Shown one piece after another: positions 1 to 64,000 of a stretch of 64,000 nt of DNA (positions are counted from its first letter, which is position 1; each line of letters starts with the position of its first letter). The stretch is from the NCBI GenBank assembly GCA_963775425.1, contig CAVZJB010000013.1, positions 96,001 to 160,000 of the forward strand. The letters run 5' to 3'. Below the pieces are notes generated by a model. That model did not search any database. It was not told the origin of the DNA and saw nothing but the letters and a program-made list of their open reading frames with translations. A program made the translations under genes and the position numbers. The DNA is from an uncultured delta proteobacterium. Lineage in GTDB: Bacteria; Myxococcota; UBA727; VGSZ01.

Positions 1-262
1 CCTGCTCGCCGCACGACAGCGCCGCCGGCAGCGTCGCGGACACGAGGGTGGCGGCGTCGCCGCCGTCGTCATCGACGGGGGGATCGCGCGGCGTGGCGTG
101 CACCGGGGCGGGCTCGAGGGCGGCCCGCGGCGGCGGCGCCGCCGGCGGCGTTTCCTGTGTGGCGCATGTGTTTCCTTGAGGAGGGGGATCACCGCACGCG
201 CAGAGCATGGTGGTGACGATGCAACATGCTGTAACCGTGACGATAGTTGCTTTGATCGGCAT
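1..262 (-). CDS. Lipoprotein, partial (runs off window start)
   Basis: Manual translation from ATG at 262: MPIKATIVTVTACCIVTTMLCACGDPPP..., with a lipobox-like LCAC and a Pro-rich linker; open to the window edge. Confidence 0.65.
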   Translation of the reverse strand, partial: MPIKATIVTVTACCIVTTMLCACGDPPPQGNTCATQETPPAAPPPRAALEPAPVHATPRDPPVDDDGGDAATLVSATLPAALSCGEQ

Positions 263-376
263 GGGTGCGCCTAGAGCACGTCATCCAATCGGAAACAACA
301 TCCTTCCGGTGGATAGAACCAAAGGAAACACACACGCGACGCGCGCCAAGTCCGCGAAGACCGCACAATAGACGGT

Positions 377-811
377 ATGGCCACGCCGCTGCCGCCCGAT
401 GAAGCAGAGCGCCTGAAGCAGGCCATCGACGCCGACGACGCCGAGGGCGCCGCCGCGCTCGGCGCCGCCGCCCGCGTCGCCCTCCACGAGGGGCGCTTCG
501 AGGACGCCCTCGCCCTCGCGCGCGCCGTCGCCGTCGCCGACCCCGACGCCGCGCGCGCCTGGGTGCTCGTCGCGCGGGCCGCCGAGGGCCTCGGGCGCCT
601 CGAGGACGCGCGGCGCGCGCTCGAGACCGCCGTCTCCCTCGACGACAAGGACCTCGAGACCGCCGTGCACGCCGCCGAGCTCCAGGCGAAGACGGGCGCC
701 CCCGGCGCCGCGCGCGCCCTCGCCACCTATGTCGTGCTCCACGAGCGCGGCGCCCCCGAGCTCGCCGCGCGGGCCCAGGCGGTGATCGACGCGCTCGAGG
801 CCCGCCCGTGA
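377..811 (+). CDS. Small TPR protein (SycD/LcrH-like size and pattern)
   Basis: 144 aa with about 3 TPR-like helical pairs (GRFEDALAL, AWVLVARAAEGLGRLEDARRALETAVSLD); stop overlaps the next start (GTGA). Confidence 0.75.
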   Translation: MATPLPPDEAERLKQAIDADDAEGAAALGAAARVALHEGRFEDALALARAVAVADPDAARAWVLVARAAEGLGRLEDARRALETAVSLDDKDLETAVHAAELQAKTGAPGAARALATYVVLHERGAPELAARAQAVIDALEARP

Positions 812-3388
812 GCCCCATCCGCTCGACGGACAAGCGCCCGTCCTCCCGCACCGGCGTCGACGAGGCCCGGGCCGAGGAGCCCCGCATCGACCAGCCCGAT
901 GGGCCCGATGGGGCCGGCCTCGATGGGGCCGGCCTCGATGGGGCCGGCCTCGATGGGGCCGGCCTCGATGGGGCCGGCCTCGTTGGGGCCGGCCTCGATG
1001 GGGCCGGCCTCGTTGGGGCCGGCCTCGATGGGAACGGCCTCGACGGGGACGGCAGGCGCGCGCTGCCCGGTGACGGCTTCGACAGGCAACGGGGCACGCA
1101 CAAGCCGCCCGCCGACGTGCCCGTCGTCGGCTCGAGCGTCGAGCTGCCCATCCGCGCGCGGCTCGCCACCGCCCGCGTCGAGCGCTCGCCACGGCAGGTG
1201 GCGGGCGTCCTCGTCGACCAGGACGGCAAGACCACCTTTCAACCCGCCGACGAGAGCCTCGCGGCCACCGACGTCGACGCGGACGGCGTCGCCGGGCTGC
1301 CGCGCGGGGTGCTCCTGGTCGCCCGCGCGACGAACGGAAAGACCGTCGTCGACGGCCCCGGCGGCGACGCGCTCGACGCCGTCGTCTACAAGCTCGACGG
1401 CGAAAACGCCGCCGCGCTGCGCGGGCGCTTCACGGGCATCGTGGACTTCGTCGACGGCAAGCCCTTCGTGAAGGACCTCCTCGGGCACACGTGGGCCGCG
1501 CTGCCCGCCCTTCGCCGCGGGCCCCTTCGCCGAGGGCGCGGTCGTCGCCGGGCACGTCGAGGGCGGCGCCGTCGTCGTCGACGAAGAGCTCGCCGCGGGC
1601 GGCTCCGCGCAGGCGCGCTCGTGGACGGTGGCGGCCGACCAGCACCTCGACCCCATCTTCTCCCCCCGCGCGCTCGAAGAGGCGGCGCGCATCGAACGAG
1701 AGCCGGACGTCGACAATCCCGCGCTCGTCGACCTCACCGGGGAGCCCTTCTTCGCCATCGACAACCCCGGCAGCCGCGACATCGACCAGGCCATGCGCCT
1801 GTCGCGCAGGCCCGGCGGCGGCTTCGTCCTCGAGTACGCCCTCGCCGACATGAGCCACTTCGTGAAGCCGGGCATGGCGCTGTTCGACGAGGCCATGAAG
1901 CGCGGCGCGTCGTTCTACCTGCCGGGCGTGAGCGTGCCGATGCAGCCGCCCTCGGTGTGCGAGGGCGGCGTGTCGCTCAACGCCCACGAGGTGCGTCGCG
2001 CCGTCGTCGTCACCATCGAGGTCGACCGAGACGGCAACGTGCAGAAGACCTCCGCGGCGCGCGCAAAGATCAAGAGCCGCGCGCAGCTCACCTACCCCGG
2101 CGTGAGCGCGTTCCTCGAGAAGGGCACAGCGCCCGCCGACGACGAGCGCGGCGAGGGGGTGCCGAAGGCCGTCCTCGAGCAGCTCCCCGTGTTCCGCGAC
2201 CTGGGCGAGGCGCTGCGCAAGAGCTCGCGCGCCCGCGGCGTCGTCGACCCCGACCGCCGCGAGATGCGCATCGGCCTGCGCGGCGCGCGCTTCTTCCTGC
2301 ACGAGGCCGACGACAACCTGGCGAGCAAGCTCAACGCGGAGCTGTCCATCGTCGCCAACGTCGCCGCCGCGAGCGCCCTCGCGCACCCCGGCATCCCCGG
2401 CATCGAGGTGCCCGGCATCTATCGCGTCCACCCGCCGCCGGGCCCGGCCAAGCTCCGGGCGCTGCGCCGCGAGCTGTCCGCCGTCGTCGACGGGAACGGC
2501 GCGCCCGCCTCGTGGAAGTGGCGCAACGACGAGACGCTCGCGGCGTGGGTCGATCGCCTCAAGGCCCTGCCGAGCACCGATCGCGAGCGCGCGCTCGCGC
2601 AGGCGTTGCAGGCGCAGATCATCGGCATCCAGGTGGCGTCGGAGTACGCGCGCGAGCCAGGCCTGCACTCCGGCTTGATGGTCGAGGGCTACGGCCGCTT
2701 CACGGCGCCGATGCGCGAGGTGGTCGGCTTGGTCTCGCACGCGACGCTGATGCAGCTCGAGTCGCTCAGGCGCGTGCGCGCGCTCGGCATCGTCGACGAC
2801 GCCAAGCTGCCGGCGCTGTGGGACCACATGCTGCTCGGCGCGCTCGTGGACGAAAAGGAGCTCGCCCCGGACCGGGCCGCGCTGGCGGCGCGGTGCGCGG
2901 CGCTCGAGGGGCTGCGCGGCGACGCGCTCGCGCAGGCGGCGCGGGCGGCGCTGGCGGCGCTGGCGCCGGCGCCGCCGCTGTCGTCGGAGGACAAGGGCGC
3001 CGTGGAGCGGGTGCTCGCGCGCGCGCTCGACGTCGGCAACAAGTCGCGCATGAAGCAGAAGCAGTGCGACGCGGCTTCGCTGCGGCTCTTGTTCGACGAC
3101 CTCTTCCTGCGCGACCTCCACGGCGTCCCCGGCGGCGACCCGAGCCGCCCGTCGACGCCGCGTAGCGGGACGGTGACGGCGGTGTCCCCGGGCAAGATCG
3201 TGGTGCACCTCGACGAGCCCGACGTCGAGGTGAAGCTCGGCCGCGGCGACCTCGGCGACGGCGACTTCCGCCTCGAGCGCGACGGCGCCGAGCTGTGCTG
3301 CGGCGCGCGCAGGCTCCTCGTGGGCCAACCCGTCGAGATCCGCGCGACGCACCATGACGGCGAGAAGCTTCACTTCGCCCTGGTGTGA
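808..3388 (+). CDS. RNB-domain (RNase II/R family) exoribonuclease, split by a +1 frameshift near 1505-1511
   Basis: Catalytic motif FAIDNPGSRDIDQA, YGRFTAPMRE motif and S1-like C-terminus; the N-terminal frame (808) joins the 1628 frame if one C is removed from cccgcccttc. Confidence 0.85.
898..1050 (+). repeat. 15-bp tandem repeat (gatggggccggcctc)n encoding GAGLD/GAGLV pentapeptides
   Basis: About 9-10 units directly visible. Confidence 0.95.
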
Positions 3389-3618
3389 TCGGCGACCGGA
3401 GGGAGCGGCCGCGCTTGATCGCTCGCGGACGGCCGACGGCGAGGAGCATCCCTTCGCCCTGGTGTGATCGCTCGTGGACGCGGACGCCGACGCCGGTCGA
3501 CGCTGACGCCCCACCGCCGCGCCGCGCGGCCGTCGGTTTCGCCGTGATCGCGCGCGGCGCGCGAGCGATGCTCCCGCGCGGCACGCCCCCGTCACGGGGC
3601 CGGCGCTTCAGCGGGGCG

Positions 3619-4668
3619 TCACGGACAGATGAGGCCGACGCCTTCGACGAACACCGGCGCGTCGCACGTGCCGCCCGTCGAGCCCGTGCCGCCGGTGGTG
3701 CCGTCGCCGGTGCCGGTCCCGCCCGTCCCGTCGGTGCCGCCGGTGGCGCCGCTGCCGTCGCCGGTGCCGGTCCCGCCCGTCCCGTCGGTGCCGCCGGTGG
3801 CGCCGCTGCCGTCGCCGGTGCCGGTCCCGCCCGTCCCGTCGGTGCCGCCGGTGGCGCCGCTGCCGTCGCCGGTGCCGGTCCCGCCCGTCCCGTCGGTGCC
3901 GCCGGTGACGCCGCCGTTGCCGCCGCAGCCCTCGGTGCCGGGCGGGCACGCGCCCGCGCCCCCGTCGCCGCCGTTGTCGCCGCCGACATCGCCGCCGTTG
4001 TCGACGCTGCCGTCGTCGCCGCCGGGGACCGGGGTTCCGTCGTCACCGTCGGGATCGCAGATGTCGGCGGGGATGGTGTCGAAGTCGGTGCGGTGGATGG
4101 TCGGCCGCAGGATGAGGTCCTCGTGGTTGCCGTGGCCGTGCACCAGGATGGACTTCTCGAGGTCGACCACCGCGGTGGCCAGACCGTTTTCACACGCGCC
4201 GAGGTCGAACGGCCCCTTCAGCTTCACCCCGGTCTCAAGGCCCGACGGCACCGTGAGCGCCTGCGTCTCGCCCGCCTTGGTGACGACGCGGTTGTTGCCG
4301 TCGTCGGTGATGTACAGCCGGATCTGCGTGATCTTGCCGGCGGGCAGGTGCGCGAAGCCGAGCGCGTCCGCGCTGTCCTGCAGCCGCAGCAGATCGACGA
4401 GCGTCGGCTGGTCGCTCACCTGCACCCAACCGCTGCCCGCCGCGTGCGCCGCCACCGCCACCACGCTGATCACGATCTGGTCCATGCTCGTGACCAGGTT
4501 GCCGCCGTGCGCGCCGCCGTTCGCCGCCGTGGACGTGCTCACCGCGACGCCGAGGCCCGCCTTCACCGCGCCCGGGGCGCGGCCGACCACGGATGCGTCG
4601 CCGACGCCGCTCCCCGCGCAGGCGGTGGCGAGGACGAGGACGAGGGTGGCGAGCGTCAGCTTCTGCAT
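3619..4668 (-). CDS. DUF4382-like lipoprotein with Gly/Thr/Asp repeat tail
   Basis: Lipobox LATAC; VDLLRLQ...GKITQIRL...[13 protein letters not shown]...ILRPTI pattern. Confidence 0.8.
3700..3907. repeat. 54-bp tandem repeat encoding [18 protein letters not shown]
   Basis: About 4 near-identical units starting at 3700, 3754, 3808 and 3862. Confidence 0.95.
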
Positions 4669-4692
4669 GCGGCCTCCGTGGCGCGGAGCACA

Positions 4693-4794
4693 TCAAGGAT
4701 CGATCCAGGCCCGCGGATCGCGTCCTGACGCCAAACCCCAGGGGTGTTGGGATAGGGTGCGCGTGTCCCGGACGTCCCTGCGCCCGTCCCGGAC
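4693..4794 (-). promoter_or_regulatory. Candidate sigma54-like -24/-12 element (GGATCG-N4-TTGA) plus paired GTCCCGGAC activator-type sites
   Basis: GG-N10-GA at 4693-4706, 24 nt upstream of the ATG at 4668; GTCCCGGAC at 4765 and 4786 (21 bp apart); divergent sigma54 activator gene adjacent. Confidence 0.4.
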
Positions 4795-4817
4795 ACACGA
4801 GGAGCACGCCGAGAGAG

Positions 4818-6179
4818 ATGGTCGACATCGACGACCCCACCGTGGAGCCCGCCACCGCCGTCGCCCCCACCGCCACGGCCCCCGCCCTCCGGGTCGTCTT
4901 CTCCGGCGAGCAGATCGTGTGGTCCGACCACGTCCTCGAGGCGCCCCGCACCGACGCCGGCCGCGCCGCCCTCGGCGCCAAGGACCTCCGCCTCGAGCAC
5001 GACCCTCGCGTCTCCCGCCAGCACGCCACCTTCGTCGTCGAGCGCGGGCGCGTGCGCCTGGAGAACCGGAGCAACAACGGGAGCTTCGTCAACGGCGAGC
5101 GCGTCGACGACGTCCGCGAGCTCAACGACGGCGACGTCGTCCGCCTCGGCGACACCTTCCTCGTCGCGCGCTGGATGCCCGACAACCCGCGCGACGTGCC
5201 GTCCGACACGCTGCTCGGCCGCTCGCCGGCGGTGATGCGATTGCGCTCGCTCGTCGACGTCGTCGCGCCCACCCGCGCGAGCGTCGTGCTGCTCGGTGAG
5301 ACCGGCGCAGGCAAGGAGGTGGCCGCGCGCGCCATCCACGCGCGCAGCGGCCGCGGCGGCCCCTTCGTGCCCGTCAACTGCGCCGCCATCCCCGAGAACC
5401 TCGCCGAGAGCCAGCTCTTCGGGCACCGCGCGGGCGCCTTCACCGGCGCGCACAAGGATCACGCGGGCTTCTTTCGCGAGGCCCACGGCGGCACGCTGTT
5501 CCTCGACGAGGTGGGCGAGCTCCCGCTCTCGCTGCAGCCCAAGCTCCTGCGCGTCCTCGACGAGAAGCACGTGCTCGCGGTGGGCGCCACCAGCGGCGCC
5601 CCCGTCGACGTTCGCGTCGTCGCGGCCACCAACCGCGAGATCGCGCGCGAGGTGGAGATCGGCCACTTTCGCGGCGACCTCTTCGCGCGCCTCGCCGAGA
5701 TCACGGTGTCGCTGCCGCCGCTGCGCGCGCGCCGCGAAGACGTGCTGCTGCTCCTCGACAGCGCGCTGCCCAAGCTCAAGCACGGCGAGATGACGCTGTC
5801 GCCGCTGCTGGTGAACGCGCTCATGCTCCACGCGTGGCCGTTCAACGTGCGCGAGCTGATGAAGATCGCCACGGAGCTCGAGGTGAAGGCGCAGGGCCGC
5901 CGGCTCCTCGACGTCGATCTGCTCGAGGGGCGCGTGCTCGGGCCCAAGCCCACCGACAGCGCGCAGCCCATCACCCTCGCGGCGCCCGCGCCCGCGCCGG
6001 CGCCGGCGAAGAAGCGCGCCGAGGACCTCCCGGCCCCCACGCGCGACGCGCTGCTCGCGCTCGTCGAGCGGCACCAGGGCAAGGTGAGCGACGTCGCCCG
6101 ATCGACCGGCCGCTCCCGCACCCAGGTGTACCGCTGGCTCGAGCAGCACGGTATCGACGTCGAGAAATACCGGCGCTAG
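4818..6179 (+). CDS. FHA-domain sigma54-dependent transcriptional activator (bEBP)
   Basis: FHA ([15 protein letters not shown]), Walker [15 protein letters not shown], Walker [18 protein letters not shown]-terminal HTH. Confidence 0.95.
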
Positions 6180-6188
6180 ACCCGCGAT

Positions 6189-6995
6189 ATGAACACGCTC
6201 AAGTGGCGCCTCCTGAACACCTGGCACGCGTTGTTTCTGGCCACCTGGTCGGTCTTCTGGATGACCGCCGCCATCGTCGCGCGCGTGCTCACGGGCAGCG
6301 CCGACACCACGCTGCGCTGGGCGCGCACGCGTTGGTCCCCGGGGCTGTGCTGGTGCGCGGGCGTCCGCCTCGCCGTCGAGGGCCTGGACAAGATCGACTT
6401 CGACAAGCCGCACGTGTTCGTCGTGAACCACCAGTCGATGTTCGACATCCCCGCGATGTTCATGGCGCTCCCCGTCAACCTGCACTTCATCGCCAAAAAG
6501 GAGCTCGCTTCGGTGCCGTTCCTCGGTTGGTACATGCGGGCGGCGGGCATGATCTTCGTCGACAGGAAGAACGGCCCCGAGGCCGTCGCCACCCTCAAGA
6601 TCGCCGGTGACCGCGTCGCCGGCGGCGAGAGCGTGCTCGCGTTCGCCGAGGGCACGCGCAGCCGCACCGGCGTCATCGGCCCGTTCAAGAAGGGCGCGTT
6701 CATGCTCGCGCTGCAGGCGGGCGTGCCCGTGGTCCCCGTGGCCATCGAGGGCGCCCGGCACGCGCTGCCGGCCGACGGCTTCGCCGTGCGCCCGGAGATC
6801 ATCCACATCCGCCTCGGCGACCCCATCGCCACCGACGACGGCGTCGAGCGCGACGCGCTGATGGCGCGCGCACACGACGCGGTCGTGCGCATGAACGTCG
6901 GCCTCGGCGGGCTCGGCGCCGACCCGTTCGCGGCGTCGCTCACGAGCGGCGGCGCGGACGCCGCGCGCGTGTCCGCCGTCGCCCGGACGGTGTAG
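6189..6995 (+). CDS. plsC: 1-acyl-sn-glycerol-3-phosphate acyltransferase
   Basis: NHQSMFD, FIAKKEL, FAEGTRS and FKKGAF motifs. Confidence 0.9.
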   Translation: MNTLKWRLLNTWHALFLATWSVFWMTAAIVARVLTGSADTTLRWARTRWSPGLCWCAGVRLAVEGLDKIDFDKPHVFVVNHQSMFDIPAMFMALPVNLHFIAKKELASVPFLGWYMRAAGMIFVDRKNGPEAVATLKIAGDRVAGGESVLAFAEGTRSRTGVIGPFKKGAFMLALQAGVPVVPVAIEGARHALPADGFAVRPEIIHIRLGDPIATDDGVERDALMARAHDAVVRMNVGLGGLGADPFAASLTSGGADAARVSAVARTV

Positions 6996-7016
6996 CCTCG
7001 CGGCGCGAGGTGGAAC

Positions 7017-7715
7017 TTGGGCACGGGTCTGCGAGCGGTCTACGACGACGGGAAGCGCCACAGCGAAGGCACGGTCAAGGGCATGTGGAGCTCGGGCATC
7101 GTGCTCGAGACCGACGTACAACCGAGCATCGGCAGCGCCGTCGCGCTCGTCGTGCTGAGCGGCGGCTTCGACGGGGACCGGCTCGCGGCGCAGGTCGCCG
7201 GCTTCGAGAAGAACGCGCTCTTGCTCGACCTCCCCGGCCTCGATCCCGTTCGCTGGCAGCGCCTGCAGGCGCTCGTCGACGGCAAGCCCCTCACCACGCC
7301 GCTGCCCGCGGGCGCGCCCGGCAAGCAGCCGCCGCCGAACGCGCCGGTGTTCATCATCTCGGGCGGCGAGGACGCCCAGGGCGATCCCACCGGCGTCTTC
7401 AACCTCACCGAGGACATGGCCAAGAAGCAGGCGGCGCCGGAGCCCGCGCCTGCGCCCCCGTCGTCCTCGTTCCAGATCCCCTCGCCGCTCGATCCCTTCC
7501 CCTTCGCGCCGGCGCCCGCGGGCTCCCCCGCCACGCCGCCGCCCGTCGTCACCTCCGACGAGGGCCTCGAGCAACAGGTCATCGCGCTCGGCCGCGAAAA
7601 CGCCGCGTTGAAGAACGAGGTCCAGCGCCTCAGCGGCTTGAAGGCCGCGCTCGAGGAGGAGCTCAAGGACGCGCTCGACAAGCTCGACGGCATCGAAAAG
7701 ATGATGAAGCGCTGA
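7017..7715 (+). CDS. Hypothetical protein: PilZ-like N-terminus, Pro-rich linker, C-terminal coiled coil
   Basis: MWSSGIVLETDVQPSIGSAVALV resembles PilZ beta strands; heptad-rich C-terminus. Confidence 0.6.
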   Translation: MGTGLRAVYDDGKRHSEGTVKGMWSSGIVLETDVQPSIGSAVALVVLSGGFDGDRLAAQVAGFEKNALLLDLPGLDPVRWQRLQALVDGKPLTTPLPAGAPGKQPPPNAPVFIISGGEDAQGDPTGVFNLTEDMAKKQAAPEPAPAPPSSSFQIPSPLDPFPFAPAPAGSPATPPPVVTSDEGLEQQVIALGRENAALKNEVQRLSGLKAALEEELKDALDKLDGIEKMMKR

Positions 7716-7716
7716 G

Positions 7717-8142
7717 CTACAGCGCGATCTCGCCGTCGGCGCGCTTGGCCGGCAGCGGCTCGCCCAGCAACCGATCGATGCAGCCCTCGCGCGCCCGCAC
7801 CGAGAGCGAGCGGTCGTCGGCGCCTCCGGTGGCGCCGACGCGGGTGAGGGTGACGTCGACGCGGAAGTACGGCTCCGAGCCCACCCACGCGGGCTCCACC
7901 TTCTTCACCGCGTAGCGCTCGATCTTCTGCGGACCGAGCACCGCCGCTTCGGCGCGCTGCTCGTGGCCGTCACACACGTGCGCCGCGAGGGACTTCTTGT
8001 CGCCGGCGACGGCCGCGTCGAGGAACGCGCGCACCACCGCCTCCGCCTGCACACCCGTCGCGGCTTTGAGCGCGCTCTTGCCGTTCGCCGCGGAGCACCC
8101 CGCGGTGAGGACGATGACGGCGGCGACAAAATGGGCGCGCAC
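7717..8142 (-). CDS. Hypothetical lipoprotein
   Basis: Signal with LTAGC lipobox; coding-like codon usage. Confidence 0.7.
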   Translation of the reverse strand: MRAHFVAAVIVLTAGCSAANGKSALKAATGVQAEAVVRAFLDAAVAGDKKSLAAHVCDGHEQRAEAAVLGPQKIERYAVKKVEPAWVGSEPYFRVDVTLTRVGATGGADDRSLSVRAREGCIDRLLGEPLPAKRADGEIAL

Positions 8143-8188
8143 CTCACAAACCTACTCCGCCGACGCCGAAGTGTGCGATCTTGTCGCC

Positions 8189-8800
8189 ATGGCAAAGAGC
8201 CCACTCAAGGACAAGGACTTCATCCCCGACGACGAGTCCCTCTCGAAGATCCTGGGGTCGCGCTGGCCGCGCTATCAGGAGACTCTCGAAGAGCTCAAGA
8301 AGCGCAACCTCTATCCCGAGATGTACTGGTACGGCCCGTCGTCGGGATGGGCGCCGCGCTTCTGCATCGGTGAGGTCACCGTCTGCGGCGTCTACCTCGC
8401 GCAGAACCCGCTCATGGGCCTCGTCGGCGTCGGCGACAAGGTCGGTGCCTACCTCGACAAGGACCAACTGCTGAGCCAGCGCGCCCGCGCGCTCTACGAG
8501 ATGACGCCGAAGAAGGGCCCGCTGCGCTGGATCGAAGCCCAGCTCGCCACCCGCGGCGACCTCGAGGCCTTCCTCTCCCTCGTCGACGGCAAGCTGCGCG
8601 CGCTCGCCGAGGAAGGCGTGCGCCCCACCGAGGGGCCGCCGCCGCCGCGCCTGCGCCGCAAGGACCCGGGCCCCAAGAAGGAGCCGGGCAAGCCGGGCAG
8701 GAAGCCCACCAAGCTGCCCAAGCCCAAGGACAAGCCGCTGCAGGTGGGCCCGCCGTCCAAGTACACGCCCGCCGTCCTGGTCGCCGCCGGCCGGGGCTGA
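8189..8800 (+). CDS. DUF3788-like protein with Lys/Pro-rich tail
   Basis: EMYWYGPSSGWAPRF...TVCGVY...RWIEAQL pattern. Confidence 0.65.
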   Translation: MAKSPLKDKDFIPDDESLSKILGSRWPRYQETLEELKKRNLYPEMYWYGPSSGWAPRFCIGEVTVCGVYLAQNPLMGLVGVGDKVGAYLDKDQLLSQRARALYEMTPKKGPLRWIEAQLATRGDLEAFLSLVDGKLRALAEEGVRPTEGPPPPRLRRKDPGPKKEPGKPGRKPTKLPKPKDKPLQVGPPSKYTPAVLVAAGRG

Positions 8801-8813
8801 GCCGCCGGAGCCG

Positions 8814-9494
8814 CTACCGCACCCAGAGCCAGGCGCCGAGGAACAGCGCCGCGGCGCTCACGGCCATGCCGGCGCGCATCAGGCCCTGCAGCGCGACGAC
8901 GCGCACGCGCCCGGTGGTGACGTGCAGCGGGAGGAAGCCGTCGGCGGTCTTCCTGGCGACGACGGAGACCTCGGTGCCGTCGAGCAAGGCGGCCTCGGTG
9001 GCAGTGACGTTGCGGTTCATGCACCAAAGCCCGCCCGGCTTGTGCAGCCGCACGGCGAGGAGCTTGTCGAGCGGCTGCGTCAGGCGCTCGAGGGGCTTGC
9101 GGATGACGCTGGTGCCGGTGATCGGCACGCGGCGCGTGCGCAGGTCCACGTGCACGCGGCCGGTGCCGTCGTCGACGGTGAAGGGGGCGGCGGCGACGAA
9201 GGTGATGAGGTCGGGATCGCCGTCGCGCTTCACGCCGCCCTTGGGCGAGGCGCGCTCCATGACGACGGTGAACTGCACGCAGGAGCGGCCGGTGAGCGGC
9301 CCCATGAGCGGCTCCTCCGCGCGCGCGGGCCCGCGCACGTCGACGATGCCGCTCGAGCCGCGCAGCTCCCGGGCGCTGACGCGCCGCGCGCGCCACAGCG
9401 TCAGCGCGTGGCGGATCTCGAAGAGGGCACCGAGGAGCAGGCTCGCTCCCGTGCTCAACAACGCGAAGGCGATCAACTGCATGACGATCGACAC
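8814..9494 (-). CDS. Membrane protein with GIDE-like domain
   Basis: N- and C-terminal TM; PLMGPLTGRSCV, PFTVDDGTGRVHVD, EAALLDGTEVSV; GGAGG upstream of GTG at 9494. Confidence 0.7.
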   Translation of the reverse strand: MSIVMQLIAFALLSTGASLLLGALFEIRHALTLWRARRVSARELRGSSGIVDVRGPARAEEPLMGPLTGRSCVQFTVVMERASPKGGVKRDGDPDLITFVAAAPFTVDDGTGRVHVDLRTRRVPITGTSVIRKPLERLTQPLDKLLAVRLHKPGGLWCMNRNVTATEAALLDGTEVSVVARKTADGFLPLHVTTGRVRVVALQGLMRAGMAVSAAALFLGAWLWVR

Positions 9495-9563
9495 GTCACC
9501 TCCGCCCGCGCGCATGCACGCGGCTCCGATGCCGTAGCGATGAAGAGGGACGAATGGCACTGA

Positions 9564-9923
9564 TCACGGCGCGCACGACGCCTCGCCGCGTGCGACCGCC
9601 GCCTGCGCGCCGGGGTGGAGCATCAACACCTCCCACGCGGGCCGCTCGAGCCAGGAGGTGCGCCGCCCGCGCGGCCCGGCGATCTCGAGGCGCACGGACG
9701 CCCGCCCCGCGTGGGTCTCCTCGACGACCACGAGGCGCGAGCCGTCGGCGCGCGCCCTCTCCAGGTCGCTCAACAGCGCGCGCAGCCGGCGGTACAGCGC
9801 GATGGCGCTCTTGAAGCGCGCGTCGTTGTACGCCTCGTAGTTGCGGTTGCGGGAGAAGGGCGTGTCCGCGAGCAGCAGGTGCGCCGCCATCTCGTACACG
9901 CGCTTTCCGCCGCGATGGGCCAT
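9564..9923 (-). CDS. Hypothetical protein
   Basis: 119 aa ORF (FSRNRNYEAY motif) with coding-like codon usage and TACGCT 6 nt upstream of the start. Confidence 0.65.
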   Translation of the reverse strand: MAHRGGKRVYEMAAHLLLADTPFSRNRNYEAYNDARFKSAIALYRRLRALLSDLERARADGSRLVVVEETHAGRASVRLEIAGPRGRRTSWLERPAWEVLMLHPGAQAAVARGEASCAP

Positions 9924-9935
9924 CGCCCCAGCGTA

Positions 9936-12461
9936 TCAACGTTGGCGCGGCCGGATGGTCATCGCGCCCTGCGCGGCTCGTTCCGCACCGGCGAGGTCCA
10001 TGGAGATCACCCGCGGCTTGCCGTCGTGCCAGAGCGGATATTGGTCGCCGATGTGCGGGCTGCCGAAGTGCCCGCTCTCGCCGGTGTCGTTCACCATGCG
10101 CACCGTGGGCGGGTCCGTCATCTCGGCGATCAAGCGGAGGCCGGCCCCGGCCCGCACGCGCATCCTGTGCCCGAAGTCGGGGTGCTCCGCGCGCGGCGTG
10201 CTGTCGTACCCGGACTCGGCCATCCCCGGCAGCGAGAACAGCCCGCCGACGAGCGGGACACCCGCGAGGACGCCGCGCAGGTCGAGCCGGTGCAGGTGAC
10301 CCCACGTCCAATCGTCGCCCGCCTCCTCCACGACGAGGTCGAGCGCCTGCTTCACCGCCTTCGCGACGAAGCCGTCGAGGCCCTCACGCGCCGTCGTCTT
10401 CGGGTCGTCGAAGACGGGGGAGCGTGCGCCCTTGTCCTCGGCGAGCACCAGCTCCTTGAGCGCCCACTGGACGAAGCTCTGGTGCGAGAGCTCGCCGGCG
10501 AGCGCCTCGTCCACGTGCGCGCGCAGCACGTCGTCGACGAAGGCGTGTTGCGTACGCGCGAAAGGCAAGGCGACGGCGTCGGTGGTGAAGACGCCGTCGA
10601 AGCCGCCGACGGCGTCGCAGAAGGCCTTGAGCTGCGCGTCGTCGTGTCCGTCGACGTGCTTGGGGCAGTGGCGCGCGAGCACGGGCGCGAGCGCGGCGGC
10701 GTCGATGGCGGTGACGTCCTGTTGGATGGCGAGGATGTCGTCGGTGCTGGCCTTCTTTCCCCCGTCGATGAGCGCGTGCAGGCGTTTCTCGATGCGCATG
10801 GCGCGGTAGGGGCCGGCGCCCTCGAAGCCGACGGCGGCCTGCGCGCCCACGCCGTCCTCGAGGACGCGCTGGTTGCTGGCGATGATGTAGCCCTTCGCGG
10901 GGTTGGTGAGCTGCGGCTTGTCCTGCGCCGAGACGCGGCCGCTCCACCCGGTCGCCCGGGGATAGTCCACGCGCTCCGCGTCCTTCCTCACGGGCACGAT
11001 GCCGCTCAAGCGATACGCGATGGTGCCGTCGGTGAACGCCATGTTCACGCTCATGGCCGGCGACGAGAAGTCCTGCAGCGCGCGCGTGGCCTCGTCGACG
11101 TTCGCGGCGCCGGCGAGGTTCCAAAACGCGGTGACGAGCCGGCCGTTGTCCACGGGGTACTGCTGCGCGGTCCACAGGAGGGCGAGCGCGTCGTCGCCGA
11201 CGTCGACGCCGCCGTAGCCGCGCGGGAGCACCGGGCCGAACACCGTGGTGTGCCAGTGCTCGTGGACGTCGCCGAAGCTCTGGGGCCACGCGCCGAACGC
11301 GTGGTGGACGCCGTCGACGAGGTAACCGTCCCCGTCGCGCTTGAGGAGTACGAGGTCCTGCGTGTCGGCGTAGGCGTTGGTGACGCCCCACGCGATGTGG
11401 CGGCCGTGCCCGATGAGCACCGCGGGGATGCCCGGGAACGTGCCGCCGGCGACGACGTAGTCGCCGCCGACGTGCAGGTCGGCCAGGTAGAAGACGCCGG
11501 GCGTCATGTGCGCGAGGTGCGGGTCGTTGGCGAGCACGGCGACGCCCTTCGCCGTGTGCTCCGGCGCCACCGCCCAGGAGTTGGACGCGCCGCGGCCGCC
11601 GCTCCCGAAGAGCTCCTGCAGCTCGCCCGTGAGCGCGGCGCGAAACGGCGCGCCGGCCTGCGGGGGGACGATCGCCGTCGCCCCCGTCGACGGCGCCGGC
11701 CCCGCCGGTGCCGACAGCGACGTCGACGCGAGCTGCGACGCGCGCGGCGGCGGCGACGTCGAGCTCGGCGGCGACGACGACGCGGACGGCGGCGCCGGGA
11801 TCTCGCTCGCGGCGACGACGGGGACGCCGCCCGAGGGCGTGTCGATCAGCAGCGCCTCCACCACGGGGTTGTCGCGGCCGAGCGCCTTCACGAGGTGATA
11901 GCGCGCGAGCTCCTCGCGAAAGCCGATGCCCTGGTCCCACTGTTGAAAGCGCGCCACCGCCAGCACGTCGCGCGGCGTCACCGGCTGCCAGCGCGCCCCG
12001 ATGAGCGTCATCTCCGCGGTGCGGCCGGCCATGGCGGCGCCGCGGTTGAGGCCCGAGCAGTACGCGGCAAGCAGCTCGGCGTCCGCGGCGTTGGCCTCCT
12101 TGAGCTGCTCGTCGAGACCGTACGTCAGCAGGCGGTTTTCGCGGTCGACGTCGAGCAGGTCCTTGCCGAGGATCTCCGTGAGCCTGCCCTCCGCCGCGTG
12201 CACGTAGAGGAAGATCTGAAAGGAACGCTCGCGCCCGTGCATGACGCCGAGCGCGTACGCGGCGTCGGCGCGGCTCCGCGCGAAGATGTGCGGGATGCCC
12301 AGGTCGTCGACGAAGACCTGGACGTCCTCGCCCGGCCAGTCCGCGTGCGAGCTGAGCACCAGCGGCGCCGCGCTCGGCGGGAGCGCCGGCGGCACGAACG
12401 GTGACAGCGGAGAGCAGGAGCACAGGAGCGAAGCGAACAGGACGCCGATCACGTTGCGCAT
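9936..12461 (-). CDS. Penicillin acylase family Ntn-hydrolase (acyl-homoserine-lactone acylase-like)
   Basis: DDLGIPHIFA, catalytic ASNSWAV, LANDPHL, GESGHFGSPHIGDQ; N-terminal signal/lipobox. Confidence 0.92.
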   Translation of the reverse strand: MRNVIGVLFASLLCSCSPLSPFVPPALPPSAAPLVLSSHADWPGEDVQVFVDDLGIPHIFARSRADAAYALGVMHGRERSFQIFLYVHAAEGRLTEILGKDLLDVDRENRLLTYGLDEQLKEANAADAELLAAYCSGLNRGAAMAGRTAEMTLIGARWQPVTPRDVLAVARFQQWDQGIGFREELARYHLVKALGRDNPVVEALLIDTPSGGVPVVAASEIPAPPSASSSPPSSTSPPPRASQLASTSLSAPAGPAPSTGATAIVPPQAGAPFRAALTGELQELFGSGGRGASNSWAVAPEHTAKGVAVLANDPHLAHMTPGVFYLADLHVGGDYVVAGGTFPGIPAVLIGHGRHIAWGVTNAYADTQDLVLLKRDGDGYLVDGVHHAFGAWPQSFGDVHEHWHTTVFGPVLPRGYGGVDVGDDALALLWTAQQYPVDNGRLVTAFWNLAGAANVDEATRALQDFSSPAMSVNMAFTDGTIAYRLSGIVPVRKDAERVDYPRATGWSGRVSAQDKPQLTNPAKGYIIASNQRVLEDGVGAQAAVGFEGAGPYRAMRIEKRLHALIDGGKKASTDDILAIQQDVTAIDAAALAPVLARHCPKHVDGHDDAQLKAFCDAVGGFDGVFTTDAVALPFARTQHAFVDDVLRAHVDEALAGELSHQSFVQWALKELVLAEDKGARSPVFDDPKTTAREGLDGFVAKAVKQALDLVVEEAGDDWTWGHLHRLDLRGVLAGVPLVGGLFSLPGMAESGYDSTPRAEHPDFGHRMRVRAGAGLRLIAEMTDPPTVRMVNDTGESGHFGSPHIGDQYPLWHDGKPRVISMDLAGAERAAQGAMTIRPRQR

Positions 12462-12504
12462 CCCGCACCGTTGTCGCACCGCGCCCGCTGCGTAAAGTGA
12501 CGAC

Positions 12505-12891
12505 ATGCGGGTGCTCCTCAACGTCGCTTGGGCCATCTTCGGGGGCGGTCTGGTCACCGCCCTCGAGTACGCCGTCGGCGGCGCCATCTTGTGCCTCACC
12601 GTCGTCGGCATCCCCTTCGGGCTGCAGTGCTTCAAGCTCGCGCGGCTCGCGCTGTTCCCGTTCGGCAAGGATGTCGTCGACGATCCCGGCTCCGCCGGCT
12701 CGGGGTTTCTCGGGCTCTTGATGAACCTCCTGTGGCTCGTGGTCGCCGGCCTGTGGACGTTCATCACCCACATCGGCCTCGCCCTCGGCCTCGCCGTCAC
12801 CATCATCGGCATCCCGTTCGCACTCCAGCACGTGAAGCTCGCCGTCCTCGCGCTCTTCCCGTTCGGACGCCGCGTGATCGTCACCGGCTGA
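12505..12891 (+). CDS. yccF: YccF-domain inner membrane protein
   Basis: Duplicated LNxxW...TxxGIPFxLQxxKLAxLALFPFG. Confidence 0.9.
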   Translation: MRVLLNVAWAIFGGGLVTALEYAVGGAILCLTVVGIPFGLQCFKLARLALFPFGKDVVDDPGSAGSGFLGLLMNLLWLVVAGLWTFITHIGLALGLAVTIIGIPFALQHVKLAVLALFPFGRRVIVTG

Positions 12892-13066
12892 GATTTCACC
12901 GGCCGGTGAATGCATTGCCGCCGGCGTCCGACCGCGGGGAGCAATGAGAGGAATCACACCTCGCGCGATTCCGGACGAGAAATGGCTTTTCTCGAGCCCC
13001 GAATCTGATTACCAAGGCCCCGGGGCCCCCTGGCTCGTATGCAGGGGGTGGGGACGGGGGAAAATC

Positions 13067-13477
13067 ATGTCACGCACTCTGCGGGTGCTGCTCATCGAGG
13101 ACGATGCGGCCCAGCGCCACATGCTCCGCCTCTCCCTGGAGAAGCGGGGCCACCAGGTCGCCGGCGAGATCGCCCGCGGCGACGACGACGCCATCGTCGG
13201 CTGCAGCGCCGACGTCGCCGTCGTCGACCTCGGGCTGCCGGGGCGCTCGGGTGTCGATGTCACCCGCGTGCTGCGCGCGCGGGACGTCCCCGTGCTCGTG
13301 GTCTCGGCGTCCGCGCACAGCGCCACCGTCACCGAGGCGCTCCTCGCGGGCGCGCTCGGCTACATCGTGAAGGGCGCGCGGCTCGGCGACATCGTCGACG
13401 CGGTCGAATGCGTTGCGCGGCGCGAGCAGGTCATTCCTGCGTCGGCGCGAGAGCCTTCTTCGCGACAGTCAGAGTGA
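13067..13477 (+). CDS. Stand-alone response regulator receiver (NarL-type)
   Basis: VLLIEDD, VVDLGLPGRSG, GALGYIVK; no output HTH. Confidence 0.85.
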   Translation: MSRTLRVLLIEDDAAQRHMLRLSLEKRGHQVAGEIARGDDDAIVGCSADVAVVDLGLPGRSGVDVTRVLRARDVPVLVVSASAHSATVTEALLAGALGYIVKGARLGDIVDAVECVARREQVIPASAREPSSRQSE

Positions 13478-13922
13478 AGCCCTGCCGCGCGAGCGCGGCG
13501 ATGGCCTTCTGCGGATCGCGCGCGTGCAGCCGGCGCCGGCGCACGTAGGCACGCGCGGCCTCGAGGTCGTCCTTGCCCTCGAGGGCGGCGCGCGCGGTGT
13601 CGTCGTCGACGCCCTGGGCGCGCAGCTTGTGGGCGATGGCGCGCGCGCTCTTGCCCCGCGCGTGCAGCGACGAGGCGCGGCCGGCGGCGACGCGGGCGTC
13701 GTCGAGGTACCCGGCGCGCGTGCAGCGCGCGATGACGTCGTCGATCCACGCGGGCGCATCGTCGCACGGCAGCGAGCGCCTGGCCTTGCGCTCGAGGAGC
13801 TTCTTGAGCTGCGCGGTGGTGAGCGCGCGCCGCTGCAGGTGGTACAGCGCGCTGTTCTCGAGCGACTTGAGGGTCAGCGGGCGCTTCGCTGTCTCGGACG
13901 GGCGGGGCCGGCCGGCGGCCAC
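13431..13922 (-). CDS. recX: RecX regulatory protein
   Basis: ALYHLQRR..T..L...L, GYLDDARVA, RGKSARAIAHKLRAQGV, ALARQGF. Confidence 0.9.
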   Translation of the reverse strand: MAAGRPRPSETAKRPLTLKSLENSALYHLQRRALTTAQLKKLLERKARRSLPCDDAPAWIDDVIARCTRAGYLDDARVAAGRASSLHARGKSARAIAHKLRAQGVDDDTARAALEGKDDLEAARAYVRRRRLHARDPQKAIAALARQGFTLTVAKKALAPTQE

Positions 13923-13926
13923 GCCG

Positions 13927-14259
13927 TCAGATCCCGGTGGCGGCGGCCCCGTCGCAGGAGCGGCCGCCGTCGACGACGCTCGCGCAGGCGGGGTCGCCGA
14001 AGAGGGTGAACAGCCCGGCGCCGCCGCCGCCCCCGTTCGGGGCGGTCACGCCGCCGCGCGCCCCGTCGAGCACGCCCCCCTGCGGACCGCCCGGGCCGCC
14101 GCCGGGGTCGCCCGGCGCCTTGGTCTCGCCGTCGCCGCCCTCGCCGCCCGGCGCGATGCCGCCGCCCCCGCCGCCCCCGCCGCCGCCCGCGCGCGCGTCG
14201 ACGCCGCCGGCAGCGAGCAGGAGGAGGGGCACGGCGAGCACGGCTGCAGAGCGTACCAT
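13927..14259 (-). CDS. Small secreted Gly-rich protein with C-terminal Cys pair
   Basis: Signal peptide MVRSAAVLAVPLLLLAAGG; fills the gap between recX and the SDR gene. Confidence 0.55.
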   Translation of the reverse strand: MVRSAAVLAVPLLLLAAGGVDARAGGGGGGGGGGIAPGGEGGDGETKAPGDPGGGPGGPQGGVLDGARGGVTAPNGGGGGAGLFTLFGDPACASVVDGGRSCDGAAATGI

Positions 14260-14310
14260 GCGCCCGGGCGCCCGGTTGCGCGCGCGCGCGCGCCCACTAT
14301 CCCTCGCGCG

Positions 14311-15735
14311 ATGGCCGCCTTCACCGACGACGAGCTCGCCGCCGCCCTGCGCGTGCTCGCCGCCGTCGCCGGCGACCGCGGGTTGCTCGCGGACGTCGCC
14401 GCGGAGCAGCGCGTCCTGCTGCAGAAGCTCGCCGGCGCCGTGGCGCGGCCGGACCTCAAGGAGCGCAAGCGCCTGCAGCGCGCGCTGTTGAGGAAGGAGA
14501 TCGCCGACAAGCGCGCGCGCGACGACGGCAAGCGCGCGCGCACCGGCATCCGCGCGCTGCGCAACGCGCCCGTCTTCGCCCCGCACGCGCTGCCGCCGCC
14601 GGCGCCGGCGGCGACGACGCAGGAGCGGCTCGAGGACGAGCGCAAGTGCTACGTGTGCAAGCGCGCGTACACCACGCTGCACCCGTTCTACGACCAGCTC
14701 TGCCCCGCCTGCGGCGCGCTCAACTTCGAAAAGCGCACGGCCACCGCGGACCTGCGCGGCAAGGTCGCGCTGGTGACGGGCGCGCGCGTGAAGATCGGCT
14801 ACCAGGCGGCGCTCCTGCTGCTGCGCGCGGGCTGCGGCGTGGTGGCGTGCACCCGCTTCCCCGGGGACGCCGCGCGGCGCTACGCGGGCGAGCCCGACTT
14901 CTCGTCGTGGGCGGAGCGCCTGCACGTGACCGGCATCGACCTGCGGCACACGCCGAGCGTCGAGGTGCTCTGCCGCCACCTCGCCGAGACGCTGCCGCGG
15001 CTCGACTTCCAGATCCACAACGCCTGCCAGACCGTTCGCCGGCCGCCGGGCTTCTACGAGCACCTGCTCGAGGGCGAGCGCGCGCCGCTGCCGAAGGAGC
15101 TCGCGGGCGTGGTGGCCCGCGTCGACGGCGTGCGCGATCCCGTGGCGGCCTCACAGCTCGACCCCGGCCACGAGCTGCCGGCGACGACGGCCGCGGAGAT
15201 CTTTCCCCGCGGCGTGCTCGACGCCGACCTGCAGCAGGTGGACCTGCGCGCGCACAACTCCTGGCGGCTCACGCTCGGCGAGGTGCCCACGCTCGAGCTC
15301 CTCGAGGTGCTGCTGGTGAACGCGGCGGCGCCGTTCGTGATGGCGGCCAAGCTCAAGCCGCTGATGCTCGCGAGCGAAGGGCCGAAGCACGTCGTCATGG
15401 TCTCGGCGATGGAGGGCCAGTTCTACCGGGACCACAAGACGGACAAGCACCCGCACACCAACATGGCCAAGGCCGCCTTGAACATGCTCGTGAGGACATC
15501 GGCGCAGGACTACGTGAAGGACGGCATCTACCTGAACGCCGTCGACACCGGCTGGGTCACCGACGAGGACCCCGCCCACCTCGCGGCGAAGAAGGCGGAG
15601 GAGCACCGCTTCTCGCCACCGCTCGACATCGTCGACGGCGCGGCCCGCATCGTCGACCCGATCTTCTCGGGCTTCCACACGGGCGAGCACGCGTGCGGCG
15701 TGTTCTTCAAGGACTACGCCCCCGCGCCCTGGTGA
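14311..15735 (+). CDS. SDR-family oxidoreductase with N-terminal zinc ribbon
   Basis: CYVC...CPAC, ALVTGARVKIG, HTNMAKAALNM, NAVDTGWVTDE. Confidence 0.92.
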   Translation: MAAFTDDELAAALRVLAAVAGDRGLLADVAAEQRVLLQKLAGAVARPDLKERKRLQRALLRKEIADKRARDDGKRARTGIRALRNAPVFAPHALPPPAPAATTQERLEDERKCYVCKRAYTTLHPFYDQLCPACGALNFEKRTATADLRGKVALVTGARVKIGYQAALLLLRAGCGVVACTRFPGDAARRYAGEPDFSSWAERLHVTGIDLRHTPSVEVLCRHLAETLPRLDFQIHNACQTVRRPPGFYEHLLEGERAPLPKELAGVVARVDGVRDPVAASQLDPGHELPATTAAEIFPRGVLDADLQQVDLRAHNSWRLTLGEVPTLELLEVLLVNAAAPFVMAAKLKPLMLASEGPKHVVMVSAMEGQFYRDHKTDKHPHTNMAKAALNMLVRTSAQDYVKDGIYLNAVDTGWVTDEDPAHLAAKKAEEHRFSPPLDIVDGAARIVDPIFSGFHTGEHACGVFFKDYAPAPW

Positions 15736-15816
15736 CCGCCTGCGAGCGACGACGACCATGGCGCGCGCAGACGTGGCGCGCCCCCATGACGGCGGCCCGG
15801 CGGCGTATCCTTCGGC

Positions 15817-16122
15817 ATGCGGATCGCGATCGTGGCCTGCGTCCTCTTCCTGTGCGCCTGCGCCTGCGGGCGCACGGTCGACGCCAGCCAATACAGCCGC
15901 GCCTGCAGCGCCGACGCCGACTGCGTCCTCGTCGCCGACGGCGACCTCTGCGGCCCGTGCCACTGCCTGAGCGCGACCATCGCCGCGTCGGAGCTGCCCC
16001 GCTTCAACGGCGACGCGGACGGCGTGTGCCTCCCGAGGCTCGACACGGTCGAGTGCCTCTGCGCGCTCCCGCCGTCGCCGGTGTGCGCCGGCGGGCAGTG
16101 CCAGATCCCCGCCACGCGCTGA
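15817..16122 (+). CDS. Small Cys-rich lipoprotein
   Basis: LCACAC lipobox; CSADADCVLV...C..GQC pattern. Confidence 0.75.
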   Translation: MRIAIVACVLFLCACACGRTVDASQYSRACSADADCVLVADGDLCGPCHCLSATIAASELPRFNGDADGVCLPRLDTVECLCALPPSPVCAGGQCQIPATR

Positions 16123-16373
16123 CGTCGCTGCTGCGCGCGTCAGTGCCGCGTCGAGGGTTGCGCGGGAGCCTCGCGGCGCCGCGCGACGAGCACCCACGCT
16201 CGCGCGGACGCTTCGTCGCCGGGCGAAAAGGACGTCGCGTTCAGACGGGCGACCTCGAGCTGCGGCTCGACGGCGTCGACGATGTCGCGGGCCGTTCGCC
16301 GCGGCGGCCCGCCGTCCCGCGGCGGCCCCTCCGTGCTGCCGATGACGCTCAGCCACATTGCGGCCGCGCTGAC

Positions 16374-18323
16374 TCAATCCGTGCTGAGGAAGGTGAGGGG
16401 CGTGCCTGCGGTGGGGGCGCCGAGGCTCGCGCCGAACGAGCTCGGGTAGTGCCAATTGAAGGTGCCGCTCTGGACCTTGAGATCGTGGCCGGCGTGAATC
16501 TCGCCGTAGAAGTCGATGGTCCCGGGGCTGTTCCACGTGAGGTTGTTTCCGACCCACACCGTCCCGGCCATGGCCGTCACGCCCGCGTTCAAGTGCGCGT
16601 CGTGCGTCACGATGAGCGAAGGGAACAGCATGCTGGTGTCGTTGGTGTGGCCGGTGCCGAACCACTCGGCGCCGCTGATGGTGAGATCGCCCTGCACGAT
16701 GACGGTGGCCGGCGGCCAGTTCGTCCCGAGCGTGAGGGTGGCGCCCGAGGGAGCGGTGCCGCCGAAGGACACGGAGGTGTTGATGTTGACGCCTGCGAAG
16801 AAGTAGTCGGCCGCAGGCACGGCGGCGGGGTTGAGACCGCCGGCAAACCAATACTGTGTGCCGTCGCTCTCGAGGACGGCGTTGCTCCCGTTGCACGTCG
16901 CCGCCGTGCAGTTGCCGGTGACGGCGGTCTGGCCCGGGTAGGCCCCCGCGGGAGCGATGGCGCAGAGGCTGAAGTCCGGCTTGTTGAAACTATCGGTGGC
17001 GTTGGCCGTGCCGAAGGTCGCCCCGGGGCACGTCGTCGAGATCATGGAGTTCAAGCTCGCGCCGTCGACCGGCGCGGGCGTGTCGTTCTTGGGCTCGAAC
17101 GCGCCCGTGGCACCGTTGACGTTCGTGGGGAACGGCGCACAGATCCCACCGCCTCCGTCGCTGATGACGAGCGGCGTCCAGCACGCGCCGAAGCCCGGGT
17201 CGTCGAGCTTGGGCGCGGGCACGGGCGTCGACGACCCCGCCATGTTGCTGCACGGCGCGCCGCCGCCGCGGCTCGCGCCCGGATCCCAGACAAAGAGGGC
17301 GAATTGGTTCGCTCCTCCGTTGATGACCATGAAATTGCAGGGGCTCGTCCAGTCCGCGACCTTGTCGGAGTCGGTGCCGCTGCTGAACGGATCCGGGACG
17401 GCCAACACCGGCGACGGCGAGGGCAGCGCGGTGGTGATGGAGCCGAGCGCGCAGTCCTGGGCGGCGTTGCAGCCGGACGTCGATTCGTCGATGCAGCTCT
17501 GCCATTGGGACGGCACCGTCCCGCCGTTTTGAAAGGAGTCGCCGCACGTACAACCGCTGCCGCCGCTGGCGCTCTTGATGTTGTGGCCGACGGCGACGCT
17601 GCCTTCGGGGCTGCAGCCGTTGAAGTCGGCGCCGTCGGACGTGAAGTCGTGGCCGACGGTGATGCCCGGGGCGCTCGGCGCCGTGAGGTACTGGAAGGCC
17701 TGGTGGAGCGTCACGCGGTGGACGTTGGGCGAGTCGGGGTTGGTGCCCGGTGAGATGCCGACGACGGTGATGAGCACCATGCGATCGCGATCGCGCAGCG
17801 GGTTGTCGCCGCCCCCGCCGATGTCCGTGGGGCCCTCCACGCAGGTGCCGAACGAGCCCGGGTGGTTGCTCGTGGTGGCGGCCCAGTTGGGCTCGGTGCG
17901 CTGGTCGTCGGAGTCGTCGTCGAAGCGGATCATGTACGCGCCGGCGCCGTACGGCACGAGCAGGTAGTTCTTGCCGTTGTACGTGACGGCGGCGGCGCCC
18001 GGGTCGGTGAGCTCGGGCATATTGCAGTTCGCGCACGGCGCCGGGGTCGACGGGAGCGAGGAGCAGTCGGCCGACAGATCCGGGTCGAGCGCCTGGTCGA
18101 GGTCGCCGTCGGCGACGCCCACCGTCTGCAGATACGTCGAGGCGCGCTCCATCCCACTGCGGGCGATGGCGGCGGCGGCCTCGGCGCCGGCGGAGTGCGC
18201 GGCGTCCAGGCGCGCCGACATCGATGTCGCCACCATGGCGGAGGCGATGATGGCCGCGGCGAGCGCGACGAGGAGCACCACCAACAACACGAACCCGCGC
18301 AGCTTCTTCTTTCGCTTCGTCAT
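16374..18323 (-). CDS. PilX-like minor pilin with large Cys-rich C-terminal extension
   Basis: RG|FVLLVVLLV (no Glu5, as in PilX/GspK), IARSGMERA; about 650 aa; last gene of the pilin operon. Confidence 0.75.
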   Translation of the reverse strand: MTKRKKKLRGFVLLVVLLVALAAAIIASAMVATSMSARLDAAHSAGAEAAAAIARSGMERASTYLQTVGVADGDLDQALDPDLSADCSSLPSTPAPCANCNMPELTDPGAAAVTYNGKNYLLVPYGAGAYMIRFDDDSDDQRTEPNWAATTSNHPGSFGTCVEGPTDIGGGGDNPLRDRDRMVLITVVGISPGTNPDSPNVHRVTLHQAFQYLTAPSAPGITVGHDFTSDGADFNGCSPEGSVAVGHNIKSASGGSGCTCGDSFQNGGTVPSQWQSCIDESTSGCNAAQDCALGSITTALPSPSPVLAVPDPFSSGTDSDKVADWTSPCNFMVINGGANQFALFVWDPGASRGGGAPCSNMAGSSTPVPAPKLDDPGFGACWTPLVISDGGGGICAPFPTNVNGATGAFEPKNDTPAPVDGASLNSMISTTCPGATFGTANATDSFNKPDFSLCAIAPAGAYPGQTAVTGNCTAATCNGSNAVLESDGTQYWFAGGLNPAAVPAADYFFAGVNINTSVSFGGTAPSGATLTLGTNWPPATVIVQGDLTISGAEWFGTGHTNDTSMLFPSLIVTHDAHLNAGVTAMAGTVWVGNNLTWNSPGTIDFYGEIHAGHDLKVQSGTFNWHYPSSFGASLGAPTAGTPLTFLSTD

Positions 18324-18343
18324 CGCAGTGCCTCGCGTGGGAT

Positions 18344-19708
18344 TCAGTGGTGCCCGCCGTGGTGGCCACCATGAGAGAAGAAGCCGAAGTGGTGGCCGCA
18401 GCCGAAGAGGAAGCCGAGGAAGCCGCAGCCGCCGTGGCCGTGGCCGCCGGGGTGCGGCGCGTGCCCGGCAGGGGCGGCGGCGGCGCCCGCGTTGTCGATG
18501 AGACCCCCGAAGTTGTCGATGTAGAAGCGCTTCTTCATCTGGAAGTCCGAGGTCTGCACGCTGCCGGAGACCTTGCGCGACAGGGCGAGGGAGACGTCGA
18601 CGGACGCCACCTTGGCGGCGCTGTCGAGGTCCCAGGTGCCGGTGATCGACGTCCCGCTCTCGTCGTTGTACGTGAGGGTGAAGGCGCTGACGCCCGTCAT
18701 CACCGTCTCCCAGCCGGTGCCGTCGGTGGGCGGCGCGCAGTCGGTGGGGGTGGCGGTGCTGCGGAAGTTGCCGTTGCCGACCTTGGGGAAGTTGGCGGCG
18801 CCCGGATCGACGATCCGCCCCCAACACTGCCGCCGGAGCAGCACGCAGTCCGTGCTCCCGGCCGGACAGGCGTTGCCCGGCGTGGCGGAGTCTTCGAGCG
18901 ACCAGAAGACGCGATCGACGGTGGCGGCGTAGCCGCCGGCGTTCTTCTGGAACATCTCGTCGAGCTGGACCGCGGGCGCCCCGCCGCTGTTGAACGTGTT
19001 GCCGCTGCCCGCGCCGTTGCTGAGCGCGATGCCCAGGTACGGACCGTCGGTGGCGGTGGCGGAGCCGTTCCACTCGCGCTCGTACCAGCCGCCGTCCACT
19101 GCGCCGACCACGAGGTGGACGTGGTGGCTGCCGCTCTCCCACTTGTTGAGGGCCCACGGACACAAGCGCGAGGACGGGTGGCCCGCGTCGCAGATGTCGC
19201 CGGCGCCGAACACGCCGCCGGACGGGCCCGTGAGGAGCGTCGCCGTGGTGTTGTCGCACTGGTAGCTGGTCGCGCCCCCGGCGCTCGGCACGCAGGGGGA
19301 GATCTCCGAGGTCACGTCGAGGTGGTTGAGCGCCGCGCCGCCCCCGACGTCGGCGACGGTGACGATGCCGTTGAGGTCCGCGTTCGGGTACGGCAGGTCA
19401 CCCAGAAAGACGATGTTGTCCGGCTTGCCGATGCGGATGAGCGGGCGCAGTTGGTGGTCCTCGCGCGTCCCCACAAAGTCGGGGACGTCGATGCGGTCAC
19501 CGCGCGGGACGCCGACGCCCATGGCGGTGATGTCCTTGCCGATGATGTCGAAGACGAGCTCGGCGTCGCGTGCGAGCGCGGCCTTGGCCACGGCATTCTG
19601 CTGGGCGCTGTGGGCGTTGAGGAGGGTGAGGAGCGCCGCCGCCGCGATGACGGAGCCGATGGCGAGCGCGACGGCGACCTCGATGAGGGTAAAGGCTCTG
19701 CTCTTCAT
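18344..19708 (-). CDS. PilW-like minor pilin with His/Gly-rich tail
   Basis: Prepilin motif RA|FTLIEVAVALAI; DITAMGVG helix end. Confidence 0.85.
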   Translation of the reverse strand: MKSRAFTLIEVAVALAIGSVIAAAALLTLLNAHSAQQNAVAKAALARDAELVFDIIGKDITAMGVGVPRGDRIDVPDFVGTREDHQLRPLIRIGKPDNIVFLGDLPYPNADLNGIVTVADVGGGAALNHLDVTSEISPCVPSAGGATSYQCDNTTATLLTGPSGGVFGAGDICDAGHPSSRLCPWALNKWESGSHHVHLVVGAVDGGWYEREWNGSATATDGPYLGIALSNGAGSGNTFNSGGAPAVQLDEMFQKNAGGYAATVDRVFWSLEDSATPGNACPAGSTDCVLLRRQCWGRIVDPGAANFPKVGNGNFRSTATPTDCAPPTDGTGWETVMTGVSAFTLTYNDESGTSITGTWDLDSAAKVASVDVSLALSRKVSGSVQTSDFQMKKRFYIDNFGGLIDNAGAAAAPAGHAPHPGGHGHGGCGFLGFLFGCGHHFGFFSHGGHHGGHH

Positions 19709-20190
19709 CCCTGTCCCTTCAAGCCAGTCATGGTGATGGCCTTCAGCCCTTGCCGGGTGGGGTAGTGGACGGTGACGATGATCTCGAAGATGTTGGCGTC
19801 GAGGCCGAACGGTGACCTGGTGGCGTAGGCGGCGGTCTGGTCGGTGATGGTCCACTCCCAGCTCATGCCCGGGAAGCACGTCGTCGCCGGCGGCACCGGC
19901 TGGCACGCCCCCGGCGTCGCGTCGACGGCGATCGGCGCCTGCGTGATCGGCGTGATGCCCTCCACCGAGCCGAGCTCCTCGAGCTTGGCGTGGCACAGCG
20001 TCATCGCCTGCGCCTTGCGGGTCGCGTACGTGGTGTCGGCGCGCTGCTCGGTGAGCACCGCGAACGTGGAGGCGAGCACCGCGGCGAGGATGGCGCCGCC
20101 GAACAACGCCTCGATGAGCAGGTACGCACGGGGCGACCGGCGTCGGCGCGGCGGGCGAGCGGGGGCCGGTGCGACGAGAGGTGATGTCAT
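19705..20190 (-). CDS. PilV-like minor pilin
   Basis: RA|YLLIEALF prepilin motif; AMTLCHAKLEEL. Confidence 0.8.
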   Translation of the reverse strand: MTSPLVAPAPARPPRRRRSPRAYLLIEALFGGAILAAVLASTFAVLTEQRADTTYATRKAQAMTLCHAKLEELGSVEGITPITQAPIAVDATPGACQPVPPATTCFPGMSWEWTITDQTAAYATRSPFGLDANIFEIIVTVHYPTRQGLKAITMTGLKGQG

Positions 20191-20753
20191 GGGCAGCTCG
20201 TGGAGGTGATGGTCACCGGGGCGGTGAGCGCCGCCGGCGCGCGGATCGCGACCCGCTCACAGATGCGGCCACGGCGGTCGATGTCGACGACACCGAAGGA
20301 AGGGCCGACGCTCTGCACGAGCACGCGCGCGCCGTACTCGGTGTTGGTGAGCGTGCCGTCGCCGCGCAGGCGGCTGTTGGGGCGGAAGACGATCTCGTCG
20401 CCGGCGGCGCCCGCCGTGTCCGAGATCGTCGCCGTGGCCGGCGAGATGTCCACGGTGCGGGTGGCGGTCCAGCCGTCGCTGTCGAGGGTGCCGCTGTTCA
20501 CGCAGTCGCTCGAGTTGTGGCGCTCGAGCGCGATGCGGTTGGGCTGGACCATCGTCACGCGATAGCAGCGCCCCTCGGTGACCGCGCGCCGCCGGCCGTC
20601 CTCGACGGCGCTGGCCACGATCGACGACGCCTCGCGCCCGCGCGACGAGCGCAGCATCGGCAGCATCGCGGGGGCCGCGAGGGCCGCGATCACGCCGATG
20701 ATGGCGATGACGACGAGCATCTCGATGAGTGAGAAACCACGATGCGGCTGCAC
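20187..20753 (-). CDS. FimU/FimT (GspH-like) minor pilin
   Basis: RG|FSLIEMLVVIAIIGVIAALAAP; GRRRAVTEG; IVFRPNS. Confidence 0.88.
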   Translation of the reverse strand: MQPHRGFSLIEMLVVIAIIGVIAALAAPAMLPMLRSSRGREASSIVASAVEDGRRRAVTEGRCYRVTMVQPNRIALERHNSSDCVNSGTLDSDGWTATRTVDISPATATISDTAGAAGDEIVFRPNSRLRGDGTLTNTEYGARVLVQSVGPSFGVVDIDRRGRICERVAIRAPAALTAPVTITSTSCP

Positions 20754-20858
20754 AGATTGTCCCCCTCACGGCGCTTGAGCTGGCGTGGAAGCTCAAGTCT
20801 CCAGAAATGCCGTTTGACCGTCAACGTTGACACCGGCGCCGAGGTGGGGGCGTCAGCG

Positions 20859-21136
20859 GTGCGCCCCGCCGCTGTGCGCCGAGGTGGACGCCTCCGCGCG
20901 ACCCATCGGGGTCCTAGAGAAGTCGCCGCGCGGCGTAGCAGAGCCGGCGCCGGGTCCCGTCGCCGGGGCGCACGAGAGCCCTGCACATCGCCACGAAGCC
21001 GCCACAGCGACACCGCTCCAAATTCCGCGTCCGGACGTCTCGGTGTCAGCGCACCGGCGACGGGCCTGGCGCGCGTGGCGGCACGCCCGCCGCTTCGTGC
21101 GCCCCGCCGCTGTGCGCCGACCCATCGGGGTCCTAG
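20859..21136. repeat. Split direct repeat between xseA and the pilin operon
   Basis: gtgcgccccgccgctgtgcgccga+cccatcggggtcctag is contiguous at 21097-21136 and interrupted by 19 bp at 20859-20917. Confidence 0.85.
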
Positions 21137-22575
21137 TCGTCGACGGTGGCGCGCACGGTCCCGCGCTCGACGCGCACCTCGAGCCTGGTGCCGGCGGGCG
21201 CGTCCACGGGATCGCGCACGACGGCGCCGTCGTCGACGCGGCGCGCGATGGCGTAGCCGCGGGCGAGCACCGTGAGCGGCGAGATGGAGTCGAGCCGCGC
21301 CACGAGCACGTCGAGCGTGCGCCCGCCCGCTGCGCGCTGCGCCTGCGCCGCGGGCAGCAGGCGCGCCGAGAGCCCGGACACGCGCGCGCGCCCCGTCGCC
21401 ATCCGGCGGGCCGGCGACGCCGCGCGCAGGCGCTCCTCGAGCCGCGTGAGGCGCGCGCGGCGCTCCGCCACCTGCCGCGACGGCGACGCCGCGCGCAGGC
21501 GCTCTTCGAGCTTCGCCACCGTCGCGCGCCGCGCCTCGCGCGAGGCGCCGACGGCGCGCTCGAGGCGGTGCGCGAGCGCGTCGGCGAGACGGCGCTCGGC
21601 GGCGACGACGTGCCGCGGGTCGGGCAGGCGGCGGCGGGCGCGCTCGAGGCGGGCGCGCGCGTCGGCGAGGGCGTGGCGCAGGGCGGCGTCGAGGCGGCGC
21701 GCGTCGGCGTCGACCTGGTGCGTGAGGACGTCGAGCCGGGGGACCGCGAGCTCGGCGGCGTTCGAGGGCGTGGCCGCGCGCAGGTCGGCCACCAGGTCGG
21801 CGATGGTGACGTCGCTCTCGTGACCGACGCCGGCGACCACCGGCGTCTGCGCGTGGGCGATGGCGCGCGCGACGGGCTCGGTGTTGAACGCCCAGAGGTC
21901 CTCGAGGGAGCCGCCGCCGCGCACGACCAGCAGCACGTCACAGCCGCCGTGCTTGTCGAGGCGGCGGATGGCGTCGGCGATGTCGGCGGCGGCGCCGTCG
22001 CCTTGCACCTTGGTGGGCCCCACCACCACGCGCAGGCGCGGCATGCGGTCGAAGAGCACCTTCAAGGCGTCGCGGATGGCGGCCCCCGTCGACGACGTTA
22101 CGATCCCTACGCTGCGCGGGAGCCGCGGCAGGGCCCGCTTGCGCTCGCGCGCGAACAAGCCCTCCGCCTCCAGCTTCTCCTTGAGCTGGCGGAACGCGAG
22201 GTCGAGCGCGCCCTCGCCGACGGGCTCCACGCGCACCACCCGCATCTGCACCTGCGCCCACTCCGTGACGCTGGGTTTGCCTACGGCGACGATCTGCATG
22301 CCGTGCCTGAGGTCGAACTTGATGCGCTTGCTGTCGTTGAAGAACACGATGCACGGCAGCTTGGCCCGCGCGTCCTTGAGGTCGAACGTGATGTGTCCGG
22401 TGTTGAGCACGCGCGCGCTCGAGATCTCGCCGACCACGCGCAGGTCGCCGCCGCGGGCGATGTGCTCGACGTTGGCCCGGGCGCGCCGGAGCACCTCGCC
22501 CGGGCGCAGCGCCCCGGCCTCCGGGGCCGCCGCGGCCTCGACGCCGGCCCGCACAGGAGGGCTCTTCGCCGTCAT
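21133..22575 (-). CDS. xseA: Exodeoxyribonuclease VII large subunit
   Basis: GHITFDLKD, VRGGGSLEDLWAFN, GVGHESDVTIADLVADLRAATPSNAAE, SPLTVLARGYAI. Confidence 0.97.
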   Translation of the reverse strand: MTAKSPPVRAGVEAAAAPEAGALRPGEVLRRARANVEHIARGGDLRVVGEISSARVLNTGHITFDLKDARAKLPCIVFFNDSKRIKFDLRHGMQIVAVGKPSVTEWAQVQMRVVRVEPVGEGALDLAFRQLKEKLEAEGLFARERKRALPRLPRSVGIVTSSTGAAIRDALKVLFDRMPRLRVVVGPTKVQGDGAAADIADAIRRLDKHGGCDVLLVVRGGGSLEDLWAFNTEPVARAIAHAQTPVVAGVGHESDVTIADLVADLRAATPSNAAELAVPRLDVLTHQVDADARRLDAALRHALADARARLERARRRLPDPRHVVAAERRLADALAHRLERAVGASREARRATVAKLEERLRAASPSRQVAERRARLTRLEERLRAASPARRMATGRARVSGLSARLLPAAQAQRAAGGRTLDVLVARLDSISPLTVLARGYAIARRVDDGAVVRDPVDAPAGTRLEVRVERGTVRATVDD

Positions 22576-22680
22576 TCGACCTCGGAGCTTCTCACGTCGA
22601 GCCGGCGCCGGCGCCAGCATTGTTCCGAAGGCGGCCCCTGCGGTACAACCGCCTGCCCCGCATCCAACGAGAGAGCGATC

Positions 22681-23808
22681 ATGACCGACAAGCCGATCCC
22701 CCCACCGCCCCCTCCCCCACCCGGCATGGCGGTCCCGCCGCCGCCGCCGCCCCCGCCCGGCATGGGTGCCGCTCCTCCGCCGCCCCCGCCGCCCCCGGGC
22801 ATGCCGCCGCCGCCGCCGATGGCCGCCGGCGTCCCCGCGCCGCCGCCGCCGCCCCCGGGCATGGCGCCGCCGCCGATGCCTGCGCCGCTGCCGCCCACGC
22901 CCGGCGTCGCCGCCGCCGCCCCCGCCGCCGCGCCCGCGGCCATCCCGATGCGCACCATCCGCAAGATGGAGGCTGTCGTCGTCGACTGCGTGCGCCGCAC
23001 CCACGACGCCACGTCCATCTACTTCTTCGTCGGCGAGACCGGCCCGTACCGCGCCGGCCAGTTCATCTCCATCGACGTGCACCAGTTCCCCGACCTCAAG
23101 CGCTGGGTCGATCACCTCGAGGCGCTCAAGGGCAAGAAGGAGCCCATCCGCTCCTACTCGATGCAGTCGGCGCCCGGTGAGAAGTGCGTCTCCATCTGCG
23201 TGAAGGCCGAGGAGTACGACGCCAAGGTCCACAAGTTCCCGCCGCTGTTGTCGCCGTTTTTGTCGTCGGGCGCGCTCAAGGGACGCGAGTGCGTCATCTC
23301 GGGCTTCACCGGCGCCTATTACATCCCCGACGACATCGAGCAGAAGACGGACCAGGTCCTGCACTTCGTCGCCGGCTCCGGCATCGTGCCCAACTACGGC
23401 ATCGTCAAGGACGAGCTGAAGAACAACAAGAACCCCAAGGTCAAGCACGTCATGATCGACGTGAACAAGACCGTGGGCGACATCATCCTGCACGATCAGC
23501 TCAAGGCGCTGGAGCGCGCGTACCCGGACCGCTTCCAGTTCATCAACCTCGTCACGCGCGAAGACCCGTCGTACCTCGGGCCCAACTACTTCAAGGGCCG
23601 CCCGACGGCGGAGATCACGCGCAAGTACGTCAACGACCCGAGCTCGGTGCGCGTCTACGCTTGCGGCGCCGCCATCACCAAGCACCAGAAGGCCGCGGCC
23701 AAGGAGAAGGGCACCGAGCCCACCCCGCGCTTCATGGAGTCCGTCGAGAAGATCCTCGAGGAGCTCGGCGTGCCGAAAGCACACTTCAAGAAAGAAGAGT
23801 TCGGCTGA
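22681..23808 (+). CDS. FNR-like FAD/NAD(P)-binding oxidoreductase with polyproline N-terminus
   Basis: YRAGQFISI, RSYSM, AGSGIVP, VYACG, KKEEFG. Confidence 0.88.
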   Translation: MTDKPIPPPPPPPPGMAVPPPPPPPPGMGAAPPPPPPPPGMPPPPPMAAGVPAPPPPPPGMAPPPMPAPLPPTPGVAAAAPAAAPAAIPMRTIRKMEAVVVDCVRRTHDATSIYFFVGETGPYRAGQFISIDVHQFPDLKRWVDHLEALKGKKEPIRSYSMQSAPGEKCVSICVKAEEYDAKVHKFPPLLSPFLSSGALKGRECVISGFTGAYYIPDDIEQKTDQVLHFVAGSGIVPNYGIVKDELKNNKNPKVKHVMIDVNKTVGDIILHDQLKALERAYPDRFQFINLVTREDPSYLGPNYFKGRPTAEITRKYVNDPSSVRVYACGAAITKHQKAAAKEKGTEPTPRFMESVEKILEELGVPKAHFKKEEFG

Positions 23809-23827
23809 CGCCGACGGGGGAGCACAC

Positions 23828-24151
23828 ATGGGATTCATGGACAAGATCAAAGGGATGTTCGGCGGCGGCGCCACGGGCAAGTTCGTCGACAAGCTCGTGG
23901 CCGCGGCCGAGGACGAGATCGTCAAGCGCGTGATCGCCGAGGTGAAGTCGAAGGCGGAGGGCGAGGCCAAGGGCAAGATCAAGGAGATCGCCCTTCAGGT
24001 CATGCGCCCCAAGCTGCACGAGATCACGTCGCAGGATCCCACGGGGCTCGCCACCCGCATGGGCGACCAGATCCTCGAGAAGGCGGCCGAGAAGGTCGTC
24101 GACAAGGTCTGGGACAAGGTGAAGGACCAGATCGTCCAGCGGGCCGCGTAG
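23828..24151 (+). CDS. Hypothetical helical protein
   Basis: MGFMDKIKGMFGG start, GGAG RBS, strong codon bias. Confidence 0.8.
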   Translation: MGFMDKIKGMFGGGATGKFVDKLVAAAEDEIVKRVIAEVKSKAEGEAKGKIKEIALQVMRPKLHEITSQDPTGLATRMGDQILEKAAEKVVDKVWDKVKDQIVQRAA

Positions 24152-24166
24152 ACGGGCAAACCCCGG

Positions 24167-24766
24167 CTACTGGAACGTCATCGGGCCGCGGCCGCCGAAC
24201 GTGTATGACGCACGCCAGGCGGCCGCTCCCGCATCCGCGATGAGCGTCTCGAAGCGCGCCGGCTCCATCTCCTCGAGGAAGAAGCCGGGGCCGAGCTGCT
24301 CGAGCTCGAGGCGCGTCACCCGGCGCGGCCCGCCCCAGTCAGGCTCGTCGTCGGAGAAGCACAAGATGTGGAGCACGCCGCCCGCGGGCATGACCTCGGC
24401 GAGGCTCTTCAGGTAGTGCGCGCGACCCTCGTCGGTGAGCGTGTGGAACAAGCCGCAGTCGAGCACGGTGTCGAACGTGTTGTTCAAGCGCGCGAGGTCG
24501 AGCGCGTCGGCCACGAGGAAGCGCGGCGCGCGCACGGCGCCGCGGGCCTTCTCGCGCGCGAGCTCGATGGCGCGCTCGACGCCGTCGATCGCGAGCACGT
24601 TGAAGCCGCGGTGCGCGAGGAAGAGGGCGTTGTCGCCGGTGCCGCAGGCGACGTCGAGGATGTGGCCGTGGAACGCGTCGCAGTCGGCGAGCGCGACGAC
24701 GACCGACTGGGGGCGCCCGATCTCCCAAGGCGGTGTCCCCAGGTAGAGGTCGTCGAGCGCGCCCAT
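24167..24766 (-). CDS. Class I SAM-dependent methyltransferase
   Basis: PPWEIGRPQ, ILDVACGTG, FDTVLDCGLFH. Confidence 0.92.
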   Translation of the reverse strand: MGALDDLYLGTPPWEIGRPQSVVVALADCDAFHGHILDVACGTGDNALFLAHRGFNVLAIDGVERAIELAREKARGAVRAPRFLVADALDLARLNNTFDTVLDCGLFHTLTDEGRAHYLKSLAEVMPAGGVLHILCFSDDEPDWGGPRRVTRLELEQLGPGFFLEEMEPARFETLIADAGAAAWRASYTFGGRGPMTFQ

Positions 24767-24773
24767 GCTCAGG

Positions 24774-25298
24774 TCATAGCGACGACGCGGAGAGCAGGAA
24801 GAAGTGCGTGCGATGCCAGAGCGAAAGCGCGCCCTCCACGGCGGCGGCGACGGCGTCGGCCGCGAGGTCTTCGAAGCGGACGTGCAGGCCTTCGCCGTCG
24901 ACGGTGACGCGGGCCGCCATGGGCGCCAGCGCCTTCAGCTCGGGCACGGCGGCCACGAGCAGCGCGGGATCGTCGGCGTGGATGACGAAGGCGGCGTCGA
25001 CGACGTCATCTTCGACCTTGACCTCCGAGAGCGCCTCCACGGCGCCGCGCACGCCGCGCTGCGGCGTGATCCGGATGCGGGGCAGGCCCCCGCCCTCGGC
25101 GTGCTCCCCCGGCAGCGGCGCGCGCAGCTCGAGCGCGGCGAGGCCGGAGGTCCCGGGGGTCCACGTGAGCCGTGCGTGCCACTCCTCGGCGAAGTCGAGG
25201 GCGACCTGCAGCGCGAACGCGGACGGATCGGGGGCCCCCTCGATGCGCACGAAGGGGACCGCCGCCACCAACGAAGTCACGTCGAGCCTCGCCGCCAT
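24774..25298 (-). CDS. Hypothetical protein
   Basis: Coding-like ORF; EVKVEDDVVDAAFVIHADD motif. Confidence 0.65.
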   Translation of the reverse strand: MAARLDVTSLVAAVPFVRIEGAPDPSAFALQVALDFAEEWHARLTWTPGTSGLAALELRAPLPGEHAEGGGLPRIRITPQRGVRGAVEALSEVKVEDDVVDAAFVIHADDPALLVAAVPELKALAPMAARVTVDGEGLHVRFEDLAADAVAAAVEGALSLWHRTHFFLLSASSL

Positions 25299-25392
25299 GG
25301 CCTTGCAGGCTACGCCAGACACGACACCGGCACACAGCGCGCGCGCCGCCAGAGGGCTGTTGAATTTGCGACGGGGCGCCGATAAGGCAGCG

Positions 25393-25479
25393 CTGCTGCT
25401 GCGCAATCGCAACGCCCGAACTCCGCCAGGCCCGGAAGGGAGCAACGGTAGGGTCCCCTGCGATGTGCGCAGCGGCCTT
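25393..25479 (+). ncRNA. ffs: Signal recognition particle RNA (small bacterial SRP, 4.5S)
   Basis: Domain IV motif CCGCCAGGCCCGGAAGGGAGCAACGG; closing stems gctgctgcgca/tgcgcagcggc and atcgca/tgcgat; T-run after. Confidence 0.93.
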
Positions 25480-25551
25480 TTCACGCGCGGCCGTTCTCTC
25501 CGGCCGCCTGACGCCGCGGCCGCCGGGCCGCAGACACCGCGAGGTCCCTGG

Positions 25552-26160
25552 ATGCGCGCTTACGGTCCTGCTGTCGTCGTCACTCTGGCTCTGGCCGGCT
25601 GCCCGGCGGCGCAGAAGTTGCCCGACAAGGTGCCGACGGCGCCGGTGCTGCCCGTGCTCGCGGGGACGTACGCCGAGGAGTCCTGCCGGAAGATCACGAA
25701 CGCCGACGGCACCGACAGCTTCGTGAAGCAGTCGTGGATCATCACGCCGTCGACGTGGTCGCGCGACGTCGTCGTCTACGGCGACGATCAGTGCACCACC
25801 AAGCAGGCCACCATCCACGCCGACGGCCCCTACAACGTCACCGGGCCGTCCAAGTCCGTCCCGGGAGCGTTCGATGTGGACCGCGCGTTCTCGCACCGCG
25901 TGGTCACGGCGCACGTCGACGGCTACATCGCGGTGCTCCAGTCCTACGGCTGCGGCAAGGCGCCGTACGCCGTCAACGAGCCGCAGGACGTGCTCGCGGG
26001 CGGCTGCAAGGACCTCGGGCTCATGCCGTGCGACAAGGAGCACGACATCGTCAAGCTCGACAAGGACACCATCGCCTTCGGCAAGCGCCCCGCCGACAAC
26101 GACATCTGCACGCCGGACAAGCGGCCCACCGAGCTCGAGACCCCGCTCAAGAAACAGTAG
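25552..26160 (+). CDS. Lipoprotein with APCDD1-like domain
   Basis: LAGC lipobox; GTYAEESC, YGDDQCT, GPYNVTGPSKSVPGAFDVD, QDVLAGGC..LG, FGKRPAD...PDKRPT match the recalled APCDD1 repeat pattern. Confidence 0.75.
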   Translation: MRAYGPAVVVTLALAGCPAAQKLPDKVPTAPVLPVLAGTYAEESCRKITNADGTDSFVKQSWIITPSTWSRDVVVYGDDQCTTKQATIHADGPYNVTGPSKSVPGAFDVDRAFSHRVVTAHVDGYIAVLQSYGCGKAPYAVNEPQDVLAGGCKDLGLMPCDKEHDIVKLDKDTIAFGKRPADNDICTPDKRPTELETPLKKQ

Positions 26161-26203
26161 GGCTCGCCCCCGCCGCCGCCGCGGCCGGAAGTAGAGTCGG
26201 CGC

Positions 26204-27403
26204 GTGGCCCCGCTCGCCCTCGTCCTCACGCTTGCGTGCGCGCATCCGGTGGCGCCGCCGACGTCGTGGACGGCGCTGCAACAGGACCTGCCGAAGGACA
26301 AGGGCAAGCGCGCCCGCGTGCTCTTTCGCTTCGTGCGGGACGACAGCAGCGCCCTCGACGATCGGCTGCGCGCGGCGCGCGCGTTATTCGGGTCGCTCGC
26401 CCCCACCGACCCCAAGCGCGTCGACGCCGCCGTCGCCGAGGCGGAGCTGTTCGCCGTCGCCGGCAAGCGCGGCCAGCGGCGCGGCGCGCTGCTGCGCGCG
26501 CGGGCGGACGCGCGCCGGCTGCACCAGGACGGAAAGGCCGCGCAGCTCGAGCGCGCCCTCGACGGCGACGTGGCCCTGAGGAAGCTCGAGCGCTTCCTCG
26601 ATCACCGCCGGGGCGCCGGCGCCGAGCCGGCGTCGGTGAAGAGCGCCGCCGACGCCGTGGACGACGCGCTGCCCTCTTGGCTCGCGCTCGGCGACGAGCG
26701 CGCCCACGGCGCCGCCCGCATCGCGCTCGCGCGGCGGCAAGCGCTCACCGACGCCGACGCCGCCGCGCGCGCCCTCGGCGACGCCGTCGACGCGCTCGGC
26801 ACCGGCCGCGACGCCGCCGCCGTGCGCGCCGACGGCTGGCGCGCCATGGCGCGGCTCGCCGAGGACGCCGGCCGCCTCGAGGACGCCGCCGCCGCCGCGC
26901 TCGCGGCCGACCGCGCCGACGCCGTGAACCCGAGGGTCGCCGCGGCGCCGGTGACGGCGCCGGAGGGCGGCGCGGCGGCGCCGCGCTACACGCGCAGCCG
27001 CGACACGGCCGCGTTGTGCGGCCGCCTGCGCGACAAGGGCGTGAGCTGCGCGAAGGTGGAGATGAAGCGCTGGGGCGCGCGCACGTTCTACGACTTCAGC
27101 CGTGAGCGCAGCGGCGGCTTCAACCGCGGCCGCGCCGACGACGTGCTCCACGAGTACGAGTCGCTGTTGCAGGGCTGCCTGCAGCAAGGCGCGCGCAAGA
27201 ACCTCACCACCAACACGCACGTCGAGCTCGAGTGGGGCGTGGGCAACGACGGCCACGTGCTGCAGCGCTTCGACCTGCGCCCCATGCGCCTGCGCGGCTC
27301 CCTCGTCGAGAGCTGCCTCACGGGCGCCTTCGCCGCGTTTCGCTATCCGCGCTACCGTGGCGAGATGCAGCACGTGCGCCTGAGCTACGACGTCGGCGAG
27401 TGA
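26204..27403 (+). CDS. Lipoprotein with helical repeats and AgmX/PglI-like (TonB-C-like) C-terminal domain
   Basis: LTLAC lipobox; LQGCL...VELEWGVGNDGHV...VESCL....FRYP. Confidence 0.7.
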   Translation: MAPLALVLTLACAHPVAPPTSWTALQQDLPKDKGKRARVLFRFVRDDSSALDDRLRAARALFGSLAPTDPKRVDAAVAEAELFAVAGKRGQRRGALLRARADARRLHQDGKAAQLERALDGDVALRKLERFLDHRRGAGAEPASVKSAADAVDDALPSWLALGDERAHGAARIALARRQALTDADAAARALGDAVDALGTGRDAAAVRADGWRAMARLAEDAGRLEDAAAAALAADRADAVNPRVAAAPVTAPEGGAAAPRYTRSRDTAALCGRLRDKGVSCAKVEMKRWGARTFYDFSRERSGGFNRGRADDVLHEYESLLQGCLQQGARKNLTTNTHVELEWGVGNDGHVLQRFDLRPMRLRGSLVESCLTGAFAAFRYPRYRGEMQHVRLSYDVGE

Positions 27404-27458
27404 CGACGACGCAGGGGCGGAGACTGAAGGTGGCGGCGGCCCGTGCTAGCGTCGCGCC

Positions 27459-28568
27459 GTGCGCTGGGGATCCCTGCTTCTGCTGCCGCTGTGTGCGTGC
27501 GTGCTCACCTGTGCGTCGCCGCCGCCGCCGCGGCCTCCCCCGCACAAGCCCGCGCCCAAAAAGCCCGAGCCGCCGCCGCCGCCGCCGCGGCCCGAGACGC
27601 CCGTCACCTGGGACGACGTGCCCGACTACTACGGGAGCAAGTGCCCGGGGCCCTTCTTCGAGCTGAAGGAGCCGAAGACCGTCGAGGTCGGCAAGCGCAC
27701 CTTCACCATCCTCGGCAGCACATTGAGGCTCGAGGGTGGGCCGTGGAAGGGCCCGCTCAAGATCGGCGTGCTCGGCGCGGTGAAGGACCCCGACTACGAC
27801 ACGCGCGTGAACATCAAGAAGGCCATGCGCATGTTCAAGCGCTACGGCGTGCAGTTCGTCGTCGTGAACGGCGACCTCGTCGGCGACGAGGCCGGCGACC
27901 TCGCCAAGGTGGTCAGGATGCTCGGCGAGGAGATCCCGCTGCCCATCTTCGCGCACTCCGGGAACTACGAGTGGACCACCGCCTTCACCGAGACCCTCGC
28001 CGAAGAGGCCAAGACCCACCCGCAACTGTTCAACATGAACATCCTGCGCCACGTCGACTTCGGCGGCGTGCACCTCTTCTCGCTGCCCGGTTGGTCCAAC
28101 CGCCAGTTCGTGAAGGCGGCCGCCTGCTACTACGGCACCAAGGACGTCGACGCGCTCGAGGAGCAGATCCGTCCGATCGCCGAGCGCGGCGACGTCGTCA
28201 TCATCACCGCGCACGGGCCGCCGCGCGGGCGCGGCCGGCAGTCCATCGACTTCGCCTTCGACGCCGGCAACGTCGGCGACGAGGACCTCCAGCGCCTCAT
28301 CAAGGACGTCCCCGTCCACTTCGGCCTCTTCTCCCACATCCTCGAGGCCGGCGGCCGCGCCACCAGCGACGTGGTCCGCCAGCCCCCCATCCGGATGCCC
28401 ATGCGGCGGCCGCAGCGCTCGCTCTACCTGAACGCCGGCTCCGCCTCGTCCTTCTCCTGGCGCATGCTCAACCGGAGGACCTCGCGGGGCATGGCCGCCA
28501 TCTTCGTCCTCGACGACATCAAGCACGGCGGGCGCGCCCGGGTGACCTTCCTGAAGCTGCGCCGGTGA
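27459..28568 (+). CDS. Exported metallophosphoesterase-fold protein (degenerate motifs)
   Basis: NGDL, GNYE, AHGPP and SHILE motifs; first DxH motif replaced. Confidence 0.75.
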   Translation: MRWGSLLLLPLCACVLTCASPPPPRPPPHKPAPKKPEPPPPPPRPETPVTWDDVPDYYGSKCPGPFFELKEPKTVEVGKRTFTILGSTLRLEGGPWKGPLKIGVLGAVKDPDYDTRVNIKKAMRMFKRYGVQFVVVNGDLVGDEAGDLAKVVRMLGEEIPLPIFAHSGNYEWTTAFTETLAEEAKTHPQLFNMNILRHVDFGGVHLFSLPGWSNRQFVKAAACYYGTKDVDALEEQIRPIAERGDVVIITAHGPPRGRGRQSIDFAFDAGNVGDEDLQRLIKDVPVHFGLFSHILEAGGRATSDVVRQPPIRMPMRRPQRSLYLNAGSASSFSWRMLNRRTSRGMAAIFVLDDIKHGGRARVTFLKLRR

Positions 28569-28643
28569 CGCCGTGCCTCGTGCGGGCCGTCGTGATCCGG
28601 CCGAGCATGAAAGCCGCGCCCCCGCCCGTTATGCTGCCGCTCG

Positions 28644-29486
28644 ATGCCCTCCCGCCGAACCGTCCTGGCCGGGCTCGCCGGCTCCCTCGTCGCCGCCCGC
28701 GCCGCGCGCGCCCAGGATCGGGAGCGGCAGACGTGGGGCTTCGACCTCGACGAGGTGGAGCTCTTCGTCAAGGACCTGGACCCGGCCCACGAGGGGCTGC
28801 GCATCGGGCAACTCTCGGACATCCACATCGGCGCCAACACCCCCGACGGCCGCGTCATCGCCGCCGTAGACGCGTTGAACGCGGCCAAGCCGGACCTCGT
28901 CGTCCTCACCGGCGACTACGTCACGCACAAGGGCGACCCGCTCGAGAAGGTCCCGGAGCTGCTGCACCGGCTCGAGGGTGACGTCGTCGCCGTGCTCGGC
29001 AACCACGACCACTGGACCGACGCCAAGACCATCAAGCGCGACCTCGAGCGCTGCGGCTTCTGCGTCCTGCAGAACGAAAACACCTCGCTGCGCGTGCGCG
29101 GCCGTCCGTTCCAGGTGCTCGGCGTCGACGACGCCGTCACCGGCCACGACGACGTCACCGCCACGTGGAAGGGCAGCGCCGCGGGCTCGCGCCTGGTGCT
29201 CGCGCACGCGCCGCCCACCGTCGACAAGCTGCCGCGCGAAGCCGGCGTCGCCTGCCTGTCGGGCCACACCCACGGCGGGCAGATCTGGCTCGGCCCCGTC
29301 ACCGCGGGCCTCTTCGCCCGCGTCGGCCAGCCCTACGTGCGCGGCCTCTACCACGTCCACGGAAACGCGCTGTACGTGAGCCGCGGCCTCGGCTTCGGCC
29401 GCGGCTCGCCGCTCATGCGCGTGGGCAGTGAGCCCGAGGTCACCGTCTTCACCCTGCGCGCCGCGGGCGTTCACCGCAGCGTCTGA
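28644..29486 (+). CDS. Tat-exported metallophosphoesterase (YkuE/YaeI-like)
   Basis: SRRTVL Tat motif; SDIH, TGDY, GNHD, GHTHGGQ, YVSRGLG. Confidence 0.92.
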   Translation: MPSRRTVLAGLAGSLVAARAARAQDRERQTWGFDLDEVELFVKDLDPAHEGLRIGQLSDIHIGANTPDGRVIAAVDALNAAKPDLVVLTGDYVTHKGDPLEKVPELLHRLEGDVVAVLGNHDHWTDAKTIKRDLERCGFCVLQNENTSLRVRGRPFQVLGVDDAVTGHDDVTATWKGSAAGSRLVLAHAPPTVDKLPREAGVACLSGHTHGGQIWLGPVTAGLFARVGQPYVRGLYHVHGNALYVSRGLGFGRGSPLMRVGSEPEVTVFTLRAAGVHRSV

Positions 29487-29563
29487 GCGCAGACGAGCCG
29501 CTCGCCCGGCCTCGATCGATCCGCGCGGAATGCGGCGCGGCGTCCGCACGCTACCATCCCGCC

Positions 29564-30082
29564 ATGCGTCTGCTTGCCCTCCTCGGCCTGCTCCTCCCCT
29601 GCGTCGCGTGCGACCAGTTCGCCAAGGTGCTCGCCGTCGATCACCTGCGCGGCGCCGGCGAGGTGCGCGTCGTCGACGGGCTCTTCCGCCTGATCTACGC
29701 CGAGAACCCCGGCGCGTTCCTCGGCCTCGGCCGCGGGCTCCCCGAGGGCTGGCGCGTGGCGCTCTTCGTCGCGGGCGCGTCCCTGATGCTCCTCGCGGCG
29801 GCGGTGGTGGTGGTGCGCAAGAGGCTGGCGCTGCCCCTGTTCGTCGGCGTGGCGCTCCTGGTCGCCGGCGGCGTCGGCAACATCGTCGATCGCGTGTCGC
29901 GCCCCGGCGGCCGCGTCGTCGACTTCGCCCAGCTCGGCGTGCCCACGCCCTGGGGCCCGCTGCAGACCGGCATCTTCAACGTCGCCGACCTGCAGATCGT
30001 GGCCGGCGCCGCCGCCGTGGTGTGGTTCGCCCGCAAGAAGAAGAACCCCGCGGCGGCCCCGCTCGTATCCGATCCGGAGTGA
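29564..30082 (+). CDS. lspA: Lipoprotein signal peptidase II
   Basis: DQFAK, ENPGAFLG, GGVGNIVDR, VVDF, IFNVAD. Confidence 0.93.
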   Translation: MRLLALLGLLLPCVACDQFAKVLAVDHLRGAGEVRVVDGLFRLIYAENPGAFLGLGRGLPEGWRVALFVAGASLMLLAAAVVVVRKRLALPLFVGVALLVAGGVGNIVDRVSRPGGRVVDFAQLGVPTPWGPLQTGIFNVADLQIVAGAAAVVWFARKKKNPAAAPLVSDPE

Positions 30083-30230
30083 GCCGCCCGCCGCCGCGGC
30101 GGACCCGGTCGTCCGGTCGCTGATCCGTGCGCGCTGCACTGTGTGATCCGGCGCGCATCACGGCGCGCGCGAAGCTCGCGTACCCCCTGCGATTCCGCTG
30201 GCCGCTCACACACAACCGAGGTCACCCACC

Positions 30231-31697
30231 ATGCTGCGTCTGCACGCCGTGTCATCTCTCGTTTTGCTCGCCGCGCTCACCGCGTGCGGCGCGCCGGCCT
30301 CCCAGTCCCGCCGGCCGACGGCGCCGCCCCCGGCCGTCGACGACAACAACAACAACGACAACAACAACAACAACGACAACAACAACGACAACAACGACAC
30401 GCCCGTCACCGGGCCGCGCCGGATCACCGTGCAGCTTCAAAACGTCGCGCCGTGGACCGTCGCCAAGTCCGGCGTGATCGACACGCCCGTCGGCGCCACC
30501 GCCGCGGGACCGCTGCGCAGCGGTGAGGCGTACGAGGTCACGTTCACCGCGGGCAAGAGTCAGCGCGTGAGCTTCGCCATGATGTTCGGCGCGTCCAACG
30601 ACTGGTTCTACGGCTCGCCGGAGGGCGGCATCGCCCTGTACGACAACAACGGCGTGCCCCTCACGCAGGACGTGACCCCGAACGTTCGGCTCTACGACGC
30701 GGGCACCGAGATCGACGAGGAGCCCGGCGTCGGGGCGTCCACCGGGCCGCGGCAGCCCTCGCCCGACGACGGCGCCGCAGATCCGGTGAGCATCGTCCGC
30801 GCCGTGTCGAACCCGGTCCAGCTCACGGACGGGACGATGTTCACGCTGCCCGCCGTGAGCGCCGTCCTCCACGTCACCATCACCCCCGTGGGCGACCGCG
30901 CCTTCAAGCTGCGCGTCGAGAACGTGTCGCCCGCCGGCGCGCTCTCGACGACCGAAGGCCCGAAGGACATCGCGCTGTCCCCCGGCGTCTGGGTGGTGCA
31001 CGGCGCCGGCGACCCGCTGTTCACGACGGGCGAGCCGGACCGCGGCGAGGGCCTCGAGCTGATCGCCGAGTCGGGCCGCGTGCAGATGCTCGCGAGCGGG
31101 CTGGCGGAGAAGTCCGGCGTGGCGACGCCGTTTTCGCCCGGCGCGTACGTGGTGCACCAGTCCGGCGAGCCGCTGTTCAGCGTCGGCCAGCCCGACCGCG
31201 GCCTCGGCCTCGAGCAGCTCGCCGAGTCGGGCAACGTGAGCGTGCTCGACGACTCGCTCGGCACGGTGTTCCCCGAGGGCGCCTCGCTCAAGGCGGTGTT
31301 CAACACCGTCGACGGCGCCGACGGCCCCGGCCCGCTGCGCCCCGGCCAGACCTACTCGTTCTCCTTCGTCGCGAGCCCCGGCGACCGCCTCTCGTTCGCC
31401 TCGATGTTCGGCGCGTCCAACGACTGGATCGTGGGCACGCCCGCGGACGGCATCCCGCTCTTCGATGAAAACGGCGTCGCGCTCGAGGGCGACCACACCG
31501 CGGAGCTGAGCTTCTACGACGTCGGCACCGAGATCAACGAGGAGCCCGGCGTCGGCGCGCACACCGGCCCGAACCAGACCTCGCCCGACGACGGCCCCGC
31601 CGACCCCGACGACCTGGTCCGCGTGGTGAGCACGTCGGACTACCCGCTGCCGGTGGCGGCGCACCTCGCGCTCTCCATCACCGCCGAAGCGCTCTGA
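30231..31697 (+). CDS. Spondin-domain lipoprotein with internal duplication and Asn/Asp run
   Basis: LTAC lipobox; two copies of SFAxMFGASNDW...YDxGTEIxEEPGVG; (aac/gac)n at 30339-30398. Confidence 0.85.
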   Translation: MLRLHAVSSLVLLAALTACGAPASQSRRPTAPPPAVDDNNNNDNNNNNDNNNDNNDTPVTGPRRITVQLQNVAPWTVAKSGVIDTPVGATAAGPLRSGEAYEVTFTAGKSQRVSFAMMFGASNDWFYGSPEGGIALYDNNGVPLTQDVTPNVRLYDAGTEIDEEPGVGASTGPRQPSPDDGAADPVSIVRAVSNPVQLTDGTMFTLPAVSAVLHVTITPVGDRAFKLRVENVSPAGALSTTEGPKDIALSPGVWVVHGAGDPLFTTGEPDRGEGLELIAESGRVQMLASGLAEKSGVATPFSPGAYVVHQSGEPLFSVGQPDRGLGLEQLAESGNVSVLDDSLGTVFPEGASLKAVFNTVDGADGPGPLRPGQTYSFSFVASPGDRLSFASMFGASNDWIVGTPADGIPLFDENGVALEGDHTAELSFYDVGTEINEEPGVGAHTGPNQTSPDDGPADPDDLVRVVSTSDYPLPVAAHLALSITAEAL

Positions 31698-31715
31698 CCG
31701 TCGCGGCCCGACGGG

Positions 31716-31754
31716 CGCGCGCCCCCCTTTCGCCGCCGGCGCAAGGGGGGCGCG
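31716..31754. terminator. GC-rich hairpin after the spondin gene
   Basis: cgcgcccccctt ... aaggggggcgcg inverted repeat; no long U-tract. Confidence 0.45.
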
Positions 31755-31795
31755 GCCGCGTTGGCACCGGCGGTTCCTGCGGCTATGGGCGCGGC

Positions 31796-32659
31796 ATGCC
31801 CTCGTGGACCCTGCCGCTCGTCGGACCCGGGCTCGCCGTCGACCTGTCGCGGCCGCGCGATCTGTCGGTGCGCGTCACGCCGGCCGTCGCGGGGGTGGCG
31901 CCCGCGGGCCGCGCGTTCGGCCTGCCCGCCGCCAGGGCCCGCGCCGTCGAGGTCGGCGGCTTCGTCGGCGACGTCCGCCGCGGCGGCTCGTGCAACTGCG
32001 AGACCTGGGAGATCACGCCGCACGGCGACGGCACCCACACCGAGGGCGTCGGCCACCTGCTCGAGGAGCGTGTCCACGTCGTCGACCTCGTCGATCAGGT
32101 GCTCCTGCCGACGCTCGTCGTCACCGTGACACCGGCGCGCCTCGAGGACGTGCAGGACGACGTCGCCGGCAACCACGGCCCCGACGACCTCGTCGTCGAC
32201 GAGCTGTCCTTGCGCGAGGCCCTCGACGACGCCGAGTCCCGCGCGCCGGCGTGGTTCGCGCCGCACGCCCTCGTGGTGCGCACCGCGCCCGGCGAGGAGC
32301 GGCGGCGCGCGCGCTTCACCGGCGGAAACCCGCCCTACTTCAGCGTCGACGCGGCGGCCCTCGTGCACGCGCGCGGCTATGCGCACCTGCTCGTCGACCT
32401 GCCGAGCCTCGATCGCGAGGACGACGGCGGGCTCCTCGCCGCCCACCGCGCCTTCTTCGACCTGCCACCGCGCGCCACGCACCTGTCGGGGGCGGCGCCG
32501 CGCTCGTCGGTGACGGAGCTCGTCGCCGTCGACAGCGACGTCGAAGACGGCGCCTGGGCCCTCAACCTCCAGCTCGCTCCCCTCGCGGCCGACGCGGTGC
32601 CGTCGCGCCCGCTCCTCTTTCCGCTCGTCGCACAGGCGCCGAGCTGGTTGCGCTCATGA
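31796..32659 (+). CDS. kynB: Cyclase-family protein, probable kynurenine formamidase
   Basis: PHGDGTHTE, HLLVDLPSLDREDDGGLLAAH, DAVPSRP; translationally coupled to kynU. Confidence 0.75.
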   Translation: MPSWTLPLVGPGLAVDLSRPRDLSVRVTPAVAGVAPAGRAFGLPAARARAVEVGGFVGDVRRGGSCNCETWEITPHGDGTHTEGVGHLLEERVHVVDLVDQVLLPTLVVTVTPARLEDVQDDVAGNHGPDDLVVDELSLREALDDAESRAPAWFAPHALVVRTAPGEERRRARFTGGNPPYFSVDAAALVHARGYAHLLVDLPSLDREDDGGLLAAHRAFFDLPPRATHLSGAAPRSSVTELVAVDSDVEDGAWALNLQLAPLAADAVPSRPLLFPLVAQAPSWLRS

Positions 32660-34002
32660 CGAACCCCGAAGAGCGGGGGGCAATCCCCCGCGCCACGCTC
32701 GCCTCTGCCCGCGCGCTCGACGAGGCCGATCCCCTGCGGCGCTTCCGGGAGCGGTTCGCGTTCCCGCAGCACGAGGGCAAGGACGCCGTCTACCTCGTCG
32801 GCAACTCGCTCGGGCTCATGCCCAAGGCCACGCGCGACGCCGTCAACCAGGAGCTCGACGCGTGGGCCGCCCTCGGGGTCGAGGGACACTTCGCGCGTTC
32901 GTCGTCGTCGGGCGCCGCTCCCATCGAGCCGTGGTTTTCGTACCACGAGCTGTTCGCGAAGCGCGGCGCCGCGCTCGTGGGCGCCACGCCGGGCGAGGTG
33001 GTGGCCATGGGCTCGCTCACCACCAACCTGCACCTGTTGATGGTGAGCTTCTATCGGCCGACGTCGACCCGCTACAAGATCGTCGTCGAGCCGCGGCCGT
33101 TTCCGTCGGACCGCTACGCCGTCCTGTCTCAAGGCCACTTCCACGGCCACGACGACGCGCTCGTGGAGCTGCAGCCGCGCGACGGCGAAGATCTGTTGCG
33201 GACCGAGGACGTGCTGCGCTTCATCGACGAGCACGGCGACGAGGTCGCGCTCTTCTTGATGGCCGGCGTGAACTTCTACACGGGCCAGCTCTTCGACATC
33301 CGCGCCATCACGCGAGCCGCGCGCAACAAGGGCATCGTGGTCGGCTGGGACCTCGCCCACGCCGCCGGCAACGCACCGCTCTCGCTGCACGACGACGACG
33401 TCGACTTCGCCGCGTGGTGCACCTACAAGTACCTGAGCTCCGGGCCCGGCAGCGTCGCCATGGCGTTCGTGCACGAGCGGCACGCGCGCGACTTCGCGCT
33501 GCCGCGCTTTTGGGGCTGGTGGGGCAACGACCCGGCCACCCGCTTCGTGATGGGCCCCGACTATCAGCCGCAGCCCGGCGCCGCCGGCTGGCAGATCTCG
33601 AACGCGCCGGTGCTGTCCATGGCCGCGCTGCACGCGTCGCTCGCGATCTTCGACGAGGCCGGCATGCCCGCGCTGCGCAAGAAGTCGGAGGCGCTCACCG
33701 CGTTTCTGCTCGAGCAGCTCGACGGGCCCGGCGACGCGGGAGGCAAGCCTTCGCCCGCCGGTGGGCGCGCAGGGATCCCCGGCGTCACGTGCATCACCCC
33801 GCGCGATCCCGCCGCGCGCGGCGCCCAGCTCTCGCTGCGCACCGAGGGCAAAGACGCCGCCGCGCTGGCCAAGGCGCTCCTCGCCAAAGGCGTCTACGTC
33901 GACGAGCGCCGGCCCGACGTCATCCGCGTGGCGCCGGTGCCGCTTTACTGCACGTTCGAAGACTGCGTCCGCTTCGCCCACACCCTTCGGGAGTGCCTGT
34001 GA
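32656..34002 (+). CDS. kynU: Kynureninase
   Basis: YLVGNSLGLMP, FPSDRYA, GWDLAHAAGN, WCTYKYLSSGPG, GWWG. Confidence 0.97.
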   Translation: MTNPEERGAIPRATLASARALDEADPLRRFRERFAFPQHEGKDAVYLVGNSLGLMPKATRDAVNQELDAWAALGVEGHFARSSSSGAAPIEPWFSYHELFAKRGAALVGATPGEVVAMGSLTTNLHLLMVSFYRPTSTRYKIVVEPRPFPSDRYAVLSQGHFHGHDDALVELQPRDGEDLLRTEDVLRFIDEHGDEVALFLMAGVNFYTGQLFDIRAITRAARNKGIVVGWDLAHAAGNAPLSLHDDDVDFAAWCTYKYLSSGPGSVAMAFVHERHARDFALPRFWGWWGNDPATRFVMGPDYQPQPGAAGWQISNAPVLSMAALHASLAIFDEAGMPALRKKSEALTAFLLEQLDGPGDAGGKPSPAGGRAGIPGVTCITPRDPAARGAQLSLRTEGKDAAALAKALLAKGVYVDERRPDVIRVAPVPLYCTFEDCVRFAHTLRECL

Positions 34003-35307
34003 CCTCCACGGCTGCACCCGCGCGCGACAAGCGCATCACCATCGCCGGCGCCGGCCTCGTCGGCTCCCTCCTCGCCATCCTCCTCGCCCGCCGCGGCTAC
34101 CGGGTCACCGTCGTCGAGCGCCGGCCGGACCCGCGCTCGGGGAACGTCGTCGGCGGGCGCTCCATCAACCTGGCGCTCTCCGATCGCGGGCTGCTCGCCC
34201 TCGAGCGCGCCGGCATCGCCGACGACGTCGCGGCCGTCGCCATCCCCATGCGAGGCCGCCTGGTACATCCGCTCGGCGGACCGACCTCGCTGTTGCCGTA
34301 CGGGACGGCGGGGCAGGCCATCAACTCGGTCTCCCGCGGCGGCCTCAACACCACGCTCATCGAGCTCGCCGCGCGCGAGAAGAACGTGACGCTGCGCTTC
34401 GGCGAGAAGTGGCAGGGCTCCGTCCGCGACGTCGGCGACGACGAGATCTCTGATCGGCGCCGACGGCGCCTTCTCCGCGGTGCGCCTGTCGATGCAGACG
34501 CAGACCGATCGCTTCGACTACAGCCAGGACTACCTGGCGCACGGCTACAAGGAGCTGTCCATCCCGCCGGGGCCGGGCGGCGCGTTTCAGCTCGACAAGA
34601 ACGCGCTGCACATCTGGCCGCGCTCGAGCTTCATGCTCATCGCCCTGCCGAACCTCGACGGCAGCTTCACCTGCACGCTGTTCCTCGAGCTCGACACCTT
34701 CGCCCAGGCCGACAAGGCGTGGTTCGCCGCGCAGTTCCCCGACGCGCTCGCGTTGATGCCCGACTTCGACGCGCAGTGGGAGACGAACCCGGTGTCGTCG
34801 CTGGTGACGGTGCGCTGCTACCCGTGGTCCTACGCGGGCCGCGCGCTCCTCGTCGGCGACGCCGCCCACGCCATCGTGCCCTTCTACGGCCAGGGCATGA
34901 ACGCGGGCTTCGAAGACTGCCGCGTGCTCATGGACACCCTCGAGCAGTGCGCGCTCCCGAGCGGGGCCGACGACTGGCCCGCCGCCCTGTCGCGCTTCGA
35001 GCGCGAGCACAAGCAAAACGCCGACGCCATCGCCCACCTCGCCGTCGAGAACTTCGTCGAGATGCGGGACAAGGTCGCGGATCCGGTGTTCTTGAAGAAG
35101 CGCGCGCTCGAGCGGCGGTTGGCCGCGCTGCTGCCCGGCAAGGTGGTTCCTCTGTACACCATGGTCACGTTTTCGCCGCGGCTCCCCTACGCCGAGGCGC
35201 TCCGTCGAGGACGGGCGCAGCAGCGCGTGCTCGACGTGGCCGCGGAGCGCCCCGACGTCGACGACGCCACTCTCCGGACGTTGGCCCTGGAATTGCTCGA
35301 GAATTGA
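33999..35307 (+). CDS. kmo: Kynurenine 3-monooxygenase, split by a +1 frameshift near 34450
   Basis: GAGLVG, GRSINLALSDRG, LIGADGAFSAVR (other frame), GYKELSIP, ALHIWPR, GDAAHAIVPFYGQGMNAGFED. Confidence 0.92.
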
Positions 35308-35343
35308 CCGGCGTCGCCCCTCACCCGTAATGTGTGGGCGACC

Positions 35344-36138
35344 ATGGCATTCCCGCCTCGCCCCACCGCGAAGCCGCCGGCGGCAGCGCAAAAATCTGCG
35401 TCAGGCGGCGGCGCGACCAAAGCGCACCCGAAGGTGGGCGCCGACGGCAAGCTCGCCAAAAAGGAGCTGATCGAGCAGTTCACGCCGTTCGTGCGCGGCA
35501 TCGCCGCCAAGATCAAGAAGTCGCTGGCGAAGAACATCGAGTTCGACGACCTCGTCGCGTACGGCATGGCGGGCCTCCTCGAGGCCGCCGAGCGCTACGA
35601 CCCCAAGATGGGCGCGAACTTCATGACCTTCAGCTACTACCGCATCCGCGGCGCCATCTACGACGGCCTGCGCGGCATGGGCTGGGTCAACCGCACCGAG
35701 TACCAGAAGATCCGCTTCGAGGAGCGCGCCACGGCGTACCTCGAGAACCACGCGTCGCGAGAGACCGTCGGCGGCGGCGACACCAACAAGAGCGTGGAGG
35801 ACAACGTCGAGGAGCTGGCGGCGCAGGTGTCCCAGCTCGTCACGATCTACGTGACCTCGCTCGAGGCGATGGAAGATCTGCAGGTCGAGGACAAGGAGCG
35901 CATGCCCCTCGACGATCGCTTCGCCGACGTCGAGATGAAGCGGCACGTGCGCGACGCGATGGCCAAGCTCCCCCAGGCGGATCGCGAGATCATCCAGATG
36001 TACTACTTCAAGGAGCTCTCGCTGCAGGAGGTGGGCAACCGCCTCGGCCTGTCCAAGTCCTGGACCTCGCGTCGTCACGCGCAGGCCATCGAGCGGCTCA
36101 CCAAGCTCCTGCAGGAGATCTTGAAGGGCTCCACGTAG
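35344..36138 (+). CDS. FliA/WhiG (sigma28-group) RNA polymerase sigma factor
   Basis: DDLVAYGMAGLLEAAERYDP, YYRIRGAIYDGLR, YYFKELSLQEVGNRLGLSKSWTSRRH. Confidence 0.93.
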   Translation: MAFPPRPTAKPPAAAQKSASGGGATKAHPKVGADGKLAKKELIEQFTPFVRGIAAKIKKSLAKNIEFDDLVAYGMAGLLEAAERYDPKMGANFMTFSYYRIRGAIYDGLRGMGWVNRTEYQKIRFEERATAYLENHASRETVGGGDTNKSVEDNVEELAAQVSQLVTIYVTSLEAMEDLQVEDKERMPLDDRFADVEMKRHVRDAMAKLPQADREIIQMYYFKELSLQEVGNRLGLSKSWTSRRHAQAIERLTKLLQEILKGST

Positions 36139-36200
36139 GGCGGGGGCTCGTCCCTCGCCTTTTCCCGCATCTGTCGTACGCCGCCCGGCCGACGTCCGCC

Positions 36201-36220
36201 CACAAGGTCGCACCCGATAT
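36201..36220 (+). promoter_or_regulatory. CACAAGGT-N6-CGATAT motif, 7 nt upstream of ATG 36228
   Basis: Same motif with the same spacing upstream of the paralogous gene; CGATAT resembles the sigma28 -10 GCCGATAA. Confidence 0.6.
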
Positions 36221-36227
36221 CGGGAGC

Positions 36228-37121
36228 ATGAGCCTGTTGGGAAAAGTCGCCGCGGTCGAGCGCTTGGTGGTTCACGCCTTCGACCCGGCGACCTCCCGCA
36301 GGCCGGCGACGACGCACGCCGCGGACAGGATGGAGGCGCCGAAGAAGAGGCGGGCGCCGACGACGTGGTGGGCGGGCCGGCCGCTGTCCGAGGGGAAGAA
36401 CGCGCACAAGACCAACACGCGCGAGCAGTTCTCCGCGGCGATGAAGGACGGCAGCAACTGGTTCGAGGGCGACATCCGCAAGGAGCTGCACGGCGACCGC
36501 GTGGAGATGCGCCACGACAAGGGCCCCGAGACCGGCGACAACCTCACGCTCAAGGAGTGGCTCGCCATGGGCAAGGCGAGCGGGCGCGGGCTGAAGCTCG
36601 ACGTCAAGGACAGCGATCAGCTCCCCGAGATCATCAAGGAGACCAAGGCCGCCGGGATCCCGAGCGGCCGCCTGATGTTCAACCTCGGCGACGGCGAGCT
36701 CGACACCTACGGCAAGCAGATCCGCAAGGAATTCCCCCATGCCGTCATGGCGATCAACACGCGCGAAGACGGCGACAAGATGGACGGCGCCGAGGTCAAG
36801 CGCATGATCGCCCACGCCAAACAGCTCGGGCAGCCGGCGACCTTCGTCGTGCGCTACGACCGGCTCACCGACGACGCCATCAAGAAGCTCCACGGCCACG
36901 GCACCATCTCGGTGTGGAACGACACCGGCCGGGGCGGCGTCTCCAAGGGCGACATCGAGCGCGTCACGCGCTCGCTGCGCCGCCGCGGCGTCGACGGCAT
37001 GATCGACATCCGCCCGAGCGAGTCGACGCTCGACAAGATCAAGGGCGGCATCGACCACGCGAAGAACGCGGCCGGCGAGTGGATCCACGGCGCGGCCGAC
37101 ACCATCACCAGCATCTTGTGA
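36228..37121 (+). CDS. FAM151/menorin (DUF2181)-like PLC-like phosphodiesterase, copy 1
   Basis: AHKTN, WFEGDI, MRHD, DNLTLKEWL, GLKLDVKD. Confidence 0.8.
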   Translation: MSLLGKVAAVERLVVHAFDPATSRRPATTHAADRMEAPKKRRAPTTWWAGRPLSEGKNAHKTNTREQFSAAMKDGSNWFEGDIRKELHGDRVEMRHDKGPETGDNLTLKEWLAMGKASGRGLKLDVKDSDQLPEIIKETKAAGIPSGRLMFNLGDGELDTYGKQIRKEFPHAVMAINTREDGDKMDGAEVKRMIAHAKQLGQPATFVVRYDRLTDDAIKKLHGHGTISVWNDTGRGGVSKGDIERVTRSLRRRGVDGMIDIRPSESTLDKIKGGIDHAKNAAGEWIHGAADTITSIL

Positions 37122-37261
37122 GCCTCGCGCCCGCGCGTCGCCCCGCACATCGAGTGCGCGCGCGCGAGCGGAGCGCCCACGACGGCGTGTGGGTGCATGT
37201 ACGGCGACGTGGGTGACGTGGGGTCCGGCAGTGATCTTCCCCCCAATGCCTGAGGTCCACA

Positions 37262-37281
37262 CACAAGGTGCGAGGCGATAT
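37262..37281 (+). promoter_or_regulatory. CACAAGGT-N6-CGATAT motif, 7 nt upstream of ATG 37289
   Basis: Second copy of the motif at 36201. Confidence 0.6.
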
Positions 37282-37288
37282 TGAAGCC

Positions 37289-38074
37289 ATGACCCGCGTG
37301 AACTCCTTCCGGACCAACACGACGAGCAGCCTCAAGCGCCCCAAGGGCCGCGACCCGAACACGTGGTGGTGGAACCGCCCGTTGTCGGAGGCCAAGACGG
37401 CCGCGCGGACCAACACGCGACAGCAGATGTCGCAGGCGCTTCAATCGAACGCCAACTGGCTCGAGGGCGAGGTGCGCCGCGAGCTGAACGGCGGCCGCCT
37501 GCAGATGCGCCACAGCACGGGGCCGGAGCCGGGCGAGAGCCTGAGCCTCGACGAGTGGCTGGCGCTCGGCCGCGCCGCCGGCCGCGGGCTGAAGCTCGAC
37601 GTCAAGGAGCCCCAGGCCATCGACCAGGCGGTGCGCCAGGTGAAGGCCGCGGGCGTCCCGAGCGAGCGCCTGATGTGGAGCGTCGGCGACGCCGCGATGT
37701 CGACGTGGGGCGCCAAGCTCCGCCAGCAGTTCCCGCGCGCCATCCTCGCCATCTACCCGAGCGGCGAGAAGCGCCTCAACAGCGCCGACGTCGCCCGCCT
37801 GATCTCGCTCGCCAAGCGCGGCGCCGGCGGCCCCATCGCCTTCGTCATCCACGCCGACCGCCTCACCGACGAGTCCATCGAGGCGCTCAAGGCCTTCGGC
37901 AAGGTCTGCGTGTGGAGCCAGGCCGGCCGCTTCCCGAAGGAAGACCTGCTCGAGGTCGCCGACGAGTTCCGCGATCGCGGCGTCGACGGCAGCATCGAGC
38001 TGCAGCGCAACGCGCCGCTCGTGGTGAGCGGCGTGCGCGACGCCTACACGAGCGGCGGCGCCCTCAGGCGCTGA
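37289..38074 (+). CDS. FAM151/menorin-like protein, copy 2 (first His lost)
   Basis: Clear paralog: TWWWNRPLSEAK, ARTNT, WLEGEV, MRHS, GLKLDVKE. Confidence 0.8.
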   Translation: MTRVNSFRTNTTSSLKRPKGRDPNTWWWNRPLSEAKTAARTNTRQQMSQALQSNANWLEGEVRRELNGGRLQMRHSTGPEPGESLSLDEWLALGRAAGRGLKLDVKEPQAIDQAVRQVKAAGVPSERLMWSVGDAAMSTWGAKLRQQFPRAILAIYPSGEKRLNSADVARLISLAKRGAGGPIAFVIHADRLTDESIEALKAFGKVCVWSQAGRFPKEDLLEVADEFRDRGVDGSIELQRNAPLVVSGVRDAYTSGGALRR

Positions 38075-38477
38075 AGCTCGAGCCGCACCCGCAGGTGCGC
38101 TTGGCGTTGGGGTTGTTGAACTTGAAGCCGTTGCCCTGGAGCGTCTCGACGTAGTCGAGCTCCGTGCCCTTCAAGTAGCTCGCCGAGAAGGCGTCGGTGA
38201 CGATCTTGAGCTCGTTGACGAGCACGAGGATGTCCTCGTCGTCGACCTCGTCGGTGAAGTTGAGGCTGTACTGGAAGCCGGAGCAGCCGCCGCCCTTCAC
38301 GCCCACGCGCAGGAAGTCGCCGTCTTCGCCCTGGGTCTCCTCGAGGGCGGCGCGGATCATCTCGAGCGCCTTGTCGGTCATGACGATGGGGAACTCCGTC
38401 CGGGCCACCGTCTCACCGGGGAAGTCGGCCGGGGCGGGGGTCTTCTTGAAGCTGGTGAGCGCGACGGTTTCGGACAC
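38064..38477 (-). CDS. A-type Fe-S carrier (IscA/ErpA/HesB family)
   Basis: LRVGVKGGGCSGFQY, GFKFNNPNAKRTCGCGSSF; GGAGG RBS. Confidence 0.95.
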   Translation of the reverse strand: MSETVALTSFKKTPAPADFPGETVARTEFPIVMTDKALEMIRAALEETQGEDGDFLRVGVKGGGCSGFQYSLNFTDEVDDEDILVLVNELKIVTDAFSASYLKGTELDYVETLQGNGFKFNNPNAKRTCGCGSSFSA

Positions 38478-38544
38478 GGTGTGCCTCCCTCGAAGGTCAA
38501 AGCGAATGGTAGCGAGTGGCTGGCGGGGACGCCAGGACTGTCGG

Positions 38545-38730
38545 TCAGCTCTCGGCGGCCTCGTCGTCGACGGTGACGCCGACGTCGACGGGGCGGCCGG
38601 GGATGGCGTAGACGCCGCCGAGCCACTTTTGGAGGTCCACCAGCTTGCACCGCTCGGAGCAGAAGGGCGCAAAGCGGGTGCGGGTGTGGACCTCGCACTT
38701 GCACGACGGGCAACGCGGCTGGCTCGACAT
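38545..38730 (-). CDS. yacG: DNA gyrase inhibitor YacG
   Basis: CPSC...PFCSERCKLVDLQKWLGGVYAIPG. Confidence 0.93.
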   Translation of the reverse strand: MSSQPRCPSCKCEVHTRTRFAPFCSERCKLVDLQKWLGGVYAIPGRPVDVGVTVDDEAAES

Positions 38731-38790
38731 TCGTGATCCTCGTCTCAACTCTGCTAGCTTGGCGATGTCCTCGCAAGCGGAGACGCGGAC

Positions 38791-41580
38791 TTGGCCAACG
38801 TTCCCGACGAGCTCGTGCGGCTGCACGCGCCCCTGACCTGCTGGCACGAGTCCCTCGCCTCGGCCCGGACCAATCCGCTCGTCGCCCTGTCCACGGAAGG
38901 CGCGTTCATCGCCACCTCGCGCCCGGTGCCCGCCGGGACGCCGCTGTTCCTCGAGCTGACGCTGAGCGCGGAGGCACGCGCCGAGATCGACGCCGTCGCC
39001 GTCGCCGGCAACGGATTTTCGGAGGCCGGGTTCTCCGTGCGCTTCGTCGGCGTCGACGAGCGGACGCGGGACCTCATCGAGCGCGCCGTGCGCCAGTCCC
39101 GGGCGCTCGACCCCTTGCCGGCGCCGGCCCCCCGGCCGCCGCCCCGGGCAGCGACCCCGCCGCCCCGGACCCCCACGCCGCCGCCCCGCGCGCCCACGCC
39201 GCCGCCCCCCGCAGCGACCCCGCCGCCCCGCGCGCCGCCGCCGCCGCCGCCCCGCGCCGCGACCCCGCCGCCCCGCGCCGCGACCCCGCTGCCCCGCGCC
39301 GCGACCCCGCCGCCCCGCACGCCCACGCCGCCGCCGCCCCGCACCGCGACCCCGCCGCCCCGCGCAGCGACCCCGCCCCTCGCAGCGACGCCGCCCCGCG
39401 CAGCGACGCCGCCCCGCGCAGCGACCCCGCCCCTCGCAGCGACCCCGCCCCGCGCCGCGACGCCGCGCGCACCGACGCTGCCGCCGCTCGACGAGACGCA
39501 GCCGTTCACCGTCGCCACGCGGCGGGCCACGACGCCCCCGGCGGCCACGCCGCACGAGACGCGGCCGTTCACCGTGGCGCCGGGGCCGGCCGACGACACC
39601 CACTCGTGGGTGCGCGAAGATCTCGCGCGCGCGGCGCTGCCGTCGCGGGCGACGCCGCCGCCGGCGGAGCCGACGTTGCCGGCGACGACGTCGGCTCCGG
39701 CAACGTCGGCGCCGGGAACGTCGGCTCCGGCAACGTCGGCTCCGGCAACGTTGCCGGGGCCGAGGGCGCCGGGGCCGCCGGGGCCGCCGGGGCCGAAGGC
39801 GCCGCTGCCGAAGATCGCGTCGCTCGACGTGCCGGGGGCGCCGCTGCCGGCCATCGAGGAGACCCAGCGGTGGCCCACGGCGAAGGTACGGGTCGCGGGC
39901 GCGCCGCTCGAGATGCCGGTGGGGGATGTCCCGTTTTCGCCGCCCGACGTCGACGAGGACGCGCCCACGGAGGCCGGCGGCCTCGACGCGCTGTTCCCCG
40001 AGGCCGCGGAGGCGCGCTACCCGGAGCCGCGCGTGCCCGGGGGCCTGGAGGCGCCGCCGTCGCTGTCGTTCGATCCCGCGCCGGGCCTCGAGGTGCGCGA
40101 CGACGGCCCGGCGCTGTCCATCGACGAGGGCACGGGGCTGTCCATGGAGGAGCGCGCGGCGCTGTCGGGGGAGGGCGAGGCCGTCGTCGACGCGGACGAG
40201 GACGGCGGCGTCGACGTCGACATGGACGACAACCCCTTCGGCGCGGCCGGCGGGATCCTCGGCGACGAGGCCGAGCTGCCCGTCGGCGGCGGGCTGTCCT
40301 TCGGCGTCGAGGTCACCGACCCCGGCGGCAGCGCCACCATGGAGGACGTGCCCATCGACAGCCTGGACGAGAGGCCGACGCTCGACGAGCAGGAGCCCCT
40401 CGACATGCTCGAGGTCGAGGAGGTCGAGGAGGTCGAGGAGGTCGAGGAGGTCGAAGGAGAGCGGGCCGAGCACGCGCAGACCGAACGGGCCGCGCAGGCC
40501 GACCCGGCCCCGGGCGGCGGCTGGGCGGCGGAGATCGGCTCCGTGCCGCGGGCGTCGCTGGCGCCGGTCACGGACGAGGGCGCCGTCGCGGTCACCGCGC
40601 GCATGCCGGCGATGGCGGACGTCCCGCTCGTGTCGCGCACGTCCGACGAGGACGAGCCCGTGATGCCGTCGCCGCAGGCGGCGCCGCCGAGGCCCCGCCC
40701 GCCGGGCGCGTTCGAGGCGCCCCCGTCGCAGGACAACCCCTTCGAGCGCAACCCCTTCCTGCGGAGCGACAACCCCTTCGAGCAGGCCACGAAGCCGCCC
40801 CCCGCCGCGCAGCCCGGGAGCCCCCTCAACCCCTTCGCGCCGCTGCCTCCGACAGCGATCCCAAAAGCCGCCCCCGAGCGGGCCAAGACCAACCCCTTCG
40901 CCGCCTCGGCGCCCCCGGACACGGCCAACGCGCCGAGCCCCTTCGCGTCGAGCGCCTTCCCCTCGGCGCCGCCGAACCCGTTCGCGCCCGCCGCCGCGCG
41001 CTCGCCGTTCGACGGGCTCCCGCCGCGGCCGGACACCCCGCCGTCGTCGGCCGCGGCGACGACGTCGCCGGGGTTCAGCCCGCCGCCGGCGGTGACGTCG
41101 CACCAGACGGAGCCCTACCTCACGCTCAAGGGCCTCAAGGACCTGCCGCCCCTGCCCCCGCTGCCGCCGCCGCCGCAGCCGCTCGCGGCGCCGCCGGCGG
41201 TGCAGCGGTCGACAGATCCGTTCCTGCCCGCGTGGAGCACGCCGCCCCCAGACAAGCCGGGCGCCGGCAGCGAAGACCCGGCCGTGGCGGCCGTCTCCGC
41301 GGTCTCCGCGGTGGCCACCATGCTCAACAACGACACCATGCCGTCGCTGCCGCCGAGCGAGGGCGAGACCTACTTCGACGACCTCGCCTTCGGCGCGGCC
41401 GAGCCCGCGGCGGCGAGCGAGGCTGCGTCGTGGGAGGTGCCGCCGCAGCCCGAGGACCAGCTCCCGGTCGTCGTCGGGAAGAACGACGATCTCCCCGTCG
41501 TCGTCGGCAACAACGAGCAGGGCGCCGCCGGCGGCGACGAGCCGCCCGGGTGGATCGTGGGCGAGCCCGCCAAGAAGTGA
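38791..41580 (+). CDS. PilZ-domain protein with a very long disordered Pro-rich/acidic/NPF-repeat tail
   Basis: LSTEGAFIATSRPVPAGTPLFLEL...GFSVRF; (RAATPPP)n; EEV repeats; start uncertain. Confidence 0.75.
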   Translation: MANVPDELVRLHAPLTCWHESLASARTNPLVALSTEGAFIATSRPVPAGTPLFLELTLSAEARAEIDAVAVAGNGFSEAGFSVRFVGVDERTRDLIERAVRQSRALDPLPAPAPRPPPRAATPPPRTPTPPPRAPTPPPPAATPPPRAPPPPPPRAATPPPRAATPLPRAATPPPRTPTPPPPRTATPPPRAATPPLAATPPRAATPPRAATPPLAATPPRAATPRAPTLPPLDETQPFTVATRRATTPPAATPHETRPFTVAPGPADDTHSWVREDLARAALPSRATPPPAEPTLPATTSAPATSAPGTSAPATSAPATLPGPRAPGPPGPPGPKAPLPKIASLDVPGAPLPAIEETQRWPTAKVRVAGAPLEMPVGDVPFSPPDVDEDAPTEAGGLDALFPEAAEARYPEPRVPGGLEAPPSLSFDPAPGLEVRDDGPALSIDEGTGLSMEERAALSGEGEAVVDADEDGGVDVDMDDNPFGAAGGILGDEAELPVGGGLSFGVEVTDPGGSATMEDVPIDSLDERPTLDEQEPLDMLEVEEVEEVEEVEEVEGERAEHAQTERAAQADPAPGGGWAAEIGSVPRASLAPVTDEGAVAVTARMPAMADVPLVSRTSDEDEPVMPSPQAAPPRPRPPGAFEAPPSQDNPFERNPFLRSDNPFEQATKPPPAAQPGSPLNPFAPLPPTAIPKAAPERAKTNPFAASAPPDTANAPSPFASSAFPSAPPNPFAPAAARSPFDGLPPRPDTPPSSAAATTSPGFSPPPAVTSHQTEPYLTLKGLKDLPPLPPLPPPPQPLAAPPAVQRSTDPFLPAWSTPPPDKPGAGSEDPAVAAVSAVSAVATMLNNDTMPSLPPSEGETYFDDLAFGAAEPAAASEAASWEVPPQPEDQLPVVVGKNDDLPVVVGNNEQGAAGGDEPPGWIVGEPAKK
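39130..39475 (+). repeat. Degenerate 18-24 bp tandem repeats encoding (R/L)AATPP(P)
   Basis: Directly visible gcgaccccgccgccccgc units. Confidence 0.85.
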
Positions 41581-41598
41581 CGCGGCGCGGGCGCCCGC

Positions 41599-42330
41599 TT
41601 ATTCGACGGAGCCGATGACCACGAGCGTGGTGCCGGTGACGATGCCGGCGGCGCCCACGACGCCGAGCACGGTGGCGATGACCGTGTCCTGCACCGACGC
41701 GGTCTCGAGGCTCTTCTTGTTCACCAACAGCGCCGCGCGCGTGTTGTCCGAGATGGCTGGGTCCGCGAGGCGCTCGTCGGCGCTCGTGATGCGCCGCCCG
41801 AGGCCGACCAGATCGAGCGCGTACGCGCCCGCGCCGGCGCCGGCGAGCACGCCCACGCCGAGCGACAGCATCATCCACGCGGGGTGGATGGCGGGCGGCG
41901 GCGGCGTGAGCATCGCCTCCTGCCGCTCGATGCGCGCGATGGTGGCCTCGTGGGCGCGGTCGATGCGGATGGGCGCGTCCGCCGAGCCGACGCGGGTGGG
42001 GCCGTTGCCGGCGACGTCGGTGGCCTCGATGTAATAGTCGAAGCCGCTCTTTTGCAGGCCGTCGGGCAGCCGCGCGATGAACAGGCCGCCGGTGCCGCCC
42101 TTGAGCTCGGCCTTCTCCCAGGTGTTGGCGCCGACGGCGCGGTAGATGACGTACGCGGTGCCCACGCCGGTGCCGGGGTCCGAGAGCATCGCGGTGATGA
42201 CCGGGGCGGCGGCGGGGTTGGACGCGGCGGCCGCGAGGTCTTCGATGATGGGAGGCTCGGTGTCCTGCGGCGCCCGGGCGGCGCCGGTGGCGAGGACGAG
42301 GAGGGCGGCGGGGAAGAACGGAACCGTCAT
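41599..42330 (-). CDS. Exported hypothetical protein with Ig-like N-domain and hydrophobic C-terminus
   Basis: Signal peptide; DTEPPII...YVIYR...FDYYIEATDVAGN. Confidence 0.75.
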   Translation of the reverse strand: MTVPFFPAALLVLATGAARAPQDTEPPIIEDLAAAASNPAAAPVITAMLSDPGTGVGTAYVIYRAVGANTWEKAELKGGTGGLFIARLPDGLQKSGFDYYIEATDVAGNGPTRVGSADAPIRIDRAHEATIARIERQEAMLTPPPPAIHPAWMMLSLGVGVLAGAGAGAYALDLVGLGRRITSADERLADPAISDNTRAALLVNKKSLETASVQDTVIATVLGVVGAAGIVTGTTLVVIGSVE

Positions 42331-43646
42331 CCGGCCTCAGCGACGTGCACGCTGTTTCTGATGGAGCCCTTGCCGATGTACATCGCGCGGTCCGCCATGT
42401 CGAGAATCGCCTGCGCGTCGCGCGCGTGCCGGGGGAACGATGCCACGCCGACGCAGACGGTGATGGGCAGCGTCGGCCCCGACGCGAGCTGAAAGCCGTT
42501 GTTGCTGATGGTGGCGCGGATGCGCTCGGCGACGTTCATGGCGATCTGCGTGTCGACGTCGGGCAGGAGCACCGTGAACTCGTCGCCGCCGTAGCGCGCG
42601 ACGACGTCGCCCTCGCGGACACAGCGCATGAGCACCTGCGCGACGTCCACGAGCAGGCGGCTGCCGGCGACGTGCCCATGGCGATCGTTGACGCCCTTGA
42701 AGTGGTCGACGTCGAGGAAGAGCACCGAGAACGGCAGGTCGCCCTTTTGCGCCAGCGTCGTCACCGACTCCTGGAACGCACGCGCGTTCCACAGGCCGGT
42801 GAGCGAGTCGCGGCGGGCCTCGCGCTCGGCGTCGGCGAAGCGGAGGGTGTTGCGAAACGCCGTCTGGAGCTGACGCGCGAGGAACAGCCCGGTCTCCTCG
42901 CGGCCGGCGTCGAAGGCGGTGGCGGACACGAGGATGGCGGCGCGGTTGTCGTCGAGGTCGAGCACGAGCGCCTCGCCGAAGCGCGCGAGCACCGGGCCGG
43001 CGTCGTGGAGCTTGACGCGGTCGGTGAAGTTCACCGGGCGCGGCAGCCGGGCGAGGGCGTGGCACTCGGCCTCCGACAGGCCGCGCTCGGCGAGCACGTC
43101 CTTCTCGGAGACGAGGGCGCCGCCGTCGGCGCGGGTGAAGGAGCAGAGGGCGTCGAGGCCGTAGGTGCCGAGCTTCTGCCCGTCGAGGGTCTCGAGGATG
43201 CGCTGTCCGGCGGCGAACAAGGCGAGGTCGTGGCGCAGGCGGCCGTTCTCGTTGAGCAGCCGCAGGCGCTCGAGCGCGCGCGCGATGGCGAGGCGCATGC
43301 GGCCCGGCGCGGTGGGCTTGACGAGGAAGTCAGAGGCGCCGCGGTGCAGGGCGTCGACGGCGGTGTCGACGTCGTGCACCTCGGTGACGACGACGACCTC
43401 GGGCGAGGCGCCGCGCGGATCGCGCACGAGGCGCAGCTTGTCGATGAGCTCGACGCCGGGGGACGAGGCCTCGTCGCCGCTCCAGGGGTCGACGACGACG
43501 ACGTCGGGCGCGACCTTGCGCACCGCGGCCACGGCGTCGTCGAGGTTGGGGCGCAGCTCGACGGCGTGGCCGTCTTCGGCGAGGGCGTCGGCGACGTTGG
43601 ACGCGGCGGCGCTGTCGGCGTCGAGGATGAGCACCCTGCCGATCAC
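42327..43646 (-). CDS. Response-regulator diguanylate cyclase (REC-linker-GGDEF)
   Basis: REC domain; DSLTGLWN, DVDHFKGVNDRHGH, REGD I-site, RYGGDEF; start may be further upstream. Confidence 0.92.
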   Translation of the reverse strand: MIGRVLILDADSAAASNVADALAEDGHAVELRPNLDDAVAAVRKVAPDVVVVDPWSGDEASSPGVELIDKLRLVRDPRGASPEVVVVTEVHDVDTAVDALHRGASDFLVKPTAPGRMRLAIARALERLRLLNENGRLRHDLALFAAGQRILETLDGQKLGTYGLDALCSFTRADGGALVSEKDVLAERGLSEAECHALARLPRPVNFTDRVKLHDAGPVLARFGEALVLDLDDNRAAILVSATAFDAGREETGLFLARQLQTAFRNTLRFADAEREARRDSLTGLWNARAFQESVTTLAQKGDLPFSVLFLDVDHFKGVNDRHGHVAGSRLLVDVAQVLMRCVREGDVVARYGGDEFTVLLPDVDTQIAMNVAERIRATISNNGFQLASGPTLPITVCVGVASFPRHARDAQAILDMADRAMYIGKGSIRNSVHVAEAG

Positions 43647-43928
43647 CGACGCGCCGAGCTCGCGGGGCGACGGCCGATGCGACTGCGAGTCCTCGCGCTT
43701 GGCCTTTCCCCGCGGCACGGCCTCGGGCACGCCGACCGGCGTCGCCGGGCGCGGCGGGCGGCTGAACTGGGGGCGCAGGCGTCGATTGGTCACGGCTCCC
43801 CCCGTCCTACGACATGCAGCGTCCCGCTGCCCAATTTCCGCCTCCCGGGCGGTCCCAGCGACCCGCGCGGAGGCGCCGTGGCCGGGATCGGAGCTTGACT
43901 GCGCGTCGCGGTGCGGCACGCTTTGCCC

Positions 43929-44645
<717 letters not shown>

Positions 44646-44689
44646 CGCGTGGCGCGCTGGCACGTCCGCCGCTCGGCGCGCGGCGGGCG

Positions 44690-47659
44690 TCAGAAGCGCC
44701 AGGTGTCGGCGAAGGTGATGCCGCCGCCGGCGATGGCGTTCCAGCCGAGCTGATCGAGGGGCGGCTTCTTGCCGACCAAGAAGATGGTGTCGAAAAAGAC
44801 GAACACCGACGTCGTCGGCGTCACCGGGAGCGCGAGCCGGTGCACGGCCTGTGCGCGCAGCGCGAGGTCGGACTCGAGGTCGTCGCCGTCGGGGATGAAG
44901 TAGCGCGCGTCGACGTCGCTGGTGAAGGCGAGCTTCCACAGCGGCACGAGGATGTGCCACTCGAGGCCCGCGCCGACGTCGTTCCTGACGGGGCCGCCGT
45001 GGTCGAACGCCTCGCTGGCGTCGTGCTGGAGGATGGCGCCGAGGCGCACCTCCTTCACCCAGTTGCCGGGGAACGCCGCGATGCCCGCGGACTCGCGAAA
45101 GAGCCACTGGCGCGGGAGCTCGGTGAAGCCCTTCTGCGGGTCGCTCGCGTCGACGGGGACCTGCGTCGGCGTGATCTCGCTGTCCACCGCGAGCTGCCCG
45201 AACGGCACGATGCGGAAGTCGCCCGCGTCGCCGTGGATGCTGATGGAATTGAGGCGGCCCTCCGTCGACAGCACCGCGTCGTCGACCTGGTCTTGCAACA
45301 GCGAGCCGGGCACGTCGACGAGCAGGATGCTCTCGTAGTGGAGCTTGAGCCGGCTCTCCCAGGCGAACGACGCGCTGTCGTACAGGGACTGCAGCTCCGC
45401 GTGGACGCCGATCTGCGAAAACGCCGGCTGCGCCGCGCGCGCCTCTTTGGTGAGCGCGAACGGTGCGATGTTGTCGCTGCTCCTGCCGCCCGTGCCGTGC
45501 ACGTCGAGCCCGGCGACCGAGAAGCGCCACTCGGGCTCCACCACCGTGGCCTCGTCGTCGAGGAGCGCGCCGATCTTCCGGGCGTCTTGATCGGCGCGCT
45601 CGAGCACCGCGAGCACCGCGGCCGACGCCGCGAGCGCCGCGCCGCTCGGCCCGTCCTCTACGCGCCAGCGCGCGTCGCCGGTGACGGCGAAGCGCTTGTG
45701 CGCCGGCTGCTTGTCGAGGAGCGCGGCGACGTCGCCGCGGGCGGCGCTCTTGGCGTCGAGCGCCACGCGATAGGTCACCGCGGGATCGATCTTCCTGCCG
45801 CCCACCACGCCCCGGGCCGGGTCCACCGCCGACGCGTAGATCCACGACGACGGCGGAAACGACGACGCCTGCCGCGCCACCGCCTGCGCGAGCCGCAAGA
45901 GCACGTCGCCGCGCAGCTCGACCACGATGAGCGCGCCCTTGCCGCTGAGCCAGTCGCGCACGAAGCCGCGTGAGACGGCGGCGTTGCCGAGATCGCTCCT
46001 GCGCGGCGTGGTGGCCGTGAACGCGGCGTCGACGCCGAGCGCCCTGTTGACGGCGTTGGCGGCGAGGCGGTGGAAGAGCGCGTCAGACCAGATGGGCGGG
46101 TCGTCGGGGGCCACGGTGACGAAGCCGCCGCGGTAGGCGATGTCCTGGCCGCGGGCGAGCGCCGCGGCGCCTTTTGCGTGTGCGAGCACGTCGTCGAGCT
46201 TGGGCAACAGCGGGGGCGCGTCGTGGAGCCAGTCGCGCTCCTCGGCGACGCGGAACGGGCGCGCGAAGGCAACGTCGCGCGGGCTCCAGCCGTCCACGGG
46301 CGGCGCCGCGTCTTCGAGCTCGGCGAGGCGCCACGCGCGCGGCGGCTCGCCTCGGGCGGGCTCGAAGCGCGCGGTGACGGTGCGGACGGCGACCGCGTCT
46401 CCGAGCACGGCGAGCATGGGCCCGGGCTCGCGCACGCCTTCGCGCGCGTTTTGGGGGACGGCGCGCGTGACGACGTCGAGGGCGTCGGTGCGGCCCTCGC
46501 CGCCGGCGACGACGACGTCGACGCCGGGGACGCCCGCGAGCTTGGGGAGCAGGTCCCTGGAGGCCGTGATGACGACGACGAGGTCGGGCGGCCTTGGCAA
46601 GAGCATCTCCTTGCCGACGACGTCGTAGGCGGCGGCGATGGGGTCGTCGACGCGCCACGAGGCGCGCAGCTCGGGGGGCGCGCGCTCGAGCGCGGCGGGA
46701 TTGACGAGGCCGATGACGGCGACGCGCACGCCGTCGACGTCGCGCTCGACGACGGCGTCGAAGTCCTTCGCCCCGCGAGCGTCCTTCGCGCCGCCCTTCG
46801 GGGGCGCGGCCGCGAGGTTGGCGGCGGCGACGACGGGGTGGCCGGCCTTCTGGCGCCAGGCGTCGAAGGCGTCGTGCCCGAGGGCGAGGTCGAAGGGCCC
46901 GGGGACGATGACGTCGGGCGCGACGGCCCTGGCGACCGACGCACACGCGTCGGCGCGCGGCACGTAGCCGGCGACGCCGCCGGGCATGACGGTGAGCGCG
47001 CCTTCGCCGGCGCGGGCGCGGGCGTCGTCGAGGGCGACCTTCAAGCGCGCGGGGCCGCCGACGATGAGGACGCAGGTGACGAGGGTGACGGTGCCGCCGG
47101 GGGTGCCGACCTCGTCGAAGCCGACGAAGGCGCGCTCGTAGTCGAGGGGGTCAGTGGAGGCGCTCGACGACAACGTGCCGTCGGGGCGCGGGATCTCGAC
47201 GACGAGGACGCTCGCGCTTCCCTTCTTTTCGCGCACGAGGCGCACCTCGGTCTCCTCGATGTCGGGGCTGCGCCCGCGGGCGGCGCCCTCTTCGGCGAGG
47301 TGGTGCAGGTAGCCCTCGGGGGCGCCGGGCAGCGCGAAGGTGAGCTCCTCGGGCGTGCGCAGCGCGGGCAGGTGCGCGGCGACGACGGTGCGCTCGACGC
47401 CGGCGGCGGCGACGACGCGCGCGGGGGCGGTGGTGTCGAGCGCTTCGGGGTCGGGCACGACGATGCGCTCGTCGTCGGCGAGGCCGGCGGGGCCGAGGGC
47501 GCGGGTGGAGACCTTGTTGCCCGTGCGCTTGGCGTCCTGATACGCGATGGAGCCGACGCGCGAGCTGGCGCGGAACGTCGCGAGGCAGGGCGGCGCGACG
47601 ACGACGCGCACGTCGGTGGACGAGGAGACGAGGAGAGCAAAGCTGAGGGCGGCGATCAC
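44690..47659 (-). CDS. Degenerate 5'-nucleotidase-like protein fused to a putative outer-membrane beta-barrel
   Basis: VAAANL, DVDGVRVAVIGL, PGVDVVVAG, LIVVELRGDVL, IDPAVTYRVA; alternating beta strands ending in WRF. Confidence 0.65.
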   Translation of the reverse strand: MIAALSFALLVSSSTDVRVVVAPPCLATFRASSRVGSIAYQDAKRTGNKVSTRALGPAGLADDERIVVPDPEALDTTAPARVVAAAGVERTVVAAHLPALRTPEELTFALPGAPEGYLHHLAEEGAARGRSPDIEETEVRLVREKKGSASVLVVEIPRPDGTLSSSASTDPLDYERAFVGFDEVGTPGGTVTLVTCVLIVGGPARLKVALDDARARAGEGALTVMPGGVAGYVPRADACASVARAVAPDVIVPGPFDLALGHDAFDAWRQKAGHPVVAAANLAAAPPKGGAKDARGAKDFDAVVERDVDGVRVAVIGLVNPAALERAPPELRASWRVDDPIAAAYDVVGKEMLLPRPPDLVVVITASRDLLPKLAGVPGVDVVVAGGEGRTDALDVVTRAVPQNAREGVREPGPMLAVLGDAVAVRTVTARFEPARGEPPRAWRLAELEDAAPPVDGWSPRDVAFARPFRVAEERDWLHDAPPLLPKLDDVLAHAKGAAALARGQDIAYRGGFVTVAPDDPPIWSDALFHRLAANAVNRALGVDAAFTATTPRRSDLGNAAVSRGFVRDWLSGKGALIVVELRGDVLLRLAQAVARQASSFPPSSWIYASAVDPARGVVGGRKIDPAVTYRVALDAKSAARGDVAALLDKQPAHKRFAVTGDARWRVEDGPSGAALAASAAVLAVLERADQDARKIGALLDDEATVVEPEWRFSVAGLDVHGTGGRSSDNIAPFALTKEARAAQPAFSQIGVHAELQSLYDSASFAWESRLKLHYESILLVDVPGSLLQDQVDDAVLSTEGRLNSISIHGDAGDFRIVPFGQLAVDSEITPTQVPVDASDPQKGFTELPRQWLFRESAGIAAFPGNWVKEVRLGAILQHDASEAFDHGGPVRNDVGAGLEWHILVPLWKLAFTSDVDARYFIPDGDDLESDLALRAQAVHRLALPVTPTTSVFVFFDTIFLVGKKPPLDQLGWNAIAGGGITFADTWRF

Positions 47660-47702
47660 GCCGGCACCCTAGCGCAGCCCCCCTCCGCGCGAACAAAGGG
47701 TG

Positions 47703-48836
47703 TCAGCGCGCGTCGTCCCAGTGTGGGTAGTCGCTCTTCAGCTTGTGCAGACCGAAGTGGCGCTCGACCCAATGAAAGACCTGCGGGCTCAGGCTGAGGT
47801 CGCGGCTCTCGTCGGGGTCCGACAGATCGAAGGTGCGCTTTGCGCCGTCGGGCGCCTCGAGGGTGAGGCGGCGCGGCAGGTTCACGGCGATGAGGTCCAC
47901 GGCGAAGCCGCCGTAGTGGTGCGAGCGGCGCGCGCCGTTCTTGCTCGCGTACACGACGTTGTACGCCTCCGCCATCATGCGCGCGGCGTCGCGCGTGGCG
48001 GTCCAGCCCCCGGCCGTGCGCCAGCGGATGGGCACGTGCAGCCGCCAGCGGCGGTTCATCCTGTCGAGCATGCGCACGCGCGCCTTGACCTCGGCGGGCG
48101 ACGTGGCGCGGCTCAGCATATACGCGCCCCACATGAGGTAGCCCCGCGCCCGCGCGCGCACGGTGGCGTCGAGGCAGACGTCGGCGCCCTGCGCGCGCAG
48201 TTGGCCCATCAGCGCGCGGACGCGCGCGTCGAGGTCGTTGTTCGGCCGGGCCTCCTTGAGCGCGACCAGCAGCGCGTCCTCGTCGTCGGGGCTCGCGTAG
48301 CGCACCGTCCAGGCGGGACCGAGCGGCGCGCCGTCGGCCGGCGCTTGGTAGACCGCCGGCTGCGGCGGCGGATCCACCGGCATCTTCCCGGGCGGGTCGC
48401 CGTAGCGCCGCGGACGGTTCCGGAACACGTCGTCGGGGTGCAGGAAGATGCCGAAGCTGCGCGCGCGGTCGGGCGTGAGCACCACGGGCTTGCCCCGCGC
48501 GCCGGCTGCGCCGGCGACGAGGACGTCGTCGAGGAAGTAGATGAAGTCCTCGAGGTCCACGGGGCGCCCGAGCTGCTCGCGCGCGGCGCGCAGCAGCGGC
48601 TCTTGTTCGGGGGTGGCCGCGAGCCTCGCGAGCGCGGCGCCGTCGACGGCGACGCCGGCGACGTCGAGGGTCCAGTCACCGAGCGCGCGCCCCGCCGCCG
48701 CGAGCTGCGCGCGCGCGTCGCCCTGCGCGGGGAGCACCTCGAGCGCGCGATCGGTGTCGATGAGGCCGATGCGGCTGTCCGCCGGCGCCGTCGCCAGCGC
48801 GGAGACGAGTGCGCACAGGGCCACCGACGTCATCAT
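47703..48836 (-). CDS. Exported peptidase M15-like (D,D-carboxypeptidase/endolysin fold) protein
   Basis: ATVR, SHHYGGFAVDL (SxHxxGxAxD), DYPHW; signal peptide. Confidence 0.7.
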   Translation of the reverse strand: MMTSVALCALVSALATAPADSRIGLIDTDRALEVLPAQGDARAQLAAAGRALGDWTLDVAGVAVDGAALARLAATPEQEPLLRAAREQLGRPVDLEDFIYFLDDVLVAGAAGARGKPVVLTPDRARSFGIFLHPDDVFRNRPRRYGDPPGKMPVDPPPQPAVYQAPADGAPLGPAWTVRYASPDDEDALLVALKEARPNNDLDARVRALMGQLRAQGADVCLDATVRARARGYLMWGAYMLSRATSPAEVKARVRMLDRMNRRWRLHVPIRWRTAGGWTATRDAARMMAEAYNVVYASKNGARRSHHYGGFAVDLIAVNLPRRLTLEAPDGAKRTFDLSDPDESRDLSLSPQVFHWVERHFGLHKLKSDYPHWDDAR

Positions 48837-49081
48837 CAGCTCTATGGAACCGCACTGCGCCGCCGACGTCAAAAAAGCCGGCTGGACTGCGCGGGAGCGG
48901 CCACATCTCTCCGCCGGGCGACCGATACCGCACGGTCTGGCTCCGTCGTCGACCACGCGAGGCGGCGACAGCGGTCGCACGGTCCTCACGCCTCGGACGG
49001 GCAGCCAACGCGCACGTCCGGGGCCGGTGTGCTAGCCGGGTCGAGCGCGCCGCAGGGGCGCGCGACGAAGGAGGGACGCGA

Positions 49082-49618
49082 ATGCCTCTCGGGTCGACGA
49101 AGAAGACGAGCGCCGCGAAGAAGACCGCGAAGAAGACCGCGAAGAAGACCGCGAAGAAGACCGCGCGCGCGTCCGCCGGCGCGGCGAAGGGCGCCGGGAA
49201 GGCGACGCCGGCGGCGAACGGCGAGCTGAGCGCCACCGAGGAGATCGACGCCCGGCTCAAGGCGTTGGGCGACTGGCGCGGGGCGACGCTCGGGCGCCTG
49301 CGCGCGCTCATCAAGCGGGCCGACCCCGACGTCGTCGAGGAGGTGAAATGGAGAAAGCCGTCGAACTCGATGCGCGGGGTTCCGGTGTGGTCTCACGACG
49401 GCATCATCTGCACCGGTGAGCTCTACAAGGACAAGGTCAAGCTCACCTTCGCCGGGGGCGCCGCGGTCCCCGACCCTGCCGGTCTGTTCAACGCCGGCTT
49501 CGGCGGCAACACGAGGCGCGCCCTGGACGTCTACGAGGGCGACAAGGTCGATGAGAAGGCGTTCGAGGCCCTCGTCCGCGCGGCGGTGGCCGCCAACAAG
49601 ATGAAGCGGCGGAAATAG
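49082..49618 (+). CDS. DUF1801 protein with AKKT repeats
   Basis: DWRGATLGRLRALI, EEVKW, GVPVWSHDGIICTGE, DPAGLFNA. Confidence 0.9.
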   Translation: MPLGSTKKTSAAKKTAKKTAKKTAKKTARASAGAAKGAGKATPAANGELSATEEIDARLKALGDWRGATLGRLRALIKRADPDVVEEVKWRKPSNSMRGVPVWSHDGIICTGELYKDKVKLTFAGGAAVPDPAGLFNAGFGGNTRRALDVYEGDKVDEKAFEALVRAAVAANKMKRRK

Positions 49619-49641
49619 ATCGTCTCCTCGTCGTCGACGCG

Positions 49642-50451
49642 TCACAGGCCAAACACGCGGCGCGCGTTTTCGCCGAGGAAGAGCGCGCGCGCGTCGTCGT
49701 CGAGGCCGAGGTCGTCGATGCCGGCGAGGCAATCGAGCGGCGTGAGCATGGGGAAGTTGCTGCCGAAGAGCACCTTCTTCCTCCCGTGGGCCTTCATGTA
49801 CTCGCGCAATTGCGGTGGGTATCGTTTGGCCTTGTACGCCGACGTGTCGATGTAGACGTTGTCGTATTTGGTGGCGAGCGCGATCATCTCGTCGGTCCAC
49901 GGATACCCGATGTGTCCACCGACGATGACGAGCTCGGGAAAGTCGAGCGCCACCTCGTCGAGGTAGGGGATGGGGCGCCCCGGCTCGGACGGCATGAGCG
50001 GACCGGCGTGCCCGACCTGCAGACAGAACGGGATGCCGAGCTCGATGCACTCGGCGTACAGCGGGTAATAGCGACAATCATTCGGCGGCAGGCTCCACAG
50101 CCACGGGAGCAGGCGCAGCGCGCGCATCCCGAGCTGCTTCACGGCGCGACGCAGCTCGCGCACCGCGTCCATGGGGCGGGCGAGGTCCACGGCGGCGACG
50201 CCGACGAGGACGTCGGGGCGCTCTTTCACCCACGCGGCGACCTCGTCGTTCGTGATGAGCGCGCCTTGGGGCCCGTGCCACGCGCACACGAGGGCGCGAT
50301 CGATGTTGGCCGCCTGCAAGGCCGCCAGTGTGAGCTCGAGCGGGATCTCGTCGGGGACCTCCGTGATCCCCATCCACCGGCGAATCGCCGCGAACATCGG
50401 GTGGCGCACGAACGCGGGCGACGGGTGTTGCATCCAGGCGTCGACGATCAC
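49642..50451 (-). CDS. Amidohydrolase_2 family protein
   Basis: DAWMQH, GHIGYPW, NVYIDTSAY, KVLFGSNFP, FLGENARR. Confidence 0.92.
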   Translation of the reverse strand: MIVDAWMQHPSPAFVRHPMFAAIRRWMGITEVPDEIPLELTLAALQAANIDRALVCAWHGPQGALITNDEVAAWVKERPDVLVGVAAVDLARPMDAVRELRRAVKQLGMRALRLLPWLWSLPPNDCRYYPLYAECIELGIPFCLQVGHAGPLMPSEPGRPIPYLDEVALDFPELVIVGGHIGYPWTDEMIALATKYDNVYIDTSAYKAKRYPPQLREYMKAHGRKKVLFGSNFPMLTPLDCLAGIDDLGLDDDARALFLGENARRVFGL

Positions 50452-50603
50452 GGGTAGATCCTACCGCCCCGCCTGCGGGCGATATGCCATCGGCGACGAG
50501 GCAGGACGTTCGCTCCGCTTCACATCTTCGTCCGGCGTCACAGGGACGCGGGGATCCGCCCGGGGGGTTACACCGAAGGCGCGCGTCGCCCGTTTCCATC
50601 GGG

Positions 50604-51443
50604 ATGCCGAGCCGAGCCGATGTCGCACCCGCCGCCACCTCCGTCGCTCCGTTCGCCCGTCGCACCTCCACGCACACGACGCTCAAGCGCCTGCGCGCCG
50701 CCCAGCGCGTCGCCTGCGCCGGGCTCGTCGCCGCGACCGCCGCCGCGTGGGTGAACCTGCTCGACCTGCGCGCGTTCCCGTCGGGGATCGCGATCCCCGC
50801 TGTGGTGGCGCTCACGGCCGCGGCGGTCTTCGCGCGCAAGCCGTGGCTCTCGGTGCTGCCGCGCGCGGCGCTGTGGGCGAGCCTCTTTTGCGGCGGCTCG
50901 GGCGCGCTCGTCGCCACGACCTCCCGCGAGGAGCACACGGCCCTCGTGCTCCTCGCCGTCGCCGCCGTCGCCGGCCTCGTGTCGCTCGGCCGCTTCGCGC
51001 GGTCGATCGGCGGCATGCGTCCGCTGCTCCTCGCGCTCGTCGTCATCTCCGTCGCCGACGCCGCGACCACCGGGCTGCTCGCGACCTTCGTGGTGATCGG
51101 CGACTCGGCTTCGAAGCTCCACACGGAGATGGGCCCGCTCCTCGCCGTCGGCGGCGCGTGTCTCGCCAACGTCACGGGGCTCTTCTTCATCCTGAGGAAC
51201 CGCCGCTTCGCGCCCCACCTCATCGGCAACGGCCTCGTCGCGATCTTGAACGCCTTCGACGTCGCGCACCTGCACCCGGTGCACTGGCTCCTCGCGGGCC
51301 CCGCCGCTTTGCAGGTGCTCCTCGCGCTCGCCCAACGCCTGCCGCGCATGTCGAGCGCCGCGCGGCGAAACGGGGAGCGCGTCCTGCGCGGCGCGCTCGT
51401 CGCCGCCGCCGTCGTCGTCGCGACCAGCGCGCTGTGGCGTTGA
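50604..51443 (+). CDS. Hypothetical polytopic membrane protein
   Basis: Many hydrophobic segments; start uncertain. Confidence 0.65.
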   Translation: MPSRADVAPAATSVAPFARRTSTHTTLKRLRAAQRVACAGLVAATAAAWVNLLDLRAFPSGIAIPAVVALTAAAVFARKPWLSVLPRAALWASLFCGGSGALVATTSREEHTALVLLAVAAVAGLVSLGRFARSIGGMRPLLLALVVISVADAATTGLLATFVVIGDSASKLHTEMGPLLAVGGACLANVTGLFFILRNRRFAPHLIGNGLVAILNAFDVAHLHPVHWLLAGPAALQVLLALAQRLPRMSSAARRNGERVLRGALVAAAVVVATSALWR

Positions 51444-51476
51444 ACCGCCGCGCCACGATGAGGGAGCGCGGCGACG

Positions 51477-52025
51477 TCAGTGCGCGTCGTCGACGTCGAT
51501 CCAATACCGGCAGGTCTCCCGCTGCACCTCGACGGGGAAGATGATGTCGCCGAGGACGCCGCCGTTTCTCTCGATGCTCTTTCGCGAGCCCGTGTTGGAC
51601 GGCGCGCACGTCACGAGGATCCGCCCGATCGCGCGAGCGCGGTCGGTGGCGAGGAGGAGCCGGAGCATCGCGGTGGCGACGCCCTGCCGGCGAAACGACG
51701 GCCGCACCTCGTAGCCGACGTGCCCGCCGAAGCGCGCGAGCTGGTCGTTGAGCCGGTGTCGAAGGGCGATGACCCCGACCACGGTGTCGTCGACGACGCC
51801 CCAGTGCACGGACTCCGGGACGGCCGGCGGCGCGGGCGCCGTCTCCTTTTGCAGGAGCTTGGCGACGAACGCCTCGGGCGCTTCGTCCGCGTGGGGAAGC
51901 CGGCTCGGCCAGATCGTCTCGCCGGCGACGCGCATCTCTTCGATGAGCTCGAGGTACGACGAGAAGAGCGCGACGGATGGACGAGCGAGCGCGACGTCGG
52001 GGGAGATGATGCCGCCCACGAGCAC
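51477..52025 (-). CDS. GNAT family N-acetyltransferase
   Basis: LRHRLN...GGHVGYEVRPSFRRQGVAT, NTGSRKSIERNGG. Confidence 0.9.
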   Translation of the reverse strand: MLVGGIISPDVALARPSVALFSSYLELIEEMRVAGETIWPSRLPHADEAPEAFVAKLLQKETAPAPPAVPESVHWGVVDDTVVGVIALRHRLNDQLARFGGHVGYEVRPSFRRQGVATAMLRLLLATDRARAIGRILVTCAPSNTGSRKSIERNGGVLGDIIFPVEVQRETCRYWIDVDDAH

Positions 52026-52083
52026 GAGGCTACCCTTGCTGGTCGCTTCGGCGATGCCTTGGACACCGATCTCCGCCGCGAAC

Positions 52084-52315
52084 GGGCGAGCGGGGAGCGG
52101 TCACGTGTACGGCGAGCGCGTGCGGCTCACGTGCGCGGTCCCGGCCAGGGGACCGCGACCGCTGCCGCGACCGCGAGTCGCACGCGCTGCCGGAGAACCC
52201 GCGTGATGGGCGAGCGGGGAGCGGTCACGTGTACGGCGAGCGCGTGCGGCTCACGTGCGCGGTCACGGCCAGGAGACCGCGACCGCTGCCGTGACCGCGA
52301 GTCGCACGCGCTGCC
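52084..52315. repeat. Two 108-bp hairpin-forming direct repeats (124-bp period), REP/BIME-like
   Basis: Copies at 52084-52191 and 52208-52315; internal arms agcgcgtgcggctc/gagtcgcacgcgct and gcggtcacggc/gccgtgaccgc. Confidence 0.9.
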
Positions 52316-52515
52316 CGTCCACGCCCGCTGTCCGCTCCTGAGCCGGGCTCGTGGCTGACCGGCTCTGCTCTTCGCCGCGCACCTTCCGCGCCAGCGCCCA
52401 AGGGCGATCGACGCGGGCCGAAGATTCGATCCCCTCAGCGACGGAGGTGAAGATCGCCGTCGAGCGATGGAAGCCTGCCGTGAAGCCGTCGACGGAGGAG
52501 GAGCGACTCCTCGCC

Positions 52516-52964
52516 AGACCTCGGCGACGCCGCCGCGCGCTCCATCGTCTCCGAGCGCGTGCGCTCGTCGGGCGAGCGCGCGCTCGTCGTCACCGAGGGC
52601 GTGCTGCTCTATCTCGACGACGCCGACCTCGACGCCCTCGCCCGTGAGCTCGTCGGCTGGGCGCCGTCGGTGTGGTGGCTCCTCGAGCTCGCGTCGCCGG
52701 AGCAGCTCGCGCGGCAGCGGCGCGCCTGGAGCCGTTCGCTCGACGCGGCCGGGGCGGAGATGCGCTTCGCGCCCGGCGACGGCGTCGCCTTCTTCGAGCG
52801 CCGCCGGTGGCGTGTTCGGGAAGAGCGCCCGTTGCTCGCGGCGGCTGCGGCGGGAGATGCCGCGCGCGTGGCTCGCGCGCCTCGCCGCGCGCGTGAGCCC
52901 GCGTGCGGCCGAAGAGATGCGGCGCGCGCTACTCCTTCTTCTCCTCGAGGCGACGCGCGAGTGA
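52516..52964 (+). pseudogene. C-terminal remnant of an LCM/TcmP-like O-methyltransferase
   Basis: DLGDAAAR...ALVVTEGVLLYL...MRFAPGDGVAFFE; no N-terminus; frameshift near 52850. Confidence 0.7.
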
Positions 52965-53471
52965 CTCGCCCGGCTCGCGGTCGCGGTCGACGAGGGGGAG
53001 AGGCGGATCGTCGATGCCCTCGTCGCCCGCTGCGTCGTCGGCGCGGCGGCCGGCGGTCCAGATGTCGGGGTGGTCGCCGGCGCGTTCGAAATCCTCGGCC
53101 GGCCGGCTCCGCTTCTGGCGCGCGCGTTCAGGCATTCGCATGGCGCGTCCCTCCTCCTCGGACATGTGCATGCTTCACGCCACGCCCACGCACGAGCGAG
53201 GCGGCGGTGCAGGCGACGCGGGTGCCGCCGGCGGCGGTGCCGCGCTTCGCGCGCCCGTCGCACAACGCCGGCGTACGGGACGGCGAAGACGCTCCCCGCG
53301 GCGAGCGAGACCGCGATGCCTTCTGGGGCGTCGCCCGCGCCACCGCGCGTGATCCCGCGTTGCAGGGTGAACAGTGCGTCGTGGCGCAGGCGCCCGGGCG
53401 AGGCGGCGATGCGCCGCAGCCTGCGGCGGGCGCGCGCCGACTGCCGGGATCGTCGAGGACGTATGCACCGC

Positions 53472-53604
53472 GAGCCCGAGCTACGCACCGATGCCCCTGG
53501 CGTCCTCGAGGCGCTTCACGTCCTCCAGCGGTGAGCGCGAACGCGAGCGCGGTCACGGGGCCCACGCCCTTCACACGGAGCAAGCGGGCCGTCTCACGGA
53601 ACTG
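53472..53604 (-). mobile_element. IS110-family transposase fragment
   Basis: ETARLLRVKGVGPVTALAFALT/LEDVKRLEDARGIGA*LGL with a frameshift and a stop. Confidence 0.75.
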
Positions 53605-54226
53605 CCATCAGCTCGACGTCGAGCAGGTGGAAGAGGTTGTTGAACCTCTCGCTTCGGTGCGCTCGAGCTCTTCGTGCGACGCGGAGGCGGGTTTGCGCCG
53701 TGAGCCCGCCGCTGGGTGGGTGCGGACGGTGCCCTCCTCGAGCGCCGCGCTGGCGTCGCGTCCTTCGCTCCGACGGCGTTACCCCGTCCTCATCGGGACT
53801 ACGACGCGATCCGACCTCGCCGTCGCCGTCTGCCTCTCTCGTCTCTTCGACTCGTCGGGCATACTCGTCACCTCGCGGCGAAAAGAGCGGCGGGGATCTC
53901 CCAGGTTGCCGCAGCAGCATCATGTGAAGCGCGATCGGGTCTTCGACCCCGGGTGCCGTCGACGCGCTCGCCATGACGCTCGTCGACGTGTTGCCTTCGG
54001 TGTGGTCGACCACCTCGGCGCAATCCACCAGGAACAATCTTTCGGGGCTCCATCCCATTCATGGCCGAGCAGCCAGCTCGGTCCATTCGACCTCGCTCCC
54101 TTTCTGTCTACGCTTCAACGCCGCCGTTGCCGTCGACGCTGCAAGACTCGCTACGAGACGGTTGGCTATTCCTTACCTTGGCGGGATCCACCCCCGCTTG
54201 TTGCTGCGACCTTGCCTGGTCGATCC
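53600..54226 (-). mobile_element. Truncated group II intron: domains I-III plus the first ~30 codons of the RT/maturase
   Basis: Minus strand shows ...CGACCAGGCAAGGTCGC, TGAAGCGTAGACAG, GAGCCCCGAAA, GAAGGCAA, AACCTGGGAGATCC; DIII-like GTCGGAT..CGTAGT.CCGATGA..GGTAAC..GGAG.GAAGG; then ARAHRSERFNNLFHLLDVEL. Confidence 0.85.
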
Positions 54227-54247
54227 GTCCGTGGTTTGTTGGTGGCC
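54227..54247 (-). other. attC-like site, half only (cut by the group II intron)
   Basis: Minus GGCCACCAAC-AAACCACGGAC, complementary to GTTGGTGGCC at 55074-55083 and similar to the arm at 56113-56130. Confidence 0.7.
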
Positions 54248-54288
54248 GCACGCCGCTACGTCCCGCCGCTGGTGCGTGGCCGAGTGAC

Positions 54289-55050
54289 TCACAGGCGGTG
54301 CCCAACCAGCTTCAGGGTCCGAAGGGCGCCCCCTGGCGTCACATAGATCTTCTCTTCGAATTGCCCCCAAGTCGCACCTTCGCTAACCCACCCGACAACT
54401 GCCGGTCTCCGTCTCGTGGTCAGGTGCGGCCAACCGGTGATCAGGCTGATAACCGGAGCTCCGCTGATGCCGCCGAGCTCGTCACTCGTGCGTTGGGCCT
54501 CAGTGCTGCCCTCCATCTCGTGCGTCGCTGGATTGAGTCTGATCGAGAACTGGTCGGGCTCAACGGTCGTGACTGTTGCAAGACGCTCCGCCCGAGTAAG
54601 CGACAGCTGACGATTGCCAACGATCACTTTCCCGGCCCCCGGAAAACCGAGAAACGCAACGAGTTCGAAGCGCCTCACTGGTTTCGCGACTACCTCGTCA
54701 GTCGAGATGATCTGTGATCCGACGCCCTCGACTTCGTCGCGGTGAATCGCAATGGCGCCGACGTCGGGCTTTTCGCTGAATGAACACGGCCGCGAGTCGT
54801 TTCCCCGGATGATGACGTTTGGAGTCCGCCCTACCTGCAGCGCGGCATTCTTACCGCGGCTCCGAAACTCCGCGAGCACGTGCCCCGCAGTCACGAGCCA
54901 TGCGCTCCCGTCGATGTCAATCAGCGACCCGGTAGCCATTTGAGGTTCCACGCCTGCCGCTGTGATGAGGAGAAGCGGGATCGCCCTAACGTCTAGGTAC
55001 TCAAATGCCCTTGCTTCGGTCTTCTTGTAGTCGGCTAGCGAGAAGGACAT
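54289..55050 (-). CDS. Trypsin-like serine protease (cassette cargo)
   Basis: WLVTAGHV, PDVGAI and GGISGAPV triad motifs; no signal peptide. Confidence 0.8.
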   Translation of the reverse strand: MSFSLADYKKTEARAFEYLDVRAIPLLLITAAGVEPQMATGSLIDIDGSAWLVTAGHVLAEFRSRGKNAALQVGRTPNVIIRGNDSRPCSFSEKPDVGAIAIHRDEVEGVGSQIISTDEVVAKPVRRFELVAFLGFPGAGKVIVGNRQLSLTRAERLATVTTVEPDQFSIRLNPATHEMEGSTEAQRTSDELGGISGAPVISLITGWPHLTTRRRPAVVGWVSEGATWGQFEEKIYVTPGGALRTLKLVGHRL

Positions 55051-55073
55051 CGTCGCAGCATTCCGCTCATCGA

Positions 55074-55148
55074 GGCCACCAACGTTGGGAGTGGCCGACA
55101 GCCGCGCCACGCACCTCCATTTTGGCGCTGCGTCACGACGGAGCGCAA
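55074..55148 (-). other. attC-like site, half only (cut by the ISKra4-like element)
   Basis: Plus CACCAAC-GT-N10-CGACAGCCGCGCC aligns with the left arms of the two intact sites. Confidence 0.65.
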
Positions 55149-56003
55149 GGGTGTGGATCTGACCCTGAGCATCGGCTGACCGATCGATGGCGGGGCGCGA
55201 TCGCGTGAGCGACACAGTGCCATGGCGAAGATCACCCTCGATGTCCCAGACGACGTGGCGGAAGAACTGAAGGCGCTGGAGGCGCGGTTGAAGCGGCTTG
55301 AGGCTGACAAGATCGGCATCGAGGACGCGATCCCCGAAGACGACATCGACGTGGTCACGAAGGGCATCGCGCTCTCCTTGAAGCGGAGGTCGCTTCAATG
55401 CCTCGACATCGACGCCGAGAGAATCCTCGTCGACGGAGAGCCCCACGCCAAGGTCGGCCGGTACGCGGCGACGTACTCTACACGCGGGAAGGGCCGGTCG
55501 CGGTGACGCGGAGCCTGTTCGGCAAGTGCGGCGTACGGAACGGCGCCACCGTTGACACCGTGAGTCTTCGATGTGGCGCGGTCGACGGATGGCTGCCGAA
55601 GACGGCAAGGGCGTTGGCGTTCCTCATGCAGCAGGGGACGTCGCGGGAAGCTGAAGCCTCGTCGCGCGAGCTCGGCGTGTTGCCGTACTCCCGCAGCAGC
55701 TTCGAGCGTGTGGGCCACGACGTCGGACGCCGATACAGCGACGTGCGCTACGACGTCGAGGACGCGCTGATCCGCGGCTACGTCGTGCCGCGTGAGGCTC
55801 GGAGCATCTCCGTCTCGCTCGACCGCGTCGCCGTGCCCTTCGAAGAGCTTCGCACGCGCAGCCCCGGGCGACCGCCGAAGGGTGCGCCGAAGCGGCCGAT
55901 CAATCGCGTGCGGCACATGGTCTACGTCGCCACGGTCACCATTCACGACGGCGACGGCGAAGCGCTCCACACGATCCGCTACGGCCGTGTCCCCGACTAC
56001 GGG
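55149..56003 (+). mobile_element. ISKra4-family-like transposase remnant (frameshifted, 3'-truncated)
   Basis: LDIDAERILVDGEPH...TREGPVAVTRSL...SRSSFERV...SVSLDRV...TIHDGDGEALHTIRYGRVP; ORFs at 55222 and 55398 join near 55480; putative left end GGGTGTG. Confidence 0.7.
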
Positions 56004-56130
56004 AGCCAACGTAGACCATGTGTGGCACCCGCGCCGCACGCCATTGATGATGCCACCGAGCCGAGTGACCCGGAGCCGCACCGCCGAAGGCGGATGCGGC
56101 GGAGTGCCCTGCGCACATGGTTTGTTCGGC
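56004..56130 (-). other. attC-like site (127 bp)
   Basis: Plus AGCCAAC-GT-AGACCATGTG...CACATGGTTT-GTTCGGC imperfect inverted repeat. Confidence 0.8.
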
Positions 56131-56174
56131 GGCGCGGCCCACGAGAGCCGCCGGTGCCATCGCGGTCGCGTCGA

Positions 56175-56566
56175 TCACCTGAGAAGTCCCGCGTCGATGA
56201 CTGCGTCTTTGAACGTCCGGATGAAATCGCTCAGCTCACGGATATCGAACTTCGCCCAATGCACGTCGCCACCGTCGGCCTGTAACGTTGCGGACGCCCA
56301 GGTGAAGACGATGCTTACAGTATCTCGCTGAGTGAGATCGGTAAGTGCTGCGTGACGGCGACTGCCGTCGACTCGCGGGTTGCGAGCGTCTGCAGCTCAT
56401 CGACGACACGGAGCACCTCGGATGGAGCAAGAGCCACGAGCTCGGTATCGACGGGATCCCTACTTATGGTGATTGCGTAGAGATCGTCGTCGGAGTCGAG
56501 GACGTCGTCGAGTTCGACCTCCCAGGGTCCACTTCTGCCGACACCGGCAAGGCCCCGCTCAGTCAT
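56175..56566 (-). CDS. Hypothetical cassette gene, probably frameshifted near 56340
   Basis: ATG at 56566 shortly after the GTT core; first frame stops at 56315, a second frame continues ...VSIVFTWAS...DAVIDAGLLR* to 56175. Confidence 0.55.
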
Positions 56567-56592
56567 ACGTTCGAACCCCGCAATACGTCGCC

Positions 56593-56810
56593 GCCGAACG
56601 TTGCGCACGTGCGGCACCCGCGCCGCACGACGTTTCTACTGCCGCTGCCCCATGCGAGCAACGATGACGTCAAGGCGCGGGTGACCCCGCTGGCAAGTGA
56701 GTAGCTCGCGACGCCGAAGGCGGTCGTCGAGCGTAGTTGCGGTGGCGTGCACCGCCAGGTGCACGTCTCTCTCCGGGCCAGCGGGGCTTTGCGCACGTGC
56801 GTTGTTCGCT
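56593..56810 (-). other. attC-like site (218 bp)
   Basis: Plus GCCGAAC-GT-TGCGCACGTG...CACGTGCGTT-GTTCGCT; shares GGCACCCGCGCCGCACG and CGCCGAAGGCGG with the 127-bp site. Confidence 0.8.
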
Positions 56811-56828
56811 GACCGGGTGACGGCAATG

Positions 56829-57530
56829 CTACGGGATGAAGAGCTTGCCGCCTGAGTCAGAATTGATGAGGCCAAGAACGCATTTTCGGGCGCGGGGATG
56901 GGACTTGGCGAACGATTCAGATTGATCGGCCTTATGTGCGTCCTCGCTGCAGTAGAGCGTCGCTTCACTCAACCCCTCCGCGGCCATCGCCTTGCGAAGC
57001 AAAGCCTCTCGTTGGGCGTTTGGGGTCTTCGCGTTGAACGACTTCACGAGGATCGCGCCGCTCTTTCCGCCCGTCAGCAGCTTCACAGTTTCGAGGACTG
57101 TGTACGACGGAAGCCCGTCGCCGGCCGCAACGGCCTTTTGGGTTTCGTCGATCGCGCCGGGCGGCTTGTAGCCGGGCTTCTCCCATAGTTTCGTTTTCGG
57201 TGTATTGCCTACCGCAGGACGCCAAGCGGTGACCACGTCGTCACCCTGCACGTAGAAATCGACCGCGCCGGACTTCGTTTCAACGATCTGATGCTGGCCG
57301 CCGAACCATGCCGCTGGCTGCTGAGGCTTCTCGGCTACGCCGAACTCGGCTTTCTCGAGCACGAACTTCTGAATCGGGGGAAGGACGGACGTGGCGTCCG
57401 CCGGCGGCGGAGGCGCAGCCTCTGCCGCACGCGCCTTCGTCGCTTCCGCCTGCGATGGTTGCTCGTCATCGGAGCAAGCCACACAAGTCGACATGACGAC
57501 GAGCGCTGCGAGAGCGCGGCTCTGATTCAT
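56829..57530 (-). CDS. Hypothetical lipoprotein (first cassette cargo)
   Basis: MNQSRALAALVVMSTCVAC lipobox; atypical codon usage; stop 18 nt before the attC-like site. Confidence 0.75.
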   Translation of the reverse strand: MNQSRALAALVVMSTCVACSDDEQPSQAEATKARAAEAAPPPPADATSVLPPIQKFVLEKAEFGVAEKPQQPAAWFGGQHQIVETKSGAVDFYVQGDDVVTAWRPAVGNTPKTKLWEKPGYKPPGAIDETQKAVAAGDGLPSYTVLETVKLLTGGKSGAILVKSFNAKTPNAQREALLRKAMAAEGLSEATLYCSEDAHKADQSESFAKSHPRARKCVLGLINSDSGGKLFIP

Positions 57531-57593
57531 CAATGGGAGGCGACGTCCTTCTCCGCGGAGCTTCAGCACTCTTCCTCCAGATTGGCAGCTTCT

Positions 57594-57650
57594 GTCAGCG
57601 AACCTGATTCTCGCCGACGTTCATGTCGGTGAGTCGAACGGATTCTATCA
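57594..57650 (-). promoter_or_regulatory. attI-like head with candidate Pc-type promoter
   Basis: First GTT core lacks an attC arm; direct repeats AGAATCCGTTCG/AGAATCAGGTTCG; TG-A-TAGAAT extended -10 pointing into the array. Confidence 0.5.
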
Positions 57651-57989
57651 GGTCATGGCGATCTCTCGGCTACCGGCGTGGTCTGGTGGTCGAGCTTCAT
57701 CGACGTCGACGAGGGTGATCGTGGACGGGAGGCATTTCGCGTCGCTGAAGGTTTGGCGACGCGCGTCGACGGCGGATGTCACGTGGGGGAGCGCGCGCCG
57801 CAGGCCGGCGGTGGAGGCTCCCGGAGGCGCCACCGCCGAGCGCCCCCGAGGGTGCTCGCTCCGTGAGTCCCGGCGGCGCCGGGGTGGCGCGGAGGGAGCC
57901 GGAGCCGCTGGCCAAGGCGTGCGCGGACAGTGGAGCGGAGGGCGACGACGAGGCCGTGGGTGTTTCGTGGAGGAGCGCCGCCGGCCGGG

Positions 57990-58106
57990 ACGGCGGCGAG
58001 CGGCTCACCCCGAAGGGGCCCTTCCGCAGGCGCCCTCGCGGCGGTGCTCGAAGTGAGGCGGGGAGCGCCGAGGACCGGGCCCCGAGGGGTGAGCCGTTCG
58101 CCGCCG
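57990..58106. repeat. Long intergenic inverted repeat
   Basis: cggcggcgagcggctcaccccgaaggggccc ... gggccccgaggggtgagccgttcgccgccg. Confidence 0.75.
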
Positions 58107-58139
58107 GACCAGGCGGCGCGGTCCATCCCATGCGGGAAA

Positions 58140-60194
58140 CTAGAAGGGCTCCCCGTTGTATTTCGCGCCCCGGTCACCACCCGGGACAACAAGGACCGGT
58201 TCCTGCTGACGAGCCCACAACGCTCGCGCCGCAGAGCGGAGCTCCTCGTAGCGCTCCGGCGGAACGATACGTTCTTCGACGCGCATGGTCCGGTTCAGCC
58301 AGAAAGCGCCGTCTGCGACCGCCCATTGCTCCTCGACGTTCAGAATCGATCCCTGTTTGGTCAAAGAAGCCGGGAGGGATTGCACCCCTTTGCCGTCGGG
58401 CATCTTGACGGAGAGCTTCACACGATAGACGGCGCGGTGGTCGAGCACCACGGGAGCTTTGCGACCCTCACGCCAGAGGAAGGCGAAGGGGCGGCCCACG
58501 GCGCGCTCGGGGACGACGGCGAACGGTTTGTCGTCGAGCGGAGGGAGGGGCTTCACGCGGACCTGGAGCTTCATCGGCTCGTCGACGTCGGCCCCGCGCT
58601 TGCTGGCGACACGGAACGCCTCGAGGAATTGCAGGCCGGGCATGAGGTCGGGCGCGCCGGCGGTGTCCCCGAGGAGGAGGGGACGCAATCGGCCCGCGGG
58701 GTCGTCGCTGTCGAGGGCGGCGCGGGCGGCGGCGGCGTCGACGCCCTGGAGCGTGGCCTTGACGACGCCCGACAGCGTGCCGTCGTCCTGCATCTGCAAA
58801 GCGACCTCGACGGTGTTGACGTTGTCGTCGGGCTTGTCCTCGGGGAGATCGATGAGCTCGCCGCGGTCGGGGTGGACCAGGATGCCCTTTTGGCCCTGGA
58901 GCGCGCCGGGCAAGCGCCCCGTCGGGAGGCCCGGCGTCGACGGATCGATCCAGGCGTATTTGCCGCCGGCCGGGACCGCGATGACGACGTGGTTGAAGGG
59001 CGCGGGCGTCGCGAGGTCGGGGACGGAGGCGAAGGAGCCCTGGCGCGAGACGAGCACGGGGAAGCCGTCGAGCCCGAGCTGTCGCAACAACGCGAGGCCG
59101 AGGCTCGCCTGGTCCTTGGCGTCGCCGACCTTGTTCTTCAAGACGTCGCCGGGCGTGTGCGCCGGCAGCGCCGCGAGGTTCAAGAACGTCGGCACGTCTT
59201 CGATCTCGTCCTGGAGGTAGCGCTGCACCGCGCGCAGCTTGGCGCTCTTGCCGCCCTTGTTCATCGAGCGCGCGACGAGCTCGGTGCTCTTGTCGGGCTG
59301 GTCCTTGCCCTGGACGAGCTCGCGGTACCAGGCGGCGACGTCGTCGACGGTGGAGAAGCCCTTGCCCTCGTGGCCGCGGTCGGGCTGGTAGTGCAGGAGC
59401 TGCACGTGGACCTGCGTGGCGAGCGCGCTCGGAGCGGGCGCCTGGCCTTCGGGGAAGAGGGCGGGCTCGCGGTTGAAGATGAAGACCCAGCGCGTGCCGG
59501 GGAGGCCCTCGCCGTTTTTGGGCGGCGGCTCGGTCACGGCCTTCACGCGCGTGGGGATCTGCGTGGGCTTGATCTTGTTGTCGACGCGGCCCTCCTTGGT
59601 GACGCGGAAGGCGACGTCGAAGCCCTTGGGCGCGTTGACGACGACCTCGCCGCGAACGAAGGGGAGGTCGCCGCCGACGGGGACGGGCTCGAGCCAGCGC
59701 GGGTCGCGGACGAGGCGGAGCACCACGGTCTCGATGACGTCGCCGACGCCGGCGCCGTGGACCTTGGTGACCTTGTAGCCGTGGCCCTCGTACAGACGCG
59801 CGGCGGGGCTGTTTTGCGGGAAGCGGTTGACGTCGAGGAACGCGTCGGGGTTGGTCTCCTCGACGGAGCCGTCCTTGTGGATGACGCGGCTGCGGATGGA
59901 GATGATGCGCGAGCGATCGTCGAAGGGCACGAGCACGCGCGCCTGCGCGAGGCCCTTGTCGGTGACGATCTGCGTGCGCCGCGTGCTGACCACTTCGGCG
60001 ATCACGCGGTCCTTGCCGGCGGGCGGGTAGTAGCTGACCTCGGTGCGGTCGAGGAGGATGACGGCGGGGGCGTCGGGGAAGTCGCCGGCGTCGACGCGCT
60101 CGCTCGTCGAGAACTTCTCGACGGGCGGACGCGGGTGCGAGGCGCACCCGGCGAAGACGGCGAACACGGCGGCGAAGCGGAGCGACCGGAGCAT
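58140..60194 (-). CDS. DUF3857/transglutaminase-like lipoprotein (catalytic Cys replaced)
   Basis: FAGC lipobox; APAVILLD, VGDVIE, GDAKD (vs GDCKD), FNHVVIAV, WIDPS, ERYEELR. Confidence 0.85.
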   Translation of the reverse strand: MLRSLRFAAVFAVFAGCASHPRPPVEKFSTSERVDAGDFPDAPAVILLDRTEVSYYPPAGKDRVIAEVVSTRRTQIVTDKGLAQARVLVPFDDRSRIISIRSRVIHKDGSVEETNPDAFLDVNRFPQNSPAARLYEGHGYKVTKVHGAGVGDVIETVVLRLVRDPRWLEPVPVGGDLPFVRGEVVVNAPKGFDVAFRVTKEGRVDNKIKPTQIPTRVKAVTEPPPKNGEGLPGTRWVFIFNREPALFPEGQAPAPSALATQVHVQLLHYQPDRGHEGKGFSTVDDVAAWYRELVQGKDQPDKSTELVARSMNKGGKSAKLRAVQRYLQDEIEDVPTFLNLAALPAHTPGDVLKNKVGDAKDQASLGLALLRQLGLDGFPVLVSRQGSFASVPDLATPAPFNHVVIAVPAGGKYAWIDPSTPGLPTGRLPGALQGQKGILVHPDRGELIDLPEDKPDDNVNTVEVALQMQDDGTLSGVVKATLQGVDAAAARAALDSDDPAGRLRPLLLGDTAGAPDLMPGLQFLEAFRVASKRGADVDEPMKLQVRVKPLPPLDDKPFAVVPERAVGRPFAFLWREGRKAPVVLDHRAVYRVKLSVKMPDGKGVQSLPASLTKQGSILNVEEQWAVADGAFWLNRTMRVEERIVPPERYEELRSAARALWARQQEPVLVVPGGDRGAKYNGEPF

Positions 60195-60237
60195 CAACCG
60201 CGACCCTACGCCACCCGGCGCGACGGGCGCGAGCGGC

Positions 60238-60573
60238 TCACGGCGGGTCGATGACGTCGCCGTCGCCGTCGCAGGCGGAGACGACGTCGTCACGCGTCTT
60301 GGGCGCGTAGTACCAGTCGGTGATGTCGCCGGAGAGCGCGCAGCCCGCGACGATGCCGTCGGTGGGGCAGCCGCCGTCGACGGCCTTGCCGCTGAGCGCC
60401 TGGCAGGCGGCGTCGAAGCCGACGGACTGGATGTTGCGCCGCTCCTGGCAGCGGTCCTCGGGGTTGTCCTTCTGCCGGAAGTCGCAGCCGACGGCGCCGC
60501 CGCATCCCGCGGCGGTGACGACGACGACGACGACGGCGGCGGCACACATCAGACGAATCATGGCCCGCATCAT
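60238..60573 (-). CDS. Small Cys-rich lipoprotein
   Basis: AAGC lipobox; CPTDGIVAGC...WYY pattern. Confidence 0.75.
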   Translation of the reverse strand: MMRAMIRLMCAAAVVVVVVTAAGCGGAVGCDFRQKDNPEDRCQERRNIQSVGFDAACQALSGKAVDGGCPTDGIVAGCALSGDITDWYYAPKTRDDVVSACDGDGDVIDPP

Positions 60574-60633
60574 CTCCGCGCGCCGGCGGCGACGGCAACG
60601 CGCGCGGCGTGCCTGTCTCGTTCCGAGCGACGC

Positions 60634-61837
60634 TCAGAGGCACTCGTCCACGCCGTCGGTGATGTCGGCGACGCACAGCGCGCCGCCGGCGTCGACGTGG
60701 ACCATGGCGAGGGAGCGCCAGGCGTCGGAGACGGTGAGGTCGGCGTGGATGACGGGGCCGAAGGGATCCCCATGGGAGAGCACGGTGAGCGTGAGCGGCG
60801 CCGTGCCCGCGCCGTCGTAATAGACGGCGCCGACGAGGATGGTGCCCCGGGGTGAGCTCGTTGACGGCGATGATCTCGGGGTCGCCGGGCGCGCCGCCGT
60901 CGATGCGCAGCGGATCGCCCGACGACGACGTGCTGCCGTCGCCGTCCCAGTCGGGGCGCTGGAACGCGCAGCCCACGTTTCCGCATTCGAGCTCCGTCTG
61001 GCAGCTCGTGGCCGGCGGCGTGAGGGTGCGCGGGCGCGCGCGGGGGTCTTTCTCCAGGAGCCGCAGCACCAGAGCGTCGAGCGCCGGTGAGATCCCGTGC
61101 AGCGGCGCCGCCGCCCGCGGCGACGGCGGCGGCTCGCTCGCGTGCCGCATGATGAGCTCGAGCGCCGTCGACGCCGAAAACGGCGGCTTGCCCACGAGGG
61201 CCTCGAAGAGGATCACGCCGAGCGCGTAGAGATCGAGCCGCGGGTCGTCGCTCACGCCGTACAGCGCCAGCTCCGGCGAGATGTAGCCCGGCGTCCCCAC
61301 CGCCACCCCCGTCTGCGTCAGCGACACGTCGTCGACGACCTTGGCGACGCCGAAGTCGAGGATCTTCGCGAGCGGCGGACGCCCCGCAGCCTCGACCACC
61401 ATGATGTTGTCGGGCTTCAGGTCGCGGTGCACCACGCCCGCTTCGTGCGCCACGCTCAACCCGCATGCCACGTCGCGCGCGAGCCGCACCGCCGCCGCCG
61501 GCGCCAGCACGCCCTGCCGGCGCAAGAGCGCGCGCAGGCTCTCCCCGGGGAGCAGCTCCATCGCCAGGTACAACACGTCGTCCTCGGCGCCGAAGTCGAA
61601 GATGGTGACGACGTGGGGGTGCGTGAGCCGCGACAAGGCCGCCGCCTCCCGCTCGAAGCGCGCGGCGATCGAGCGCTCCCTCGCCAGCGCCGGCTTCATC
61701 ACCTTCAGCGCGACCTCGCGGCCGAGCGGCGCCTGCTCGGCGACATAGACCGCGCCCATCCCGCCTTCGCCGAGCTTGCGCGTCACGCGATAGCGCTTCC
61801 CGACGACGGCGCCGACGAGCGGGTCGCGCTCCTGCAT
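60634..61837 (-). CDS. Hanks-type Ser/Thr protein kinase with C-terminal extra domain; +1 frameshift near 60848
   Basis: LGEGGMGAVY, VALK, HRDLKPDN, DFG, GTPGYISPE; the shifted frame continues TILVGAVYYDG...DECL*. Confidence 0.85.
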
Positions 61838-61906
61838 GGGACCGGGCGCGCCGCAAAGTGTCCGCCCGTTGAACGCCACCCGTCGTTGCGGGACAATGCA
61901 TCCGGG

Positions 61907-63748
61907 GTGTTCTTCGAGACGCGCGTCGACCCACCGTCGACGTCACCGGAATTTCAGGCGAGCGCCGAGGCGCTCCTCGCGGGTCGCGTGCGCGACGCGC
62001 GCACGCAGGCGCCCGCGCGCGCGGTCGACGCTGGCGACGCGCTCCTCGCGGTCGACATCCTGCGCGCCGAGTGCCGCGAGCGCCGCGCCCGCGCCCTCGC
62101 CGTCGCCGCAGCCCGGAGGTTCCCCGGGCACGCGCTGCTCGCCCTCGAAGCCGCGCGGGCACGCGTCGCGCAGGGACAGCTCGCGCGCGCCGAGGCCGCG
62201 CTCGCCCCCGTCGCCCCCGGCGACATCGTCGTCGACGCGCGCGCCGGCGCGCTCCGCGCCGTCATCGCCGCCGCCGCCGGGCGCGACGACGACGCGCGCG
62301 CGGGCATCGCCAGGTTCGGCATCGTCGCCGACGCCGTCGTCGAGCACGACCTCGGCCGCGCCGCCGCCCTCCTCGGCGACCTCGCCGCCGCGGTCGCGCA
62401 CCTCGAGCGCGCGCGCGCCCTCGCGCCCCGCTTCTGCGGCGCCGCGCTCGCGCTGTGCGAGGTCTTCGTCGTCGAAGGCAAGCTCGACGACGCCGATCGC
62501 GTCCTCGCCGACTTCACCCGCCGCGGCGACGAGGACCTCCGCGTCGACGTCATGGGCGCCGCCATCGACACGCTGCGCGGCTCCGGCGCCCGCGCCGCCG
62601 CGAGGCTCGACGAGGCGCGCGCGCGTTGGCCGCGCGTCCCCGCGGGCGCCGCCGCGCTCGCGCCGCTCGACGCCGCCCTCGGGCGCGCCGCCGCGGCCGC
62701 GCGCTCCCGCGGCCGCGTCGACGACGCCGAGCGGCTCGACAGGTTCCGCGTGGCCCTCGGCCCTGACGACGCCCCGCGCGACGACACACCCTTCGTCGAC
62801 GACCACGACGTCACCGACGCCTCGGCGGACGCCGCCGCCGCGAGCGACACCGCGAGCGACACCGCGCCCACCCCCCGCGCCCCGCTCCAAAACGACGACG
62901 ACAGCGGCGACGAATTTCAGCTCACGGCGCAGCCCGCCGCGAGCGACACGGAGAAGATCGTCCGCCGCGACGCGAGCGACACCGAGAAGGTCCGGCGCCG
63001 CCAGGACAGCGACCGCGACGACCCCGTGTCCGCGGCGGCTGACTGGAGCAGGAGCCGCGCCGTGGCGCTGGCGTCGGCGGGGCCGCCGCCGTCGCCGTGG
63101 CCGATGCGGATCACGGCGGCCGTCGCGGCGGCGCTCGTGGTCGCGGTGGTCGTCTTCTTCGCCGCGCGCGAGGCGCCGCCGCCGCCCGAGGCCGCGGTCG
63201 CCGTCGACGACGCGGCCGCCGTCGCCGCCGCGCGAGCGCCGAAGCCGAAGCCGCGCGAAGATCCGGCGCCGCCCGCGACCTTCGCCGCCCGCGCCAGGAG
63301 CTGCAGGCTCACGGTTCCCGCCGTGCCCGTCGGCGGCCCCGTCGACGCGCTCCACCCCTCGCGTTGCACGCCCCTCACCGGGATGCTGTGGAGCGGGGAC
63401 ACGCGCGCCCAGGGCTGGCGGCGCTGCGCCGTCGACGGCGGCGACGCGCTCGTGCGCGCGGACGGCACGGTCGCGGGCGTCGTGCTCGACAAGCTGCGCG
63501 GCACCGTCGCCGACGTCGTGCCCTGGTCCCTCGAGCTCGGCGCCCTCCACCCCGCGAGCGAAGACACGCGCCGCGCGCGCGCCGTCGTCAGCGAGGCCGA
63601 GTGTCACGCCGTGACGCTGCTGGTCCACGCCACGTGCGCGCCGGGGCTCGTCCGCTTTCGCAGCGAAAAGGGCGTCAAGGTCGCGAGCCCCGCGATGCTG
63701 CCGAGCTGTCGCCCGACGTCCATCTACGTCGTGAACGGCTTTCTCTGA
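61907..63748 (+). CDS. TPR-containing membrane-anchored hypothetical protein
   Basis: TPR-like repeats (HDLGRAAALLGDLAAAVAHLERARALAP), acidic linker, TM, Cys-containing C-domain. Confidence 0.7.
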   Translation: MFFETRVDPPSTSPEFQASAEALLAGRVRDARTQAPARAVDAGDALLAVDILRAECRERRARALAVAAARRFPGHALLALEAARARVAQGQLARAEAALAPVAPGDIVVDARAGALRAVIAAAAGRDDDARAGIARFGIVADAVVEHDLGRAAALLGDLAAAVAHLERARALAPRFCGAALALCEVFVVEGKLDDADRVLADFTRRGDEDLRVDVMGAAIDTLRGSGARAAARLDEARARWPRVPAGAAALAPLDAALGRAAAAARSRGRVDDAERLDRFRVALGPDDAPRDDTPFVDDHDVTDASADAAAASDTASDTAPTPRAPLQNDDDSGDEFQLTAQPAASDTEKIVRRDASDTEKVRRRQDSDRDDPVSAAADWSRSRAVALASAGPPPSPWPMRITAAVAAALVVAVVVFFAAREAPPPPEAAVAVDDAAAVAAARAPKPKPREDPAPPATFAARARSCRLTVPAVPVGGPVDALHPSRCTPLTGMLWSGDTRAQGWRRCAVDGGDALVRADGTVAGVVLDKLRGTVADVVPWSLELGALHPASEDTRRARAVVSEAECHAVTLLVHATCAPGLVRFRSEKGVKVASPAMLPSCRPTSIYVVNGFL

Positions 63749-63787
63749 CGGCGCCTGGAGGAGGCGCACCGTCGCCGCGGAGCTCGC

Positions 63788-64000
63788 TCAGCTCACCAGG
63801 CGGCGCACCGGGGTGTACGTGGCGGCCGCGAGGGCGACGGCGGCGGCGAAGGTGCCCACCGCCATGAGCGCGGTGTCGGGGCCGACGGCGAGGAAGCCGA
63901 AGTCGAGGCCGACGACGTGGCGCGCCAGCACGTGCAACGCGAGCTCCGTCTCGTCGGCGAGGCCGCCGGCGGGCGCGTGCCAGATCTGGGGATCGAGAAA
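63788..64000 (-). CDS. 3' end of a hypothetical membrane protein (partial)
   Basis: Open frame FLDPQIWHAP...TYTPVRRLVS* from the window edge. Confidence 0.55.
   Translation of the reverse strand, partial: FLDPQIWHAPAGGLADETELALHVLARHVVGLDFGFLAVGPDTALMAVGTFAAAVALAAATYTPVRRLVS

Follow-up and report, generated by a model that had tools for sequence, protein, structure and literature searches.

The closest described counterparts of the locus analysed here are the sedentary chromosomal integrons and the CALINs, the latter being attC clusters without an integron integrase (by IntegronFinder's definition, two or more sites called by its attC model and no such integrase in the vicinity). Their cassettes stand in tandem and mostly in one orientation, have a lower G+C content and contain a single gene; each has its own GTT.../...AAC inverted repeat, and between them lie folded, imperfectly palindromic sites whose structure is conserved more than their sequence. 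The core of the integron end repeat is 7 nt long; in the classical attC site, bases of the L box are extrahelical and a central spacer of ~5 nt is left unpaired, and it is the folded bottom strand that recombines, with the cut between G and TT. A functional integron consists of intI, attI and the cassettes, i.e. a distinct first site adjoins the divergent gene of a tyrosine recombinase. An additional domain serves both to define the integron integrases and to search for them, and its gain has been presented as the step that enabled recombination of folded single strands. According to PMC9668308 and PMC4889954, this IntI-specific domain around patch III underlies the intI_Cterm profile of IntegronFinder, and it has been reported to be necessary for the action of integron integrases on folded sites (title of Messier and Roy, via PMC9668308; abstract of PMC7790495).

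The window, i.e. the whole 64,000-nt stretch of contig C13 analysed here, contains a real, partly decayed mobile gene cassette array built like an integron. The array is an orphan: besides its first site it has three cassettes that are intact and one that survives as a remnant, and it is closed by a truncated group II intron next to an IS110-family fragment. In our view the region is probably an orphaned array belonging to a gene-cassette system of integron-like kind. With integrons and CALINs it shares the arrangement and composition of the cassettes, the repeat specific to each of them, the folded sites, the occurrence of the same cassette in different contexts and candidate anti-phage defence cargo; as in a CALIN, the array of the window has no integrase beside it, and the divergent recombinase next to a distinct first site is found in relatives. 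The features of the window are as follows:

57777..58136, minus strand: one copy of a ~350-bp dispersed repeat, immediately upstream of the first site
57601..57670, minus strand: first site (putatively attI-type), ending in ...GAGAATCAG followed by GTT, with no recombinase gene adjoining
56804..57603, minus strand: cassette 1, 800 bp, GTTCGCTGAC ... GTCAGCGAAC, single ORF
56597..56813, minus strand: attC-like site A1, 217 nt, AAC-AA-CGCACGTGCG ... CGCACGTGCG-CAAC-GTT; match to covariance model R1 at 56593-56813, 111 bits (training sequence)
56124..56599, minus strand: cassette 2, 476 bp, GTTCGGCGGCG ... CGCCGCCGAAC, small ORF inside 56315-56617
56006..56134, minus strand: attC-like site A2, 129 nt, AAC-AA-ACCATGTG ... 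CACATGGT-CTAC-GTT; R1 match at 56004-56133, 121.7 bits (training sequence)
55149..56008, minus strand: broken fourth unit, starting with GTTGGCTCCC and without a matching AAC end; 55569-55149 is 88% identical to C8:405955-406373
55081..55148, minus strand: 3' half of an attC-like site (...GGCCACTCC-CAAC-GTT), its 5' half missing; weak R1 match at 55077-55191, 18.1 bits, E 0.029
54238..55083, minus strand: cassette 3, 846 bp, GTTGGTGGCC ... GGCCACCAAC, single ORF at 54289-55050
54226..54247, minus strand: 5' half of an attC-like site (GGCCACCAAC-AA-ACCACGGACG), cut by an intron, with the layout of the intron-bearing sites at C13:295k and on contig C3 of the related genome G028
53604..54225, minus strand, the same as that of the cassette ORFs: group II intron, 5' fragment, matching Rfam RF02005 with 137.3 bits at 54189-53937
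53471..53605, minus strand: fragment of an IS110-family transposase gene, 88% identical to C13:294421-294554

The three inverted repeats that an earlier note on this DNA had reported are all present on the minus strand, perfect within the unit and with no two pairs alike: GTTCGCTGAC (57603-57594) with GTCAGCGAAC (56813-56804) in cassette 1, GTTCGGCGGCG (56599-56589) with CGCCGCCGAAC (56134-56124) in cassette 2, where the complement extends over 11 nt, and GTTGGTGGCC (55083-55074) with GGCCACCAAC (54247-54238) in cassette 3. As in integrons, the two outer arms of each cassette, R''...AAC and GTT...R', complement each other. The lower G+C content of the units is likewise borne out, with values of 0.60-0.70 across 53800-57600 versus 0.72-0.77 on either flank. 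The whole 8.26-Mb genome contains 163 inverted repeats of the form GTT...AAC that are perfect over at least 10 nt and spaced by 300-1200 nt, so that 0.07 would be expected per 3.4 kb, versus the 3 observed. Under a looser rule (at least 9 nt, spacing of 120-4500 nt) such pairs are frequent, with 3,736 in the genome. The repeats by themselves are therefore weak evidence, and the case rests on the conserved sites between them and on the results in relatives.

The content of the units departs in part from what had been read into it. The ORF of cassette 1, called a lipoprotein in the earlier note, extends over 56829-57569 from a GTG codon (an alternative ATG lies at 57530, by our reading of the sequence) and has a hydrophobic N-terminus, and neither it nor the ORF of cassette 2 has any family match in Pfam, NCBIfam or PADLOC. 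The "protease" of cassette 3 does match the trypsin-like peptidase family Trypsin_2 of Pfam, albeit weakly (E 0.0018, 19.5 bits, below the cut-off of 27.6). Instead of three units there are four, the additional one being the broken unit between the second and the third. It contains the plus-strand open frames 55222-55506 and 55398-56285, which have no match in Pfam or NCBIfam; the label "ISKra4-like transposase", which we had first given to the ORFs at 55222-56285, was withdrawn, as it found no support in these two databases. The half-site that follows this unit is 81% identical to C8:407654-407723 and 77% to C13:287881-287948, and in both cases the homology stops at GTT. By our own covariance model, the window contains in total two complete sites and two half-sites.

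The sites that separate the units are 115-220 nt long and belong to one structural family, with the layout AAC, 2 nt, a covarying 10-bp stem arm, a variable middle, the second arm, 4 nt and GTT. Both strands fold, with the AAC and GTT ends paired in addition to the stem, which is kept at ~10 bp by compensatory changes. In the four training sites 6 of the 10 stem pairs are changed on both sides, and 96.2% of the cells are paired versus 19-38% when slid; for 26 sites from five genomes, in an alignment that was fitted to the model and is hence biased towards the structure, 7 of the 10 pairs are changed on both sides and 98.5% are paired versus 22-37%. These sites appear to differ from the attC sites of integrons in their length, in an internal loop (2 x 4 nt in the sites of the window) and in the 10-bp stem, which among the 26 shows no conserved single-base bulge. 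A TAnAAT-like box is conserved ~40 nt before GTT, and a sigma-70 scan for a promoter in each site found none. When copies are compared, their homology is lost inside or beside the invariant AAC/GTT junction. The sites and spacers have no match in Rfam, on which ground we rejected the idea that the spacers could be domains V and VI of an intron. Less specific means of detection were of limited use in this G+C-rich genome: a simple scanner for AAC, stem and GTT gave 301 matches genome-wide and was abandoned, as was a model-free detector of chained GTT...AAC units, which found chance chains all over the genome, while a 16-nt motif and half-site patterns were too unspecific for mapping the sites and did point to the second array.

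This second array, of the same site family, lies on the contig of the window and was recovered with the covariance model built from the sites of the window. The earlier note had proposed such a search of the genome and a comparison with related genomes. In its own genome, R1 detects only its four training sites and C8:407605-407725; among the 38 genomes of the order, which are incomplete assemblies of 59-100% completeness, sites are present in seven, G000 included, with 26 in G028. The first site of the window aligns with that of the second array (C13:286027-286096) at 78.9% over 71 columns up to GTT, where the homology stops, and what the cassette rule predicts was found at the second locus. 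The unit-specific inverted repeat GTT-N...N-AAC is 9-12 nt long, differing in this respect from the 7-nt core of integrons. In the relatives, a perfect complement of at least 8 nt is present in 13 of the 19 adjacent start/end pairs versus 9 of the 342 mismatched ones; six of the 19 units miss the 8-nt rule, and some of these we judge to have misplaced site ends. G028 and G029 share a 1706-bp match of 88% identity, which corresponds to one 1652-bp cassette with ~27 nt on each side, in arrays that differ in the length of the upstream units, i.e. the same cassette occurs in different contexts and the homology ends at the site junction. At least one cargo gene matches the candidate anti-phage defence family PDC-S19. 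In Planctomycetota the cassette-specific signal is weak, because the end repeat is just 6-9 nt long and close to a shared consensus.

The statement that the window itself encodes no integrase is confirmed: there is no recombinase gene in it, and the first site at 57601-57670 has none beside it. Nonetheless, this site has an A/T-rich end of the type common to the sites that adjoin a recombinase on contig C11 of the same genome and in G028 and G030. In the latter two the array is divergent from one tyrosine recombinase gene and begins upstream of it, at a distance of a few hundred bp (sites at C20:280-1692 on the minus strand and gene at C20:3103-4080 on the plus strand in G028; site at C192:45-199 on the minus strand and gene at C192:1901-2896 on the plus strand in G030), and the sequence with which, by the cassette rule, the first cassette should start is present in the interval that separates the recombinase from the first site (12 nt for G028, 10 nt for G030). 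A recombinase and an attI beside the array, as in integrons, are thus present in G028 and G030 and absent from the window, while on C11 the gene is frameshifted as assembled. This sole copy in the genome lies beside a first site of the type ...AGAATCAC followed by GTT, and next comes a 99.3% copy of the cassette between sites B1 and B2 on C13, the homology starting at GTT. An intI-like recombinase elsewhere in the genome, which the earlier note had proposed to look for, therefore exists as a frameshifted tyrosine recombinase that lacks the IntI-specific domain. Recombinases of this kind adjoin the array in G028, G030, G035 and many loci of Planctomycetota. Within the same family of genomes five have both recombinase and sites, one has the recombinase only, none has sites only and four have neither; the link between recombinase and sites consists of adjacency and co-occurrence in related, non-independent genomes. 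With model R2, sites were found in 19 of 64 recombinase loci, Planctomycetota among them, and the negative loci carry little weight because many of the 64 are short.

The recombinase has the tyrosine recombinase fold (PF00589, 129.2 bits), and the residues that we take as catalytic (R, K, H, R, H, Y; our own assignment) are invariant in 15 sequences. It is closest to the integron integrases, lacks their specific insertion, and scores below every curated family cut-off tested. Its best profile match is TIGR02249, with 184.5-197.5 bits versus a cut-off of 265 and with the match split in two; NF011946 (cut-off 435) is likewise not reached. The best fold match is the integron integrase 2a3v (VchIntIA; E 3.5e-15), and the identity to IntI1 is 34% over the core. 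On the other hand, the recombinase has only 18 residues where 2a3v has residues 174-230, ~40 residues of the additional domain of IntI1 are absent, and there are conserved N- and C-terminal extensions, the catalytic tyrosine being followed by a conserved domain of ~100 residues with four predicted strands and then helices (pLDDT ~80). In a small tree the family forms a separate clade on the IntI1 side of the split from the XerC and XerD of E. coli (SH-aLRT 94), with IntI1 as the sole IntI reference, since none of the more distant recombinases, which we rejected as canonical references, reached the IntI cut-off. Like XerA, XerC and XerD, it is a tyrosine recombinase of simple organization that has neither an arm-binding domain nor the IntI insertion, but it differs from them in scoring below their NCBIfam cut-offs (178.6-211.7 versus 220 for XerA, 152-169 versus 335 for XerC, 148-177 versus 330 for XerD), in its separate clade and extra terminal domains, and in its association with arrays rather than with a single dif site. 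Use of a folded single-stranded site by a Xer enzyme is exemplified by the XerCD-mediated integration of the CTX phage. In the defining sense, the associated recombinase is not of the IntI type. The earlier reading of circular cassettes opened at G/TT by an IntI-type tyrosine recombinase is partly supported: its core, namely cassettes able to circularise, delimited at a conserved GTT/AAC by a tyrosine recombinase that works on folded sites, is backed by the site family, the covariation, the comparison of own and mismatched pairs and the recombinase elsewhere in the genome; the IntI-type label is lost with the missing additional domain and the scores below the integron-integrase cut-offs, and the exact G/TT cut is not legible in the DNA, where only the break of homology at the AAC/GTT junction is visible.

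An array without an integrase could also be an ordinary integron remnant, produced by a canonical IntI that possessed the additional domain and has since been lost or was left unassembled, in which case the insertion-less recombinase would be a bystander or serve another purpose. CALINs are indeed common, they are recognised to arise through rearrangement or through loss of intI (PMC8618304 and PMC4889954), and the genomes compared are as incomplete as stated above. Yet the insertion-less recombinase adjoins the arrays of three relatives and of many Planctomycetota, the junction of the first cassette falls between its gene and the first site, and gene and sites co-occur within the family of genomes. 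TIGR02249 at E <= 1e-40 has no match in any of the 38 genomes of the order, in a search whose controls also gave none. We therefore regard this alternative as unlikely.

Much less plausible still is that the boundaries are made without any tyrosine recombinase, as the ends of a rolling-circle element of the IS91 family (with a Y2 HUH transposase) or by retrohoming of a group II intron. IS91 inserts adjacent to GAAC/CAAG, the second array includes a cassette for an IS91-family transposase (NF033538, 386.8 bits), a truncated copy of such a gene lies beside the C11 recombinase, and a group II intron sits in three sites. However, the transposase is encoded by just one distinct cassette (two copies in this genome) among the annotated ORFs, and no Y2 gene accompanies the recombinase orthologues at eight other loci; the intron interrupts the sites at a fixed internal position and does not form their ends; the array on contig C20 of G028, as far as examined, has neither an IS91-family gene nor an intron; and neither agent explains inverted repeats that are specific to the unit. 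As for chance, perfect repeats of 9 nt or more are frequent enough in G+C-rich DNA to chain together without any cassette system, but this explanation is refuted by the excess of pairs of at least 10 nt, by the conserved covarying site between units, by the contrast between adjacent and mismatched pairs, and by the predictions borne out at the second locus and in the first cassettes of G028 and G030.

If the array is of the integron-like kind that we favor, a cassette would exist as a circle, as in integrons, and in single-stranded or extruded DNA the two halves of its repeat would pair and so provide a hairpin with its base. The recombinase would cut within or next to the invariant GTT; joining of the cassette to the A/T-rich first site would amount to integration, whereas excision and shuffling would involve joining to another cassette site. 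The reactive strand may be marked by the asymmetric internal loop rather than, as in classical attC, by extrahelical bases, and the conserved C-terminal domain may replace the missing insertion of IntI. In this genome the system looks like a fossil, because the C11 recombinase is frameshifted, the first site of the window has no recombinase, and the array is broken by the intron and gene fragments; the cassette-capture system of the earlier note thus holds as an integron-like array, though not as one that works here, as far as is visible.

It is an evenly balanced proposition that these loci belong to a separate, widespread lineage of integron-like cassette platforms in Myxococcota and Planctomycetota, whose recombinase acts on folded hairpin sites without the I2/additional domain, possibly by means of the C-terminal domain and the internal loop. 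If so, single-strand recombination could capture cassettes without the additional domain, the lineage would be an ancestral grade or else have arrived at a parallel solution, and such platforms would escape current integron finders or at best be labelled as orphan attC clusters. Our literature searches found no description of such a system. A conserved recombinase family without the additional domain, beside arrays with the classic cassette signature, points to unlabelled gene-capture platforms and offers a concrete pair of enzyme and site for testing the need for that domain. It would also extend the known cassette-borne gene exchange into large-genome bacteria of soil and water, with at least one candidate phage-defence gene among the cargo.

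In keeping with the favored explanation, the sites have themselves been invaded by elements of kinds known to target the sites of integrons. The end repeat of cassette 3 is followed 12 nt after AAC by the group II intron instead of a complete site, and the frame of the intron-encoded protein is cut off. Positions 54242-53604 of the window are 89.7% identical over 643 columns to an intron-bearing stretch on contig C3 of G028, where the copy matches RF02005 and RF00029. The intron occupies one fixed position in three separate sites (the window, C13:295k and the G028 contig), in each case on the strand of the ORFs. We rejected the possibility that the end repeat of cassette 3 is part of the intron's 5' end (GTGCG at 54252), as the three copies set this end at 54225. 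Insertion inside cassette sites is shared with the group IIC-attC introns, but these, according to PMC3001079, enter attC on its bottom strand and are oriented against the cassette genes, and the present intron, of Rfam family RF02005, is not.

An IS110-family gene begins right after the AAC of a site. The segment C13:294421-294554, which the fragment in the window resembles, lies within an ORF that matches Transposase_20 and DEDD_Tnp_IS110, and the fragment itself has no match in Pfam. We take this element inside a cassette site to be comparable to the IS1111-attC group of insertion sequences. Finally, the dispersed repeat of ~350 bp upstream of the first site (C13:154136-153777, i.e. 58136-57777 of the window) also has matches on C1, C18 (11 matches), C7, C9, C8, C2 and C11, and a copy at C13:285621-285977, 73% identical over 370 columns, precedes the first site of the second array as well.

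The earlier note described three minus-strand units, each bounded by its own GTT.../...AAC repeats, within a stretch of lower G+C. Reading of the sequence places all three pairs at exactly the positions claimed: GTTCGCTGAC (57603-57594) with GTCAGCGAAC (56813-56804) for unit 1, GTTCGGCGGCG (56599-56589) with CGCCGCCGAAC (56134-56124) for unit 2, and GTTGGTGGCC (55083-55074) with GGCCACCAAC (54247-54238) for unit 3. The G+C content of the array region is likewise 0.60-0.70 versus 0.72-0.77 in the surroundings. The 8.26-Mb assembly of the source genome contains 163 perfect GTT...AAC inverted repeats of 10 nt or more at spacings of 300-1200 nt, which corresponds to a chance expectation of 0.07 per 3.4 kb, compared to the three seen in the array. 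With looser spacing the same genome contains 3,736 such pairs of at least 9 nt, which are even chained by chance, and therefore the repeats by themselves are insufficient for the claim. Support for the cassette-array reading comes instead from the anatomy of the sites, their covariation, their co-occurrence with a recombinase, and the sharing of cassettes between loci and genomes. The window contains a decayed orphan array that belongs to a non-canonical integron-like system, with the following elements in the order in which the minus strand is read:

58136-57777, minus strand: dispersed repeat of about 350 bp
57670-57601, minus strand: first site, presumably of the attI type, which opens the array
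following the first site in this order, minus strand: cassette 1, site A1, cassette 2, site A2 (A1 and A2 are the complete attC-like sites)
56008-55149: broken unit; its open frames lie on the plus strand and matched no Pfam or NCBIfam family
55148-55081, minus strand: 3' half-site, followed by cassette 3
54247-54226, minus strand: 5' half-site after cassette 3
54225 to about 53604, minus (ORF) strand: group II intron fragment
53605-53471, minus strand: IS110-family fragment, the last element

The spacers that follow unit 1 (56813-56597) and unit 2 (56134-56006) are related and have a common layout: the AAC belonging to the end repeat of the unit, then 2 nt, a first arm of 10 nt, a variable central part, a second arm complementary to the first, 4 nt, and a terminal GTT that is also the start of the next unit. 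The sequence of the arms varies among sites while their complementarity is kept. Among the four complete sites of the source genome, six of the ten stem pairs have changed on both sides, and 96.2% of the cells are paired, versus 19-38% after a shift of the partner by 1-3 columns. For 26 sites from five genomes the corresponding values are 98.5% of cells paired and compensatory change in seven of ten stem pairs, in an alignment that was fitted to the covariance model and is thus biased towards the structure.

Eight inspected sites of the source genome (in the window and in loci L009 and L010) carry an A/T-rich box some 35-45 nt before their terminal GTT (e.g. TAGAAT, TACAAT, CAGAAT, CACAAT or CAAAAT), conspicuous against 70% G+C. 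A scan of the window for sigma-70 promoters found none; the box could belong to a different promoter type or serve for protein binding.

According to BLAST, the short blocks immediately upstream of units 1 and 3 have further copies in the same genome, at 286-288 kb of the same contig (C13) and at 407.7 kb of contig C8, and in every case the homology stops at GTT. The cassette model predicts that the recurring units carry their own repeat at the far end, and such repeats were found. In this second array of C13, one unit is bounded by GTTGGGCGG ... CCGCCCAAC, another by GTTGCAC ... GTGCAAC (an inverted repeat of about 18/20 when extended by reading), and a third by end repeats matching at 8/9 positions; the same site motif comes after each predicted end repeat. 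The cargo comprises a ParA-like ATPase with a HEPN protein, an IS91-family transposase and a DUF3644 protein; the last scores 213.9 bits against PDC-S19, a candidate defence family of PADLOC. An IS110-family gene, split by an IS66 element, opens directly after the AAC of the third site. A covariance model built from the four complete sites picks up, in the source genome, one remnant on C8 and nothing else besides the training sites.

The C8 locus L010 (406374-407723) is a remnant of the same system. A small ORF there is Cys-rich, looks secreted and has a GEGEGE tail. The locus also contains another group II intron fragment (RF02005, 96.2 bits, 5' end GTGCG), then a 3' half-site, and it adjoins the same unknown ORF block as window positions 55149-55569. 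The dispersed repeat of about 350 bp, which ends in ...GGGAGCCTCCGCCGCCGGCCTGCGGCGCGCGCTCCC, lies immediately upstream of the first site in both C13 arrays (57777-58136 of the window and C13:285617-285977), with further copies on C1, C18, C7, C9, C8, C2 and C11; the window copy has no match in Rfam.

Further sites do exist in related genomes: the four-site model finds them in seven of the 38 genomes of the order (the source genome included), with 26 in G028. In the retrieved arrays, a start and an end belonging to the same unit show a perfect complement of at least 8 nt in 13/19 adjacent pairs versus 9/342 mismatched ones, and in several of the nine mismatched cases the start or end concerned has the same sequence in the G028 and G029 loci. 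Some of the six failing units were judged to have badly placed site ends. Evidence of cassette mobility beyond the repeats comes from two cases. An IS91 cassette occurs in two contexts of the source genome (C11:878748-879490, locus L001, and positions 4945-6457 of L009); the 743-bp C11 copy is 99.3% identical to the C13 copy, which lies between two sites, and the homology begins at GTT. A 1652-bp cassette is common to G028 and G029 (88% identity), its homology extending only about 27 nt past each end, with upstream units of different length.

In the former case the gene of an IS91-family Y2 transposase itself acts as a cassette, bounded by GTTGCAC.../...GTGCAAC, one copy being truncated after 743 bp. 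In G028, a cassette site lies at, or within about 300 nt of, the end of contigs C11 and C3 and the beginning of C20, and C2 ends about 300 nt past its last site; these arrays may be pieces of one larger array, with 20 or more cassettes if joined.

No match in the source genome reached the integron-integrase cut-off in a profile search, and none of the 38 genomes of the order yielded an integron integrase at E <= 1e-40, in a search whose controls were equally silent. The best candidate of the source genome, on C11, misses that cut-off. It is divergent from a site that ends ...CCCAGAATCAC|GTT, and the C11 copy of the IS91 cassette follows this site. The C-terminal domain of this recombinase is in a different frame than the catalytic domain, reflecting either a frameshift or a sequence error. 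Orthologs are single-copy in six of the ten other genomes of the family. In G028 and G030 the recombinase adjoins the arrays in divergent orientation, and in G035 a divergent site lies about 1 kb from the gene. The start of the first cassette, as predicted from its end repeat, was found in the interval that separates the first site from the recombinase, matching over 12 nt in G028 and 10 nt in G030. The sequence just before GTT is A/T-rich at the junctions of G028, G030 and C11 and at the first sites of both C13 arrays. Among the eight ortholog loci examined, none has an IS91 gene beside the recombinase. Within the family, five genomes possess both recombinase and sites, one the recombinase only, none the sites only, and four neither, counts that are no statistical test because the genomes are kin.

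The recombinase contains Phage_integrase and SAM-like domains, and the residues we take as catalytic are invariant among the aligned homologs. The integron integrase family is its best-scoring profile, matched in two pieces (184.5 versus a cut-off of 265); the XerA, XerC and XerD cut-offs are also unmet. The integron integrase 2a3v is the top fold match (E 3.5e-15), before XerA, but its residues 174-230 have just 18 counterparts in the recombinase; similarly, the core is 34% identical to IntI1, while about 40 residues of the IntI1 additional domain are absent. The label "IntI-type" used in the earlier note thus needs qualifying: integron integrases are the closest matches by profile and fold, but the additional domain is missing and the cut-off is missed. 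The homologs (430-480 residues) have conserved N- and C-terminal extensions, the C-terminal part being predicted to form four strands followed by helices (pLDDT about 80). The recombination chemistry, the strand on which it acts, where it cuts and what the C-terminal domain does can only be inferred.

In a small tree the family forms one clade (SH-aLRT 97), which groups with further insertion-less recombinases and with IntI1 and is separated from E. coli XerC/XerD (SH-aLRT 94); recombinases from loci labelled Patescibacteria, Bacteroidota and other phyla stand next to it. The placement on the IntI1 side is tentative, because the only IntI included is long-branched. Insertion-less IntI-like recombinases of Bacteroidota (L110, L113, L116) and Uhrbacteria (L115, L120, L121) cluster with IntI1 in this tree; the Bacteroidota open frames span about 600 residues, the recombinase occupying the C-terminal half.

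In Ghaly et al. 2022 (PMC9668308) the additional domain is a defining characteristic of IntI, necessary for recombination, and in Escudero et al. 2020 (PMC7790495) the gain of the I2 helix is presented as the innovation. Cury et al. 2016 (PMC4889954) report recombinases that lack the IntI-specific region near attC sites as sporadic only, with fewer than three sites, and do not count them as IntI; Smyshlyaev et al. 2021 (PMC8138268) describe the insertion as not fully conserved in an integron-like subgroup. In the main texts of the literature, mostly outside subscription journals, we found no account of an insertion-less recombinase operating such arrays in these phyla.

A locus search returned 111 relatives of the recombinase, of which 80 were kept, the full-length ones mostly from Planctomycetota and Myxococcota records. 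A broader site model detected sites in 19 of the 64 recombinase loci searched. In Planctomycetota they are mostly downstream and co-oriented, sometimes upstream and divergent, and the cassette-specific signal is weak because the end repeat is only 6-9 nt long and near consensus.

The group II intron of the window (Rfam RF02005, 137.3 bits) is inserted 12 nt after AAC, a position shared with the copy at 295 kb of C13 and with a full-length copy in G028. It lies on the ORF strand, whereas the known group IIC-attC introns are described in PMC3001079 as lying on the strand opposite to the cassette genes.

Reading of the sequence also suggests that a stretch of about 120 bp is present twice in tandem at 52090-52330 on the minus strand (...cagcgcgtgcgactcgcggtc...ccgctcgccc), flanked by an apparently truncated gene fragment and by the following ORF of that strand.

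Follow-up and report, generated by a model that had tools for sequence, protein, structure and literature searches.

Paired attC-like sites with a mirror-side bulge in an apparently decaying cassette array of an uncultured delta proteobacterium, and a covarying site family in its relatives

The window, a stretch of 64,000 nt from the genome of an uncultured delta proteobacterium, contains two intact attC-like sites, designated S1 and S2, together with remnants of further sites, the genes between them and inserted mobile elements (Table 1). Both sites were found in place at the coordinates given by the initial annotation. On the + strand they have a common layout, in which a 5' box of the form NNNNAAC leads into a 3x1 internal loop where GTK faces T. 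A stem of 10 bp, a single bulged G and the pairs GC(A) come next, and a variable loop whose apex forms a GAA hairpin precedes a 3' box of the form GTTNNNN. The earlier assignment of the + strand as the bottom strand fits three features: the cassette genes are encoded by the - strand, and it is the + strand that carries the GAA-loop hairpin and has G as its bulged base. A single public sequencing run was found, with 7% of sampled words present.

Table 1. Sites, genes and mobile elements of the array, in window coordinates.
Feature	Position	Strand	Remarks
IS110-family transposase gene fragment	53471-53605	-	88% over 135 nt to gene at L009 1898-2839
Group II intron 5' fragment (domains 1-4)	53937-54225	-	RF02005, 137.3 bits at 53937-54189
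Box and gene-proximal arm of further site	54226-54244	-	Cut by intron 12 nt past AAC triplet
Degenerate third site	54245-54330	+	Interior homology to S1 only; arms not intact
Trypsin-like peptidase-like ORF	54289-55050	-	253 aa from ATG at 55050; then degenerate site
Two overlapping frames, frameshifted gene remnant	55222-56003	+	Readable only up to S1 left edge
Site S1	56004-56130	+	127 nt; bottom (non-coding) strand; model R1, 86.2 bits
S1 boxes	56004-56010 and 56124-56130	+	Loop 56011-56013
S1 stem	56014-56023 with 56113-56122	+	Bulged G at 56024
S1 GCA/TGC	56025-56027 with 56110-56112	+	GAA-loop hairpin 56082-56093
Cassette body between S1 and S2	56131-56592	-	Three-frame translation
C-terminal-looking piece, S1-S2 cassette	about 56176-56300	-	Other frame
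Acidic ORF, S1-S2 cassette	56315-56566	-	83 aa
Site S2	56593-56810	+	218 nt; model R1, 104.1 bits
S2 boxes	56593-56599 and 56804-56810	+	Loop 56600-56602
S2 stem	56603-56612 with 56793-56802	+	Bulged G at 56613
S2 GCA/TGC	56614-56616 with 56790-56792	+	GAA-loop hairpin 56712-56723
Cassette ORF	56829-57569	-	246 aa from first start; stop 18 nt before S2
Lone hairpin-less box	57597-57603	+	Exact reverse complement of S2 3' box

The cassette body between S1 and S2 represents either one broken gene or two small genes, and no Pfam family was found for 56315-56617. The cassette ORF beyond S2 belongs to no family in Pfam or NCBIfam, and its product, read from the ATG at 57530, is likely a lipoprotein. 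The lone box is an array end of the attI-proximal type that is not followed by a recombinase gene; the equivalent lone box adjoins a recombinase in loci L165, L187 and L181. On the other side of S1, the trypsin-like ORF matched Trypsin_2 weakly, at an E of 0.0057 that falls short of the cut-off, and has its stop inside the degenerate site, on which model R1 gave no match. GTTGGTG (54238-54244), originally listed as a third core, is indeed a box, belonging to a further site that was disrupted by the group II intron and is now fused to the interior of the degenerate site. The two overlapping + strand frames, which had no match in Pfam or NCBIfam, presumably resemble a transposase N-terminal region, and the gene in L009 to which the IS110 fragment corresponds scored 186 bits on NF033542. 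No recombinase was found on the window contig (C13), which leaves the window without an integron platform. Elsewhere in the source genome, on contig C11, lies a copy of the recombinase gene without neighbouring sites, its reading frame shifted after the catalytic core and before the C-terminal domain. The window array retains two intact sites and remnants, includes a broken cassette gene, and has been entered by an IS110 element as well as a group II intron; the array system of the source genome looks dead or dying, a decaying relic.

The intron fragment was assigned to Rfam group-II-D1D4-6 and lacks an RT ORF, the YADD motif being absent from 51001-55700; over 643 nt it shares 89.7% identity with a complete copy in a relative (G084). 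Three copies (two in the source genome, one in G084) occupy one fixed position inside sites with the same junction. In repeatedly entering cassette sites the intron resembles the group IIC-attC introns, which PMC3001079 describes as inserted in the bottom strand of attC, in the orientation opposite to that of the cassette genes. The intron described here differs in having the same orientation as the cassette genes, both in the window and in L164, and in its location in the gene-proximal arm, 12 nt past AAC. The possibility that the sites are mere ends or targets of the intron or of IS110 was rejected, as only 1 of 46 modelled sites (L164 5954-6114) abuts either element.

The 17-mer common to S1 and S2 occurs twice in the window and twice in the entire 8.26-Mb genome. 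The 12-mer hairpin that had also been reported as common to the two sites is present at both positions, but it has 34 copies genome-wide. When the geometry originally proposed was written as a regular expression (AAC, 2 nt, 11-nt arm with at least 9 pairs, 1 nt, GCA ... TGC, 11 nt, GTT), the genome yielded two matches, S1 and S2. Comparison with homologous sites modified this geometry in two respects. The stem itself is real, but the first of its 11 proposed pairs is unpaired in 13 of 19 sites, so that the true layout is a 3x1 internal loop and a 10-bp stem; the GCA/TGC element likewise stands in part, its third pair being present in just 8 of the 19. Searching public genomes with AACGT-N11-GGCACCCGCGCC gave at least 120 entries with one match each, and among the matches listed none had a 3' arm that pairs at 9 or more of the 11 positions; these were judged to be chance matches from the missing pairing 3' arm.

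Folded as single-stranded DNA, S1 gave -32.0 kcal/mol on the + strand (z -2.92, equalled by 0 of 200 shuffles) and -32.4 kcal/mol on the - strand (z -2.16, equalled by 6 of 200), energies that are equal and thus express no preference for the + strand. The corresponding values for S2 were -76.2 kcal/mol (z -6.12) and -72.6 kcal/mol (z -4.94). A generic scan of the window for AAC...GTT hairpins returned 20 matches per strand at the threshold used, among which S1 and S2 were not outstanding; the signal therefore lies in common geometry and homology rather than in hairpin strength.

A covariance model made from sites of the S1/S2 type found 46 sites in seven genomes of the same bacterial family. 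Model R1, run on 38 genomes of the order, had matches in eight, including the source genome (four sites) and G084 (27 sites); outside family f1 there was one weak match, and family f2 gave 0/21. Covariation in the stem, the absence of which the initial annotation had named as one of two refuting outcomes, was strong in alignments of both 19 and 46 sites. In the 19 sites chosen by hand, changes on both sides affected 8 of the 11 stem pairs and 92.3% of cells were paired, with a covariation score of 0.315 against 0.141 for shuffled alignments (reached by 0 of 500) and 0.024-0.078 for slid controls. In the 46 model-aligned sites, compensatory changes were present in 11 of 15 modelled pairs, 92.9% of cells were paired, and the score was 0.386 against 0.125 shuffled (0 of 500) and at most 0.056 slid. 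The hairpin structure of the site family is thus conserved by covariation. The three AAC/GTT pairs are standard in 44/44, 44/44 and 41/44 cells, giving the inverse core ...AAC and core GTT... that characterize attC; the outer four box bases are NNCS rather than strictly RYYY. As an indicator of the folding strand, G·T and C·A cells numbered 23 and 24 overall, which gives the + strand no clear advantage, and 15 and 1 at the pair beside the loop, where the + strand is favoured.

The 7-nt boxes that flank the gene between two sites are reverse complements, including all four variable bases, in 16 of 19 adjacent site pairs, compared with 1/40 for boxes within one site and 164/2000 for random pairs. 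Both cases in the window follow this rule: the S2 5' box is the exact reverse complement of the S1 3' box, and S2 and the lone box are related in the same manner. Box halves are exchanged between neighbouring sites, and the outer core bases go with the neighbouring cassette, as they do in attC.

In the relatives G084, G069 and G137 the array terminates in a box without a hairpin, next to which a tyrosine recombinase gene is transcribed divergently. The order in G084 is sites, cassette ORF, lone box, ~390 nt and recombinase, and this layout is repeated in G069 (lone box at L187 1550) and G137. All three family genomes with an intact recombinase gene and more than 1 kb assembled upstream therefore have the platform of an integron, namely a recombinase, an adjoining attI-type site and cassettes transcribed away from it, although these three adjacencies are not independent, as all array-bearing genomes belong to one bacterial family. 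The first cassettes of the three genomes had no mutual blastn or tblastx matches, and the DNA on the other flank of the recombinase is 82-88% identical among three congeners (G084, G069 and G026); cassettes have turned over next to a conserved flank.

The recombinase consists of Phage_int_SAM_4 and Phage_integrase domains, and its best NCBIfam match is the integron-integrase model TIGR02249, at 194.7 bits where the cut-off is 265. The match is split in two pieces that skip model positions 179-234, and in an alignment with four true IntIs the ~45-aa IntI insertion was missing from 8 of 8 family members, while the catalytic R, K, HxxR, H and Y were conserved. By score and by the absent insertion between the catalytic motifs the protein falls outside IntI; it is nonetheless the closest IntI relative in these genomes, and its top Foldseek match in the PDB was VchIntIA (2a3v, E 7e-16). 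Conserved extensions are present at the N-terminus (~65 aa) and the C-terminus (~90 aa), the latter predicted to be a folded domain (pLDDT 80-89). The IntI-specific insertion is what reads the extrahelical bases of classical attC. A divergent recombinase specificity, first proposed from the sites, gains support from the three arrays that end beside an IntI-like recombinase without the insertion.

From these observations it is likely that S1 and S2 are the attC analogues of an integron-like gene-capture system of this bacterial family, with a mirror-side bulge and an insertion-less recombinase, and that in the source genome the system is a relic. Three other explanations were weighed against this reading. 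In the first, the sites and cassettes are real but are moved by a different enzyme (host XerC/XerD acting on the folded strand, as for CTX phage, or an integrase missing from the assembly), and the recombinase is adjacent by inherited synteny. This would agree with the restriction of every adjacency to one family, with the recombinase-free arrays in the window and in G084 (L166), and with the further Xer-type genes in both of these genomes. It would also agree with the distant recombinase homologues (44-54% identity; five loci, L182-L186, in families f3, f23 and f24), for which neither the scanner nor self-BLAST found site arrays within 6-12 kb upstream. It leaves unaccounted for that the recombinase lies exactly at the hairpin-less end, in divergent orientation, that cassettes vary while the far flank is conserved, and that the adjoining enzyme is the one most closely related to IntI; moreover, among 10 family genomes the recombinase was found in seven and the sites in six, and the two coincide in five. 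We therefore regard a different enzyme as improbable.

The second explanation, which is very unlikely, is that the sites are ordinary attC of a classical integron whose IntI is missing from incomplete assemblies, the geometry being normal variation. AAC/GTT triplets, box complementarity, the GAA loop and cassette packing are all classical traits, the source genome is 94.55% complete, the relatives' arrays lie at contig ends, and classical IntI genes over the cut-off were present in 11 of 401 genomes sampled from the phylum. Against this, no IntI was found at E≤1e-40 in 10 family genomes or over the cut-off in the source genome, and a different recombinase terminates three arrays. The geometry was compared with 22 aligned classical attC sites, 20 from a Gemmatirosa plasmid integron and two of class 3. 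In 21 of these the gene-proximal arm reads box (7), 5 nt, 3 bp, extra base, 6 bp, extra base, and the other arm 6-3-6; the 22nd (aacA4 attC) was misaligned and its register was read by eye. S1 and S2, which had been described as non-canonical, do not thread onto this register: in place of 5/6 spacers, 3 bp, an extra base and 6 bp, the new family combines the 3x1 loop and the 10-bp stem with one bulge, at base 14. A proxy classical model from the 22 sites, narrow enough to miss one of the two class 3 sites on which it was trained, did not match S1, S2 or the sites of G084, G069 and G137 at E up to 10, and the new-family model did not match the classical sites. The scanner found no classical attC arrays next to any of five classical intI genes from this phylum (L026-L030), and direct-repeat search likewise found none in L026-L028.

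The position of the bulge also separates the two kinds of site. PMC5027507 locates the extrahelical bases close to L'', on the arm that faces the bottom-strand AAC, reports that IntI1 binding shifts to the top strand once these bases are inverted, and notes that the bottom-strand loop of attC often has GAA. In the new family the bulge and the excess loop bases are on the arm with the bottom-strand AAC, with the cassette genes on the other strand, rather than on the L'' arm. In other respects the likeness to classical integrons (e.g. the Vibrio superintegron and classes 1-3) is close: a gene with a downstream imperfect palindrome between ...AAC and GTT... boxes, outer box bases that move with the adjacent cassette, an attI-type box that lacks a hairpin and adjoins a divergently oriented tyrosine recombinase, its core closest to VchIntIA, variable cassettes that include toxin-antitoxin and defence-like genes, and a GAA loop and bulged G on the bottom strand. 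The window array, with at least two sites and a recombinase absent from the contig, resembles a CALIN, a class that an excerpt of PMC4889954 defines through the classical attC model, whereas the window sites belong to a different structural family. The third explanation, that the sites are structured intergenic elements without a recombination role (terminator-like, or REP/MITE-like palindromes spreading downstream of genes), would suit stable folds directly downstream of genes in a GC-rich genome where hairpins abound, but is very unlikely, as it explains neither the box-half exchange in 16 of 19 neighbouring pairs, nor why a lone box closes the array next to a recombinase, nor cassette turnover beside a conserved flank, and MITE copies would be expected to share arm sequence rather than to covary.

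If S1 and S2 are attC analogues, each cassette unit would be a gene followed by one site, and the array would begin at the attI-like box adjoining the recombinase. The non-coding strand (bottom; + in the window) would fold into the hairpin, and the recombinase would cut within 5'-AAC-3' of the gene-distal box; we infer this strand and cut position from where the cassettes are bounded and from the polarity that tyrosine recombinases generally have. The cut strand would be exchanged with the attI-like box or another site, so that the four outer box bases swap along with the cassette, and replication would then resolve the product, as it does in integrons. The bulge corresponds to the inverted extrahelical base configuration, with which IntI1 selects the wrong strand, and the system would therefore need a recognition mode of its own, possibly provided by the extra N- and C-terminal domains. 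A more far-reaching proposal, which we put forward tentatively and with some doubt, is that of a separate integron-like lineage, in which a relative of IntI, with the insertion lost or never acquired and the conserved terminal domains used in its place, recombines hairpins bulged on the cleaved arm, a mirror image of attC.

Integron detection and the accepted mechanism of integrons both rest on the IntI insertion and on the L''-arm extrahelical bases, which direct the choice of the bottom strand. Cassette logic is retained in the new family, as seen in its box swapping, its attI-type array end, the variability of its cassettes and the conservation of its platform, but both hallmarks are altered together. 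Were the system active, it would represent a second solution to strand choice in folded-DNA recombination and a natural test case for the evolution of IntI from Xer-like enzymes, and IntegronFinder-type surveys would probably overlook such arrays. Recombinase homologues formed at least 120 clusters, which among the matches listed were 47-82% identical, most over at least 90% of the length, and carried the labels Deltaproteobacteria, Myxococcota, Planctomycetota and Phycisphaerae. Since the recombinase family is large and labelled from several phyla, arrays unseen by current integron finders could, if there is indeed a separate lineage, be widespread in soil and aquatic bacteria. A metagenome search with the recombinase alignment, with generic tyrosine-recombinase peptides as query, kept 80 loci that were 32-42% identical, over core residues ~70-340 only, and so gave no information on this family in particular. 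The relatives' cassettes carry toxin-antitoxin genes and a NACHT/HD-type defence-like gene, a content that matches the idea of chromosomal arrays as stores of defence and stress genes.

The two intact attC-like sites of the window array, S1 and S2, were present as the initial annotation had described them (56004-56130 and 56593-56810). An exact 17-mer common to both occurred twice in the whole 8.26-Mb source genome (G000), and a regular expression for the proposed geometry matched no place in that genome other than S1 and S2. The GAA-loop hairpin said to be shared by the two sites lay in each at the place assigned to it, its 12-mer not being unique (34 copies genome-wide). Both strands of both sites folded better than their shuffles. 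In a generic scan for AAC...GTT hairpins, such hairpins were common in this ~72% GC DNA and S1 and S2 were unremarkable by stem score; the weight rests for these two sites on common geometry and homology. With small corrections the observation on S1 and S2 was confirmed, and its interpretation as a distinct site family is supported.

When the S1-S2 region was compared by BLAST with the 38 order genomes, many partial matches appeared in one relative of the same family (G084), spaced ~0.9 kb apart and at contig ends. These stretches were arrays of the same kind of site, with the inter-site genes on the strand opposite to that reading AAC-GT...; the cassette genes encoded HigB, HicB-like, DUF4258 and T2SSG-domain proteins and an HD-CE/NACHT/ClpX-zinc-finger protein of 1195 aa. 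Nineteen sites were picked by hand and aligned, and pairs were counted for the structure originally proposed. Covariation was found in the stem, with changes on both sides at 8 of the 11 stem pairs and 92.3% of cells paired; the covariation score was 0.315, compared with 0.141 in shuffles (reached by 0/500) and 0.024-0.078 with the partner slid. The first pair of the proposed ~11-bp stem was mostly unpaired (13/19 sites), and the third pair of the proposed GCA/TGC was present in just 8/19 sites.

A covariance model of the new family (R1) found sites in 8 of the 38 order genomes, G000 included; the matches covered 6/10 other genomes of the family, with one weak match outside it. In G000 the model found S1, S2 and two more sites outside the window (C13:287791-289585, on the same contig; L206, L211). 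The latter form a second small array with complementary facing boxes, in low-GC patches. Among 46 R1-aligned matches, compensatory change was seen at 11/15 pairs, 92.9% of cells were paired and the covariation score was 0.386 vs 0.125 in shuffles (0/500), in an alignment that was fitted to R1 and leans towards the model and with kinship among sites inflating the shuffle tests. Because of the slid controls and the many pair types, we argue that the modelled stem is real. On the plus (recombinase-sense) strand the consensus reads NNNNAAC, G-T-K, a 10-bp stem, G, GC(A), a variable part, (T)GC, a 10-bp stem, T and GTTNNNN, with the bulged G in 43/46 sites. Among the papers listed by full-text searches on integrons, atypical integrases and integron-like arrays, no title or abstract opening described such sites.

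Classical attC was represented by 22 sites: two from an annotated class 3 integron, in which gene orientation is known, and 20 from a classical array that adjoins a true intI gene of a Gemmatirosa plasmid. In 21/22 the coding strand read box, 5 nt, 3 bp, extra base, 6 bp, extra base, and the other arm 6 bp, 3 bp, 6 nt, box; the 22nd, the aacA4 attC, did not align properly, and its layout was taken by eye. By this layout the classical extra bases therefore lie on the gene-proximal arm, in agreement with PMC5027507, whereas the bulge and excess loop bases of the new family lie on the gene-distal arm, which on the bottom strand is the arm carrying the AAC triplet. According to the same paper, IntI1 binding shifts to the top strand when the extrahelical bases are artificially inverted, and in one site this inversion reduces recombination of the bottom strand by over three orders of magnitude (PMC5027507). 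Since inversion shifts IntI1 in this way, a classical enzyme would be expected to take new-family sites in the wrong orientation. The new sites keep the classical triplets (AAC/GTT) and box logic, and on the bottom strand they likewise have a bulged G and a GAA-loop hairpin. A proxy covariance model of classical attC (R2) recovered 21/22 of its own training sites and one further site of the same array; with E values up to 10 allowed, R2 had no match among the new-family sites, a weaker result than one from the standard attC model would be, R2 being narrow. R1 matched none of the classical sites. The plasmid array (Gemmatirosa kalamazoonensis plasmid 1, NZ_CP007129; L299 151-12775) held at least 21 classical attC sites on the 3' side of intI, with top-strand geometry on the intI strand, i.e. 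the co-oriented ('inverted intI') layout, and with G as the extra L-box base on the top strand.

Boxes were compared between neighbouring sites of a stretch, the right box of each against the left box of its successor. In 16/19 adjacent pairs all four variable box bases were complementary, as against 1/40 for the two boxes of one site and 164/2000 random pairs; the 3 exceptions include two gaps large enough for a missed site. In the window, the S2 left box is the exact reverse complement of the S1 right box. Complementarity of boxes across a gene is what classically marks cassettes whose cutting and joining take place within the box; the half-boxes flanking a gene belong to one cassette and pair once the site of that cassette folds. 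At four array ends (L165 and L166 in G084, L181 in G137, and the window) the first gene was immediately preceded, in coding-strand reading, by a lone, attI-like 7-nt box, and no hairpin separated the two; a lone box was also present in L187 (G069), where cassette genes were not called. The four ends fit cassettes in which each gene precedes its site and, as in integrons, the gene-distal box is where crossover takes place. Tyrosine recombinases cleave 3' of their binding arm; given this and a gene-distal crossover, the reactive strand would be the non-coding strand, cut in its 5' AAC.

In G084 the best match to the integron-integrase model and the innermost site of one of the arrays are 1.5 kb apart (see table). 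That model was also the best NCBIfam match of the encoded protein, at 194.7 bits, below the cut-off of 265, and in two pieces with model positions 179-234 skipped; archaeal XerA (190 bits) and XerD (170 bits) followed closely. Eight family members were aligned with four integron integrases, IntI3 and three true IntIs from this phylum. The IntI insertion (~45 residues) was absent and the catalytic residues were kept in 8/8; a C-terminal extension was common to 7/8 and an N-terminal one to 6/8, the exceptions being the G000 copy, cut before the C-terminal domain, and L177, which lacks the N-terminal stretch. Among PDB folds, the predicted structure (mean pLDDT 73.9; C-terminal domain 80-89) matched VchIntIA best; at the sequence level XerA and IntI4 were nearly tied. 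In G084 a lone box ~390 nt upstream of the recombinase gene is reverse-complementary to the right box of the innermost site; a cassette gene lies between the two, and no hairpin adjoins the lone box. The layout recurs in G069 and in G137 (a different genus), the comparison being limited to these three genomes since contigs of four other family genomes end <700 nt from the recombinase gene. The first cassettes are unrelated among the three, and beyond the gene, on the side away from the array, three congeners (G084, G069, G026) share 82-88% DNA identity. The divergent recombinase specificity postulated from S1 and S2 gains support, three relatives' arrays ending beside an IntI-like recombinase that lacks the IntI-specific insertion, and the presumed working platform of the site family is visible in these relatives. 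No such enzyme running a cassette array was described in the titles and abstract openings of the same listed papers. Of the 401 phylum genomes sampled, 7 of the 10 in the family had the recombinase, as did 5 from three other families; the best 120 clusters of a large protein collection were 47-82% identical, mostly over at least 90% of length, and carried generic names only. No arrays were found near five more distant genomic homologues.

G000 itself has no classical integron integrase, and contig C13, which carries the window array, has no tyrosine recombinase gene. The G000 recombinase copy, on contig C11, is a frameshifted pseudogene, unless its change of frame is an error of the assembly, and no sites were found within ~10 kb of it. 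S1 and S2 lie within a lower-GC stretch (~53600-57800; 60-65% GC vs 70-80% around), and the window array is a decaying, recombinase-less array of the distinct attC-like family.

Features of the window array, in minus-strand reading from 57569 downwards, and recombinase genes of the family
Feature	Coordinates	Strand	Remarks
Lone 7-nt box	57597-57603		right of array; exact reverse complement of S2 right-hand box
ORF	57569 to 56829	-	followed by S2
Small acidic ORF and second piece in another frame	56566 to ~56176	-	followed by S1
Frameshifted gene remnant	55222-56003	+	ends at S1 edge
Trypsin-like ORF	55050 to 54289	-	runs into degenerate site
Degenerate site	54330 to 54245	read on -	end of trypsin-like ORF reaches into it
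Box and first arm of further site	54244 to 54226	-	directly after degenerate site; cut by group II intron fragment
Group II intron fragment	53937-54225	-	RF02005, 137 bits; 5' fragment
IS110-family transposase fragment	53471-53605	-	adjoins intron fragment
Recombinase gene (G084)	L165 3067-4455	divergent from cassettes	462 aa; Phage_int_SAM_4 and Phage_integrase domains
Recombinase copy (G000)	C11:877120-878401 (L172)		C-terminal domain in other reading frame than catalytic core

In the window (54238-54330) a box is fused to the interior of the degenerate site, and in G084 (L165 1403-1689) a complete site is directly followed by a second site body without its own left box; such fusions may arise repeatedly as a by-product when recombination uses secondary positions. 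A GC-rich inverted repeat (57979-58118; two 47-nt arms with 77% complementarity and 46 nt between them) is located between the end of the array and a DUF3857 gene. Two direct copies of a 108-nt sequence, with 97% identity and starts 124 nt apart, lie to the left of the mobile-element debris (52084-52315). An ordinary bacterial small SRP RNA gene was found at 25392-25482 (RF00169, 66.7 bits).

Three copies of the group II intron were located: window 53937-54244 (minus), L009 ~3037-3167 and L164 ~5950-8090. Both G000 copies are 5' fragments; the full copy, in a G084 array (L164), has an RT/maturase ORF with one in-frame stop. In all three the 5' junction splits the conserved triplet between G and CA, 12 nt past the AAC triplet of the gene-proximal arm. 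As the exon sequences differ, the copies are separate events, one intron family having inserted three times at the same position in sites of the family. The introns are oriented as the cassette genes; published IIC-attC introns point the other way (PMC3001079). Relative to the hairpin asymmetry, intron orientation is the same in both systems. The second G000 intron fragment, ~5 kb from the second small array, is adjoined by a full IS110 gene (NF033542, 186 bits; L009 1898-2839) at G000:C13 ~294-295 kb.
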